DNA of 64,000 bases, taken from the NCBI GenBank assembly GCA_026770705.1, contig JANJGN010000017.1, positions 12,524,001 through 12,588,000 of the forward strand. Direction: 5' to 3'. The notes under the pieces were generated by a model. That model did not search any database. It saw nothing but the letters and a program-made list of their open reading frames with translations, and was not told the origin of the DNA. Below, in pieces: positions 1 through 64,000 of the stretch; positions within the stretch are counted from its first letter, which is position 1, and every line of letters begins with the position of its first letter. This DNA comes from Isurus oxyrinchus (Eukaryota). A program made the position numbers and the translations under genes.

Positions 1-44
1 TTTACGAAGGAATTAATTGATTAAATAAAAATAAAGTCTATCAT

Positions 45-422
45 GACTTTTCAAAGCACTTTACAACCAATCAAGTACTTTGTTATAGCTTAGGAAATCA
101 ACAGCCAATTTTTTATGCACAGCAAGCTCCCACAAAAAGCAATGTGATGACAACCAGATAATTGGTTTTAGTGATTTTAGTTGAGGGATAAACATTGGTC
201 AGGACACCGGAGGAACACCACTATTCTTTGAATGGTGCCACACGATTTTTACATACACCTGAGGAAGCAGACATCTCAGTTTAACGTCTCATTCAAAAGA
301 TGACACTTCCAATAGCGCAACACTTACTCAGTACTGCACTGGAGTGCCAGCTTTGATATCTGCACTCAAATCGGGCTTGAACCCACAACCTAACTCAGGC
401 AAGAATGCTACCAACTGAGCCA
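45..422 (-). mobile_element. tRNA-derived SINE with Deu-like domain
   Basis: Minus strand starts GTGGCTCAGTTGGTAGCA...GGTTCAAGCCC (A/B boxes), followed by a Deu-domain-like core (GATGAGACGTTAAAC-like) and a tail like the copy at 28258. Confidence 0.7.
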
Positions 423-777
423 CACCTGACAAGTGTTATGAAAAAGCAGGAAAATTGGACAAAAATAGGTAACTCTAGTATAGAAATAGCACATGCATGA
501 TGAAACAAATAGCCTCCTATTGATATTATGATCAAGAATTGCATCTGGACCTGTGTACATTTATTTGGCACCTATCGTTCCATACTTTGCACTCAGAAAC
601 AATAGACTGCAATCTCTCCACTTATTCGTTCCAAGACTGCATTTGTAGATTTTGAAATGTGCAGAAACAAAATGGTTCTTTTTTTACAATCAATTGTACT
701 GCAACACATTTAAGTCAAAAGCAAGAGTAGAAAAATAGTCAACTCTCAGTTAGATTTTTTAACCTTGTTAACATTAC

Positions 778-834
778 CTTCAGCAGGGTTCATGGCCGCA
801 TCATGAAATAAAGTCGCCACACATCCTGCTGCAC
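778..834 (-). CDS. SLC25A28: Mitoferrin-2 coding exon 3 (57 bp); missed by the ORF track
   Basis: ttgcag|GTGCAGCAGGATGTGTGGCGACTTTATTTCATGATGCGGCCATGAACCCTGCTGAAG|gtaatg encodes (G)AAGCVATLFHDAAMNPAE. Phase is compatible with exon 2. The final exon is not in the window. Confidence 0.95.
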
Positions 835-1416
835 CTGCAAAAGAAACTCCACATGTGAGTATGGGTGAAGGTCACCCAGAGCTACCAATGCTACTGGGGA
901 AACTTTATCCCAAGTCAAGAATCCTAACATTACAGCACCAACCACAATCAAGTGCAAGGATCCCCGGTGCAGAGCAATCACACTTCAATGCAGAATTGTT
1001 ACTATTTTAAATCACCGATTGGACGCATTAAATCCAACCATTTCCCTACTGGCATCCATTTGTTAAAGAGCTGTTCACAAACATATTGGTGAGCAGTTGC
1101 CTCATCCACACATCCAGCTTAGTAGAGGAAAATAGGTAGGTGGGTTTTGGGGGGGGGGGGGGGTTGTGCGGAAAGAGACATTTGATTAATTTTAATCCAT
1201 AGCGACCACTGTCTCTACAAAGCCCAGAAAGCCAATTCATCATCTTCAATATTCAACTCATTTAATTATTTCCCCTAGTCTTTAACACCTTGCTCAGAGT
1301 GAACTTCCCCACACACTACAGGAAGAGCAATTCAGGCAAGATGGTGCCAATTTCTCTCTCTCCTGCTAAGACACACATCTAATTTCTGTAGAGTATCCTA
1401 CTGAGAAGAAGAGAAC

Positions 1417-3390
1417 AGTGCATCTTGTAGACATGGTACACACTGCTATTGCACGTCGGTGGTGAAATGAATATTTGTGGATGTGCTGCCAATCAAGCTG
1501 CTGCTTTGCTCTGGACGGTGTCCTGCTTTTTCAGTGTTGTGGGAGCTGCACTTATCCAGGCAAGTGGAGTATTTCAGCACACTCCTGACTTGTGCCTTGT
1601 AGACAATGAACACGCTTTGGGGAGTCAGGAGGTGAGTTACTCATCACAGGATTCCTAGCCGCTGACCTGCTCTTGTAGCCACAGTATTTATATGACTAAT
1701 CCAATTAAGTTTCTGGTCAATTGTAACCCCCAAGTTGTCGATAGTGACGGTAATGCCACTGAACATCAAGTGGCAATGGTTGGATTCTCTCTTGTTGGAG
1801 ATGGTCATTGTCTGACACTCGTGTGGTGCGAATGTTACTTGCCACTTGTCAGCCCAAATCTGGATATTGTCCCAGGTTTTGGTGCATTTGGACAGGGACT
1901 GCTTCAGTATCTGAAGAGTCACGAATGGTGAACATTGTGCAATCATCAGCAAGCATCCCCACTTCTGATCTTATGATGGAAGGAAGGTCATTGATGAAGC
2001 AGCTAAGATGGTTGGGCCTAGCATGCTACCCTGAGGAACTCCTGCAGTGATGCCCTGGAGCTGAGAGGTCTGACCTCCAACAACAGCTACCATTTTCCTT
2101 TGTACTAAGTATGACTCCAACCAGCAGTTTTCCCTGATCCCCATTGACTCCAGTTTTGATAGGGCTCCTTGATACCACACTCGGTCAAATGCTGCCTTGA
2201 TGTCAAGGGCAGTCACTCTCACCTCTGGAGTTCAGCTCTTTTGTCCATGTTTGAACCAAGGCTGTAATGAGGTCAGAAGCCGAGTGGCCCTGGAGGAACC
2301 CAAACTGGGAATCAGTGAGCAGATTATTGCTAAGCAAGTGCCACTTCATAGCATTGTTGATGACCCCCTTCCATTAGTTTACTGAAAATCGAGAATAGAC
2401 TGATGGGGCAGTAATTGGCCGGGTTGGATTTGTCCTGCTGTGTACACACAGGACATAGCTGAGCAATTTTCCACATAGCCAGGTAGATGTCAGTGTTGTA
2501 ACTATACTGAAACATCTTGGCCAGGGCCACAGCATGTTCTGGAGCACAAGCCTTCAGTACTACTGCCGGAATATTGTCAGGGCCCATAGCCTTTCCAGTA
2601 TCCAGTGCCTTCAGCTGTTTCTTGATATCAAATGGAGTGAATCGAATTGGCTGAAGACTGGCATCTGTGATGCTGGGGACCTCCAGAGGAGGCCAAGATG
2701 GATCATTCACTCGGTACTTCTAGCTGAAGATTGCTGCCAATGCTTCAGCCTTATCTTTTGCACTGATGTGCTGGGCTCCTCAATCATTCAGGATGGGGAT
2801 ATTTGTGGAACCGCATCCTCTGGGGGTTTGTTTAATTGTCCACCACCATTCACAACTGGATGTGGCTTAGATCTGATCTGTTGGTTGTGATCGCTTAGCT
2901 CTATCTATCGCTTGTTACTTGGCATGTAAGTAGTCCTGTGTTATAGCTTCACCAGGTTGACACCTCATTTTTAGGTGTGCTTGGTGCTGCTCCTGGCATG
3001 CCCTCCTGCACTTTTCATTGAACCTGGGTTGATCCCCTGGCTTGACGGTAATGGTGCAGTGGGGGATATGCCTGGCTACGAGATTACAGATTGTGTTTGC
3101 GTCCAATTCTGCTGCTGCTGATGGCCCACAGTGCCTCATGGATGCTCAGTCTTGAGTTGCTAGATCTGTTTGAAATCTATCCCATTGAGCATGGTGGTAG
3201 TGGCACCCAACACGATGGAGCGCATCCTCAATGTGAAGGCAGGACTTATGTCGACAATGACTGTGCGGTGGTCACTCCAACCAATACTGTCATGGACAGA
3301 GGCATCTGCGGCAGGCAGGTCAGAGAGGATGTGGTCAACTATGTTTTTCCCTCACCACCTGCCACAGACCCAGCCTAACAGCTACGTCCA
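1417..3390 (-). mobile_element. Degenerate CR1-clade LINE, ORF2 RT region
   Basis: Frameshifted ORF pieces KSNPANYCPISL, ALDIKAAFDRVWY, GVPQGSMLGP and WADKWQVTFAPHECQ. Confidence 0.88.
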
Positions 3391-6300
3391 GGGTCTCTGA
3401 GTTCCTAGTCCAGCGACAATACCACTACACCATCGTTTGTGCGTGTTGTTGCTGAAGGGGGCGGGTAAACAGGAGGGTAAAAGGGGAATATTTTAGCGGG
3501 GGGGGGGGGGGGGGAGGAGGAGGAAAAAAGTTCCGACTCTTGATCATTAACTAGCCCCCTGTTGGGCACGTCCACCAAGTGAGAACATGAACTGGTTGGG
3601 TTCTAAATGAATAATGATCATGTGAGATTCTGCGTGAGGATAGCCAGAACCCATGGGATTGCATAACAGCAGAGTCAGGAATTGAGGGAAGAACAAAACA
3701 CTGCTAGAGCAATCTTTTATTCAGATTTGCAACATATTCAAATAAATGTTGCCTAACCTCAAAGTAGCGAAGCTTGATGGCCAATCATTGTAGTGCATCA
3801 ATACACCACTCAACTCTAGAATTTCTCTTTCCCCAAGTCTGATTCTAACCAGGAGGATTCACTCTCCAACAGTTGTTCATGGTTCACAAGTGCAACTAGC
3901 TCTGGCCACTACCAATAGCTCCTGGCTTATAAATGCATCGCAACAAAAAAAAACTGCTACAACTTCAGCAGCCACAGAAGCCATATGATGTGCTGAGCTG
4001 AAAGATCTTGCTGACTTCAAGTCTTTTTTAAAATATGTCAATGCATAATTGTTTCTTCTAGTAAACCAGCAAGAAAATAAGCATCTAAAAATGACTAAGA
4101 CATGATCAGATGTCCAATGTCATAGTGTGTGTAAACATATAGTGCAGCCCTTCCTAATTAGCACTTTTTGGGGAAGACTCTTCAGTTAATTATTGGTCAA
4201 CAATTTAAAAATCACGAACCAAAAAGGGAAAAAACATACCAGTGTTTTACTTACCAAACATTATGTAACCTGAAAAATTAAATAGGCACAAGGGACAAGA
4301 GGGAGGGGATGGAGAACAGTGTGTAGCTGGATAAAAAATGCCAAAATGACAGTTACCAGCTCTTAAGAAAAACACTAACCATGTATTTATGCAAAACATA
4401 CTAAGTTATAAAACTTCAAATGCTACATGATTTATTTGCTCCTCACACTTTAAAACTTGCAAGTTACTGCAGATTCTTCAGCAATGGCATTAGCAAGCAA
4501 TTCAACCACTCAAAGACACAGGCAGTACTTGGCTGAAGAGAATCATCATGACATTTTAGCTGGGAAATTTAGAAAATATAGCCAGCAAGATTGCAGACAG
4601 GAAAGCAATGAGAAAACCAGGGAAATGTTATCCTTTGGATGACACATCCAATAGTTGTTTTGTACCAACTCACAATTTACATACAGGCTCTGTTCCCAAA
4701 ACCTCTACCCCACCACCAAAACAAGTTTAAAATTGAAACTTCTATACAGTACTGTGCTTGGTGGAGAGGGGGCGTTGTGGAGACAGAGGAGAAGTAAAGA
4801 AATAAATGTATGAGTGTACGAGTTACTTAAGGCAACATCACACTTGACTCATTGGGAAGCAAACATCAAGGGAACACAGCCCAGCTAAATGAACAGTGCA
4901 GAAACTCAAATCAAGCACCATGCTAAGCTCAATACTAAAACTTCAATCTCCAAAATACATTTTTTGAAAAAAGGACAATTCTCTTTTGAAAGATGCACCA
5001 CTAGATGGAGCATGGTTTGTGGATAAAATAAGACCTGCAGAACTTTATCTGTTCCACAAAAAGCATACTTGGATACCCAGGGAATAGGAAGAAAAATGAA
5101 TAATGCTTTACAGCCGAAGGAATGTTGAGAGGGAGAGAAGTTCATGAGAGAAGTTCAAGTGGTAAGGTATGTGTAGATTGGAACCGGAATGATTAAAGTT
5201 CTGGAAGTAATATTTGTATTTAGCAAAAATAGTTCTGATTAAACAAAATAAAGGTAGAATACAAATAATTCAGCATAAACAGGTAGTAAAGTCCAGGTCA
5301 TAATGAACCAGGTTTTAGTGATATAACAGTTGTAAGTTAAAGCACAGATGGGACAGGGGTGTATAAAATAGTGGTACAAGAGAACTCATCCTCAAACTAA
5401 CTGTGTCATTAAAAGCAAGTTAATAAGTCAAATCTGCACCACCTACAGATAAGAAAGGAAGGAACATTCACCTTTTGAATTTCTACCCCAAAGATGGAAT
5501 TTGGGTGTTACTTGCTATTAAAGTATACTATACGTTGAACAGAAAAGCTAAGTCACGAAAGGTAATAAACCTGCAATAAAGTCTGTTGGAAAATTCAATG
5601 TGTACTTATGTTGCTACTGTAACCCATTTTTAATTATTAAAAAACTTGATTTTACCAAGAATAATGAATATTTGGAAGTGTCAAAAGCTGTACTATATTG
5701 TGAGGAATATAGTTTCCATAAATGTTTAGTATGAACTGAGATGAACTGAGCTACAATATCAATTAATTTCACTGAAAGCATCTTAGAATTTGCAGCACAG
5801 AAAAAGGCCACTTGGCCTAATTTGTGCTCCACAAGCCTCCTCCCACCTCACTTCATCTCACCCCAACATATCTTTCTCTTCCCTTATGTACTTATCTAGT
5901 CCCTTAAATACATCAATGATATTCAACTCAATTACAAGCACCAGTGAGTTTCACAACATTGCAAACTTGTTTTTTTCCCCCTTTCTTTAAAAACAGACAT
6001 TTTGCACTTTGGGCCAGATTGTTCAGCCAGTGAAAATATCCATATAAATTATATCATTCTTCGAGCTGTTGGCAGGCAACATGTTTCCAGCATGTCATAG
6101 CCACATGTACACGGGCTTTCTTGTATTTATTCGCATTTAATAGCTTGAAGTCTTGCTGTTTATACCCATGGTGAGCAAAAGACACAAAATTATGATGTGT
6201 TAAAGTAGTATCCCAGATAGCACAGTATCAAAAGTGTGCTATATTTAGCTGGGTTTACCCAATCTAATAGGACCCAACATGTATTCTCTATTCAGAATCA

Positions 6301-6555
6301 CAACGTGCAAAACTAAGTTACATCACAGCAATGAACTAAAAAAAAAATCAAGGCTAGAAAAAGACTAACATGCTTACAGGAAGGCAGATTAGTAGATTTA
6401 AAACCAGGACAGCACAAGTAGTTTTCAGCATTAGGTGAACATTCTGGTCAAGGCACCTGCACAGAGCATTAAGAGATTACATGAAAGAAACAAACGGGAA
6501 GAAGGGGCATAAGGGTGCTTAACTGAAGAAGAATCACTGAAGTAGTAATTAATAC

Positions 6556-6784
6556 CATTAGCTATGTGACTATTGCCACCCGGATGAATGGTATCACTCA
6601 GTGTCTTTTTAATTTTTTCATAGCACGCAAAGTAGAGGGCATGTGCCGGCCCAGCACCAGTGGCAGTCACATTTAAACCCCTCATTGGCCTCCAAAATCC
6701 TTCGGTGCGAACAATCCTCTTCAAGGCATCCATTACATTCCTGTACCGGGCAGCAGGGTCTGGCTGCAGGCTCTGCATTCGCGT
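6556..6784 (-). CDS. SLC25A28: Mitoferrin-2 coding exon 2 (229 bp)
   Basis: Acceptor tttcag|ACG CGA ATG. Encodes [88 protein letters not shown] and [11 protein letters not shown] are MFRN2-like rather than MFRN1-like. Donor G|GTATTA (phase 1). Confidence 0.96.
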
Positions 6785-7224
6785 CTGAAATCAAAGAACA
6801 AGATAGATATTTAAAACAACTGTGAAAACTAACACCTATTTGCGAACTACAGCAAACACTCCTTAAAAATGGAGCTCCAGCAGAAATACAACTAAGCATC
6901 AGGTCCAATTACTAATCTGACTCAATAAGTAGAATACAATTGGCTTCTGAACAATTCAGGCTTGGGAAAAATATATTGTTCCTAAATCCCACAATAACCT
7001 TTGAAGAAAGTGGCTTGGCCATTCTTCTGGATTCTGTTGGAGCCTACTATAAATTCTGTGCAATTTTCTTCTGCTCTCCAAGCCCACTAAAAAGATAAAT
7101 TAAAGTTTTAAAAGTGTACATCTTTGGCATAAACACTAGAAAGTAAAGTAGAATTTTAATAATCTATTCAAGTTATTCATGAAATATATGTTGCGTGTTT
7201 CAGACTTAACAGTGATTTCGTCTA

Positions 7225-7426
7225 AAACAAACAAATACTGCAGATGCTGGAAATTTGAAATAAAAAACAGAAAACACTAAACACTCAGGTCAGGTAGCAA
7301 CTAGAGAGGGAAACAAGAGTTCATCAGACTAGGTCATAGGTCATCAACCTGCAACATTAAACATTTGCTGCCTCCATGGATGCTGCCTGACCTGCTTAGT
7401 ATTTCTAGCATCATCTGTTTCTATTT
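7225..7426. mobile_element. Degenerate fold-back pair of Penelope-like 3' ends
   Basis: The left arm (actgcagatgctggaaat...caggtcaggtagca) is the reverse complement of the right arm (tgctgcctgacctgct...atttctagcat). An HHR-core remnant ttcatcagact (AGTCTGATGAA on -) is at ~7320. Confidence 0.6.
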
Positions 7427-9290
7427 ATAGTAATTTAATCTAGTTATTTTTCCCCTAAACCTTTAAAGGGCAGTTTTAAAAGCAATTTATTTTAGTTTAG
7501 CTCACTGGAAAATAAAGCAGCTCAATTCAAAGGTTACTGAATATCATTTAAAAATAATGCAGTCTTGAGGTCTCAACAAGGGTAACATTTCATAAAGACC
7601 TATATGGAAATGTAATTTGATATTTCAAATGGTGGGGTTAGGCTATCTACCCCATTGTCCTTTACAAAATGCATCTTTTCGGAGGTTATCCAGTTTACAA
7701 TGAGGAATATATATCTAGTACATCCGAGTGAAACCCAGTTGTCATTAACTCCTTGAAATTTACTCAGTGGATAGAGGCAAATCTTTTCAATGACTATTTG
7801 TGCAAATAGTTAATCATCACTGGAAAATTTATTATACAATATTCATAGCATGATGCTACATTACAACAATGACTACACTTCAAAAAGTACTTCTTTGGCT
7901 GTAAAGCACTTTGAGAATCCAGCAGTTATGAAAGGTGTTATATAAATTCAATATTTTATTTTCCTTACGTGAATATTCAAATTGGAAATGCAGTATTTTC
8001 CACAGGAAAAAGTAAAAACATTGGATTCCTTAGTAATCAGATGTCTCATGCCTGCCAAGTAAGTGATAATTACTCAAGGTCTTAAACAGTCACGTACAAG
8101 AGAAGACTGACATGCTAGTTTTCTGCACGAGATTCTTAAAAGCTTTCTTAATCCTGGCTACTGGGGTGGTGCTGATTTTGATCAATTGTTTCCACACTAG
8201 TTCTCTTAACTGAATTAAAAGGCCATTTTTCATGTAAACCTACACATGTAAACCTGGCACGTTCTTCAGGAGAACATGAGACCAATGCAGCCCAGGAAGG
8301 TGTAAAAGAGAAAGGAGGGAAAATCTCATCATCATCCAACGTTCTAACTCTTGCCTTTCAAACAGCAGGCAATGGATAAGAATCAGAAGTGACAACATTG
8401 GTTAATTTATCCTCATCCTCATCTTGGAGCACAGGCAGCAATTGTAGTTCCCTTACTGTTAGTCTTACTGAAATGATTTTGGGTTTGTGATTAGTCGAAG
8501 CCCAGGCCTTAGCTGAAACTTCGAGTGCCACATTAATATTCGCAAAAGTTACCCTTATAAAATGACGCTGAAATGATGGATTTAATTACATCCTTAGTAT
8601 AATATCCAGTAGGCACACTCACCAGAAAAATACACTTCACATTAAGCTACAAAACATAGTTCCAGCTTACTTATGATGAGACTGATTCAGAAATGGTACT
8701 GCATTAATGTAAAATCAAAATCTCAGGTCAGTAACTTACCTCTTTACCCCCACCCAACCCCCAAACAACAGCTCTACTCAGCTCCCATGAATCAAACATC
8801 AAAGCTTTTATATATTTGCTTTTTTGGTGAAAAAGGAGTTGGTTAAAGTGGATAACAAACAGCATCAGTCAACAAGAATCCACAAAACCCATGAACAGTA
8901 AGGCACTTGATTCTTTTAAAAGATCTTTTATAATAGAGAATTACTAGTAACAGCTGTTATAAATTCAGAGTTTTGTCTTTCTGTGGTTAGAGGCAGCAAA
9001 CCTCATGTACAAGACAGGACGTTAAATCAACTGGGATTCCAATTTCGCCAGCAAAAGGCCATTGAAATCTTTCTCCCCATTACCAAAACTGCATATTTTT
9101 ATGCAATAGCTTGCACAGTCCATTTTTTACAAACACTATTGCAATCTTGTACAAGACCAAAGAGGAGCAAGAGCCTTCTGTTATTCGTGGTCAGGTTTTC
9201 TGCTTCTGCCTTCACTTTTTGTTCACACCAAATGGTGCAACTGAAGCCCAAAGAGGAGTCAGCATCATCTTTTTGCCAATATTTGATGTT

Positions 9291-11152
9291 CAGTGACGAT
9301 TATCTGATGATTCACCTAAGGCAGTTACATTCACAGTACAAACCAAATTATTTAAGCCTCTAGTTGCTGTTGTGATAAAAGGACACTGGAAAACATTTTC
9401 ACATGAAAAGACAAGGGACAGTTTGATCAACCCAAAATGGATTTGAGCACCAGTTTTATCTAGCTAAACTACTTCCTTTAATACTTTCCAACATAACTGC
9501 ACTTTTGGAGTTCCACGTGTCAGCTTGGCTCAATCCTAGCAGCTGTCAGGTGACAGCTAAGGCTGACTTCAGTGTAATACTGAAGGTACCTTTCAGATTA
9601 ACATAAAATTAGCCTGGCACCATTTCATTAGGAGTGAAGGAATTCTCCCAGTCAACATTTATACCTCAACCAACACCACCAAAACTGTATTTTTACAAAA
9701 TTTATATATTCACTTAGCTACATAACTATTAGCACACTTCAAAAGTAATTAATTGGCTGTAAACTACTTGCATATTTTAATTAGGTTGATACAAGTGACA
9801 AGTTGCCCCATTGTAACCAAACAGGCAACAGAACTACAAGTGCCCCATTTACAGAGGCTGCAATCAAATGCAATTTTTAGCACCTGGATGGTTTGGGTAG
9901 CAGACTGTATGCAGCAACAGGACATCCAGTCAACAAAACAGCTGGCCACATCGAACCCACTCTGTCACCATCCAGTACATCACAAACTAACTTCACAGCC
10001 AAATATTCTCTACTCCACCAGGCTGGTTGCTACTTCTTGGATTCCGATTAGGCTTCAACAAAAGGTAGGTAGCATCTGCAATGTCTTGCCAAAAAAGAAA
10101 CTGCCTGTCATCAGGCATGCACGCCATTTCGGAAGATCCTCTGCCTTGCTACCGCCACTCCCCAACTCCTCCACCCTGCTATCACAGGGTCTGAAGGGAG
10201 AAAGTCCCGGTCTGCGTATGAAGGAACAAAAGCACCCAACCACCCTTCCCTAAGCTGGAGACTCAAGCTGCAGAAGCCCAATGCTTCCTTTCCTTCCACC
10301 CAACTTGCCCCATGCCCCAGAATGCTCGCACTGAATCTGGGTGATCAACTCAGAGGAAGGAATCAAGCTGATTACAGCAAAGCAGCCACCAGTTGGATTA
10401 TGACCGGTCAACCCCTACAAGATAACCACCTCAGCAGTCTTGTTCAGCATCCTAGATAAGCTGTGACTTTTGATGTTGAGCCTTTTCATTAGCTAGGTAT
10501 CCTTAGTAGGGCCCAAGTAGACTTCTAGATACAGGTAGGTGGTGGTCCAGGAGAACTCAGACACAGAATCCAACTACAACAAAACTTACCAAGTGTCCAG
10601 AGGATTTGACCCAAATCTATCCTTGGAGAATACAACTGCTGCCACTCTCACATTCTCTGCCAAGTCAGTGAGACACATGACTGAGGACCAAGTTATAAAT
10701 TGAGAGAATGAGCTCATTCCCAACTCATGCAGTGACAGGTCAGGCAGCCTCTCTCAAAGAGATCAGGAAAATCTCCAAGCAGATAGAAAATAGCTGGCTG
10801 GACATGGGTCTTCCCTGTGACTCTCCCCTCAAAGTTCAGAGTGTCAACAAAGATCCATTAACTTTCATCTGAAAAGGTACCTTCAATATTACAGCTTTAA
10901 CTGTCACCTGACAGCTGCTAGGACTGAGCCAAGCTGACACATGGAACTCCAAACATGCAGTTCTGTTGGAAAGGGAGTAGTTTAACTGGATAAAACTGGT
11001 GCTCAAACCCATTTTGGGTTGATCAAACTGTCCCTTGTCTTTTCATGTGAAAATGTCTTCCTTTTATCACAACAGCAACTAGAAGCTTAATTAGTTCACT
11101 AATTTGGTTTGCACTGTAAATATCTTAGCTGAGTCGCCAGATAATCGTCACT
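9291..11152. repeat. Long inverted repeat: arms ~9291-9598 and ~10867-11152, spacer ~1.27 kb
   Basis: For example acatgaaaagacaagggacagtttgatcaacccaaaatgg (9401-9440) versus ccattttgggttgatcaaactgtcccttgtcttttcatgt (11009-11048). Similarity continues across both arms with small indels. Confidence 0.92.
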
Positions 11153-11639
11153 AATTAAACTTTTCCAACTTCCACTCAGTCCACAATTTTAATAGAGAAT
11201 TTTCATTTGCACTATGGATGTGGGACAAGTTCACAGCAGCTCCAACGCATTATCTTCCCTTTGCTGGCAGTTTTATTTTTGCTCATCTGAAAAGTAAATC
11301 TTGGACCTACAGCCAGATGGGATACAAAGTACTGCACTGGGTGCATGAGGCTGCTTAATTTGGAGTTTGGTGAGCGAGGGAGTCTCTTGAAGACAGGAAG
11401 GTGGTGCTCCTCTCTTTTTGTACCTTTCACCAGCCTCCAGTACCTGGCTTTCTTAGCTACAGGGGAAGAAGCTGATTGAATGTCACAGGAGCCAATAAAG
11501 CAAAGGAGAGAGCCAGGAGTTTATAGATAAAGTCTAAAAGTAACATCACAGGAGTCCCAATAATTGATATATTACTAAAAATGGGCCTTTCTGGACTTAG
11601 CACAGAAGACATGATTGGTGAGTGACAGGCCAATTATAC

Positions 11640-14600
11640 CATATGAACAAAGAGCAAGTAGGCCATTCGGCCCCTTGAGACTGCTCTGCCATTTAATAAG
11701 ATCATGGTGGATCAGATAGTAACCTGAAACATGCATCCCCAACTTCCTCCGATAACCTATCATCCCCTTGCTTACCAAGAACCTATCCACCTCTGCCTTA
11801 AAAATATTCAAAGACTCTATTTCCACCGCCTTTTCAGGAAGGGTTCCAAAGAATCACGACCCTCAGAAAAAAATTCTCATCTCAGTATTAAATGGGAAAT
11901 CCCTTATTTTTAAACAGTGACCCCTGGTTCTAGATTCTCCCACAAGTGGAAATATTTTCTCCACATCCAACTTGTCAAGTCCTCATAGGATCTTATATGA
12001 TTCAATCAGGTCACCTCTTACTCTTCTAAACTCCAGCAGATACAAGCCTAGCCTGTCCAATCTTTCCTCACAAGACAACCTGCCCATTCCAGGTATTAGT
12101 CTGGAAAACCTTCTCTGACCTGCTTCCAATGCATTTACATTCTTCCTTAAATTATGCGATCAATACTATACACAGTACTCCAGATGTGGTCTCACTCGTG
12201 CTCTGTATAACAGAAGCATAACCTCCCTACTTTTGTATTCAATTTCCCTCACAATAGATGATAGCATTCTTTTAGCTTTCCTAATTACTTGTTCTATTGC
12301 ATACTAGCCTTTTGCGAGTCATGCACTAAGACACCCAGATCCCTATAGCTCTGAGCTCCGCAATCTCTCACCGTTTAAATATTCTTCTTTTATTCTTCCT
12401 ACCAAAATGGACAATTTCAGGAGTTTCCCACATTATACTCCACTTGCCAGACCTTCACCCACTCACTTAACCTATATCTTTTTGTAGCCTCCTTAGTAAC
12501 GCATTTGATGTAGTCTACTTGGACTTCAGGCTTTTGATAAGGTCCCGCATGGGAGACTGATAAGAGATGGCAAGAGCCCATGGGATCCAAGGCAATTTGG
12601 CAAATTGGGTCCAGAAATGGCTGAGTGGCAGGAAGCAGATGGTTGAGGGGTGTTTCTGTGACTGAATGCCCGTGCCCAGTGGGGTTCCACAGGGATTGGT
12701 GTTGGGTCTCTTGCAGCTTGTGGTATATATAAATGATTTAGACTTGATCATAGGAGGGTTGATAAGTAAGTTCGCGGATGACACAAGAATTGGTGGAGTG
12801 GTAAATACTGAGGAGGATAGCCTTAGATTACAGGAGGATATAGACGGGCTGGTCAGATGGGCTGATCAGTGGCAAATGGAATTTAATCCAGATAAGTGTG
12901 AGGTGATGCACTTGAGCAGGACAAACAAGGCACAGGGATACACAATGAATGGGAGGCCTTGGGAAGCACCAAGGATCAGAGGGACCTTGGTGTGCATGTC
13001 CACCAGTCCCTTAAGGTAGCAGGGCCAGGTAGATAAAGTGGTTAAGAAGGCATATGGGATACTTGCCTTTATTAGCCGAGGCATAGAATACAAGAGCAGG
13101 GAGGTTATACTGGAACTGCATAAAACTCTGGTTAGGCTACAACTAGAGTATTGCGTGCAGTTCTGGAATCCGCATTATAGGAAGGATGTGATTGCACTAG
13201 AGAGAGTGCTGAGGAGATTTACTAGGATTTTGCCTGGGCTGCAGTTTTAGTCATGAGGAGAGAGTGGATAGACTGGGGTTATTTTCCCTGGAGCAGAGGA
13301 GATTGAGGGGGGACATGATTGAGGTGTATAAAATTATGAGGGGCATAGATTTAAGGGGCAGGACGTTTAGAGGGGATGTGAGGAAGAATTTTTTCACCCA
13401 GAGAGTGGTGGGAATCTGGAATTCACTGCCTGAAAAGGTGGTAGAGGCAGAAACCCTCATAATATTTAAGAAGTATTTGGATGTGCACTTGTGATGCCAT
13501 GGCACACAAGGCTGTGGGCCTAATGCTGGAAAATGGGATTAGAATAGTTAGGTACTTGCTTGACCAGGGCAGACTCGATGGGCTGAAGGGCCTTTTTCTG
13601 TGCTGTAGACCTCTATGACTCTATGTCCTCTTCACAACTTACTTTGCTACCCACCTTTATCTCATCAGCAAATGTGGCAATCATGCCATCCATCCCTTCA
13701 TCCAAATCATTAATATAAATTGTAAACAGTTGAGGTCCCAGGACCATTCCACTCATTAAATCTGGCTAACCTGAAAAAGACCCTTTTATGCTTACTCTCT
13801 GCTTCCTGTTAGCCAGCCAATCTTCTATCCATGCCAATATATATCCCCCAAACCATGAGCTTTTATTTTCCGCAATAACCTTTGATGTGGCACTCTATCA
13901 AATGTCTTCTGGAAATCTAAGTACAGTACACACACCTTTATCCACAACACGTTACTTCCTCAAAGAATTCCAATAAGTTGGTTAAACATGATTTCCATTT
14001 CACAAAACCATGTTAACTCTGCATGATTACCTTGAGCTTATCCAAGTGCCCTGCTATAGCTTATTTAATAAAAGTTTTTAATATTTCCCCCATAAGCTAA
14101 CTGGCTGTAGTTTCCCACTTTGTCTCTCTCCCTTTTTGAATAATGGAGTTACGTTTGCTATCTTCCAATCTAATGGGACCTGCCTCAAATCTAGGGAGCT
14201 TCGGGAGATTAAAACCAATGCATCAACTATCGTACTAGCCACTTCTTTTTAGACCCTAGGATGAAGTCCATCAGGACGTGGGAACTTGTCAGCAATTTAC
14301 TCAGTAGTACTTCTCTGGTTATTGTAATTTTCCTGAGTTCCTCTCTCCCATTTCCTAATTTATAGTTGCTTCTGGGATGTAACTTGTATCCTCCATAGTG
14401 AAAACTGATGGAAAATACCTGTTCAATTCATCTGTGCTTTCCTTGTTTTCCGTTATCAATTCTCCTGACACTCTCTACAGGACCAATGCTTACTTTAACA
14501 AGTTTATTAAATATTTATAGAAACTCTTACTATTTTATATACTTTTTTATATTTCTGGCTAGCTCTCATATACTCTAAATTTTCCTTCCTTATTAATATT

Positions 14601-16085
14601 TTAGTCATCCTTTGTTGTTCCTTATATTCTGTCCAATCTTCTGGCCTTCCACCTACCTTTGCTTAATTATAAACTTTTTCTTTATGTTTGATACTGTCTT
14701 TAACCTTTCTAGTTAACCAAGATGGTTTATCCGTCCCTTGGACTTCTTACTCGTTGTAATGTGTATTCTGAAATATCCCCATAAATGTTTACCATTGCAT
14801 CTCTATTGACCTATCCCTTAACCTAATTTGCCAATTCACTTCAGCCAGCTCTGCTTTCATGCCCTCATAATTGCTCTTTAAGTTTAGAAACACAGTCTCG
14901 GACCCACTCCTCTCTCCCTCAAACTAATGTAAAATTTAATCATATTATGGCCGCTGCTGCCTTCAATATGAGATTAATTAATCCCATCTCATTGCACAAT
15001 ACCAGGTAGCGTATACCCTGCTCTCTGGTTGGCTCCAGAACATGCTGTTCTAAGAAACTATCCCAGAAACCAATCTATGAACTCCTCATCCTTTGCCCAT
15101 CTAATTTTTCCACTTGATATCTAGATTAAAATCTCCCATGATTATCACAGTGCCTTTCTGACAAACTATTATTTCTTCCTTTATGTTCCATTCTACCATG
15201 TGATTACTGTTAGGGGACCTGAAAACAACTCCCACAAGTCACTTCTTGCCTTTACCATTTCTCATCTCCAACCAAACCGTTTCCATATCCTGGTTTCCTT
15301 AACTTAGGTCATCCCTCTCTATTGTGCTAATACCATCAACTAACAGAGGCACACCTCCACCTGTTCCTCACTTCCTGTCCCTCCAGAATGTCCTATACCC
15401 TTTAATATTCAAGTCCCAATCCATGTCTCGATAATGGCTTTCAAATCGTACTTATCTCTATGTGCACTCTCAGTTTATCTGTTTTGTTTTGAATGTTTTA
15501 GGCATTCAGATAAAAAGCCTTTAGTTTTACCTTTTTATTTTTATAACCTCTAGTCTCAATTTGTTGATTTCCTGATAGGCCACGACAGGGAGGGCTAGAG
15601 TATACAAATCTGTTTTTCATTTCCTGTAATACCACCTTTCTTTACCCTGATTTCCCACATCTTCCCAAATTTGTACTCTTGCCCCCACTACTTCGTTTAA
15701 AACCCTCTCTACTTCCCCAATTATGCAGCTCACAAGAACGTTGGTTCCAGCATGGTTCAGGTGCAGACCATCCCAACAGTACAGATCCCACTTTCCCCAG
15801 TACTGGTGCCAGTGCCCCACAAACTGGAACCCACTTCTCCCACACCAGTCTGAGCCACGTATTCAGCTCCCTAATTGGATTTGTCCTATGCCAACAACAT
15901 GGACTATGACAACAGGGTTCCCCCCCACCCCCTCACCCCACTGCAAGTTCCTCTCCAGCACTGAGAAGTCCCAAACCCTGGCACCAGGCAGGCAACAGAG
16001 CCATCTGGACTTGTGCTCTTTTCTGCAGAGAACAGTGTCAATCCTTCTGACTATACTGTCCCCTACTACCACCACTGTACTGTAG
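11640..16085 (-). mobile_element. Near full-length degenerate CR1 LINE, interrupted by a nested CR1
   Basis: ORF1 esterase motifs VVVGDSIVR...CCLPGARV and WDLYCWDGLHLN at 15.6-16.1 kb, RT remnants, and a 3' end (SLNIFKAEVDRFL) with the CR1 terminal motif at ~11640. Confidence 0.85.
12496..13623 (+). mobile_element. 5'-truncated CR1 nested in the older CR1
   Basis: GVPQGLVLG...SKFADDT...WQMEFNPDKCEV, ending in a (ctctatga)n-type tail. The host element reads agcctcctta|tgtcctcttc across the insertion. Same family as 62806-64000. Confidence 0.9.
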
Positions 16086-16109
16086 TAAACACTTTTTAAA
16101 AAGTTTAAG

Positions 16110-19100
16110 GTATGTTAGTACAGCTCAGTCATGTGGAATGTGCATCCTGTAGGATGTGGGAAGTCAGGCAGACAGAACAGCCCTCGATGACTACATCTAC
16201 AGGAAATATCACCAGTTGCAGAAACTTGAGCTCTGGGTTGCAGAGCTCTAGCAGCATTGAGTCACTGTGGCATAGCTGCAAGGCTGAGAATTACCTGGAT
16301 AACACATTTAGAGATGGTCACATTGCAAAGTAGCACAGAGGCAGAGGGGGAAATGGGTCACTGCCAGAGTATCTAACAGAAACAGGCAGGTAGTGCAGGA
16401 ATCACCTGAGGAACTCTCACTCTTTGTTTTTCCATTTTGGATACTGGTGAGCAAGATGGTTTCCCAGAGGACTTAGCAAGACCCAACTTCGTGGCATCAC
16501 AGGTGACTCCGCTGCATAAGAGGGGAGAAGGAAGAGTGGAAGAGTTATTGTGGTAAAGGATTCCATAGTTAGGGGAGCATACAGGTATTTCGGCAGCCCT
16601 AGACGTGACTCCAAGATGGTATGCTGCCATACTGGTGCCAGGGTCAAGGATGTCACGGAGTGGCTGCAGGACATCCTTTTGTGGGAGGGTGAACAACCAG
16701 AGGTTGTGGTCTACATTGGGGTCAATGACATAGGTAGGAAAAGGGAGGAGGTCCTGAAAGCAGATTTGAGGGAGTTAGGAAAGAGCAGGGAGTTAGCAAG
16801 ACCTCAAGAGCAGTAATCTCAGATTGCCACGTGCTAGTGAGCATAAAAATAGGATGATTGAGCAGTTCAACACATGGCTGGAGAAATGGAGGAGGGAGGG
16901 CTTTAGCTTTCTGAGGTATTGGGACTAGTTCTGGTGGGACCTGTACAAGGACAGGTTACACCTTAATGGGACTGATTGAGACTAATGTTCTCATAGGGAG
17001 GTTTGTTAGTGCTGTTAGGGAGAATTTAAACTAGATTGGCACAGGGATGAGAATCTGAGGGGAAATTCAGAGTGGAGGGGAGAAAAATTGGCAATGGTAA
17101 GTAAAGAAGTATTAACTGATAAGGGGGATACAGCAGAACAGCATCAAGGTAAAAAGAATACTTGGGGAGATTGATAGAATTAGAGTAGGCAATAGTAAGT
17201 CATTAGATGGGGTGAGAATAAGGGGGGAAAAAGTAAAAAAGCCTAAATCAGGGTTAATGTGCACGTATGTGAATGCATGGTGTGGTCAGCAAGATTAGTG
17301 AACCACAGGCACAGGCTGACAAATGGAATTATGATATTATTGCTATAATTGAGCTAGGTCTCCAAGAAGGGAAGAACTGGGTGTTAATTATTCCTGGGTG
17401 CAAGGTGTTTAGGAGAAACAGGAAAGGAAGGAAGAGGAGGGTGGCAGTTTGATTAAAAATGACATTACAGTACTGAAGAGAGGATGTTCCAGAGGGGTCA
17501 AGGACAGAATCTCTCTGGATAGAGGTAAGGAATGAATAAGGTGCAATAACATTGGTGTAGTATAGTGACCATTAACTAGTGGAAGGGATGTAGCGAAACA
17601 AATTACAGAGAGTTGCAAGCATTACAGAGTAATTATAATGGAAGACTTCAAATTATCCAAATATAGGATAGGAATAGTGAAAAAGGACATGAAAGGTGAG
17701 AGTTCCTGGAACATTTAATTTTCTGCAGCAGTATGCTTCCAGTCAAGAGAGGTCAGGCACTGTTGGACATGGTTCCTGGGGAATGAGTTGGCCCATGTGC
17801 AGGAGAGCTTTTGAGGGACAATGACCATTGTATCATAAGGTTTAGGTTGGCCGTGGAAGAGGACAAGGCACAATCCAGAGCAGGGCTAATTAATTGGGGG
17901 AAAGCCAACTTGGATGGGAAGAGAATGCATCTGAGTCAAGTGAACTGGAATCAAATGTTGGCAGAAACGACAGTGGCTGAACAATGGGCCACCTTCAAAG
18001 GAAAAGTATTACAGGCAACATCAAGGTATATTCCCTTAAAAGGGAAAAGGTAGGACAAATAAATCCAGAGCGCCCAGGATGATGAGAGAATTACAGATGG
18101 ACAACAGATATCAGGTAGAAAATAGAATGGAAAATTGGGCTGAATAAAAGAGGACCAGAGGGGAAGTGAAAAAACTAATAAGAAAAGCAAGGAGAAAGCA
18201 TGAAGAGAGACTGGCAGCTAACATAAAAGGGAATCCCAAGGTCTTCCATAAGCATATCAATAAAAAAGGGTGGTAAAAGAGTAGGGCCGATTAGAGATAA
18301 AAAGGGTACTTGCACATGCAGGCAGGAGAAATGGTGGAGGTATTAAACAAGTGCTTCGCATCTGTCTTTATAGAGGGTGATGATGCTACCAGGCAGAGGT
18401 GAAGGTGGTGGTAACTAGTACACCAGTAGAACTTATGATTGAGAAGGAGGTGGTATTACTCAAAATTGATAAGGCACCAGGACTAGATGATGCATACAAG
18501 GGTACTGAGGGAAGTGAGTGTGGAAATTGTAGAGGCAGTGGAGAAAATCTTCCACTCTTGCTTCGACACTGGGATGGTGCCAGAGAACTGGAGAATTGCA
18601 AATGTTACTTGTTCAAAGAGGCAAACAAGGATAAAGCCAGCAACAACAGACCAGTCAGTTTGAATTCAGTGGCAGTGAAACTTCTAGAAACTAGCGTTTG
18701 GGACAAAAATCAACAGTCACTTAGACAAGTGCAGGCTAATTAAGGAAAGACAGCATGGATTCATCAAGGGAAAATCATGTTTAACTAACTTGCTAAGGGC
18801 AATACTGTTGATGTAATGTATGTGGATTTTCAAAAGGCACTTGATAGTGCCACACAGACTGGAGAGCAAAATTCTAGGTCATGGAATAAAAGGGAAAGCA
18901 GGCACTTGAACAAGAAATTGGCTGAGTAACAGAAAAAATAATAAATAAATGGTTGTTTTCCAGATTGGAGGAAGGTCTGTAGTCGAGTTCCCCAGGGGTC
19001 AGTACTGCGACCTTTGCACTTCCTAGTACATATTAATGACCTAGACTGCAGTGTTCAGGTGATGCATTTGCAGATGATACGAAGATTGGAAATGTTGTCA

Positions 19101-19950
19101 ATTGTGATAAGGATAGTCTTGAATTTCAAAAGAATAGTTAAATTGGTGGATTGGGCAGACAAGTGGCAGATGAAGCTCAATGCACAGAAGAGTAAGGTGA
19201 TTCACTTTTGGCAGGAAGAATATGGTGAGATAACATGAGAGAGAATTTCTAAAGGAGGTGCAGGAACAGAGGGATCTCAGTGTATATGCATGTAAGTCAT
19301 TGAAGATGGCAGGACATATTGAGAGAGCAGTTAATAAAGCATATAGTATCTTAGGTTTATTAATGGAGGCACTGAATACAAGAGTAAGGAGAAGGTCATG
19401 TTGAACTTGTACATGACACTAGTTAGGTCTCATCTGGAGTGCTGAGTACATTTCTGGGTGCCATACTCAAGGATGTGAAGGCATTGGAGATTCACAAGAA
19501 TGATTCCAGGGATAAATAACTGTAGCAACAAGGATAGATTGGAGAGGTTTGAATGGTTCCCTTGGAGAAAAGGCAGCTGAAGGGACTTGACAGAGGTGTT
19601 CAAGATCCCAGGGGATATGGACAGGGTAAATATAGTGAGAAACTGTTCCCACTGAAGAAACATCAAGAGGTAGAGGGCACAGGTTAAAAATAATTGGCAA
19701 AAGGGGTAAAAATGAGGTGAGGAAAAATGTTCACCCCCAGAGGGTGGCTGGAGTCTGGGACCAAATTCCTAAGGGTGGTGGGGGCACCCTCAAGTATTCA
19801 AAAGAAAATTTGACTGCTATATGAAAAGAATGTGCAAGGCTACGGGGATAAAGCAGGAGAGTGGGATTAGGTAGAACGCTCTTTCAAAGAGCCAGTGCAG
19901 ACTCGATGGGCCAGATGACAGCCTCCTGCACTGTAAAGTTTCTGTGATTA
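16110..19950 (+). mobile_element. Near full-length degenerate CR1 LINE
   Basis: ORF1 Cys motif (VECASCRMWEV), esterase (DSIVRGAYRYF...VCCHTGARVKDV...VYIGVNDIG), endonuclease remnant (NDHCIIRF), RT remnants (RPVSLNSV, WADKWQMKLN) and 3' UTR. Confidence 0.88.
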
Positions 19951-20335
19951 GGTTCAACTTAAAATTAACAACACAGCATAGATGAAGAAAAACTAATTGA
20001 ATTAATTATAGAAAAGATAAACCAAGGCTCAAAAAGCTTTTACTGGCTTTGTTCAAGGTAAATTTAAGTTGTGGCCTCAGATTATAGACAGGAATTACAC
20101 AAGTGTACTTTGTTTCCTTATAAAGGATTTCAGATCTATGTCTCATATCAATAGCTTAATCGCAATTTGCTAACAATTAAATGTTGTGGGGGTCATTGAT
20201 GCAGCAATGTAACAAAGTAATTGGGCTAGACAATACACAAAAGTATCAATACTAAATTGGAACCAAAATCTAGTAAGATGAGTCTATGCAATTTGTGATA
20301 TAGAAAATTTCAGGCAGCAAGCTGTAATATCAAAT

Positions 20336-20423
20336 CCTCAACCCTCCCTACCTCAACCCTCCCTACCTCAACCCTCCCTACCTCAACCCTCCCTACCTCA
20401 ACCCTCCCTACCTCAACCCTCCC
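20336..20423. repeat. Perfect 15-bp minisatellite (CCTCAACCCTCCCTA)x~5.9
   Basis: Directly visible exact tandem copies. Confidence 0.97.
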
Positions 20424-21864
20424 AATTCGCTTCTCATTTTAAATTCAACCTGGTTATATTGTACAATTAAACTTGAACTGATTAAGTTTATGCATACCAT
20501 GTGGATAGGTTGCAAATCCCAGACTCTTGCAGGAAAGTAATAATTAACCCTTGTATTATAGCAGCGATTAAATAAGTGCAAAGGACAGTCCACATAACAG
20601 CGAACACTACACAAAAAAAGTACCATATGGTCCCTTGAACCTGCTCCGCCATTCAATATCATGGCTTACCTTCTACCACAACTCCATTTTCCCACCTTCT
20701 CTGCATGTCCCTTGCTTCCCTGAGACACCAAAAATCTGTCACACAGCCTTATATATACTTAATGCAGTATTCACATTTGCAACCCTAAGAAATTTATCTG
20801 TCTTAAGTGATCAGCCCCCTGTTCAGAAGTTGTGCTCCTTTGTTTTAGATTCCCCAGAAGAAACAACCTGTTGTGTCTATGCTGTCAATCCCTTCATAAT
20901 CTTAAACTCTAGGATATTACATTCAATTTAGATAACAATGGACAGTTTTCTTTGAGAGAGGAAGGGGTTGGAGGTAATAGCATAAGAGATTGATCTACTT
21001 TTGTCACCTAGAGGTGGAGAAGTAGGTTACACGATGAACAAACAAGGGATGAGAGTCGGTGAAAAGTCCCTTTATACTTAAGTTTCCATGGGTCAGGTGT
21101 GCACAAATTAAACAACTATATGACTCTCCCCAAACTTTGGGAAGCTACCCAATCTGTGCTAGTTTTCATACTCACTGATTTCAAATAGGATTCATTGAGA
21201 CCACCCATTCATACAGCTCCTCACACCAGCCCTTGACAGAATCCTCGAGGAACAAAAAAGACCCTCAGATTTTCTATCGGCCAAAGTGAAGACTCCCAAC
21301 AACTCTACTGCTCAATCCAGATTCCAGATCACTGCTGTGAACAGAATGTTTATGGAGTAACACGTAGCTTTTAAAAAGTTGCACTGTCTGCCAGTCTTCA
21401 AACTACATGCACCAAATAACCAGGAACAAGATTTAACACAGCTAGAAGTCTGGAATATACAGATTGCTCAGCTGTATGGAATCAGTAGCCCAAATTGATG
21501 TGTTAATTTGACCAAAAATGCTGCATCTAATCCCTTGAAGTTGTGAAGATTTTTTTTTGATTTTTAATTAATCTTATGACCACCTTTACTTGTAGTAAAA
21601 GTACTAACTTGATTTAAGCCAGCAGCACAATCAAAGATTGAGAGGTTCAAGTATCACACCAGGACTTGTGCATATGATTCAGGCCAATACTTTAGTGCAG
21701 TGACAAGAATATGTTCCATTATTAGGGGTACTGTCTTTCAGGCAAAATCAAGGCCCATTCCCAATCTGTTTAAGCAGACCTGAAAGAAGCCATGGCATTA
21801 CTTGAAGAGGAGCAGTGAGCTCTGCCAGGTTCGTTTCTGGCAGTGCTTCCTCAAGCATTGTGAA

Positions 21865-22045
21865 TAATAAATTCAGAAAATGATAGAAATGTTTAGCATC
21901 TGTGTAGAGTGAAAAACAGTTAACATTTCAGAATGGTTTGATGAAAGATTGACTCGAAACGTTACAAGCTTCTCTCCACATAGGCACTGCCAGGCCTGAG
22001 GATTTTGTTTTTATTTCAGGCTTCTAGCATTTGCAGTATTTTGCT
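21865..22045. mobile_element. Degenerate fold-back pair of Penelope-like 3' ends with HHR remnant
   Basis: Left arm agcatctgtgtagagtgaaaaacagttaacatttca. Right arm tttgatgaaagattgactcgaaacgtta...tctctccaca...ttctagcatttgcagtattttgct. Confidence 0.6.
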
Positions 22046-24605
22046 GAAAAATTAACTAATCTTCATCTGACATGTTATTTGAAACATCTTGCTGGCCATG
22101 AATTAAAGAGCAATTGCATCAAAAGTAATTAATTGTTATGGAAGATCCCAAGAACATTTAAACACAACCTGCTTCTTCCCTAGAAAAAGGTTTGAAAGCA
22201 ACAACTTGCATTATATAAGTATCTTCCACAAAGAAACACCCAAAGCAACCACAGGACTTGAATACTATTGTGCCAAAAATGGAGGAAACGTTGTGATGAC
22301 TAAAAGAACAGTCAAGAGACAGGCCTTTGAAATGGAGGGTAGCAAGGCCGAAAAGGTTTAGGAAAAGTTGCAGAATTAAGTGATGTACATCCTAAACAGC
22401 ACTATATTTCTTCATTATGTTTAGAATCATGATTGAAGTTACAACTTTACATCAGATTTAAACAACAGAAACACCACACAGAGTTCCAGACAATCATAGG
22501 TGTCACAAGAGAGACTGTGGTATCCCATTTGAGCAGGTACAATCACAGTAACATTGGAAACCTTCACTTAACAAGTTGCACATATTTCAGGTCATGACCT
22601 TTCCATAAGCACTGTATTTGGCGCCGGGTTATGAGACGTGCACGGGCAGAACCCAATCATCTTTAAATAGTCCGTTTATACAGGCTGCAGTCCAAAGCTC
22701 TTACAAAAACATGAATAAACTTTTAATATTTTTGTTTACAATGACTGTGGAAATCCATCATAAACAAAAGAGTCTGAAAGGCCATATCCTCCCACTGGAA
22801 GGGAAATTACACTGAAAGTCTCTGATAAGCCTTTGGAATTAGTCCACCCTAAATTTAGTGGTTTCTAAAAATTAGGGCTCCAGCAAATGTAGTTTTCTCC
22901 AAACTATGTTCTCTGATAAATCCTTTTATAATTAGAACCTTAAACAAAGCTTTTCTGATTCCACATTTGATATGCAAGTGCAAAAGGAATCTCTAATTAT
23001 CAACTGATTGCATCAGCCCACTGTTCTCCAATTAATTCCAACTTGATTCAGTAGTGAAAAACTAACACTAACTTTTTAAAATTGTTTAGTTTTGTCTGTT
23101 CAAAACCAAAATATACCTTCCAGAGCAAGGGAGTTAATGAATCACTTAAGAAAAAAGGAAAACTTACTGATCATGTACATAACAGGGACTCCACCAGAAT
23201 TCAAAATTTTACCGAGTGACTTAACCACAATATAGAAACCCAACTTGAATACCGAACTAGTTTAAAGCATTTTAATGCCACAAGTCTATGACCAAAGCCA
23301 CATCAGCCAATCTGTCAGCCCATCACCCAAAAAGTACTGCATTTATGTAAACCAAGGAGGACATTTTATAACTTGAATGGAAAACTAGTTTTGAAATAGG
23401 TCTGACGTGATGAATACCAGTTTTCTTTAGTGAAGGCGTGCAAAGTGTAGCAGCAAAACTATTAGCAGCAAAAACCTCTACTTTCATCCACTGCCTGCAC
23501 CACTGCAACCGCCCCCCACCCCCAAACATCAGAACATGAACTGATCCAAGGGAAAGTCTGGAAATTTGCTGTTGGGAATTTAAAATTAATAAAATGTTGT
23601 ATAAAAAATATACAATGAATGTTTTTGACTTAATATCAGGCCACATGTGGACTCAATTCTTCCTCTGGCATCCACATCATACCAGCAAACTTTTACCGCA
23701 CACGTGCATTTGTTTTGTAACTGATAAGAAATACAGTGTAAACAAGATAAGAGCTTGATAGCTTGAAAAACGAACTCCCAGTGAGTCAGGCATACAAAAT
23801 TCTCACCCTTCAGGAATGCAAGTTATGAGCCCACAACAAGCATTTTATAATGCTGTCCCCTTCATCATTATCCACTCACATTAATAAATGATTACCATTT
23901 CTACGCAGTCACATCATAGTACAGCAATCCAGCCCATCTGAACAGTTCTAACCTTTATCACATTTAACAATTCCCTACAGGAAGGTCAGCAATAACTAAT
24001 TTAACTACTCAATTACAGCCTTCAGTAACATGCAATTGCTAATTGAAGCTCAAACTATGTCCAGCCAAACTGGAAAAAAGTCAACAATTCCAATTAGAGA
24101 TTTTATCCTTCTAAAATTGGGCTGTAGCTGGAGAGTCTTTTCAGCTCTATAATCCCATGGGAAAGTGCTTCTGGTGCTGGTAATGGGAACAATTTGAAGT
24201 GGTAGATTGGCACAACATCGAAGTACATTAAAGTAGTCTCAATACACTAATTGCAATTAGGTTATATGGTTAAAACATCCAACAGCATTTCAACAACAAA
24301 TGACCTGTATATCTTGTTCCTCCAGCACTGCAGACCCACCTTTTTGTACATTTTATGAACTGGTGGATTTGCCTACTTCTTTACAGGGTACAGCAGTGGT
24401 TCTCAAATATTTTTGTTTGAAGAGTCCCTTTTCAAGTGGATTAATAATCACAGGAACCAGCCCCCCCAATCCAAATTATACTATACATTATAATGTTCAT
24501 TATGAAAGTACAGCAGTAAATAATGCTTTTAAGAAAACAGGTGTTTACATAAGATATTGAGCTGGGTGCGCCTGCTTCTCACAGCAGAACTTGTGTATCC
24601 TTGGC

Positions 24606-24680
24606 AGGAGCAGAGAGGGTAGGAACACAGTAGTAGAGGAGCAGAGAGGGTAGAAACACAGTAGTAGAGGAGCAGAGAGG
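24606..24680. repeat. 31-bp tandem repeat x2.4
   Basis: AGGAGCAGAGAGG recurs at 24606, 24637 and 24668, separated by GTAG(G/A)AACACAGTAGTAG. Confidence 0.9.
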
Positions 24681-26749
24681 AGCTTGCGAATGCCGTTCAC
24701 TCGCTATCCACAAGGTAGCATCTTGGTTAGAACCAGTAACCAGAGAACAGGCACCTTTCAAGTAAGGAAAGAAAACTTGAGGGGAGAATCACTTTACATA
24801 CCAACAGCATCAGCTGGTGATATGTTTCAGAGCAGCACCAATGGCAACTCAGCATCACAGGTGGGAGAGTCTGAAAATAAAAGTAAATAGTTTTACACTC
24901 AAACTTCACCAGCTAGCCCTTCAAAAAAGAAAATTATACAACTAGTGAGTGAGTGAAGGAACAAAGTAGAACCTCCAATTCCTGGAAATAACTTAGTTTC
25001 AGTTTTGTTACTATTCTTGGACAAATATTCCTGGAATTCAACAGCTAGTGCCAGACTGGCAGGTTTTAGAGCAAGTCAACACTACCTGATAGGAAGTCAT
25101 TCCAAAAACAAACATCATACACAGCCCCGAAGACAAACCAGAAAAACTTCCCTCAAGACTAGATTAGTTCTGGGGGCAGTTGATTTGCTTTTCTAAAGAT
25201 GGACAAGTCTGCTGTCTAACCACATTGTTTACTGGGATACTGACTGAATCACATGCACCAGCCATCAGCTGTACACTTTCCTCATCTATTGACTCTCACA
25301 AGATTTAGGTCAAATTATTTGCCATCAATGCTGCTCTAAGCTAAGTTAGCAGAAAGAACAGCATTGGGGAAGGGAGGTCAACTCTAACGTTTTACCTGCA
25401 TCACACTATTAGACAGACCCTCCAAAAAAATGGAACTATCATCCACATCTTCCAGGGAGATGATGATAAAGTTTAAAGGGCTAGGTAGCAACTGTGTTTC
25501 AATATTATTCAGCGAGGTGCTGCAGTAAAAAGATACTCAGCAATTTAAAGGAAAACACTTCATGCCCTCAATTAGCTGTTGTTTCTCTCACAGGACAGGA
25601 AGGTGCAAATAGATGCATACCTTAGAAGGGGGGCACACTCCAATGAACTCCATTTTAATTTGAGAGAGGCAGGGGAAAGAAGGAAAATAAATAAGTTGAG
25701 GAAGAAAGTGAAATATGTTGAAAAAACCTGCATTGTCATGTCAAACCTGAGTAAAAATTAACTGCCAATTACGATTTGTTAACAAGTCCACTCATTCCAA
25801 CCCCTCAAAATCCAGTCAACTTTTCCAACTGCAAAACATGTCTGGCAAGTTCCAGACGAACATTAAAAAAAGGTGAACTAAGGAAAGAACACAGGTGACA
25901 GCAAGAAAGAAAATTCCAGGATAGAAACAGCTAACATAACATAAGCCAGCTGACCTTTCCATGTGACCGAAGAGATAGCAGTAGTGTTGCTAAAAGTATT
26001 GGTGGATGATTTGCAATATAATTCTGCTACATAACACAAACTTAAGCCGTTAGTAAGAATCAAATGGATTCAACACAAAATACAGACTTGAAATGACAAG
26101 TTTGCCTGTCAATGATATCAAAAATAGCCAAGGAGGGCTGGTATTTCAGTTGGAGCCACACTTAAGGCATCTTTACAACATCAAGCTTTCTGGTTCCTAT
26201 CTAGTGCAAATGACCATCAAGCACCAATTCCTCCCCTGTCCCCGCCCCACCCCCCCCCCCCCCCCCACCTTTTATATATTCAATGTCCGATTCCTATCCT
26301 GCTTCATGCTATACCCTTCTGTGTAATAATTAGATCCAGTGTACTAATGTACTGGGAAGCTCTTCATTTAGATGTTTAAAAATATAATCAAAACCAACAT
26401 TTTTTAGTGGGTAATGAATTTGGAGACATGTGCTTTTATGGAGCAACGTTCTAACCGAATTCCCATTTATCCTCCAGACTGCAGGTACTGGAAGAAGAAC
26501 GGCACATTTATAATTGCAGCACTCCCACTAAAGTCTCTAGTTATGATCATGTACAAATCAGTCCAATATATGTTATAGTGAAATGAAGTGCTGCACAGCA
26601 ATTCCACTCACGCGTTCTCATTTCACACTCCGGTGCATCATACAGTTGAGGCCTGGAAAACATCGGAACTATTGCAAAACCACAACAGTTAAATTGTATT
26701 ATACAGTGTCCTAGTAACTTACAACAGAAAATGGATAAGGAGTCACAAA

Positions 26750-27590
26750 TTATTGCAATCAGCGAACATCCCCACTTCTGACCTTATGATGGAAGGAAGG
26801 TCATTGATGAAGCAGCTGAAGAATATATTGGGCCTAGGACACTATCCTGAGAAATTCTAGCACTGATGTTCTAGAACGGAGATGATTGACCTCTAAAAAC
26901 CCCATCTTCCTTCGTGCTAGGTATGACTCCAACCAGGAGAGTTTTCCCAGGTTCCCACTGACTCCAGATTTGCTAAGGCTCCTTGATGCCACACTGTCAA
27001 ATGCTACCTTAATGTCAAAGGCAGTCCCTCTCACCTCACCTCGGGAGTTCTGCTCTTTTGTCCACGTTTGAGCCAAGGCTGTAATGAGGTCTGGAGCCGA
27101 GTGATCCTGGAGGAACCCAAACTTGAGTGCCAATGAGCAGGCTATTGCTAAGCAAGTGGCACTTGTCAATGCTGTTGATGACCCCTTCCATCACATTACT
27201 GATGATCGAGAGTAGACTGAAGGGTTGGTAATTGGCTGGGTTGGCTTTGTCCTGCTGTGTGTGTACAGAACACACCTGGACAATTTTCCATATTGCCAGG
27301 TAGATGCTAGTGTTGTAGCTGTACTGGATCAGCTTGGCTGGGGTGGGGAGGGGAAATTCTGGAGCAGAAATCTTCAGTACTATTGCTGGAATATTAGCAG
27401 GGCCCATAGCCTTTGCGCTATCCAGTGCCTTCAGCCGTTTCTGATATCATGCAGAGTGAATAGACTTGGCTGACGACGGACATCGGTGATGCTGGGGACC
27501 TCTGGAGGAGGCCGAGATGGATTGTCCACTCAGCACTTCTGGCTGAAGTTTGTTGCAAATGCTTCAGCCTTATCTTTCATATTGATGTTT
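26750..27590 (-). mobile_element. CR1-clade LINE RT fragment (same family as 1417-3390)
   Basis: MGPANIPAIVLK...ANPANYQPFSLLSIISNVMEG and HSAPDLITALAQTWTKE. Confidence 0.88.
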
Positions 27591-28257
27591 TCTTTTGCAC
27601 TAGGTTCAATTCCCAATCTGATGAATTAGTTGACAATCAACAAGGAAAAAGTGGGGCACTAGAAATGATGCAACTACTTCAGTGCCTATGGATTAACACC
27701 TACAAAGAGATGGGAAGTGACAAAGTTCTTAGCCAGTTACGCAAAACATTAGAGAGAAATGAGCACGTATGGACTGGTACTCCAGCATCAGTTACAGTTT
27801 CAAGAGGAAGGGAGAAAATTGAAGTTTTTTTTTAGAAGTAATTCTAGAATAAATATGGTTAAATGATCAGATTCACGTCCTTTTCAATTCCATTCATTCT
27901 GGCTTTAATAAAAGCTGCAAAATATTTCTGTGCAGCCATTGGTGGTGCCCTAGTCATAATATTGTAACTGCCTCCAGGGGTCAAGGGTAAAGCCAATTCA
28001 CAGTTAGCCCAAAATATAGCAGCACAAATCAATAAAACAACTGCAATCACAAAACTGGACTAAGAGCACACAGCACCCCACATCATCAATATATCACAAT
28101 CATTTTTTTAAAAATTTCAGCATTCCTAGAGCTGTCCAAACTATACAAGTTCACCTCTGGATGCTAAAAGGGAAAGATTATAATGCAGATTACAGAATGG
28201 CATTATGTAGTTTCATACAATCTAAGCTGCCTCACAAATCAGCTAAGTGAATGAGTA

Positions 28258-28670
28258 CCAGCCATGGCTCGACTGGTAGCACTCTCACCTGAGCCAGAAG
28301 GTTGTGGGTTAAACTCCCACTCAAGGTTTCAGCACAAAATTTAGGCTGACATTCCAGTGCAATATTGAGGGAATGTGGCACTGATTAGAGGAGATGTTAA
28401 GCCGAGACCCCGTTTGCTCTCAGGTGGAATTAAAATATATAATGACACTATTTTGAAGAGCAGCAAAAGTTCCACAGTGTCATGGCCACTATTTATTCCT
28501 CAATTAACATCACTAACACAGATTACTGGTCATTATCACATACTGTCTTGGGAGCTTGTAGTATATGCTTCCTACCTTACAACAGTGACCACTCTTAAAA
28601 GTACTTCATTAGATGTAAAGTATTTTGGAATGCCCCAAGGTCATGAAAGGCACATATAGACGCAAGTCTT
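28258..28670 (+). mobile_element. tRNA-derived SINE with Deu-like domain
   Basis: cagccatggctcgactggtagcactctcacctgag...ggttgtgggttaaactccc head, gagatgttaagccgagacccc core, and a tail ending gaaaggcacatatagacgcaagtc. Confidence 0.72.
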
Positions 28671-29689
28671 TTTTTTGTGTCTTGCAAAGAAAATACTAGC
28701 TGTTAGTTGGGTCACACCAAATAGTTTATTGGTCTACTCTAGCTCTGACTGTGCAATGCAGATTTGCTTTCAGAATATCCAAAAGTCTACAGTAACCCCA
28801 AACTATCTTTCTGTACTAAATTCAAAGTGAATAACTTCAAATGAACATGAGTACACCTTATAACTTCAACTAATCAGGCACTATTACACCACAATCTTCA
28901 TAATGAATTTTAAACACAGAATATGCATGGGAGTACTAGAGATAACATTATCAATAGTAAAAGGAATAATACACTCTTGTTGTTGAAAAACAAAAGAAAT
29001 TTACAAGGAGAATGCCTGGTGTTTCTTGAGCAAAACATTATCATGCCATGTTTTAAACATTTACACAACAGAACAGAAGGCTTGCAACAGTCAAACTCGA
29101 CACAATTTGAACTTTGATCAAATTTATATCTTACAAGTTTTCATTAGTCATTGAGCTGAGTTTTAAAAAAATTATATGGGATGGGAACGTCGCTGGCAAG
29201 GGCAGCATTTATTGCTCTTCCTGAATGAGTAACGTAGAAAAGGGCAAGTACATGGTCTATAAAGAAGGATACTGATCAGCTGACATTTACAGATAAATCA
29301 AAATTTAGCAGAGTAAAAATTTAGCCCACAGGTTTCACTGTCAGACAAATTGTTTGGAACTAAAAAGTATGAAATGGAAGAGAATGAATAGCAGCTATGG
29401 CAAAATGCAGTTTTTCATATTTTCATACCAGCAAACCTACCAAAAAAGGGTAGACATGTGCCCCTTTACCTCCTCTATCCTCACCATCCCAAGGCCCCAA
29501 AGTCGTCTTCTAGGTGAATCAGCGATTCACTTGTATTTCTTTCAATTTAACATGCTGTATGTGCTGCTCACAATGAGATGTCATATACATTGGGGATGCA
29601 AATTGAGCACACCTCCACTCAGTCTGCAAGCATGATCCTGAGCTTCCTGTTGCTTGTAATTTTAATTTCACCACCTTGCTCTTGTGCTG

Positions 29690-30172
29690 AAATCTGTCCT
29701 CGGCCTGCTGCATTATCAAGTGAAGCTCAATGCAAGCTCAAGGGTGAGTACCTTGCCTTCTAATGAGGCACTTTACAGCCTTCTGGATGTAACATTGAAC
29801 TAAATAACATCAGGCCTTGAACTCCGATTCCCATTTTGGTTTTTTTTTTGGACGTGTGTCAGTTTGAATCTTGTTTTTCATGCTTTGCTTTTGGACAGAG
29901 CCGTTAATTATTCTGGCATTTGCACTCACTCACTCTAGACAAATGCTTTGGTTGTTTACCACAACCATTACCTCTCGCTTTGCCTTTTACTCCAAGACAT
30001 CTTTGTCATTTAATTTCTTCCACCCTTGTTCCCATTCTAGGTCTCTCTTTGTTCTTCCTTCCCCCTTTCACCAGCATTACCTTTCCACCCTCCAGTTCTG
30101 AAGTAATATTTGCCTCAAAACATTAACTCTCTCTCTCTCCGGATGCTGCCAGACCCAAGAATTTCCAGCACT
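29690..30172 (+). mobile_element. Degenerate Penelope-like 3' fragment
   Basis: GIY-YIG C-terminal remnant (gaagctcaatgcaagctc...ggcactttacagccttctgga), a 3' UTR and a decayed HHR/tail (agttctgaag...caaaacattaactct...gatgctgccagacc). Confidence 0.65.
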
Positions 30173-30559
30173 CTTAATTACAAAAAAATCTCTTCTCCCA
30201 TTTCTTATCACTTTCCTTCATCACTTGTTGGGTCAGAAACACTCAGCTGAGTGGGAAATGTGAATATTATACAATGATCAACAAAAAATTCTTAATCTCA
30301 AATGTGTCAGACTTGACTCAGTGGTAGCTATTTGCCTCATGTTAGAAGATCACAATCATTATAAGCATATGGGCAGAATGTAGGCAGACATTTTAGTGAA
30401 AGGCTGAGGGACTACTGCAGTTATAGTCTCAGACGAGGTGCTAAACAAGATGCCATGCTGCCCGTTGAGATGGGTGCAAAGCACCAGTCAAAGGGGAGAG
30501 TTTTCCTGTTGCCTTGGTCAATATTTATCCCTGGATCCATATCATTGAAAAAAATCTGG

Positions 30560-31345
30560 TAACCAGGTTTAAAGGTAATTGGTAAAGAAACAGAAGGAAG
30601 TTGAGAACTTTAAAAAAAAAATTAATAACTTATGATGATTTGGAATCCACTGCCTGAAAGGGTAGCAGAAACTGATTCAACAGTAACCTTTAAGGAGGAA
30701 CCAGATAAGTCCTCAAAGGAAAACATTTGCAAGGTTTTGGAGCTAATGGATAACTCCCGCAAAGAGACAGCACAGGCAACATTTGGGTCCAGAATTGGAC
30801 ACAACACTCCAGCTGAGGTCTAACCAGAGATTTATAAAAATTTTAGCATAACTCGCTGCTTGCAGTTATAAGCAGTCCAAGATTTATTTTTTAAAACTTC
30901 AATTTTTGCTTCCACCTTCAAAAATTTGTCCAAGTGAGCCCCCCAGCTCTGTTCCTGCAGCCATTTAAAAACTACAATTTAAAATATACCTATCCACATT
31001 CTTCTTTGCAAAATGCATCACTTCATACTCTACATTAAATTTCATTTACTATGTGTCTGCATATTGTGTTATCAGTCTATATGATCCTCTCTACCTTCTG
31101 TGACATCTACAAACTTTTAGATTTTGTCTTATATATACAAAGCCAAGACCAATATATATCAAAGAGTTGTGGCCCAGATACCAACCCCTGGGATACTTCC
31201 CTCCACTACTTCCTGCTTTGCCAATTTTCTATCCATACCATCAGTAACTAATCATCCAGTGGGTTTTGATTTTTCCACATTTACCTCAGGGCAATTCATT
31301 GCACACCTTTTCAAAGTCCATATGCACATCAACTGCACTACCCTC
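30560..31345. mobile_element. Old CR1 fragments in both orientations
   Basis: WNPLPERVAETDS 3' remnant on + (30.6-30.78 kb) and an RT remnant on - (30.79-31.35 kb). Confidence 0.6.
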
Positions 31346-34300
31346 AAGAGGTTTTACACTAGAATGATAATAGGGGTCCTTTATTCATAGTACATCTTGC
31401 ATTCATTGTAATTCTAGAGCAGAAGCATGCTCATACTCACGCTTCTGAATACAGAATTTGCAATCTCACTCCCCTTTCCTAAAGCCTGTCTCCAATCACT
31501 TACCCACTTCCAGGATACAACAGTGCCGAGAGTCTGGTGAATAAGATTCCATTGTCGACAAACATTAAGAAAGGGAAGCACCAGTCTGACAACAGTGCCA
31601 TTCATCAGTGTTACTATCTTGATGCACACCTTCACTATGAAGGAAATCATAATTAGGTGAGGCTCATCAATGAGTTCTACATAATAAAACCCGAGACCTT
31701 CCTAGTCTGTGGCTAAGCTAATGGATCTGAAGCCAAATAATTGAAACAACAGCCAGTAAAAAAAAAATTAAAAGAATGAGAAATAAAAAATAAACCCAAG
31801 GTTTCTATCCAATGTTCAGCTAATCAGGCACTATTACACCATAATCTTCATAGTGAATTTTAAACACAGAATATGCAGTGGGAGTACTAGAGATAACATT
31901 ATCAATAGTAAAAGGAATAATACACTCCTTTTGTTGAAAAACAAAAGAAATTTACAAGAATGCTTGGTGTTTCTTGAGCAAAACATTATCATGCCATGTT
32001 TTAAACATTTACACACCAGAACTGATCCTCGAGCTTGCATTGAGCTTCACTTGATAATGCAGCAGGCCGAGGACAGATTTCAGCACAAGAGCAAGGTGGT
32101 GAAATTAAAATTACAAGCAACAGGAAGCTCAGGATCATGCTTGTAGACTGAGCGGAGGTGTGCTCAATTTGCATCCCCAATGTATATGACATCTCATTGT
32201 GAGCAGCACATACAGCATGTTAAATTGAAAGAAATACAAGTGAATCGCTGATTCACCTAGAAGACGACTTTGGGGCCTTGGATGGTGAGGATAGAGGAGG
32301 TAAAGGGGCACATGTCTACCCTTTTTTGGTAGGTTTGCTGGTATGAAAATATGAAAAACTGCATTTTGCCATAGCTGCTATTCATTCTCTTCCATTTCAT
32401 ACTTTTTAATTCCAAACAATTTGTCTAACAGTGAAACCTGTGGGCTAAATTTTTACTTTGCTAAATTTTGATTTATCTATAAATGTCAGCTGATCAGTAT
32501 CCTTCTTTATAGACCATGTACTTGCCCTTTTTTATGTTACTCAGGAAGAGCAACAAATGCTGCCCTTGCCAGCGACATTCCCATCCCATAAAATTTTTTA
32601 AAAACTCAGCTCAATGATTAATGAAAACTTGTAAGATATAAATTTGATCAAAGTTCAAATTGGGATGAGAAACACTCAGCTGAGTGGGAGATGTGAATAT
32701 TACAATGATCAACAAAAAATTCTTAATCCCAAATGTGTCAGACTTGACTCAGTGGTAGCTATTTGCCTCATGTTAGAAGATCACAAATCATTACAAGCAC
32801 ATGGGCAGAATGTAGGTTGACATTTTAGTGAGAATTCCCACTTAAAAACTTGGCAAAACAAGGTCTCCCATTATCCAGAAACTGTCAAATGCAAACGCAG
32901 AGACCCCTTTCCACCCAGTTCATTCTGGTACCACTTGCTTAGGACATGAGCCCTGGCATAAAATCTTCCATAGGGGTTTATGATACATTTTGAGGGAGTA
33001 AATTACAGATTGTGCTCTGAGTCATCAAGGCCAAGTTTTCAGGTCCATCTCTAGGGTAACATTAAGACTTGAAGCAAATGAGAACTTTGCAAAGTAAAGC
33101 TTTGACCTCCCAATTTTCTCCCCTGAATAGTTATGTAAAGATCTACTAGAAACATCCAAACGTGCCACACTTACACCTATGTATATCTACGAAACAGAAC
33201 ATTCGATTTAATTGGCCACATCAAAAAATACAATGGCAGAGCATTACAGGTTTACTGGCCAGAATTAATATTATTGTTTATGCTGCCTTGTCTGCAGCCT
33301 GAATTACTGAAACAATTTTTCCCAAGAAAACTGAGCAAGCATATACTGCTCATATTTCCCCTATATTACCGTTCAATGGGAAATAATTCAAGGTCTGCAA
33401 ACTACAAAACAGTTCTTATTGATGCCAAGAAACTTTACCTTCTCAATACATTGAAGCATTTCTGAAATTTCACATTACACAGTAGGTTAATTTGTTTTAT
33501 GCACTGAATGCAGAGATTTTGAAAATCATGCTTATAAAAGCAGCTAAGTCAATTTAAGTAGCTGAAGCTAAGATTGTATTACCAGCCCTGCTCACATTTC
33601 CTGAATCCAGTTCTGAATGCTTCAATCCAAAAATAAGCACATTTAAAAAGGCCTCTTCCTTCAGAGTGAGGCTCAATTAATAAAGGTCATCTTCCTCTCA
33701 CCTGGATCCTCAGATTAGCCTCTGTATGCCCGTGCACTTCAGAGCCCAATAGCTGGGGAATGCATGTTGTCAGGATGTGTGCAGTATGAGATAGGGAGAG
33801 GAGGAAGAGAAAAATAACTACAAATATAAATAAGCACATGGAGTTGCTTTCTAACTGCGACAAGTGGCCAGACCAAGCAAATCTCTGTTCATACAAGTGC
33901 CTGATGATTTAAGCTATGGGGTTCTCTCCCAATGTAGATACAAATACTTCTGTACAAAAAAAAGTGCTCTTTTTAAAAAAAAACAGAAGCAACCATCCCT
34001 CAAGTTACTACTATAAAACTTTCCAAGTGGTTTTGGCAGAGACCTGGGAGCAAGCTGCCAGATTGACATTCAAATTTATTCAACAGACCAAGTGTTAAAA
34101 TGAAACTCAGTAGTCATTAAATGTGGTTGCACCGGCCTCTTCACATTCCAACACTTCTGCAAGCATACTGGCCACAGAGATTCGGAATAGTTTTAAAAGC
34201 TAGCTTCACTGAAGGAAGCCATTTCTTATTGGTTCAGTCATACCAACAATAGAATGTCACAACATGTTAAGAGCATTTCAGTAAGTTTTCCTCAGCTTTG

Positions 34301-37300
34301 GATTAACTGTCCAAGTAGCAATGATTTAAACTGGTATAATTCTGATTGTGCAATGCAAAGTCTTCAACTGATATCTGCCCAAAGTTTTAAATGTGTAATC
34401 ATTTTCCAACCCTCAATACCACAAGAGAAAAAACTGTTAAGTTGCCAGAAGCCAAACGAATCCAAGCCTATGAGTCATTTTTGATAAGTGAAAGTTAGGA
34501 TTTTTTCATTCCTATCCCAAAAACTCAATTCCCATACAAAACAATCCGACCAAGCCCTCTAAATGTTCAGAAAACATACAAAACGAACCATTAGACGGCA
34601 CATTATAGATGGAGTGTTATGTGCAGTTACCGAGTGTACATTGGATTTAGAAGTCTACAAAACAGGAAAGTTGAAAGCTAAGCGAGAAAACGGAGCAAGC
34701 TTTTCCTGTTCAGAAAATTAACACTAATACTACACATGGTAAAGCAACATACAGCATTAAATCTTGTGCATATCTGAGCCACCCATTTAAAATCAATTCC
34801 AGTTTCTAAACAAGGGGTTATTGCACAAAAGACCAGTTCATTTTGAATGATTTCATCTTCATAGCAAGGGTCAACCAGACACTTCTTCCCAGATAGTGCA
34901 CCCTTTTGTTACCAGATAATAGCATTCTGTATTTTATGTTTCTCTCCCAGAATGCAATAGTAACCAACAATTTTGTTGCTTAGCTTGTTACCAGGGAAAC
35001 CACTGTGGTTTTTGATGCAGATGGGGGTAGGCAGGAGGGACAAAACAAAATCAATATTTGGTTCTAGCAAAAAATTCTGTTCAATAAAATTATGTAATGT
35101 TCTTCTTTAACAGGCAGTCACATTACAATGGTGTAGGTTTTGTTATATCACAGTATAAACAAACCGCACTGTTTTGCAAGGTAAGTCCATCTTGAAAATA
35201 ATGTGAAGAATCTTCCATATGTCAAATATGTCATTGCTGAGTATTAATGGCAAATACTGAGAAAAAATAAACTGCTGTAAATTGCAGCTTTCTCCAGATG
35301 ACTTCTGTAGCTTGCTGATCGAGGGTTTCCCCACCCCCCCACATCATGTCCATGAAGTCATGCATTAATAAACATTAAGGCAAAAAGACAAGCAGATAAG
35401 TAACTGAAAGGACAAAATCATGCAAGCAAGCACAACTTAAAGTTACTCCAGGTTACTAACGTTTCAAACTTTAAACATCGGTAAACTTCAACTAATCTAC
35501 GTAACAACCAAGTTACTGAAACATCAACTATCACACATCTCTAGTTAAAAAAATACTTGCAGCCATTACCAGGATTGAAAGCAGATCTCTTATACAGTGC
35601 ATATTAAGTTTTAGCAAAATTAAAAAGGCAAGAATTTAATGTGCCCTTTCGCTTGTTAGCAGGCAATCACCTGTGGTGATTATGGATTGTTACTTTAAAA
35701 TCAGAAAAAAGTCTCACTCTCCTGGTACCATAGGAGGATCAATTAGCCTCAATTATTAATTTGGCAATCCAGAAAATATTCAATATTTTTCCTTACACAG
35801 CAAAATCTTAAAGTTCAAACAAATGTAAATACTAATCTGGAGTTCATAATATTTTGACTGTGCACCTTTTAACAAGTGATTGTAAACTGTACTGGCAGAA
35901 TTGCAATCAGAATACTTTTTTTAAAACTACACAAACGAAAGACAAAACCAACTAAGCCATCCAGGCAATGTAAACAAGATGCATTATCAATTTATTCACT
36001 TTTTCAGTCCTGCAATCTTCAAAAAGGGAAGCTTGGAATATAAAAATTAAACACTTCATTCAGTAAATGCTTGATCTTATCCAGGCTCTACAGTATAGTA
36101 CAGGTGGAAAGTAGAATAAGCTACTCTTTGCTACACGTGCATACCTACTAACTGTAGAAGGAGAAACCTCCACTAATGCTGATTTGAAGTGAAGCACAGG
36201 AGGAAGCCAATAGCATTTTAAACTTATATGCTACATAGCAAGAATTTTCAAAAACTTACATTTAAATAGGGCTTTACATTACAACTCAAAATGTTCCTGA
36301 GGGGTACAGTCACTGATGCTTTGTCGGACACCACAGCAGCCATTTTGCACACAGCAAGGATTCTCAAAAACCAGACAGCTGAATTACAGTGGAGTTAAAC
36401 CTTTTTCTCTTGATACAGAAAACAATGGCCAGGGCAGAATGTACCATGGGATCTTCGATATTTACCCAATACAGGTTGAGTTGCCATTTTGATTATTTCA
36501 GCCAATGCTCAGCAGCTGGTGTGTGCACATGTGCATGTGTGTGTGAGCTAAGAGGAACAAAACAGGTGCGCTGTCACACTCCAAAAAAGGAGGCCAGAGG
36601 ATGGCGGTATTACAGTTGCGATAGAATGACATCCACTCAAAAATCAGCTACAGATCAAAATTCAGTTTTGTAAAACAGAAGTACACAAGTCTACTAATTT
36701 AAAACAACAAATCAATCCCAAGACTAAATTTATTCAAACTGTTAATTTGCTATTTAACATTATACTAGTACACATTATAAACAGACTTCAAAACTCTCAA
36801 GCCTCTAATGCCAAGTCTGCTTGAGGGCAAGCATACCCTGCACCATGTGTCTTGTTTATATGTTATGTTTGTTGAATTTCTCTCATGCTAGTTTCACTGC
36901 TACCACTTAACTATCGCCTGATCTCCATTGCTTCAATGAGGTACACGCTTGCCTCTTCTCTTTCAAATGCTGTTTTCTGTTATCATACTGCAGTTTGAAG
37001 GATTCGCACCCAAAACGTTAACTGAATGTTTTCAGCATTTTGTTTGCTACCAAGAATAAATTACAAGGCTGTTTCCAGAGGCAACAAATATTATCTTGCA
37101 AGATGATTTTGCTCCCTCATACCAGAAGCAAAGAACCCTACCTTTGTTATATTCAGTCACCCATGGATCGACTATTGTTTGGACCCAATGTGGGCTGAGC
37201 TCTCAAGCCTATTCCTACAACATAATGCTATTTTACTACTCCTGGCTTGTTAGATATTAGGGATGGCATTATTCAAAACTGTAATGCTACAAACATATTT

Positions 37301-37583
37301 TTGCTCTGGCATAAACAAAACTGAGTTTCTCCTGGTATAAACTGAGTGAATTCCATATAATGGGCATTGATCGATGGGAGAATTTTCACAATATAAGAAC
37401 AGGCAGGACTCCACTTTCGCTTCCCAAGCATTGCTGCAATCTGATATTTCAGATCTGATAATTCAGGTCAGCACTTTTTACAATTATTCCATTCTCGCTC
37501 TCATATTTATGGTTTTACCAGAATTAACAAGCCCTTACTAGCTAGCTATCATACATTACATAGCAACATAGTTTAAAAGACAG

Positions 37584-37834
37584 CCAACACCCTTGGATAT
37601 TAGAAAACTGCAAGTCACGATGAATGTCATGGTACAAGCCACGTCATGATTTCCCCCAGTGGGTCACTTACCTTCCATACCAGATACTTAAACATGTAGC
37701 TACACACCAACCAACACCCTTGGATATTAGAAAACTGCAAGTCATGATGAATGTCATGGTACAAGCCACGTCATGATTTCCCTCAGTGGATCACTTTCCT
37801 TCCATTCCAGACACTTAAACATGTAGCTACACAC
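37584..37834. repeat. 127-bp tandem duplication (2 copies)
   Basis: ccaacacccttggatattagaaaactgcaagtca...aacatgtagctacacac starts at 37584 and 37711, with few substitutions. Confidence 0.95.
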
Positions 37835-40800
37835 ACTATCTTCAATTTGTACTCAGAAGGTTCTGATTCTAAGCAATTTACCTTATAACTATTTTGAGTT
37901 GCATGATACCTATAGAAAAGTCTTTACAAGCAACAATTTAAACCCTGTTCCATCCATACTCCTATTTTGTTCTCTCCTTGTTCTGTTCAATGTTCAACAT
38001 CTTGTGTGTCAGTAGCCCTCCCATGCCTGAGCCATAGGACATTTTTATACAAGTTTGGACATTATAAAAAATGTATACTGCAGCAGCACCTTTCACAGCA
38101 GTTTGAAGGACCATTTAACCCTTTACTTGACAAAGCACCTTTTTAAGAGTAGTCACTGTTGTAATGTAGGAGATGTGGCAGCCAATGAGTATAGCAATAT
38201 TCCACAAACAACAACATGATAATGATCAGATAGTCTGTTGCAATGATGCTAGCTGAGGCATATGTATGACCAGGACACTGGATTACAGCACTGTTGGCAA
38301 ATGTAATGGTCATACACAAAACTATGTAGGTTTAAATTACAAATGCAATATATAATAGTATCAAAATTAAATTCAGCATTCATCTTCATCTGTCCCATCA
38401 TAGGTTTTCAAACTGGTGCCCACCAGGCCCTCAGCTGTCAGTAAGATCCACAAGGTCATTAGAATTCTGGCTGTCGATCCTCAGGTATACATATCAAGTT
38501 GCGGTCCTGGTGTTTAAAGTAATATTTGATTTAAATTACCTCTGGTGACGTCAACTAATAAGCACTGCACAAGAGCATATTTTTCACCTTTGGTTAACTG
38601 ACTGCAAACAGAGGAACGACAGTATACACATCCATGGACAACGACATGCAAATAACAGTCGTGATTTTTAAAAATAATTACCGGTACTCAAAAAACAACG
38701 CAGATAATCTTTCACACTAAAAGCTCCAATGCTACTGTGCCCATAACCCATACCACTATCAATTTGTGCACAAGATTACCAATTTTAAATTAAGAGGCCA
38801 AGAGAATTCATTGAGGAAACAGTTTCTTCCAGCAAGGCATTATGTTTCCATGGTTGCTTATTTTACATGCCACACAAAAAAAAAAGTTTTCACTTCCCCC
38901 AACATAGGAGAATGCCAAATCAGATGCCTACAGGCAGCGCAATTATTTCCAATCAATCTAATTTCTTACACTGTGCTCAATTACATATATTCTTTTGCAA
39001 ATTCTTGATTGGTTCATACAGGCCTGCCTGTGTTTCTGGGTCAGGTACTCCCACAATGTTTCTTATCTGTATATTTATGCTCAGCCTTGGCATATTTGCA
39101 TAACCGCTTAAAACAAATGCCCGGCACAGAAGATTTATAAAGTCATATGCAAGGAAATCAAGTAAGGTTTAGCTGGCCTATACCTTTACTGAACTTCAAT
39201 TCTGTTACTCAGATCATTATACCCTTCAAATTCATAAAAAGACCTCTGTTACTCCGTCCAACCCCAACAAAGAGTCAGCCAACTGGCTTTGATCTCAACA
39301 TAGTGGAGTTTGCAGTGCAAGGATGGAGTGAACTGGCCCACATCAACAGCCTAGTGCAAGGGTCCTAAAATGATTGTGTATTTAAATTGCATTTACCAAA
39401 ATCAATAAGCATGTTCAATTTGGTTCCAAAACAGCTTGAAAATAACCATCTAAATAGCTGCTATCACTTCACTCACTACACATACAACTAGAATATATTG
39501 AAGTTACAAAAGGCGTTGCCTGGACAGAATGTACTCAGCATATCTCGTCACATCAGTCAATACACAGCAAAGCAATTAATGTCCACCCAAAACCGCCAGT
39601 AGTTTTTGTATGCCATCAACATTCCTTGTATGAACGCTAAGGTACGACTCTCGATTTTATTTGTTAAGACAGTTACGCATTAGTAAATGATCTGCTTTAG
39701 GAATGTTGTTCTCAGTAACAAAATGGCTGCCAATGTCTCCTTTTACAAGTGAGGACTTCCTGAAAATGTATGGGAATAATATATTACACAATTGAATTAA
39801 CATTCTACTTTACCAAATCACTGAAAAAGCAGCACTAAGAATTAAGTGGAATATCAGAAATGTCAAATCCACTTCAGCTTATTTACACAGATGGGAAAAT
39901 TAAGTTCTCCAACTTAGCTACACACAAGTAACCACAATGCAAACAGATCACAAAACATTGAGGAGTAAAGACATACTTGTTCTTATTTCATTCTTCCCCA
40001 AAAATCAAGATAAACCAAGGGTAATATAAAACAAAGTCTTCCACAAAGCGTGCTGCTCAACCCCTTCTCAAACTCTCCCTCAAATCCAAGTTTTGTTGGG
40101 GAAAGAAGTCAGAATCAAAAACAAGATTAAAATAGATCCCATTTAAAATAATGAAATCTCAAATATTCAGTTCACTTGCTGAGAATCAGGGCAGCCCCAA
40201 CCATTCCCAATGCAAACAGTTTGAAAAAGGGAGAAAGGTTTTAAGCTGCTATGGTGTGTGCAGCAAGATTAGAGACGGAAGAACTCCACAAATAAACTAA
40301 GTTCTAAGAGTTGCAATACTTCAAGCCTTCCCAACATGCAAATTTACTGGTACCATTGTCAAGAGACTTGCAAAAATCTCTCTTGTCCAGATGTTTTTAA
40401 ACTACATTAATTTAATTAAACATAGTTGTGGACTAGCACTAGTCTAGCTCTCCCTCCCAGGAAACATTTGCAGTTTGCAGGGCATTCTCTTCCATGGTAT
40501 CTTTCAACACTCACCTTTCTAAAGGTTACTTTAAAAAAGTAAGTTTGAGTCAATTTCTCTGCAACCCACCCAGCATCCCGAAACAAATTTGGGTATTCTC
40601 AAACAAGCCTCAACTTTCCAACAATATTTTTAGATCATCCGTTAGCACATATTTTCTGCTTCCCTTCCCTACTGCTCCCTTCAAGAAGAATTATAGGAAA
40701 AAATGATACTAAGCTCCAGTCTTTCCACCAAAATAAATGCAGGTTGCCGTGTTGCTGTTGTTCCTTTTCTCACAAGTTTCTGCAAAAATTCTCCCAAAAG

Positions 40801-41419
40801 GATGATTCAGAAATGCAAAACAAAACACAGATTGATATGCAGTTACAGGTATTCTCCACTCCCCCCCCCCCCCCCCCCCCCCAACTACTTCAATTTGTAC
40901 TCTGAGAGGCAAACTACTCTGGTCTTTCCAAGAGTAATTAAAACAAAATAAAAAGCAGTACAAAGTGCACCTATTGTCCTCCCTCTGTTGCAATAAGGAA
41001 ATGCTCAAAAAACATCAAGTATGGTTTCACAAAAGATAAAATGAAATGCAGATCAACACATGGCTGTTATGTATTCTCCTTTTTAACTTCCGTGTGGAGG
41101 GAAGTACTGCAGTAGTTTAAAGTCCTCATTCGCTGGAATAAAATCAAAGAGAGCTCTGATGGCAGTTCCTGATCTTCGACCTTCCTCCCCCCCCCCCTTT
41201 AAACTCTGCAACTCTTCCCCCAAAACATATACACACTACTAAACCTGATCCTCAAGGAAATAAAACTGGTACTGAGACACGAGGCTATTTATTCCTTGCT
41301 CTAACTCTGCATGTTAAGCTCCCAGAGAGGAGGAGATGTCTGTTCAAACAACCGAGAGAGAGAGGCGGCGGGGGGGGGGGGGGGGGTAAGGGCAGGATCA
41401 GAAGTGCCGTTTTTCTGGA

Positions 41420-41570
41420 GGATAAAATTGGTTCTCCCTCCCCCCTCCTTTGCAATCTGCAGGAGGGTTCTGGATAAACTTGGCTCTCCCTCTCCCCTCC
41501 TTTGCAATCTGCAGGAGGATTTTGGATAAACTTGGCTCTCCCTCTCCTCTGCAATTTGCAGGAGGGTTTT
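41420..41570. repeat. 52-bp tandem repeat x3 near the start of intron 1
   Basis: GGATAAA...TTGG..CTCCCTC...TGCAAT.TGCAGGAGG units start at 41420, 41472 and 41524. Confidence 0.88.
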
Positions 41571-41774
41571 AGAAAGAAAAATAGGGGTGAAAACTCCTCC
41601 TCCAGAATAAAAAGGTGCAGGACTCTGGAGTTTTTTTTTGGGGGGGGGGGGGGGGCCCAAAGGCAGATGGCAGTGTAAGCGATACCCTCTCCTCCAGCTC
41701 TCTCCTCCCCCCCCCCCCCACCCCCACCCACACCTCGGTCAGGCTGGACGGTGGGAGGAGGGAAGGCTTGATAC

Positions 41775-42257
41775 CTTGACGCAGTCGATCGGGTACATCA
41801 CGCAGTGCTCCAGGACACCGGCCACCGCTCCGGCGATCATATGGGTGGAGGTGGAAGCGGTCTCGGGAAGGCTCTCGTACTCTCCCTCGCTGCTGCTGTT
41901 GCTGCTGCTGTTGTTGCTGTTCTTCTTCTCATCCGAGAAATTGTCCATAATATTTAAAAGACGGCTGGGCGGGGACGGCGGCTTCACCAAGATGTGGAAG
42001 AAAGGTGGCGGGGAGGCGAGGGCTGGCGACGACTTGCGGGCGACGGTGGCCACCACCGAGCCGGCCGCGATGCTGCTGCTGCTGCCGATGCCGATGCCGC
42101 CGCCGCTGCTGCTGCTGCCGATGCCGATGCCGCCGCTGCTGCTGCCGATGCCGTTGCCGCCGCCGCCGCTCGGGGCGTTGGCCTTGCCGTTACCGTTGGC
42201 GATCGCTTCGGCCCGCTCCGGTACTTCGATCCTCACTCCATCATTTTCAAATTCCAT
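41775..42257 (-). CDS. SLC25A28: Mitoferrin-2 (mitochondrial iron carrier), coding exon 1 (161 codons)
   Basis: Translation ends in [36 protein letters not shown], the mitoferrin first carrier repeat with the PxDxxK signature. It is followed by donor AAG|GTATCA at 41775/41774 (phase 0). The first in-frame ATG is at 42257 (MEFENDG); the start assignment is less certain than the exon. Confidence 0.93.
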
Positions 42258-43030
42258 CGGGGAATTAAAGCAAAAATAAATAAACCTCCGGGGCCTGGGG
42301 CTTTTCCCTCGGGTCCTCTCCGTGTGTTTGCGTTTTGCACGCACTTGTACTCGCACTCACTCACTGGCTCCGTTCGACGCTCCGGTCTTTATAAACAGTC
42401 GCCGCCATCCCCCTCCCTCACCCTCACGGTCACCATCCTGCTCCTGGCAGCGGGAGGGAGGCAAAATGGGGGCCGAGGCCCTGTGACGTACCTCGAATTT
42501 CCCAACCCCTCCGCGCGCTCCCTCAACCCAACTTTCGCCCATCCACGTAACCGCACCCCCCCTCCTCCTCCTCCTCCCGCTCCCCGCCCCCCCCCCCTTC
42601 TCTCGCATTCCTCAGACGCGATTGGGTCCGGCCCGATGACGGACGCGGCTCTCTCCCTCCTCATTGGCTTTGGCGGCTGTCGGTCCATCGTCCACGCCCC
42701 CTCCCCCCCGCGCTCCGGCGTCATCGGGCTAGGTGGCCCGCGGGGAGGGACGATTTTTTTTTTCTCGCTCATGCGCGCCTGCGTGCTTTCCGTCGCACTT
42801 TTGACGGGAACTCTCCGCCCCCCCACCTCCCCGCTCCTGTCCGTTTCCCGGGGACTGGATTGGGTGGCTTGGCGCTTTCCCGCCCACCCCTCGCGTTCCC
42901 ATTGGACCCCAGCTGCGTCACTCTGACCAGCGGGTTAGGTTGCGAGCGCGCGGCATGGACGGCCGCGAGGGAAGTATTCCAATCAGTGGCGGGAAAGCCT
43001 GTCACATGATTACTAGCGCCTGCTGGTGTT
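41780..43030 (-). promoter_or_regulatory. CpG-island promoter of SLC25A28
   Basis: The only strongly GC/CpG-rich stretch in the window, overlapping exon 1. Minus-strand CCAAT boxes (ATTGG on + at 42621, 42663, 42859, 42901), GC boxes (~42585, ~42692), CRE-like TGACGTA at 42484, and YY1-like GATGGCGGCG (minus, ~42400-42409). Confidence 0.85.
42361..42393 (-). promoter_or_regulatory. Candidate TATA box plus initiator
   Basis: TATAAAG begins at 42393 on the minus strand. An Inr-like CCAGT has its A at 42365, 28 nt downstream. Spacing is appropriate, but the TSS is not verifiable from sequence. Confidence 0.45.
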
Positions 43031-43486
43031 GCAATAGGGGTTTAAGCGCTTCCTAGCAAGGACAACGGGGAAAGGTCATTCATTGCACTTTCTTTTACAA
43101 GTGTGATTGTGCCTGCAAACCTTGGGTGATTTCCATTATTTTAAAAAGCAAGAACACCAGAAATGTGCAACACTTTGCAATGTCGCAATGTTTCCTTTCC
43201 AGCTTTAAAATCAGAACGAAACCCTTTTCCCAGTCATCACGAAATGAACACTAATGCGCCAATCCTTTGCCCGGTGACGAAATTGGGGAAGTGTTTGGGA
43301 AATGTCACAATTGCAAACCATGCGGAGATTTGCTTATTTTGAACAACAACGTGCGTCAAGTGAGCCTCGCTGTCCCTGTAACGTGTAGGCCTGGCCATTT
43401 CACAAATGTAACATATCATGTGTTTATGACAACAAAAACAGCTGGAAAAACCCAGCAGGTCTGGCAGCATCTGCGGAGAGGAACAC

Positions 43487-43525
43487 AGTTAACGTTTCGA
43501 GTCCGTATGACTCTTCAACAGAACT
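43487..43525 (-). ncRNA. Minimal hammerhead-ribozyme-like motif, array copy 1 (best preserved)
   Basis: Minus strand AGTT-CTGTTGA-A-GAGTC-ATACG-GACTC-GAAAC-GTT-AACT. Helix I is AGUU/AACU, helix II is perfect, GAAA is intact and helix III is palindromic ACGU. The core is CUGUUGA rather than CUGANGA. Confidence 0.65.
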
Positions 43526-44191
43526 AAGTAAAAATAGAAAAGAGGTGAAATATAAGCTGGTTTAAGGGTGGTGGGGGTGGGGGTGGGGCAAATAGAGCTG
43601 GATAGAGGGTCAGTGATAGATGGAGATAGCCAAAAGATGTCATAGACAAAAGGACAAAGAGGTATTGACGGTGGTGATACTATCTAAGGAATGTACTGAA
43701 GGGGAGATTAAGGGTAGAAAGCAGGACGATCAAAGTACAGATAGCCCTAGTGAGGGTGGGGTTGGGTAATTGAAATAGGCTAAAAGATAGAGATAAAACA
43801 ATGGATGGAAATAAATTTAAAAATAATGCAAATAGGTGGGAAAAGAGAAAATGCTGCTTCACTTGAAAGGAGTGTTTGGGCCCTTGGACGTTGAGGAGGG
43901 GGGAAGTAAAGGGGCAGGTGTTGCACCTTCTGCGGTTGCACGAAATAAACATTAATGCACTAATCCTTGCCAGGTGACAAAATTAGGGAAGTGTTAGGGA
44001 ATGTCACAATTGCAAACCATGCGGAGATTTGCTTATCTTGAACAACAACGTGCATCAAGTGAGCCTCGCTGTCTCTGTAACGTGTAGGCCTGGCCATTTC
44101 ACAAATGTAACATATCATGTGTTTATTACAACAAAAACAAAAAAAGCTGGAAAAACTCAGCAGGTCTGGCAGCATCTGCGGAGAGGAACAC

Positions 44192-44230
44192 AGTTAACGT
44201 TTCGACTCCGAATGACCCTTCAACAGAGCT
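44192..44230 (-). ncRNA. Hammerhead-like motif, array copy 2
   Basis: AGCT-CTGTTGA-A-GGGTC-ATTCG-GAGTC-GAAAC-GTT-AACT; mismatches in helices I and II. Confidence 0.5.
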
Positions 44231-45254
44231 AAGTAAAAATAGGTGAAATATAAGCTGGTTTAAGGGTGGGGGTGGTGGTGGTGGGACAGGTAGAGCTGGA
44301 TACAGGGTCAGTGATAGGTGGAGATAGCCAAAAGATGTCACAGACAAAAGGACAAAGAGGTATTGACGTGGTGATATTATCTAAGGAATGTACTAAAGGG
44401 GAGATTAAGGGTAGAAAGCAGGACGATCAAGGTATAGATAGCCCTAGTGGGGGTGGGGTGGGTTAGGGTAATTGAAATAGGCTAAAAGGTAGAGATAAAA
44501 CAATGGATGGAAAAAAAATTAAAAATAATGTAAATAGGTGGGAAAAGAAAAATATATATAAATTATTGGAAAAGGGGATGGGGATGGAGGAGTGAATTCA
44601 TGATCTAAAGTTGTTGAAATCAATATTCAGTCCGGAAGGCTGTAAAGTGCCTAGTTGGAAGATGAGGTGCTGTTCCTCCAGTTTGTGTTGAGCTTCACTA
44701 GAACAATGCAGCAGGCCAAGGACGGACATGTGGGCATGAGAGCAGGGTGGAGTGTTGAAATGGCAAGCGACAGGGAGGTCTGGGTCATGCTTGCAGACAG
44801 ACCGAAGGTGTTCTGCAAAGCGGTCACCCAGTCTGCGTTTGGTCTCTCCAATAGAGGAAACCGCATTGGGAGCAGTGGATGCAGTAGACTAAATTGAGGG
44901 AAGTGCAAGTGAAATGCTGCTTCACTTGAAAGGAGTGTTTGGGCCCTTGGATGGTGAGAAGGGGGGATGTAAAGGGGCAGGTGTTGCACCTTCTGCGGTT
45001 GCACGAAATAAACATTAATGCCCTAATCCTTGCAAGGTGATGAAATTAGGGAAGTGTTTGGGAATGTCACAATTGCAAACCATGTGGAGATTTGCTTATC
45101 TTTGAGAACAACGTACATCAAATGAGCATTGCTGTCCCTGTAACGTGTAGGCCTGGCCATTTCACAAATGTAACATATAATGTGTTTATTACAACAAAAA
45201 CAAAAATACCTGGAAAAACTCAGCAGGTCTGGCAGCATCTGCGGAGAGGAACAC

Positions 45255-45293
45255 AGTTAACGTTTTGACTCCGAATGACCCTTCATCAGAACT
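45255..45293 (-). ncRNA. Hammerhead-like motif, array copy 3
   Basis: AGTT-CTGATGA-A-GGGTC-ATTCG-GAGTC-AAAAC-GTT-AACT. Canonical CUGAUGA, but G12 is changed to A (CpG decay). Confidence 0.5.
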
Positions 45294-46313
45294 AAGTAAA
45301 AATAGAAAGGTGAAATATAAGCTGGTTTAAGGGTGGGGCGTGGTGGTGGTGGTGGGATGGGTAGAGCTGGATAGAGGGCCAGTGATGTGTGGAGATAGCC
45401 AAAAGATGTCATAGACAAAAGGACAAAGAGGTATTGACGGTGGTGATATTATCTAAGGAATGTACTAAAGGGGATACTAAGGGTAGAAAGCAGGACGAGC
45501 AAGGTACAGATAGCCCTAGTGAGGGTGGGGTGGGGTAATCGAAATAGGCTAAAAGGTAGAGATAAAACAATGGATGGAAATAAATTTAAAAATAATGCAA
45601 ATAGGTGGGAAAAGAAAATATAAGTTATCGGAAAAGAGGTTGGGGATGGAGGAGGGAGTTCATGATCTAAAGTTGTTGAACTCAATATTTAGTCCGGAAG
45701 GCTGTAAAGTGCCTAGTCGGAAGATGAGGTGCATTTCCTCCAGTTTGTGTTGAGCTTCACTGGAACATTGCAGCAGGGCAAGGACGGACATGTGGGCATG
45801 AGAGCAGGGTGGAGTGTTAAAATGGCAAGTGACAGGGAGGTCTGGGTCATGCTTGCAGAGACTGAAGGTGTTCCGCAAAGCAGTCACCCAGTCTGCATTT
45901 GGTCTCTCCAATAGAGGAAACCACATTGGGAGCAGCGAATGCAGTAGACTAAATTGAGGGAAGTGCAAGTGAAATACTGCTTCACTTGAAAGGAGTGTTT
46001 GGGCCCTTGGACGTTGAGGAGGGGGGAAGTAAAGGGGCAGGTGTTGTACCTTCTGCGGTTGCACGAAATAAACATTAATGCACTAATCCTTGCTGGGTGA
46101 TGAAATTAGGGAAGTGTTTGGGAATGTTACAATTACAAATCATGTGGAGATTTGCTTATCTTTAAGAACAACGTACATCAAATGAGCGTTGATGTCTCTG
46201 TAAAGTGTAGGCCTAGCAATTTAAAAAATGTAAAAACAATGTGTTTATTATAACAGAAACAAAAATACCTGGAATGACTCAGCAGGTCTGACAGCATCTG
46301 CAGAGAGGAACAC

Positions 46314-46352
46314 AGTTAACGTTTTGAGTCCGTATGACTCTTCATAATAACT
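46314..46352 (-). ncRNA. Decayed hammerhead-like motif, array copy 4
   Basis: AGTT-ATTATGA-A-GAGTC-ATACG-GACTC-AAAAC-GTT-AACT. The core is destroyed; helices are retained. Confidence 0.35.
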
Positions 46353-46748
46353 AGGTAAAAATAGAAAGGTGAAATATAAGCTGGTTTAAGGGTGGGGGGT
46401 GGTAGTGGTGGTGGTGGTGGGACAGGTAGAGCTGGATAGAGGACCAGTGATAGGTGGAGATAGCCAAAAGATGTCTTGGACAAAAGGACAAAGAGGTATT
46501 GACGGTGGTGATATTATCTAAGGAATGTGCTAAAGGGGACATTAAGGGTAGAAAGCAGGATGAGCAAGGTACAGATAGCCCTAGTGGGGGTGGGGTGGGG
46601 TAGGGTAATCGAAATAGGCTAGAAGATAGAGATAAACAATGGATGGAAATAAATTTAAAAATAATGCAAATAGGTGGGTAAAGAAAAATATATATAAATT
46701 ATTGGAAAAAGGGGAGTCGGAAAGGGGGTGGGGACGGAGGAGAGAGTT

Positions 46749-47600
46749 CATGATCTAAAGTTGTTGAACTTAATATTCAGTCCGGAAGGCTGTAAAGTGC
46801 CTAGTCAGAAGATGAGGTGTTGTTCCTCCAGTTTGCATTGAGCTTCACTGGAACGTTACAGCAGGTCAAGGACGGACATGTGGGCATGAGAGCAGGGTGG
46901 AGTGTTGAAATGGCAAGTGACAGGGAGGTCTGGATCATGCTTGCAGACAGACCGAAGATGTTCCACAAAGCGGTCACCCAGTCTGTGTTTGATCTCTCCA
47001 ATGTAGAGGAAACCACATTGGGCGCAGCGGATGCAGTAGTCTAAATTGAGGGAAGTGCAAGTGAAATACTGCTTCACTTGAAAGGAGTGTTTGGGCCCTT
47101 GGACTTTGAGGAGGGGGGAAGTAAAGGGGCATGTGTTGCACCTTCTGCGGTTGCATGAGAAGGTGCCATGGGAAGGGGTTGAGGTGTAGGGGGTGATGGA
47201 GGAGTGGACCAGGGTGTCCCGGAGGGAACGATCCCTGCGGAATGCCGCCAGAGTGGGGTGAAGGGAAGATGTGTTTGGTGGTGGCATCATGCTGGAGTTG
47301 GCGGAAATGGCGGAGGATGATCCTTTGAATGCGGAGGCTGGTGGGGTGATATGTGAGGACAAGGGGGACTCTATCATGGTTCTGGGAGGGAGATGAAGGT
47401 GTGAGGGCGGATGCGTGGGAGATGGGCCAGATACGGTTGAGGGCCCTGTCAACCACCGTGGGTGGAAAACCTCAGCTAAGGAAGAAGGAAAACATGTGAG
47501 AGGAACTGTTTTTGAAAGTGGCATCATCAGAACAGATGCGCCGGAGGCGAAGGAACTGAGAGAATAGGATGGAGTCCTTACAGGAAGTGGGGTGAGAGGA
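46749..47600 (-). pseudogene. Penelope-like RT C-terminus, linker and GIY-YIG endonuclease remnant (frameshifted)
   Basis: VPLVLTYHP...RIILRHF, AFRRDRSLRDTLVHS, CNRRRCNTC, YCIRCAQCGFLYIGEIKHRLGDRFVEH...PVTCHFN (GIY-YIG with CxxC). Confidence 0.9.
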
Positions 47601-47789
47601 CCCCCGTTTATTCCAACCCTCTCTTATTACCATTTGACTGATTTTTTTTTACATAAAGATGGTATGTCCACTATTACAGTTTAAAGTCATAGGTTCATTT
47701 AATCTTGCAGCAAGAAGGAGGTAATTTAATCCATTGAATCTCTACAGCTCTTTTGAAGAGTGAGCTATTCAGTCCTCCCCCACTTTGGC

Positions 47790-48545
47790 AGGAAGAGTGG
47801 AAAGTAAACTATTACTAAATGAAGAGAAAAAGCTGTAGTTCAGAGGGTCTAGGTGTTCTTGTAAATGAAACAAAAAGTTAGCATGCAGGTACAGCACGTA
47901 ATTAGCAAAGATTGGAATGTTGGCCTTTATTGCAAGGAGTATGGAGTATAAAAATAGCAAAGTCATGCTACAACTGTACAGGGTGTTGCTGAAACCATAC
48001 TTTGAGTACTGTGCAGAGTTTTGATCTCATTAAGGAGGGATATACTTGCATTAGAGGCAGTTCAGAAATGCTCACTTTGTTGATTGCTGAGATGAAGAAG
48101 TTGTCTTATGAGGAAAGGTTGCACCGGTTTTCCCCATGCTCACTGGAGTTTGGAAGAATGAGGGGCAATCTTATTGAAAGATATAAAATTTTGAGAGGGG
48201 TTGACAAGGTAGACGCTGACAGGATGTTTCCCCTCGCGGGCAGGTTATCTCGAATTATGGAGCACAGTTTCAGAATAAGGGATTTCCCATTTAAGTCAGA
48301 GAAGAGGAGGAATTTCTTCTTTCAGATGGTCGTGAATATTTGAAATTCTCTACCCTTGTGGAGGCTGAGTCTTTGAATATATTCAAGGCTGAGATAAAAA
48401 TATTTTTGAACTATAGAGGAGTCAAGTGTTATAAGGAACAGGCAGGAAAGGGGAATTGAGGCCAACATTCAAATATTGAATGGTGGAGCAGGCTTGAAGA
48501 GCCTTATGGCCAACTCCTGTTCTTTTGTTCTATGTTCTCATGTTC
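47790..48545 (+). mobile_element. CR1 3' fragment
   Basis: LSYEERLHR...RMRGNLIERYKILRG...RRNFFFQ, plus the CR1 3' UTR. Confidence 0.85.
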
Positions 48546-49649
48546 ACTCTTTTCCCATATCATTGTTATTTTTTCTCCTTCAGATATTTATCAAGTTTCC
48601 TCTGAAAGTGACTACTGAATCTGTTTCCACCACCCTATCAGGTGGTGCATTCCAAATCTTAACTATGCACTGCATTAAAATGTTTCTCCTCATGTCACCT
48701 CTGATTCTTTAAGTCCATTATTTGCATTTTACATTTATTTTATTTAAGAACTCCCCTGTGAGCTGTCTTGAGACACTTCATTATGTTAAAGATGCCATAT
48801 GAAGGCATATTATTGTAGTTGGGAAAAGTGAAATTAGAGAATTGCATGTAGAGCCAGAGAATTATTCATCAAAGTAACATGGGACAAGATTTTTCAGATG
48901 GCAGGGTTTCCCACCCCACCATCTGAAGAGTCTACGGGGAATACATCCCTGCTGATACTGGCCACTCTACAGCATTTGATGCTTCAAAGTTGAAAGCACA
49001 GTCACTGGAAATACAGGAGAGGGGACATTAATAATTGTCTGCATTGCTCTTACAAATTCTACATTCTCCCACCGCCCCACCCCACCGCCCATAACTCCTA
49101 CCAGCATTCATGATCAGTATAGAAACGCACATGATCTTTGTTTTTGTAGACCATTTAGTTGTATACAATGAAGCATTACAGGCCAAATTTAAAATTTAAA
49201 CCCACATCCCACATGCTATGCAGCATAGTATTTAGGACCCTGCAACTAGTTTACTGAGGTGTGGCATAGATTTTTACTACTGATGCATCATTTTATTAGT
49301 TTCATTTTCTGTCATGTTACAAGGTAACTTCACTCACAGAAATATCATAGTGCATTTGTGGAAAATTTGGTAAGATTCCAGATTGTTCTTATTGACATGA
49401 TTCTTTGGCTTCTTTGATTCACATCCTTGTGTCATACCTTCAGGCCAGGTACCAAAAAGTGAGGCTGCACACAATGACAACTTCAAGGTGCATAAGCAAA
49501 GAGGGAATTAGATACGCCGTGAATTCTAGATGTGTCTTATGGTTTAAATCTTGTTGTTACGTACCCTCAGTAAACTAAACAAATTCAATTGCTGGAGATG
49601 GATTAAGCAATTCAGACCAAATAACACCACTTTACACCTGTATCCAGCC

Positions 49650-50340
49650 TTAATGTAGCAAAAAGTTTAAAGGGATTCCAAAGGTGACTTTAATGTAATA
49701 AAATGTCCCAAGATGTTCCAGAGGTGTGATTATCAAACAAGATTTGACACTGAGCAAGGTAAGGAGTTGTTGATCAAAGAGGTAGGTTTTGGGGAGTGTC
49801 TTGAAGGAGGAGGGAGGGAGATTTATGGAAGGAAGTTTGGAACTTACAGTCCAGATAAAAAGGCACCAATGGTGTAGCAAAGAAAATATGTGCTACACAA
49901 GGGCAGAGATGGAGGGGAAAACATACATTGAGCAGGAATTAGAAAATAAGTTTGTTATAATGGCCTTAGGCCCAGCCAAAGGGGTTTGTTCAGTGGACAC
50001 CTTCGAAGGCTGGAGAGGTAAGTATTGAGAATTTAAGTAGACAGTTTTACAATGGGGTGGCACAATGGCTGATAGCTCTGCCATCGATGTTGAAGGAGGG
50101 GATTAGAGAAACCACAGTAGGTCAGAGATGGTTGATTGGAAGGTGCAAGCAAAGGAGGTCCCTGAGGCAAAACAGGAAGAGGCCAGGCAGGGATTTGTAA
50201 AGGAAGTTGGAGATTTTGAAATCCATGTATTTAGGGATGAGAAGCTTGTGGAGTTTGGCAAAAAGGGAAGAAATAGGATAATGGGACTACGTGCAAGATA
50301 GGAAGGCAGTGGCAGGGTTTTGGACAACAAGGAGTCCCTG
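49650..50340 (-). mobile_element. Old L2-like LINE 3' fragment
   Basis: SFKTLPKTYLFDQ resembles the L2 ORF2 C-terminus, followed by a tail (EHLGTFYYIK frame) of the type shared with SINEs. Confidence 0.55.
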
Positions 50341-50667
50341 TAGCATTGAGTTTTACCAGCAAGAAGAGCAAGGCACGGATGAGATCTTCTCAGTGAGGCC
50401 TTGGTGGGATTTGAAGTTAATCTCAAAATCAGACAAGACATATACAGAAAGACATCGATTCCTTCCTCTCAGACTGAGCCCTTAACAGTCATAATTTCTG
50501 TTTTTCTCCCCCAATGCCCTCACCAGTACACTCCCGTCCTCTCCTGAAGATATTGAATCACACAGAAGTACAGTTCCACAGGGGCTGGCTACCCTGCAAA
50601 ACCTCATACAAGTATGTGAGCTAGATCTAACCCAAGTCAGTGAATGTCAGTAGGCTGTTCAACAAGC

Positions 50668-52839
50668 TGTCATGATGGGGGGGGGTGTCAAAAAGCTCCC
50701 CTCTTTGCCCTCTCCTCACTTGACCAAAATGAATTTTTTGTTTGGAAAAGGTTATACTTGCTAATTCAGTGAGCACTTAACTGTTTATGCACTGTGATCA
50801 TAAAAGAACCAATAGGACAGGTTTTCTTGAGTTTAACAAAGAAAAAGGTTAGCTTTATTATTCTTAAACAAATCTAAGTAAACTAACAAAAAATTTTTTA
50901 TTCATTCATGGGATGTGGGCTTTGCTGGCTGGGCTAGAATTTATTGCCCATCCCTAGTTGCCCTTGAGAAGGTGGTGGTGAGCTGTCTTCTTGAACCGCT
51001 GCAGTCCAAATGGTGGAGGTACACCCACAGTGCTGTTAGGGAGGGAGTTCCAGGATTTTGTCCCAGTGACAGTGAAGGAATGGTGATATATTTCCAAGTC
51101 AGGAGAGTGACTTGGAGGGGAACTTCCAGGTGGTGGTGTTCCCATCTTTCTGCTCCCCTTGTCCTTCTAGATGGTAGTGGTCATGGGTTTGGAAGGTGCT
51201 GTCTAAGGAGTCTTGGTGAATTCCTGCAGTACATCTTGTAAATGATAAACACTGCTGCTACTGTGCATCGGTGGTGGAGGGAGTGAATGTTTGTGGATGT
51301 GGTGCCAATCAGGCGGGCTGCTTTGTATTGGATGGTGTCCAGCTTCTTGAGTGTTGTTGGAGCTGCATTCAACCAGGCAAATGGGGAGTATTCCATCACA
51401 CTCCCAACTTGTGCCTTGTAGATGGTGGACAGGATTTGGGGAGTCAGGAGGTGAGTTACTCGTCACATGATTCCTAGTCTCTGACCTGCTCTTGTATCCA
51501 AAGTATTTATATGGCTAGTCTAGTTCAGTTTCTGGTCAATGGTAATCCCCAGGATGTTGATAGTGGGGGATTCAGTAATGGTAATGCCAGTGAACATTAA
51601 GGGGCAAAGTTTGGATTCTCTCTAGTTGGAGATGGTCATTGCCTGACATTTGTGTGGTGCGAATGTTACTTGCCACTTGTCAGCCCAAGCCTGGATATTG
51701 TCCAGGTCTTGCTGCCTTTGGACATGGACCGCTTCAGTATCTGAGGAGTCTTGAATGGTGCTGAACATTGTGCAATCATCAGCGACCATCCACACATCTG
51801 ACCTCATGATGGAGGGAAGGTCATTGCTGAAGCAGCTGAAGATGGTTGGGCCTAGGACACTACCCTGAGGAAATCCTGCAGTGATGTCCTGGAGCTGAGA
51901 AGACTGACCTCCAACAAGCACAACCATCTTCCTTTGTGCTAGGTATGACTCTAACCAGCGGAGTACAGAATATGCACTGACTTTCACACATAGATACACA
52001 TTCGACATTCACACACACACACACACTAATACAGATTACATTGTGGAAAGGATAGGTTAGAGTCCATTAAAAAAAGTAAAAGAGTATGCAGCCTATAGTT
52101 TGGTGACTCAGCTGATTTCAGGCTTGATTTAATGATCTCAATTCTTCCAATTTAAAGATTTAGAAGACTCAGTTGGTTGTTTCTCGGGAGACTGTTTTGC
52201 TGAGTTGCATTCTTTTAAGAAATCTCTGGTCTGCAGCAGGGCATCCCTGGATGATCACAATCAGCAAACAGAGCTTGAAGCTTACCAGGTGGACTGGAGA
52301 AGAAAGGGAGGCAGGAGGTACCCAGTTAAGACTTCTCCCTAGGTTCCTTGCCCTCAGTTCTGCTGAGAAAACATGCTTCAAACATTGGTTTGTCATGTGA
52401 ACTTCTTTCTCCAACTGCCAATGTCAAAAAGGAGACATTGTCCATTGATTCCAAGAGTGACTTCATTAGCCCATGTCTGGAAGCTAACTTAGCCAGGTCC
52501 CATTGTCCAAGTGATTAGTCTTGATGGCCCATCTCCAACAGTTGAATACTTCAACAGTTGATTGCCATAGATGCCTTGCTAATGAGTTAGGAGATGTGTG
52601 TCTTTCACAGTCCCCTGAAGTCATTGCCTTTGATAGATTTTGCAGACGGACTGACTCCACTCCAATGAATTAGAATGTGGAATGTATAGTAATGCATATT
52701 GGGGTTATCCATCTTGGGGTCTGAGTTCAAGTCACTTTTATCTCTGTGCTTTTAAAAAGTCTCTTTTTAAAAGCTCAATTCAGGTTTCTAGCCGAAGGAT
52801 TAAAAATTATTATTTGCTATAAAGCACATCTTCATGGCA
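50668..52839. mobile_element. Possible solo LTR, interrupted by a LINE
   Basis: Termini TGTCATGA...TCATGGCA (TG...CA short inverted ends). Flanks aagc/aaga form an imperfect 4-bp TSD. Length is about 1.1 kb after removing the nested LINE. Confidence 0.35.
50896..51962 (-). mobile_element. 5'-truncated CR1-clade LINE with intact 3' end
   Basis: WLESYLAQRKM...PQGSVLGPTIFSCF...VADDCTMF...WADKWQVTFAPHKCQ and MEYSPFAWLNA. The 3' tail is at ~50896. Confidence 0.9.
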
Positions 52840-54319
52840 AAGAAGACCATCACAGCAAAGCTTGATGTCTATGGACATGCACTTTCCACGATGAGATCAC
52901 AGGATGAATAACAATCAGCAGTTGAATTCCTGGTTAAGAGTTGCTAAGGCCAATTATATATCCTTTATTGCCACATTGGACTTAATGCAGAGTGGCAATT
53001 GAACCGGTCATATCCCTGGTCTCTGTGGCTCAGTTCCACACTGGGCAGTGCATTTACCTCTGAGTCATCCAAGAATACCAATTTCTCTTTCGTGTCAGCC
53101 AATCAAATGGGAAATTTATCTTGACACATGTAACAAAGTGGTAAACCTGTTAACCAAATCTTCCTGCTCCAGTGTAACTATCGGAGGTTTGACAAGGTGA
53201 GAATTGTGTCCACTGGACTGACCTGGCACTGGCACCAGAGAATGTTTTGAGCTGGAGGGAGGGAGTGACAAATTCCTGTTACAGGCATACTTTCTTATTA
53301 TCAGTCTACAGGCAGAAGACTTGATGAGATAAATTAGATTGAAGTGGCATTGTGACAAAAATGACATTTTTCTTGTGTGCCAGTTGCTCCACAAATAAAA
53401 GAACATTTTGCCAAAGGCATTTTCACATTTTAAAACAACGCCCTGAAATTAAGTTGTAAACTTATTTTTAAAACACAAATATGCCTTTCGCATATAATTA
53501 TTTACAGATATTTGGATGAAGTTTCATTGTCCACAGTTTACACTGTTTGTTTAAATTTCATTCAGTTTGTTTGCTAAAATTGCACAGCATAATTTCAAAG
53601 TCTGCAATGTATAACGTTGCTGAAATAAACAAATTTGTTCTAGAGGAAAGCATTTTGAGTAATTTCTTCAGTTGGTCAGCCATGGATGAGAGGTAGCAGC
53701 CTTGGCTAAAGGCAGAAGGTTGTGGGCTGAGGTCCCACCCCAGAGAATTGAGCCAAACAAAATCTAGGCTGACCCTCCAGTATTGAGGGAGTGCTGAACA
53801 CAGTCAGATGTGGCAACTTTTGGAAGAGACATAAAACTATGTTTGAATTATGGCACACATCTCACTTTGATGGTAGTATAACTCCTGTTTATTGCCAATT
53901 ATTGACGAGATACTGCTTCTTTCAGGCTGATGCTAAATCCTCAGTCTGAAAAGGCGGCTTACTGAGGTAGGGTGCAGGGGGCACCAATATTGCCAGTGTC
54001 ACCACCATCTCTTCAAACTCCATGTCTGATTCTCTAATTACAAGATCTGGGGATGGTCAGGCAATGGAAAATCAAGTGAAGCAAAGCACAGGATTGCATA
54101 AGTGCAGTTGTCTCTCTCAATGATACCAGTGTGGAATCCATTTCAACAGAGGTTTATCACAGTTTGGTCAGCAATAAAGTTTATCACAGTATGGTCAGTC
54201 ACGTCAATTCTGTCCTCAGTATCCCTATGCTAGGAAAGGGGGAGAAAGAAATCAGTCAGAGACCCTTCCCAGTCATGATTGTTATCCAGTGACTTGTATT
54301 CTAAAATTAGGAATTTTAT

Positions 54320-55195
54320 ATAGGGATAGGGCCATTCAGCCGCTCAAGCCTGTTCCACCATGCAATTAGATCATAATTGATCTGTATCTTAACTCCATTT
54401 ATCCATCTTTGTTCTGTAACTCGTAATACCCTTGTCTAACAAAAATCTATCTATAACAGAAACAGAAATACCTGGAAAAACTCAGCAGGTCTGGCAGCAT
54501 CGGCGGAGAAGAAAAGAGTTGACGTTCCGAGTCCTCAGGACCCTTCGACAGAACTAGTTTTGGATTTCCAGCATCCGCAGTTTTTTTGTTTTTATCTCTT
54601 TTTGTTTTTGTTCTGTTGAAGGGTCATGAGGACTCGAAACATCAACTGTGCTCTCCTCTGCCGATGCTGCCAGGCCTGCTGAGTTTTTCCAGGTATTTCT
54701 GTTTCTGTTTTTGTTTTGGATTTCCAGCATCCGCAGTTTTTTGCTTTAAAAAATCTATCTATCACTGTTTTGAAATTTTAACCTGACCCCCCCCAGCCTC
54801 AACAGCTTTTTGGAGATGGGAGTCCCATAGTTCCTCACACCTTTGTGGAAGGAAGTACGTCCTGACATTACCCCTAAATGTCCCAGTTCTCATTCGAAGG
54901 TTACATCCCCTTGTTCTGGACTGTCCTACCAGAGGAAATAGTTTCTCCCTATCTATCCTATCAAATCCTTTAATCATCTTAAACGCCTCAATTAGATCAG
55001 CCCCTTATCTTCTATACTCAAGGGAATGCAAGTCATAGTCCATGCAACCTGTCCTCATACTTTAACCCATTTAGCCCCAGTACTGTTCCGGTGAATCTGC
55101 ACTGCACCCACTCCAGAGCCAGTATATTCTTCATGAGGCACAGTGCCCAGAACTTAATGTGGTACTGCAGGTGGAGATTTAACCAAAGCTTTATG
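54320..55195 (-). mobile_element. CR1 3' fragment hosting a mini-element insertion
   Basis: MIKGFDRIDREKLFPLVGQSRTRG and the CR1 terminal motif at ~54330. Confidence 0.82.
54455..54748. mobile_element. 294-bp fold-back Penelope-derived insertion with an HHR motif on each strand
   Basis: Arms 54455-54556 and 54610-~54710 are reverse complements. The insertion is flanked by the direct repeat AAAAATCTATCTAT (54441-54454 and 54749-54762). Confidence 0.85.
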
Positions 55196-55363
55196 CAGCC
55201 AGGATGTAACTACCACAAGGACATCAGCCTGAGTTTGGTAATGCTACGTACCAATGAAATAATGGGGGCGACACTGAATGCATTTAAATGAAAGAAGAGC
55301 ACTGACCAGTGACAATGGGATTCTCCCTCCATCAGCTCCCCTCTATATAAATGTGCTCACTGT

Positions 55364-55655
55364 TCAAAAATAAGGGGTCACCCATTTAAGACAGAGATAA
55401 GGAAAAAAATTTTCTCTCACAGGATTGTGAGACTTTGGAACTCTCTTCCTCAAAAGGTGGTTGAAGCAGAGTCTTTGAATATCTTTAAGGCAGAGGTAGA
55501 TAGATCCTTGATAAGCAAGGGGTGAAAGGTTATTGGGGATAGACAATAATGTGGAGCTGAGGTTAAAGTTAGATCAGCCGCGATATTATTGAATGGTGGA
55601 GCAGGCTCGAAGGGCTGAGTGGCCTACTCCTGCTCCTTATTCGTATGTTCATATG
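55364..55655 (+). mobile_element. CR1 3' end
   Basis: Same 3' UTR as 11640-11920 and 57500-57790, ending ggcctactcctgctccttattcgtatgttcatatg. Confidence 0.85.
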
Positions 55656-56509
55656 TTGGGGGACTGACAGTATTGCAAACTGCTGGAAATGTTGATCTGC
55701 AATGTTTCAAACAATTATATGGAAGCCTGTGGTGAAATCCATCATAGCTTTCAGCAGAAGCTGTCGAATGAGCAGTGCTTCAGGCGTGCATAACATTCCG
55801 GGAAGCCATGGCACAGATGACCCCTGCTACACCCATCAATTAATTCTTCAATGATGGAGACTCGTGAGGCCAGGTTAAAATCTACAAAGAAAATAAACAC
55901 ACCCACCCAGAAATTACTCCCCACATTTTTGTTTTCTCCCCGACCTGACTGAAATTGGTTTTAACATGCCACCAAACAGTATCATGATCCAGAAGATCGG
56001 GCTGTATAGAAAAGAACGCGTAGCTGTGGTGTTTCGGAGACATCAATATAGGATAGTCATTAAAAAAATCCAGTAAAGAATTCAGGAGAAAGCTCTTTGC
56101 CCAGAACGGTTAGAATGTGGAATTTGCTACTGAATGTGGAATGGTGGGTTAAGATGAATAGCAGAGACGCCTTTCAAGGAAAGCTATATAAGTATGTATA
56201 GGAGGAAGGATTAGAAAGGTATGTGGAGGGAGATGGATGAAGAAGATTGGAAGGAGGGTTATGTGGAGCATAAAGACCAGCATAGGCCAAATGGCCTGTT
56301 TCTGTACTTGAAACTCTATGTAAAATGTCAACCAAACTACTAATTTGGCACCTGTAGATTTGTTTCTGCATTTTTAGTTATAGGTACTATTTGCAAGTTT
56401 TTTAAACTATCTTTTATAATATTGTGGGCACAGTCAGACAGAAGGGCTGTGCAAAAATGACAAACACACTCTCATGACAAGCCACTGAACAGAGATGAAA
56501 GAGGGAGAA

Positions 56510-57045
56510 AGGACGATCAAGCTCGAGGAACGAGGCCTTATCTTTTGCCTCAGCACTCTACAGTCTTCTGGGCTCAACATTGAGTTCAGCAACTTTAGAT
56601 CATAGCCTCGACCTAACCATCCTGTTCTATGCGATATTTTCTTCCCTTTTTCCTTAGTTTTGCTGGGTCGGTCTTTGTCTTGTTTCTTTCTTAATCCCTT
56701 CATGTTGCATTCAGATGATTTTTATGTAGCAATTCACAGCTCATTTGGACACAACCTTTGTTTCTTTGCTATATCCAGTGACCACTCTCGTGAAATCTTT
56801 TGTTATTTAATCTCTCCTGCCCTCCACCCCATCACGGAGCTTCTCTTTTATTCTTCCTGCCCCCTCTCCCTTTCCACTGGCTTAAAAGCTCTTACATTTC
56901 TATCTTTCTTCAATTCTAATGAAAGACCACCAACGTGAAACATTAACCCTGTTTCTCTCTCCACAGGTGCTGCCTGAACTGCTGCATTTTTCCAGCTTTT
57001 TCTTTTTTTATGTCAGATTTTCAGCATCCGCAGAATTTTGCTTTT
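56510..57045 (+). mobile_element. Degenerate Penelope-like 3' fragment
   Basis: caagctcgaggaac...ggctcaacattgagttcagcaactttagatcata (endonuclease C-terminus), a decayed HHR at ~56912-56947, and the tail tttcagcatccgcagaattttgc. Confidence 0.7.
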
Positions 57046-57157
57046 GTACGAGAGAAGGCAAGGCTCACTTATTCTCTAATTGCATCTCTCAGGAACATCT
57101 CAAAGCACATCATGTAAATTGTTACTGTCCTGATCAGAAGACATGAAGGAAAATATA

Positions 57158-57884
57158 TATTGCTGAAAAAAGAGACATCTAAGTTTTTTGTTTGGCACTC
57201 ATCAGGACACTCGCAAAAATACCAATACAAGGGGAAAACAACCATTTATACCGTATACAGTATTGGTCACCTTATTTAAGGAAGGATGTAAATGCGTTGG
57301 AAGCAGTTCAGTGAATGTTTACCAGACTAATATCTGGAATGGGCAGGTTGTCTTATGAGGAAAGCTTGGACAGACTAGGCTTGGATCCGCTGGAGTTTAG
57401 AAGAGTAAGAGGTGATTTGATTGAAACACATAAGATTCTTAGGGGTCTTGACAGGGTGGGTATGGAGAGGGTGTTTCCTCTTGCGGAAAAATCTTGAACT
57501 AGGAGTCACTGTTTAAAAATAATGGGTCAGCCAATGAGGCAAAATTTTTCACTGAGAGTGTCGTGAGTCTTTGGAACTCCCTTCCTAAAAAGGCGGTGGA
57601 AGCAGAGTCTTTGAATATTTTTAAGGCAGAGGTGGATAGATTCTTGGTAGGCAAGGGGATAATAAGTTATCGGGCGTAGGCAGAAGCAAATTTAAGGTAA
57701 TTATCAGATCAGCCATGATTTTATTAAATGGCGGAGCTGGCTTGAGGGGCTGAATGGCCTACTCCTGCTCCCTGTTCATATGTTCGTATGTGGAATTGTT
57801 GTTTTCCCCCTTATATTGGTATTCTTGTGAATGTCCTGATGAGTGCAAGATGATAACTTTAGACATGTCGCTCTTTCAGCAATA
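57158..57884. repeat. Inverted ~85-bp arms (57158-57241 and 57799-57884), each with a CTGATGA hammerhead-like core, enclosing a CR1 fragment
   Basis: The right arm ttgttttcccccttatattggtattcttgtgaatgtcctgatgagtgcaag...gacatgtcgctctttcagcaata is the reverse complement of the left arm, with substitutions. Confidence 0.75.
57255..57790 (+). mobile_element. CR1 3' fragment
   Basis: FTRLISGMGRLSYEESLDRLGLDPLEFRRVRGDLIETHKILRG plus the 3' UTR. Confidence 0.88.
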
Positions 57885-59059
57885 CTCAGGTTCTGTACTA
57901 CCAAATGACTATTTGAAAATAAATATGTGTATCTATGTCACCCTGGCTACTTTATAAAATTATTATTTTCCTTTTGAAATGGACAAATGACCGGACTGAT
58001 AAAATGGCCACCACTGACTACATGATTGGCAGCTCTGTAAGTTTCTGAGCAGTTTAAAAGTAGACAAATTATAACACATTAATGTAACACTTCTGCATTG
58101 TATGAACATTCCAGCCAAGCCAACACAAAGGATAGTAGACGAGGCGTCTGCACAGCCAGCAATGGACAATGGCAGAGCAATTTGTAACTCCTCATCTCCA
58201 ATGTTGTGCTAATGGTTTTACAATTACCTGCTCAAAACACAACGGGTTTTACCAAGAAGCTTCATTAGCTAAATAGCTCAACCCAAAATCACCCTGCCAC
58301 ATGACCGAGACTTGAGCTGCTTGAATTGTTTTAATTATACAGCTTTCAGATTCCAATTTCTGTCACTCTGGCCAGGTGGTACAACTGGTCCCCATCTAAC
58401 CTGACTCTGCTGGGAAGAATTTGTACTATTCCCTATAGAACTGATTCAATCTCTGTATGCCTACTTCATCTTGGGATAGCAACACCACCATTCTTACACC
58501 ACTGGTCTTCAGCCAGCGGAACTCTGCGAAAGAATTCCTCATTGAACTTTGATTCTGAACTTTCTCTCATGTGAAACCATAATTCTTATCATTATTGTGG
58601 TCTCTGCCCTAAACCTCTTTCTCTTATTCTTTTTTTTTGTATGAATGCAAGAAAAGGCGGGTGTTGCGAAACGACTTTCCCGCGATTAGTGTGCATATAA
58701 AATAAATCAACCTGGTATTTTACCTTATCTCGCCTTTGCTGTGAGGCTATTAAGAGAGGATTAGATCACTCCAAACTGAAAGGTTGGGGAACTTTTATAA
58801 AAGGGGAAAATTAAAAAAATCAAACACCTTCTTGTTTACGGATGGGTAGTGAGTGGAGAAATCAGGGCTGTTTGAAATTAAACACCCTCCTGTCCGTAAT
58901 GTTACACTGGGATGGTTAATCCAGGCCACCTCTGCAATGCTGCACTAAGGATTGCTGCATTTCCAGAGATGCTATAGTCAGACGTGAGGTTGAAACTCAG
59001 GTGTCAATCTGGTGAAGCTACAACACAGGATTAGTTGGAAGCCAAACAACAGGAGCAGC

Positions 59060-61097
59060 AAGCCATAGACAGAGCTAAGCAATCCTACGACCAACAGATC
59101 TAAACTTTTCAGTCCTACCACATTCAGTCGTGAATGGTGGTGGACAAATAAACAACTAACAGGAGGAGGAATACCCACCAACATTGCCATCCTCGATGAT
59201 GGGGGAGCCCATCACTACAGTGCAAATGACAAGGCTGATGAAGCAGTTGCAAACATCTGCAGCCAGAAATGCCTAGTGGATGATCCATCTCTGCCTCCTC
59301 CTGAGGTCCCCAGCATCTTAGATGCCAGCCATCAGCCAATTTTAAAATTGCTCAGCTGGGTCCTGTCCACAATAAGCATGTCAAATCCAATCCAGCCAGT
59401 TACTGTACCATCTGTCTACTTTCGATCATTAGGAAAATGTTGGAAGGTTTCATTGACTGTGCTATCAAGCAGCACTTACATAGCAATAACCTGCTCGCTG
59501 ACTCTCAGTTTGGGTTCCGCCAGTACCACTCAGCTCCTGATCTCATTACAGCCTTGATTCAAACATTGGGAAAAGAGCTGAACTCTAGAGGTGTGGTTAG
59601 AGTGACGGCTCTTGACATCAAGGCAGTATTTGACTGAGTGTGGCATCAAGGAGCCCTGGAAAAATTGAATTCACTGGGAATCAAGGGGAAAACTGTCCAT
59701 TGGTTGGAGTCATACCTAACATAAAGGAAGATAGTTGTGGTTGTTGGAGGTCAATCATCACAGCCCCAGGACATCGCTGCAAGAGTTCCTCAGGCAAGTG
59801 TCCTAGGCCCACCATCTTAAACTACTTTAACAATGACCTTCCTTCCATAAGGTCAGGAGCTAGGATGTTTGCTAATGATTGCACAATGTCTTTTTTTTAT
59901 ATTTGTTCATGAGGTGTGGGCATTGCTGGCTTGGCTAGCATTTATTGCCAATCCCCAATTGTCCCTTCGCATTTTAAGAGTCAACCACATTGCTGTGGGT
60001 CAGGAGTCACATGTAGACCAGACCAGGTAAGGGTGGCAGATTTCCTTCCCTAAAGCCCATTAATGAACTAGATGGATTTTTGTGACAATTGTTTCATGGT
60101 CATCATTAGACTTTTAATTCCAGATTTTTATTAGATTCAAATTGTACCATCTGCGGTGGTGGGATTCAAACCTGGGTCCCCAGTGCATTACCCTGGGTCT
60201 CTGGAATACTAGTCCAGTGTTAATACCAGTATGCCACCACCTTCCCCTATTCAGCACCATTCATGAATTCTCAGGTACTGAAGCAATTCACGTCCATATG
60301 CAGGAAGGCTTGGACAACATTTAGGCTTGGGCTGATAAGTGGCAAGTGACATTCATGCCACACAAATGCCAGGCAGTGACCATCACCAACAAGAGAGAAT
60401 CTAACCATCTCCCCATGGCATTCAATGACATTAGTATTGTGAATCTCCCACTGTCAACGTCTTGGGGGTTACCATTGACCAGAAACTGATATAAATATAT
60501 AAATACTGTGGCTACAATAGAAGGTCAGAGGCTAAAAATCTGCAGCGAGTAACTCACCTCCTGATTCTCCAAAGCCTCTCCACCATCTATAAACCACAAG
60601 TCAGAAGTGTGATGGAATACTCCCCACTTGTCTGGATGTGTACAGCTCCATCAACACTCAAGAAGCTTAATGGTATCCAGGACTAAGCAGCCCATTTGAT
60701 TGGCACCCCATCCACCAACCTAAACATTCATGTCTCCACCATCGACGTACAGTGGTAGCAGTGTGTATTATATAGAAGATGCACTGCAACAACTTGCCAA
60801 GGCTCCTTCGACAGCACCTTCCAAACCTCCAACCTCTACCACCTCGAAGGGCAAGGGCAGCAGATACATGGGAACACCACCACCTGCAAGTTGCCATCCA
60901 AGCCGCACACCATCCTGACTTGGAAATATATCACCGTTCCTTCACTGTTGCTGGGTCAAAATCCTGGAATTCCATCCCTAACAGCACTGTGGGTGTATCT
61001 ACAAACCACTACCTCACCGCTACCTTCTCAAGGGCAATTAGCGATGGGCAATAAATACTGGTCTTGCCAGACACGCCCACATCCCATGAAAGAATAA
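59060..61097 (+). mobile_element. Degenerate CR1-clade LINE (family of 1417-3390) with nested SINE
   Basis: DDPSLPPPEVPSI, QFGFRQYHSAPDLITAL, ALDIKAVFD and MFANDCTM. The 3' end reads ...gatgggcaataaatactgg...cccacatcccatgaaagaataaaa. Confidence 0.88.
59890..60250 (-). mobile_element. tRNA-derived SINE inserted in the LINE
   Basis: Poly-T at the left end. The host reads gcacaatgt|tcagcaccat across it. Minus-strand head GGTTTGAATCCCACC (B box). Homologous to 62190-62620. Confidence 0.75.
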
Positions 61098-62189
61098 AAC
61101 AAAATAAGAATTTGAAATCTTTATTTATCCACTACTCCTTGCATGTCTAGTAGCTGTTTTAATGACTCTATCGCATTATTTGAAGTAGGGGAGGGAGTTT
61201 TCCCAGAGGCCTGGCCCCATTCCTCTCAATCCCACCAGCTAAATACAGGTTATGACCTTACTGTGATATGGTGGGCCCTTGCATTGTGTGCAAAGTCCAC
61301 TTCAAGTAATTCATTGTGTGTGAAGTGCTTAAAGATGTGCTGAGATGTTGTATAACTGCAAGGGCAGAATTTCACATTCCCCTCATGGTGGGTTTGCAGG
61401 CGTGGGTGGGGGGAGACTTAAAATTCTTCAGCTGGCCTTCCCACCGAACTCCTACCCACCCCAACATCTCCACAGTTTTACGGTGGGACAGGCGAGGCCA
61501 AGGTCTACCTGCCCTTGACTCGACTGAGGCCCTTAAATGGCCAATAATGATCACCTAAGGACCATTTCCCGCCAAGCCTCAATTTTCAGGCTGGCAGGAG
61601 GAGTTCAGGCGCAGTGGGGGGAGCTTGAAAAGTGACCCTGCTCAGTGCTGGGGCGCAGAGGGCTGGGGGCGCTTCCATCAATGGCCCACTTTCAACATTG
61701 TGCGGCACCCAAACGCAGTCTGGCTCATGCAGGTGCTCCTCCCTCTTGGCCTCTCCATCAACACCCCCAAACCACCTGCCCACTCCTACTCTGCCCCCCA
61801 TGGGGAATCACTTCCCCTCCCCACCCTGAGACCCCACACTTACCTGGTCCTGCACACCCAGGACTCACGACTCTGGGGAGCGCCTATAGTCCCAGTCCTA
61901 TCCACTGCATCTCTGAGGTGGGACTTCCATCCAACTGAGAGGCAGAAGTTCCATCTCCAGTCAATTAACATTCCTTGGAGCATTAGAAGGCTGTGGGGCA
62001 GCCAGTACCAGCAGTGTTGCATTCTCCATCTACTCTCCTCGCCCAGGTCTTTCTCTTCAGCAAAGACCCTTGTAGGTTTGTCAATTTTGGTTGGATATAT
62101 TCCTGGTGATGTCAGTCCTACTCCCTTCAACAGCCCTGCCCAATCAAGCAACTTTTTCCTTTTAGCTGCAATATTTCTGTAAGCAGGGA

Positions 62190-62620
62190 ATGGTGTCAGA
62201 GTGGTTATGCTACTGAACTAGTAATCCAGAGTCCTGGACTAACGACAAGGAGACATGACTTCAAATCCCACCAAGACAGCTGGGGAATTTAAATCCTTTT
62301 AATTAAATAAGTCTGAATAAAAATTAGTAATAGTGACCATGAAACTATCGTTGATTGATGTAAAAACCCATTTGGTTCACTAGTGTCCTTTAGGGAAGGA
62401 AATCTGCCTTTCTTGCTTGGTTCGGCTTAAATGTGTCTTCAGACTCACATATTGTGGTTCACAGTTAAGTGCTCTCTGAAATGATATATGAATATATGAA
62501 CTAGGAGCAGGAGTAGGCCACTCAGCTAAAAAATGACATAGCAAGCCGCTCAAGTTGTATGTGGGTGGGCAGTTAATGCTGGCCTTGGCAATGGTACAAA
62601 CATTCTGTGAATGAACAAAA
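62190..62620 (+). mobile_element. tRNA-derived SINE (family of 59890-60250)
   Basis: gtggttatgctactgaactagtaatccagag...ttcaaatcccacc...gtgaccatgaaac...tttagggaaggaaatctgcc, with a LINE-like tail. Confidence 0.65.
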
Positions 62621-62805
62621 TGAAATTATGCAAAGAATAGAACATTTTTTGTTGTCCCTATGATTGTTCTCCTGGAGTTGCTAGTAGCAATATCCTGGAG
62701 ATTAATATTTAATCACTGGAGACTCCAGGTCAATCCTGGAGGATTGGCAGCCCCAGTTTCTGATGATAAGATGGGCAGCATGCATCTCTAGAGAGAACAT
62801 GATGA

Positions 62806-64000
62806 TCTAACCTCAGTGGTGGGGAAACTATTGGAAGCAATTCTGAGGGACAGAATTAATCTACACTTGGAGAGGCAGGGATTAATCAAGGGCAGTTAGC
62901 ATGGTTTTGTTAAGGGGAGGTCATGTCTGACCAATTTGATTGAATTTTTCGAAGAGGTGACCAGGTGTGTAGATGAGGGCAATGCATTTGATGTAGTCTC
63001 CTTGGACTTCAGCAATGCTTTTGATAAGGTCCCGCATGGGAGACTGATTATGAAGGTAAGAGCCCATGGGATCCAAGGCAGTTTGGCAAATTGGATCCAG
63101 AATTGGCTGAGTGTCAGGAAGCAGAGGGTGATGGTCGAGGGGTGTTTTTGTGACTGGATGCCTGTGTCCAGTGGGGTTCCACAGGGACTGGTGTTGGGTC
63201 CCTTGCTGTTTGTGGTATATATAAACGATTTAGACTTGAATGTAGGAGGGTTGATCAGTAAGTTCGCGGATGACATGAAAATTGGTGGGGTGGTAAATAG
63301 TGAGGAGGATAGCCTTAGATTACAGGAGGATATAGATGGGCTGGTCAGACGGGCTGATCAGTGGCAAATGGAATTTAATCTGGATAAGTGTGAGGTGATG
63401 CACTTGGGCAGGACAAACAAGGCACGGGAATACACAATGAATGGTAGGACCCTGGGAAGTACCAAGGATCAGAGGGACCTTGGTGTGCATGTCCACCGGT
63501 CCATTAAGGTAGTGGGACAGGTAGATAAGGTGGTTAAGAAGGCATATGGGATACTTGCCTTTATTAGCCGAGGCATAGAATATAAGAGCACGGAGGTTAT
63601 GCTGGAACTGTATAAAATTCTGGTTAGGCCACAGCTAGAGTATTGCGTGCAGTTCTGGAATCCGCATTATAGGAAGGATGTGGTTGCACTAGAGAGAGTG
63701 CAGAAGAGATTTACCAGGACATTGCCTGGGCTGGAGAGTTTCAGTTATGAGGAGATCAACTAGGGTTATTTTCCCTGGAGCACAGGACATTGAGGGGTAC
63801 ATGCTTGAGGTGCATAAAATTATGAGGGGCATAGATAGGGTAGACAGGAAGGAAATTTTCCCCTTGGTGGAGGGATCAATAACCAGGGGGCATAGTTTTA
63901 AGGTAAGGGGCAGGAGGTTTAGAGGGGATGTGAGGAAGAATCTTTTCATCCAGAGGGTGGCGGGAATCTGGAACTCACTGCCTGAAAGGGTAGTAGAGGC
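62806..64000 (+). mobile_element. Relatively young 5'-truncated CR1 LINE; open RT frame 62936-63763
   Basis: LDFSNAFDKVPH...GVPQGLVLGPLLFVVYINDL...KFADD...WQMEFNLDKCEVMHLG...RPQLEYCVQFW, continuing past the window end. Confidence 0.93.

Follow-up and report, generated by a model that had tools for sequence, protein, structure and literature searches.

The four head-to-tail units with hammerhead motifs in the window (the whole 64,000-nucleotide stretch of DNA analysed) quite probably derive from a single 5'-truncated insertion of a Penelope-like element (PLE), which later underwent tandem duplication at the DNA level along with ~190 bp of its flank. The hammerheads would then be decaying passengers without a role in the adjacent gene.

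Layout of the array and its surroundings

The units start at 43238, 43939, 45002 and 46062, the last extending to 47600, and show 85-91% identity to one another (blastn). The initial annotation had described four head-to-tail units with minus-strand minimal hammerheads, and these are present where it placed them. It had also taken the units for PLE ends, which holds for the 3' part of one PLE that each contains, but ~190 bp of each unit is host DNA. Tandem Repeats Finder, with its period limit of 500, did not call the array.

Unit 1 opens with flank A1 (43238..43430), host DNA that runs on without a break into the promoter side, followed by a minus-strand PLE part (43431..43943) comprising the 3' UTR, the hammerhead and an endonuclease remnant, with an internal deletion of ~360 bp at 43850/43851. 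The host-flank duplicate A2 (43939..44129) starts at a shared junction, and the minus-strand PLE part of unit 2 (44130..45006) is ended by the duplication junction. Unit 3 consists of flank A3 (45002..45192) and a minus-strand PLE part (45193..46066). In unit 4, flank A4 (46062..46251) precedes the longest PLE piece (46252..47600, minus strand), which extends to where the original insertion was truncated at its 5' end. The five C that follow (47601..47605; G on the element strand) are foreign to the family at this place and likely untemplated. They adjoin the right copy of a 12-bp target-site duplication (47606..47617), whose other copies lie at 43422, 44121, 45184 and 46243.

Features typical of endonuclease-bearing (EN+) PLE fragments were found, namely a hammerhead in the 3' repeat, an optional tail of 30-40 bp (73 of 138 family ends) and a target-site duplication. 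Unit 4 contains a broken ORF in whose translation a CX4CxxC linker and a GIY-YIG/CCHH-type endonuclease motif are visible, with 82% identity to a family ORF over 130 aa. The linker, CNRRRCNTC in the unit translations, fits the CX2-5CxxC definition of Craig et al. 2021 (PMC8557442). The window's own four PLE fragments gave no relevant Pfam match, and another family ORF matched GIY-YIG slightly below the cut-off (E 4.5e-4, 20.9 versus 22.6 bits). The reverse transcriptase core is absent from the window, the element being truncated; one of three family ORFs gave a weak RVT_1 match, below cut-off (E 0.0065). The traits shared with EN+ elements of Neptune/Nematis type (PMC8557442) are a C-terminal GIY-YIG with two cysteines between its motifs, the CX4CxxC linker, 5' truncation, a target-site duplication and the optional 30-40-bp family tail. 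Unlike those elements, the copy here is reduced to its last 1.35 kb and frameshifted, and the likeness comes from linker and endonuclease rather than from a reverse transcriptase tree.

The array lies ~1-1.2 kb upstream of a mitochondrial carrier gene and is co-oriented with it, the PLE parts being on the minus strand. The first coding exon (41775..42257, minus strand; its 3' edge deduced from the translation) belongs to an ORF starting at 42257 that matches Pfam Mito_carr (E 2.4e-5); it had no match in the PDB, and a simple motif search gave no further carrier exons. The CpG island and promoter region spans 42000..43050 (CpG o/e 1.01), and the 5' UTR reaches at least 42547, as judged from contig X17 (42200-42547), whose RNA origin is a guess. 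CutC lies on the same contig as the exon, as does an ENTPD gene, head-to-head and ~270 kb off, neighbours that we take to fit the human SLC25A28 neighbourhood. By synteny the gene is thus likely SLC25A28 (mitoferrin-2); sequence alone would also allow the paralogue SLC25A37. X17 has no cover at 42613-43379, nor have X15 and X18 on flank A2, and such lack of cover does not amount to silence. X18 is probably DNA.

Probable origin by duplication of one insertion

The flank has four matches in the 4.98-Gb genome, every one in the array, the absence of other matches not being proof of rarity. The target-site 12-mer was found at all five expected places with at most one mismatch, namely the right end and each of the four borders between flank and PLE, and nowhere else in the 64 kb. 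The junction between units is identical in 3/3 cases. In other listed loci the family sequence runs on past the equivalent of 47600, so the PLE copy of the array is 5'-truncated. In a tree of 56 rows (the four units and the 52 of 93 family copies longer than 780 nt), the four PLE parts formed one clade with a support of 99/96, the bootstrap being not fully settled, with a shared stem of 0.015 and tips of 0.034-0.051. Four independent PLE insertions were ruled out by this single clade. The units diverge by 3.4-5.3% from the family majority letters, and the family copies by 3.2% on average.

The 12-bp duplication, the three identical junctions and the 99/96 clade together support a single insertion amplified at the DNA level, and not a rolling-circle product. 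Changes shared within the PLE part linked adjacent units in 25 patterns versus 4 non-adjacent ones (12 versus 4 on columns with a letter in all four units), and eight of the nine two-two splits in the flank separated units 1 and 2 from units 3 and 4. Microhomology-mediated repair and unequal crossover give local tandem duplications. With these the array shares one short-microhomology junction, which was copied, and the neighbour-biased sharing of changes; nothing essential is different, the passenger here being a hammerhead-bearing PLE end.

The proposed course of events would begin with a ~1.35-kb insertion reaching from the 3' end to 47600. It would have landed ~1.2 kb upstream of the ATG and left a 9-12-bp target-site duplication. 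A single ~1.09-kb duplication at 2-5 nt of microhomology would have followed fairly soon, and unequal crossover or conversion between neighbours would have brought the number of units to four. Unit 1 would then have lost 360 bp, helix II would have been overwritten at least once by a short tract converted from another subfamily, and neutral decay would have followed. Contigs of a ~2%-diverged relative carry two flank versions, one of them A3-like, so the duplication is likely old. A tandem layout in the relative is likely on the evidence of these two flank versions only, the junction depth being 0 at 43956-43963, with no bridging contig. The seeming retention of the duplication in a second species speaks against a mere fossil.

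One hammerhead per head-to-tail unit is also what would be expected if a circular RNA had been copied into tandem cDNA and this inserted in one step, as for a retrozyme, and the unit size is close to the upper end of the families reported in a recent preprint (51-972 bp; bioRxiv 10.64898/2026.07.22.740005). However, the units contain host flank from beyond the target-site duplication, and this flank is restricted to the array, so that flank plus PLE does not constitute a dispersed family. Moreover, the 12-mer recurs within every unit instead of only flanking the whole array, and changes are shared in a nested, neighbour-linked fashion. The AATAAA that opens the flank speaks against 3' transduction of the 190 nt. 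A retrozyme-type insertion is therefore extremely improbable, and we regard it as largely refuted.

Sequence state and cleavage capacity of the hammerheads

Each unit holds one 39-nt minus-strand type I minimal hammerhead fold (43487..43525, 44192..44230, 45255..45293 and 46314..46352). The initial annotation had located the motifs at 43487, 44192, 45255 and 46314, positions that mark the 3' end of each helix I, and had described helix III as a loopless ACGU palindrome, which is the case in 4/4. The cleavage triplet is GUU in all four, N17 of hammerhead 1 being at 43491, and the 3' strands of helix I are likewise intact throughout; the predicted cut sites are spaced by 705, 1063 and 1059 nt. 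Helices I and II, the palindromic 15.2-16.2 pairing and the extra base after A9 are present as in minimal hammerheads. In an Infernal-type search, which had been suggested as a check, the Rfam hammerhead models returned zero matches in 40000-52000 at E<=10. A hammerhead pattern scan of the window retrieved unit 1 and one other motif, 20 shuffled windows giving 1; it passes over units 2-4 owing to their sequence changes.

The motifs agree with the minimal PLE pseudo-LTR hammerheads of Cervera and de la Pena 2014 (PMC4209133) in the loopless palindromic helix III, the helix I of 4-5 bp, the extra nucleotide between A9 and G10.1, the G10.1-C11.1 pair, the GUU triplet, which their supplementary alignment also shows, and the location at the PLE 3' end. 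They differ in that the published descriptor demands cuganga, and would miss the CUGUUGA of the family and of units 1 and 2, and in that the tandem here is a local duplication, in contrast to the pLTR-ORF-pLTR layout.

The copies had been said to carry different lesions. GAAA is indeed kept in units 1 and 2 and CUGAUGA in unit 3, but CUGUUGA is the family core in 64 of 89 copies and was therefore inherited by units 1 and 2, being no lesion. Hammerhead 1 (CUGUUGA and GAAA) shows no change in 39 nt and is the sole one matching the family type. Helices I and II are intact in units 1 and 4 and have 1-2 mismatches in units 2 and 3. Hammerhead 2 (CUGUUGA and GAAA) has one mismatch in each helix, its helix II tract matching another subfamily, and hammerhead 3 also has a mismatched helix II. 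This helix II mismatch was rejected as a private lesion of units 2 and 3, 6 of the 24 best-matching loci sharing it. The general base is lost (G12A) in units 3 and 4, and unit 4 in addition lacks C3 and G5 (C3A, G5U). CUGANGA and GAAA occur together in 0/4 units, and 3/89 family copies are fully canonical and intact. Variable columns make up 8/39 of the hammerhead versus 44/429 elsewhere (p=0.06, towards more variation); thus no conservation above neighbouring DNA was shown.

The initial annotation had proposed that the hammerheads of a sense transcript pair in cis, which would set free RNAs of 0.7-1.06 kb or circles or sever read-through RNA. Each active site of a double hammerhead takes its CUGANGA and its GAAA from a single monomer, in which helix II joins them. 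Hence the GAAA of units 1 and 2 cannot rescue the CUGAUGA of unit 3, and complementation of unit 3 with units 1-2 by a helix II strand swap is unlikely. The sole plausible route in cis is cleavage by the unit 1 core at the GUU of a unit upstream; the helix III palindrome and the GUU site are intact in every unit, unit 1 is family-intact, and minimal-hammerhead dimers and trimers cleave to a low but real extent, weakly even as dimers (PMC4209133). Yet the catalytic halves are damaged in 3/4 units. G12A is reported to slow cleavage by >500-fold to ~10^6-fold (PMC2553840), and the one family-type core carries U6, at a position whose substitution led to low activity (A6C; PMC3088659 and PMC7151607), A6U being outside the published tests cited. 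We found no printed U6 PLE hammerhead in the literature searched, subscription papers and supplements lying outside it and possibly bearing on the point. Eight of nine Xenopus dimer elements were without cleavage (bioRxiv 10.64898/2026.07.22.740005), and the anole PLE hammerhead depends on its protein, and insertion in vitro does not require the hammerhead (PMC11167929).

Modelling likewise predicted misfolding of units 2 and 3, with a hairpin burying the core, and placed double-hammerhead folds 7-28 kcal/mol (39-mers) and 21-39 kcal/mol (cis) above the minimum; folds of this kind are penalised by the nearest-neighbour model, and the runs included no active control, so the ranking alone counts. 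Two cuts would be required per unit-length product, and AATAAA lies between the hammerheads, following three of the four units, so a transcript would likely have ended before partner hammerheads meet. Overall, cis-pairing is very unlikely to operate. What stands of the hammerhead model is a PLE-type minimal motif that requires a partner and is co-oriented with the gene; a working cis-dimer system is not supported, given the damaged cores, the AATAAA and the DNA-level duplication. The inert fossil that had been named as fallback is the better reading in view of the damaged hammerheads, the host flank and the lack of conservation, and the array is likely such a fossil, of a known kind. As a side observation against it, the family-intact unit 1, with four GUU sites and helix I 3' strands intact, could in principle cut a neighbour.

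Polyadenylation signals and significance of the array

AATAAA occurs on the minus strand within the target-site copies (44122..44127, 45185-45190, 46244-46249 and 47607-47612), ~70 nt past the hammerhead in 3/4 units, and is replaced by CATAAA in unit 1 (43423-43428). It was rejected as a family trait, being found at 13/138 family ends versus a background of 12%. In units 2-4 it is followed by CA and GU/U-rich sequence, compatible with an array kept for its stacked polyadenylation signals, each with the PLE U-rich end upstream, as a read-through barrier, and not for its ribozymes. The private changes of A4 cluster at 46192-46237, where C>A (sense G>U) makes up 5/8 versus 2/98 elsewhere (Fisher p=1e-5, in a window picked post hoc), and the 30 nt past the hexamer contain 16 U in A4 versus 10-11. 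Unit 4 would be the first met by a sense transcript, and the duplication is likely common to the ~2%-diverged relative. Against this, the clustering itself is borderline, with a permutation p=0.048 in one unit out of four, the hexamer pre-existed in the host target site, occurs at background frequency after family ends and is gone from unit 1, and one local template switch beside the A-rich PLE end could yield the cluster. A known upstream sense gene is lacking, and the A4 letters come from the assembly alone. We thus consider a barrier improbable. That two species kept the array as stacked transcription stops protecting the SLC25A28 promoter, with the unit 4 signal tuned by the G-to-U run and U6 hammerhead 1 perhaps trimming escapers, is similarly a long shot; if true, the helix II patches matching other subfamilies would mean that Penelope ends, once resident, are overwritten from other copies. 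The A4 cluster, U-rich after AATAAA on the minus strand, is not obviously neutral, an observation at odds with the fossil reading.

Under the preferred reading, an inert duplicated PLE end, a sense transcript entering the array would mostly end at the AATAAA past the hammerhead it meets first, a dead one, with cleavage nil or at trace level. A regulatory role at SLC25A28 would, if true, be more important, and nothing in the analysis shows one; the array is probably a fossil rather than a working RNA switch.

Metazoan non-LTR retrozymes (PMC7229834; bioRxiv 10.64898/2026.07.22.740005) share with the array tandem units, one type I hammerhead in each and a PLE origin. Most retrozymes measure 150-450 bp, carry canonical and active hammerheads and are expressed as circles, whereas the array has units of 0.7-1.06 kb with coding remnants and host flank, no dispersed family and no two consecutive complete hammerheads. 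Its anatomy matches a route proposed in that preprint, in which unequal crossover amplifies a PLE end locally.

For the family, the U6 core found family-wide and the mobile subfamily with mismatched helix II suggest that hammerhead cleavage was weak or unneeded during its spread, in agreement with PMC11167929. The array thus offers a worked case of how a single Penelope end may become a retrozyme-looking array by DNA duplication, along the route outlined in the preprint (bioRxiv 10.64898/2026.07.22.740005). Host flank inside the units, a target-site copy per unit and one junction provide tests by which such arrays would be excluded from retrozyme counts.

Array layout and gene neighbourhood

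The initial annotation had described a tandem array of hammerhead-bearing Penelope-like element (PLE) ends, and the analysis upheld this layout, with four units starting at 43238, 43939, 45002 and 46062. On the minus strand, all four were confirmed to contain the fold of a minimal type I hammerhead, in which helix III is ACGU without a loop and the triplet is GUU (43487-43525, 44192-44230, 45255-45293 and 46314-46352), the predicted cut sites being spaced by 705, 1063 and 1059 nt.

A mitochondrial carrier ORF begins at 42257, on the same strand as the hammerheads and within a CpG island, and a contig of putative RNA type extends as far as 42547. CutC lies on the same contig as the carrier gene, and an ENTPD gene is found head-to-head ~270 kb away. 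These neighbours agree with the human gene order around SLC25A28 and are compatible with that identity. A GCC/GCT-type coding repeat (42060-42180) encodes a long Gly/Ser-rich N-terminal stretch of the carrier first exon, and small intronic tandem repeats with 52-, 127- and 15-bp units occur at 41420-41568, 37584-37834 and 20336-20423, respectively.

A probable single insertion and its duplication

Each unit consists of ~190 bp of flank and the 3' part of a PLE, with ~360 bp missing from unit 1. A search of the 4.98-Gb genome matched the flank at four places, none of them outside the array. In translation the units show both a GIY-YIG endonuclease, including its two inner cysteines, and a CX4CxxC linker, the layout given for Neptune/Nematis PLEs in PMC8557442. 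Homology stops at 47600, and family copies extend beyond that point. Five C follow directly, and then a 12-mer. Allowing one mismatch, the window holds just five copies of it, one at each of the four flank/PLE borders and one at 47606. The 12-mer represents the target site duplicated by one insertion of ~1.35 kb that was truncated at its 5' end. At all three inner junctions the sequence is the same, with 2-5 nt of microhomology. Elsewhere in the window are two short ends from a different PLE subfamily that are inverted relative to each other (54452-54750), each with a U6 hammerhead and tail, a decayed, older plus-strand PLE 3' end with tail (56897-57045) and distant PLE endonuclease fragments (68-79%; 29459-29825, 32022-32310 and 56518-56603).

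The array probably goes back to one PLE insertion that was multiplied by duplication of the local DNA, its hammerheads being in decay. The truncated element would have inserted first, duplicating its target site; local duplication would then have multiplied flank and PLE together, and the hammerheads would have decayed. Local amplification of PLE ends by unequal crossover is proposed in bioRxiv 10.64898/2026.07.22.740005. A rolling-circle origin is nearly excluded, and the array falls outside the definition of retrozymes (background on retrozymes and PLEs in PMC7229834 and PMC6765202).

Only the best 40 PLE-end candidates were scored in each of four genome searches (out of 2051, 10598, 3288 and 1313, respectively), so that the family sample is biased to look-alikes of the units. 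In a tree of the four units and 52 of the 93 family copies (the 41 shorter ones omitted), the units formed a single clade (support 99/96). Its shared stem was short (0.015) relative to the tips (0.034-0.051), suggesting that the first duplication likely happened early. Shared changes pair neighbouring units (25 adjacent vs 4 non-adjacent patterns; 12 vs 4 in columns with all four units), and 8/9 flank splits link neighbours. The nearest dispersed relative among the copies sampled was L040 (G000:C20; 100/97), whose hammerhead has A at position 6.

Organism B, a relative that differs at 13 of ~624 letters over the promoter contig, yielded two flank contigs in run X11, with 4 and 11 differences from the unit 2 flank; the second agrees with unit 3 at 8 of 10 listed differences. 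In the half of run X6 that the analysis covered, there was one flank contig. Given the two flank versions, one duplication or more probably took place before the lineage of organism B separated; no contig spanning the unit junction was found.

Hammerhead state in the family and the units

Hammerheads were parsed in 89 of 93 family copies, four being dropped for gaps: 64 were damaged, and the intact ones comprised 3 with the canonical core and 22 with U6. The core was CUGUUGA in 64/89 and CUGAUGA in 9/89; a second PLE subfamily has CUGUCGA. Both CUGUUGA (43515-43521 in unit 1) and CUGUCGA have U where A6 is normally fixed, so U6 is inherited. Such a core falls outside the published descriptor, which demands cuganga (PMC4209133 supplement). 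In passages of PMC3088659 and PMC7151607, position 6 changes give low activity and A6C almost abolishes Mg2+ cleavage in one ribozyme; A6U is absent from those passages.

The unit 1 hammerhead is identical to the family type. Unit 2 has helix I and helix II mismatches, unit 3 has G12A and the same helix II mismatch, and unit 4 has C3A, G5U and G12A. G12A is a CpG-decay change, present in 21/89 family copies, and slows cleavage >500-fold to ~10^6-fold (PMC2553840). The hammerhead is not conserved inside the array (8/39 columns variable vs 44/429 elsewhere, p=0.06).

Units 2 and 3 have in common a three-letter helix II haplotype with a G-G mismatch (44202-44224 and 45265-45276), which is that of the other, short-form subfamily. 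Two of its letters are tightly linked within the family (p=2e-10), and all three occur in 6 of the 24 best-matching loci (L098, L099, L106, L111, L113 and L114). As the bodies of both units are long-form, at least one short ectopic conversion tract likely covers their helix II. Hammerheads with the mismatched helix II were themselves likely mobile.

Prospects for cleavage and transcript termination

Both core boxes of a double-hammerhead active site belong to one monomer, so the differing lesions (GAAA kept in units 1 and 2, CUGAUGA in unit 3) give no mutual complementation. Folding disfavoured the double hammerhead in all unit pairs, a result usable as a ranking alone, there being no active control, and an alternative hairpin was predicted for units 2 and 3. 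Cleavage in cis within an array transcript is very improbable, although the unchanged unit 1 and the intact substrate halves in 4/4 units count against a fossil. In published work, minimal PLE hammerheads did not cleave as monomers and did so weakly as dimers and trimers (PMC4209133); 8/9 dimer elements did not cleave (bioRxiv 10.64898/2026.07.22.740005); and the anole PLE hammerhead cleaved only with its protein, its mutants still inserted normally and RNA-seq ends were absent at the cut site (PMC11167929).

Also against cleavage in cis, the target site contains a sense-strand AATAAA, ~70 nt past the hammerhead in units 2, 3 and 4 and followed there by CA and GU/U-rich sequence (CATAAA in unit 1). 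Judged by these motifs, it would likely end array transcripts before partner hammerheads meet. AATAAA follows 13/138 family ends vs a background of 12%, which makes it a host feature. In the unit 4 flank, 46192-46237 holds a cluster of eight private changes (clustering p=0.048), five of them C>A (G-to-U in the sense), which give the minus strand a U-rich stretch behind AATAAA; G-to-U makes up 5/8 changes vs 2/98 elsewhere (post hoc p=1e-5, from assembly letters only). Stop-signal selection, a local template switch or an assembly error could each account for the cluster. That the array acts as a poly(A)-signal barrier is improbable.

By the sequence features examined, the array reads as a PLE fragment, and it is comparable in its working to a PLE-derived minisatellite.
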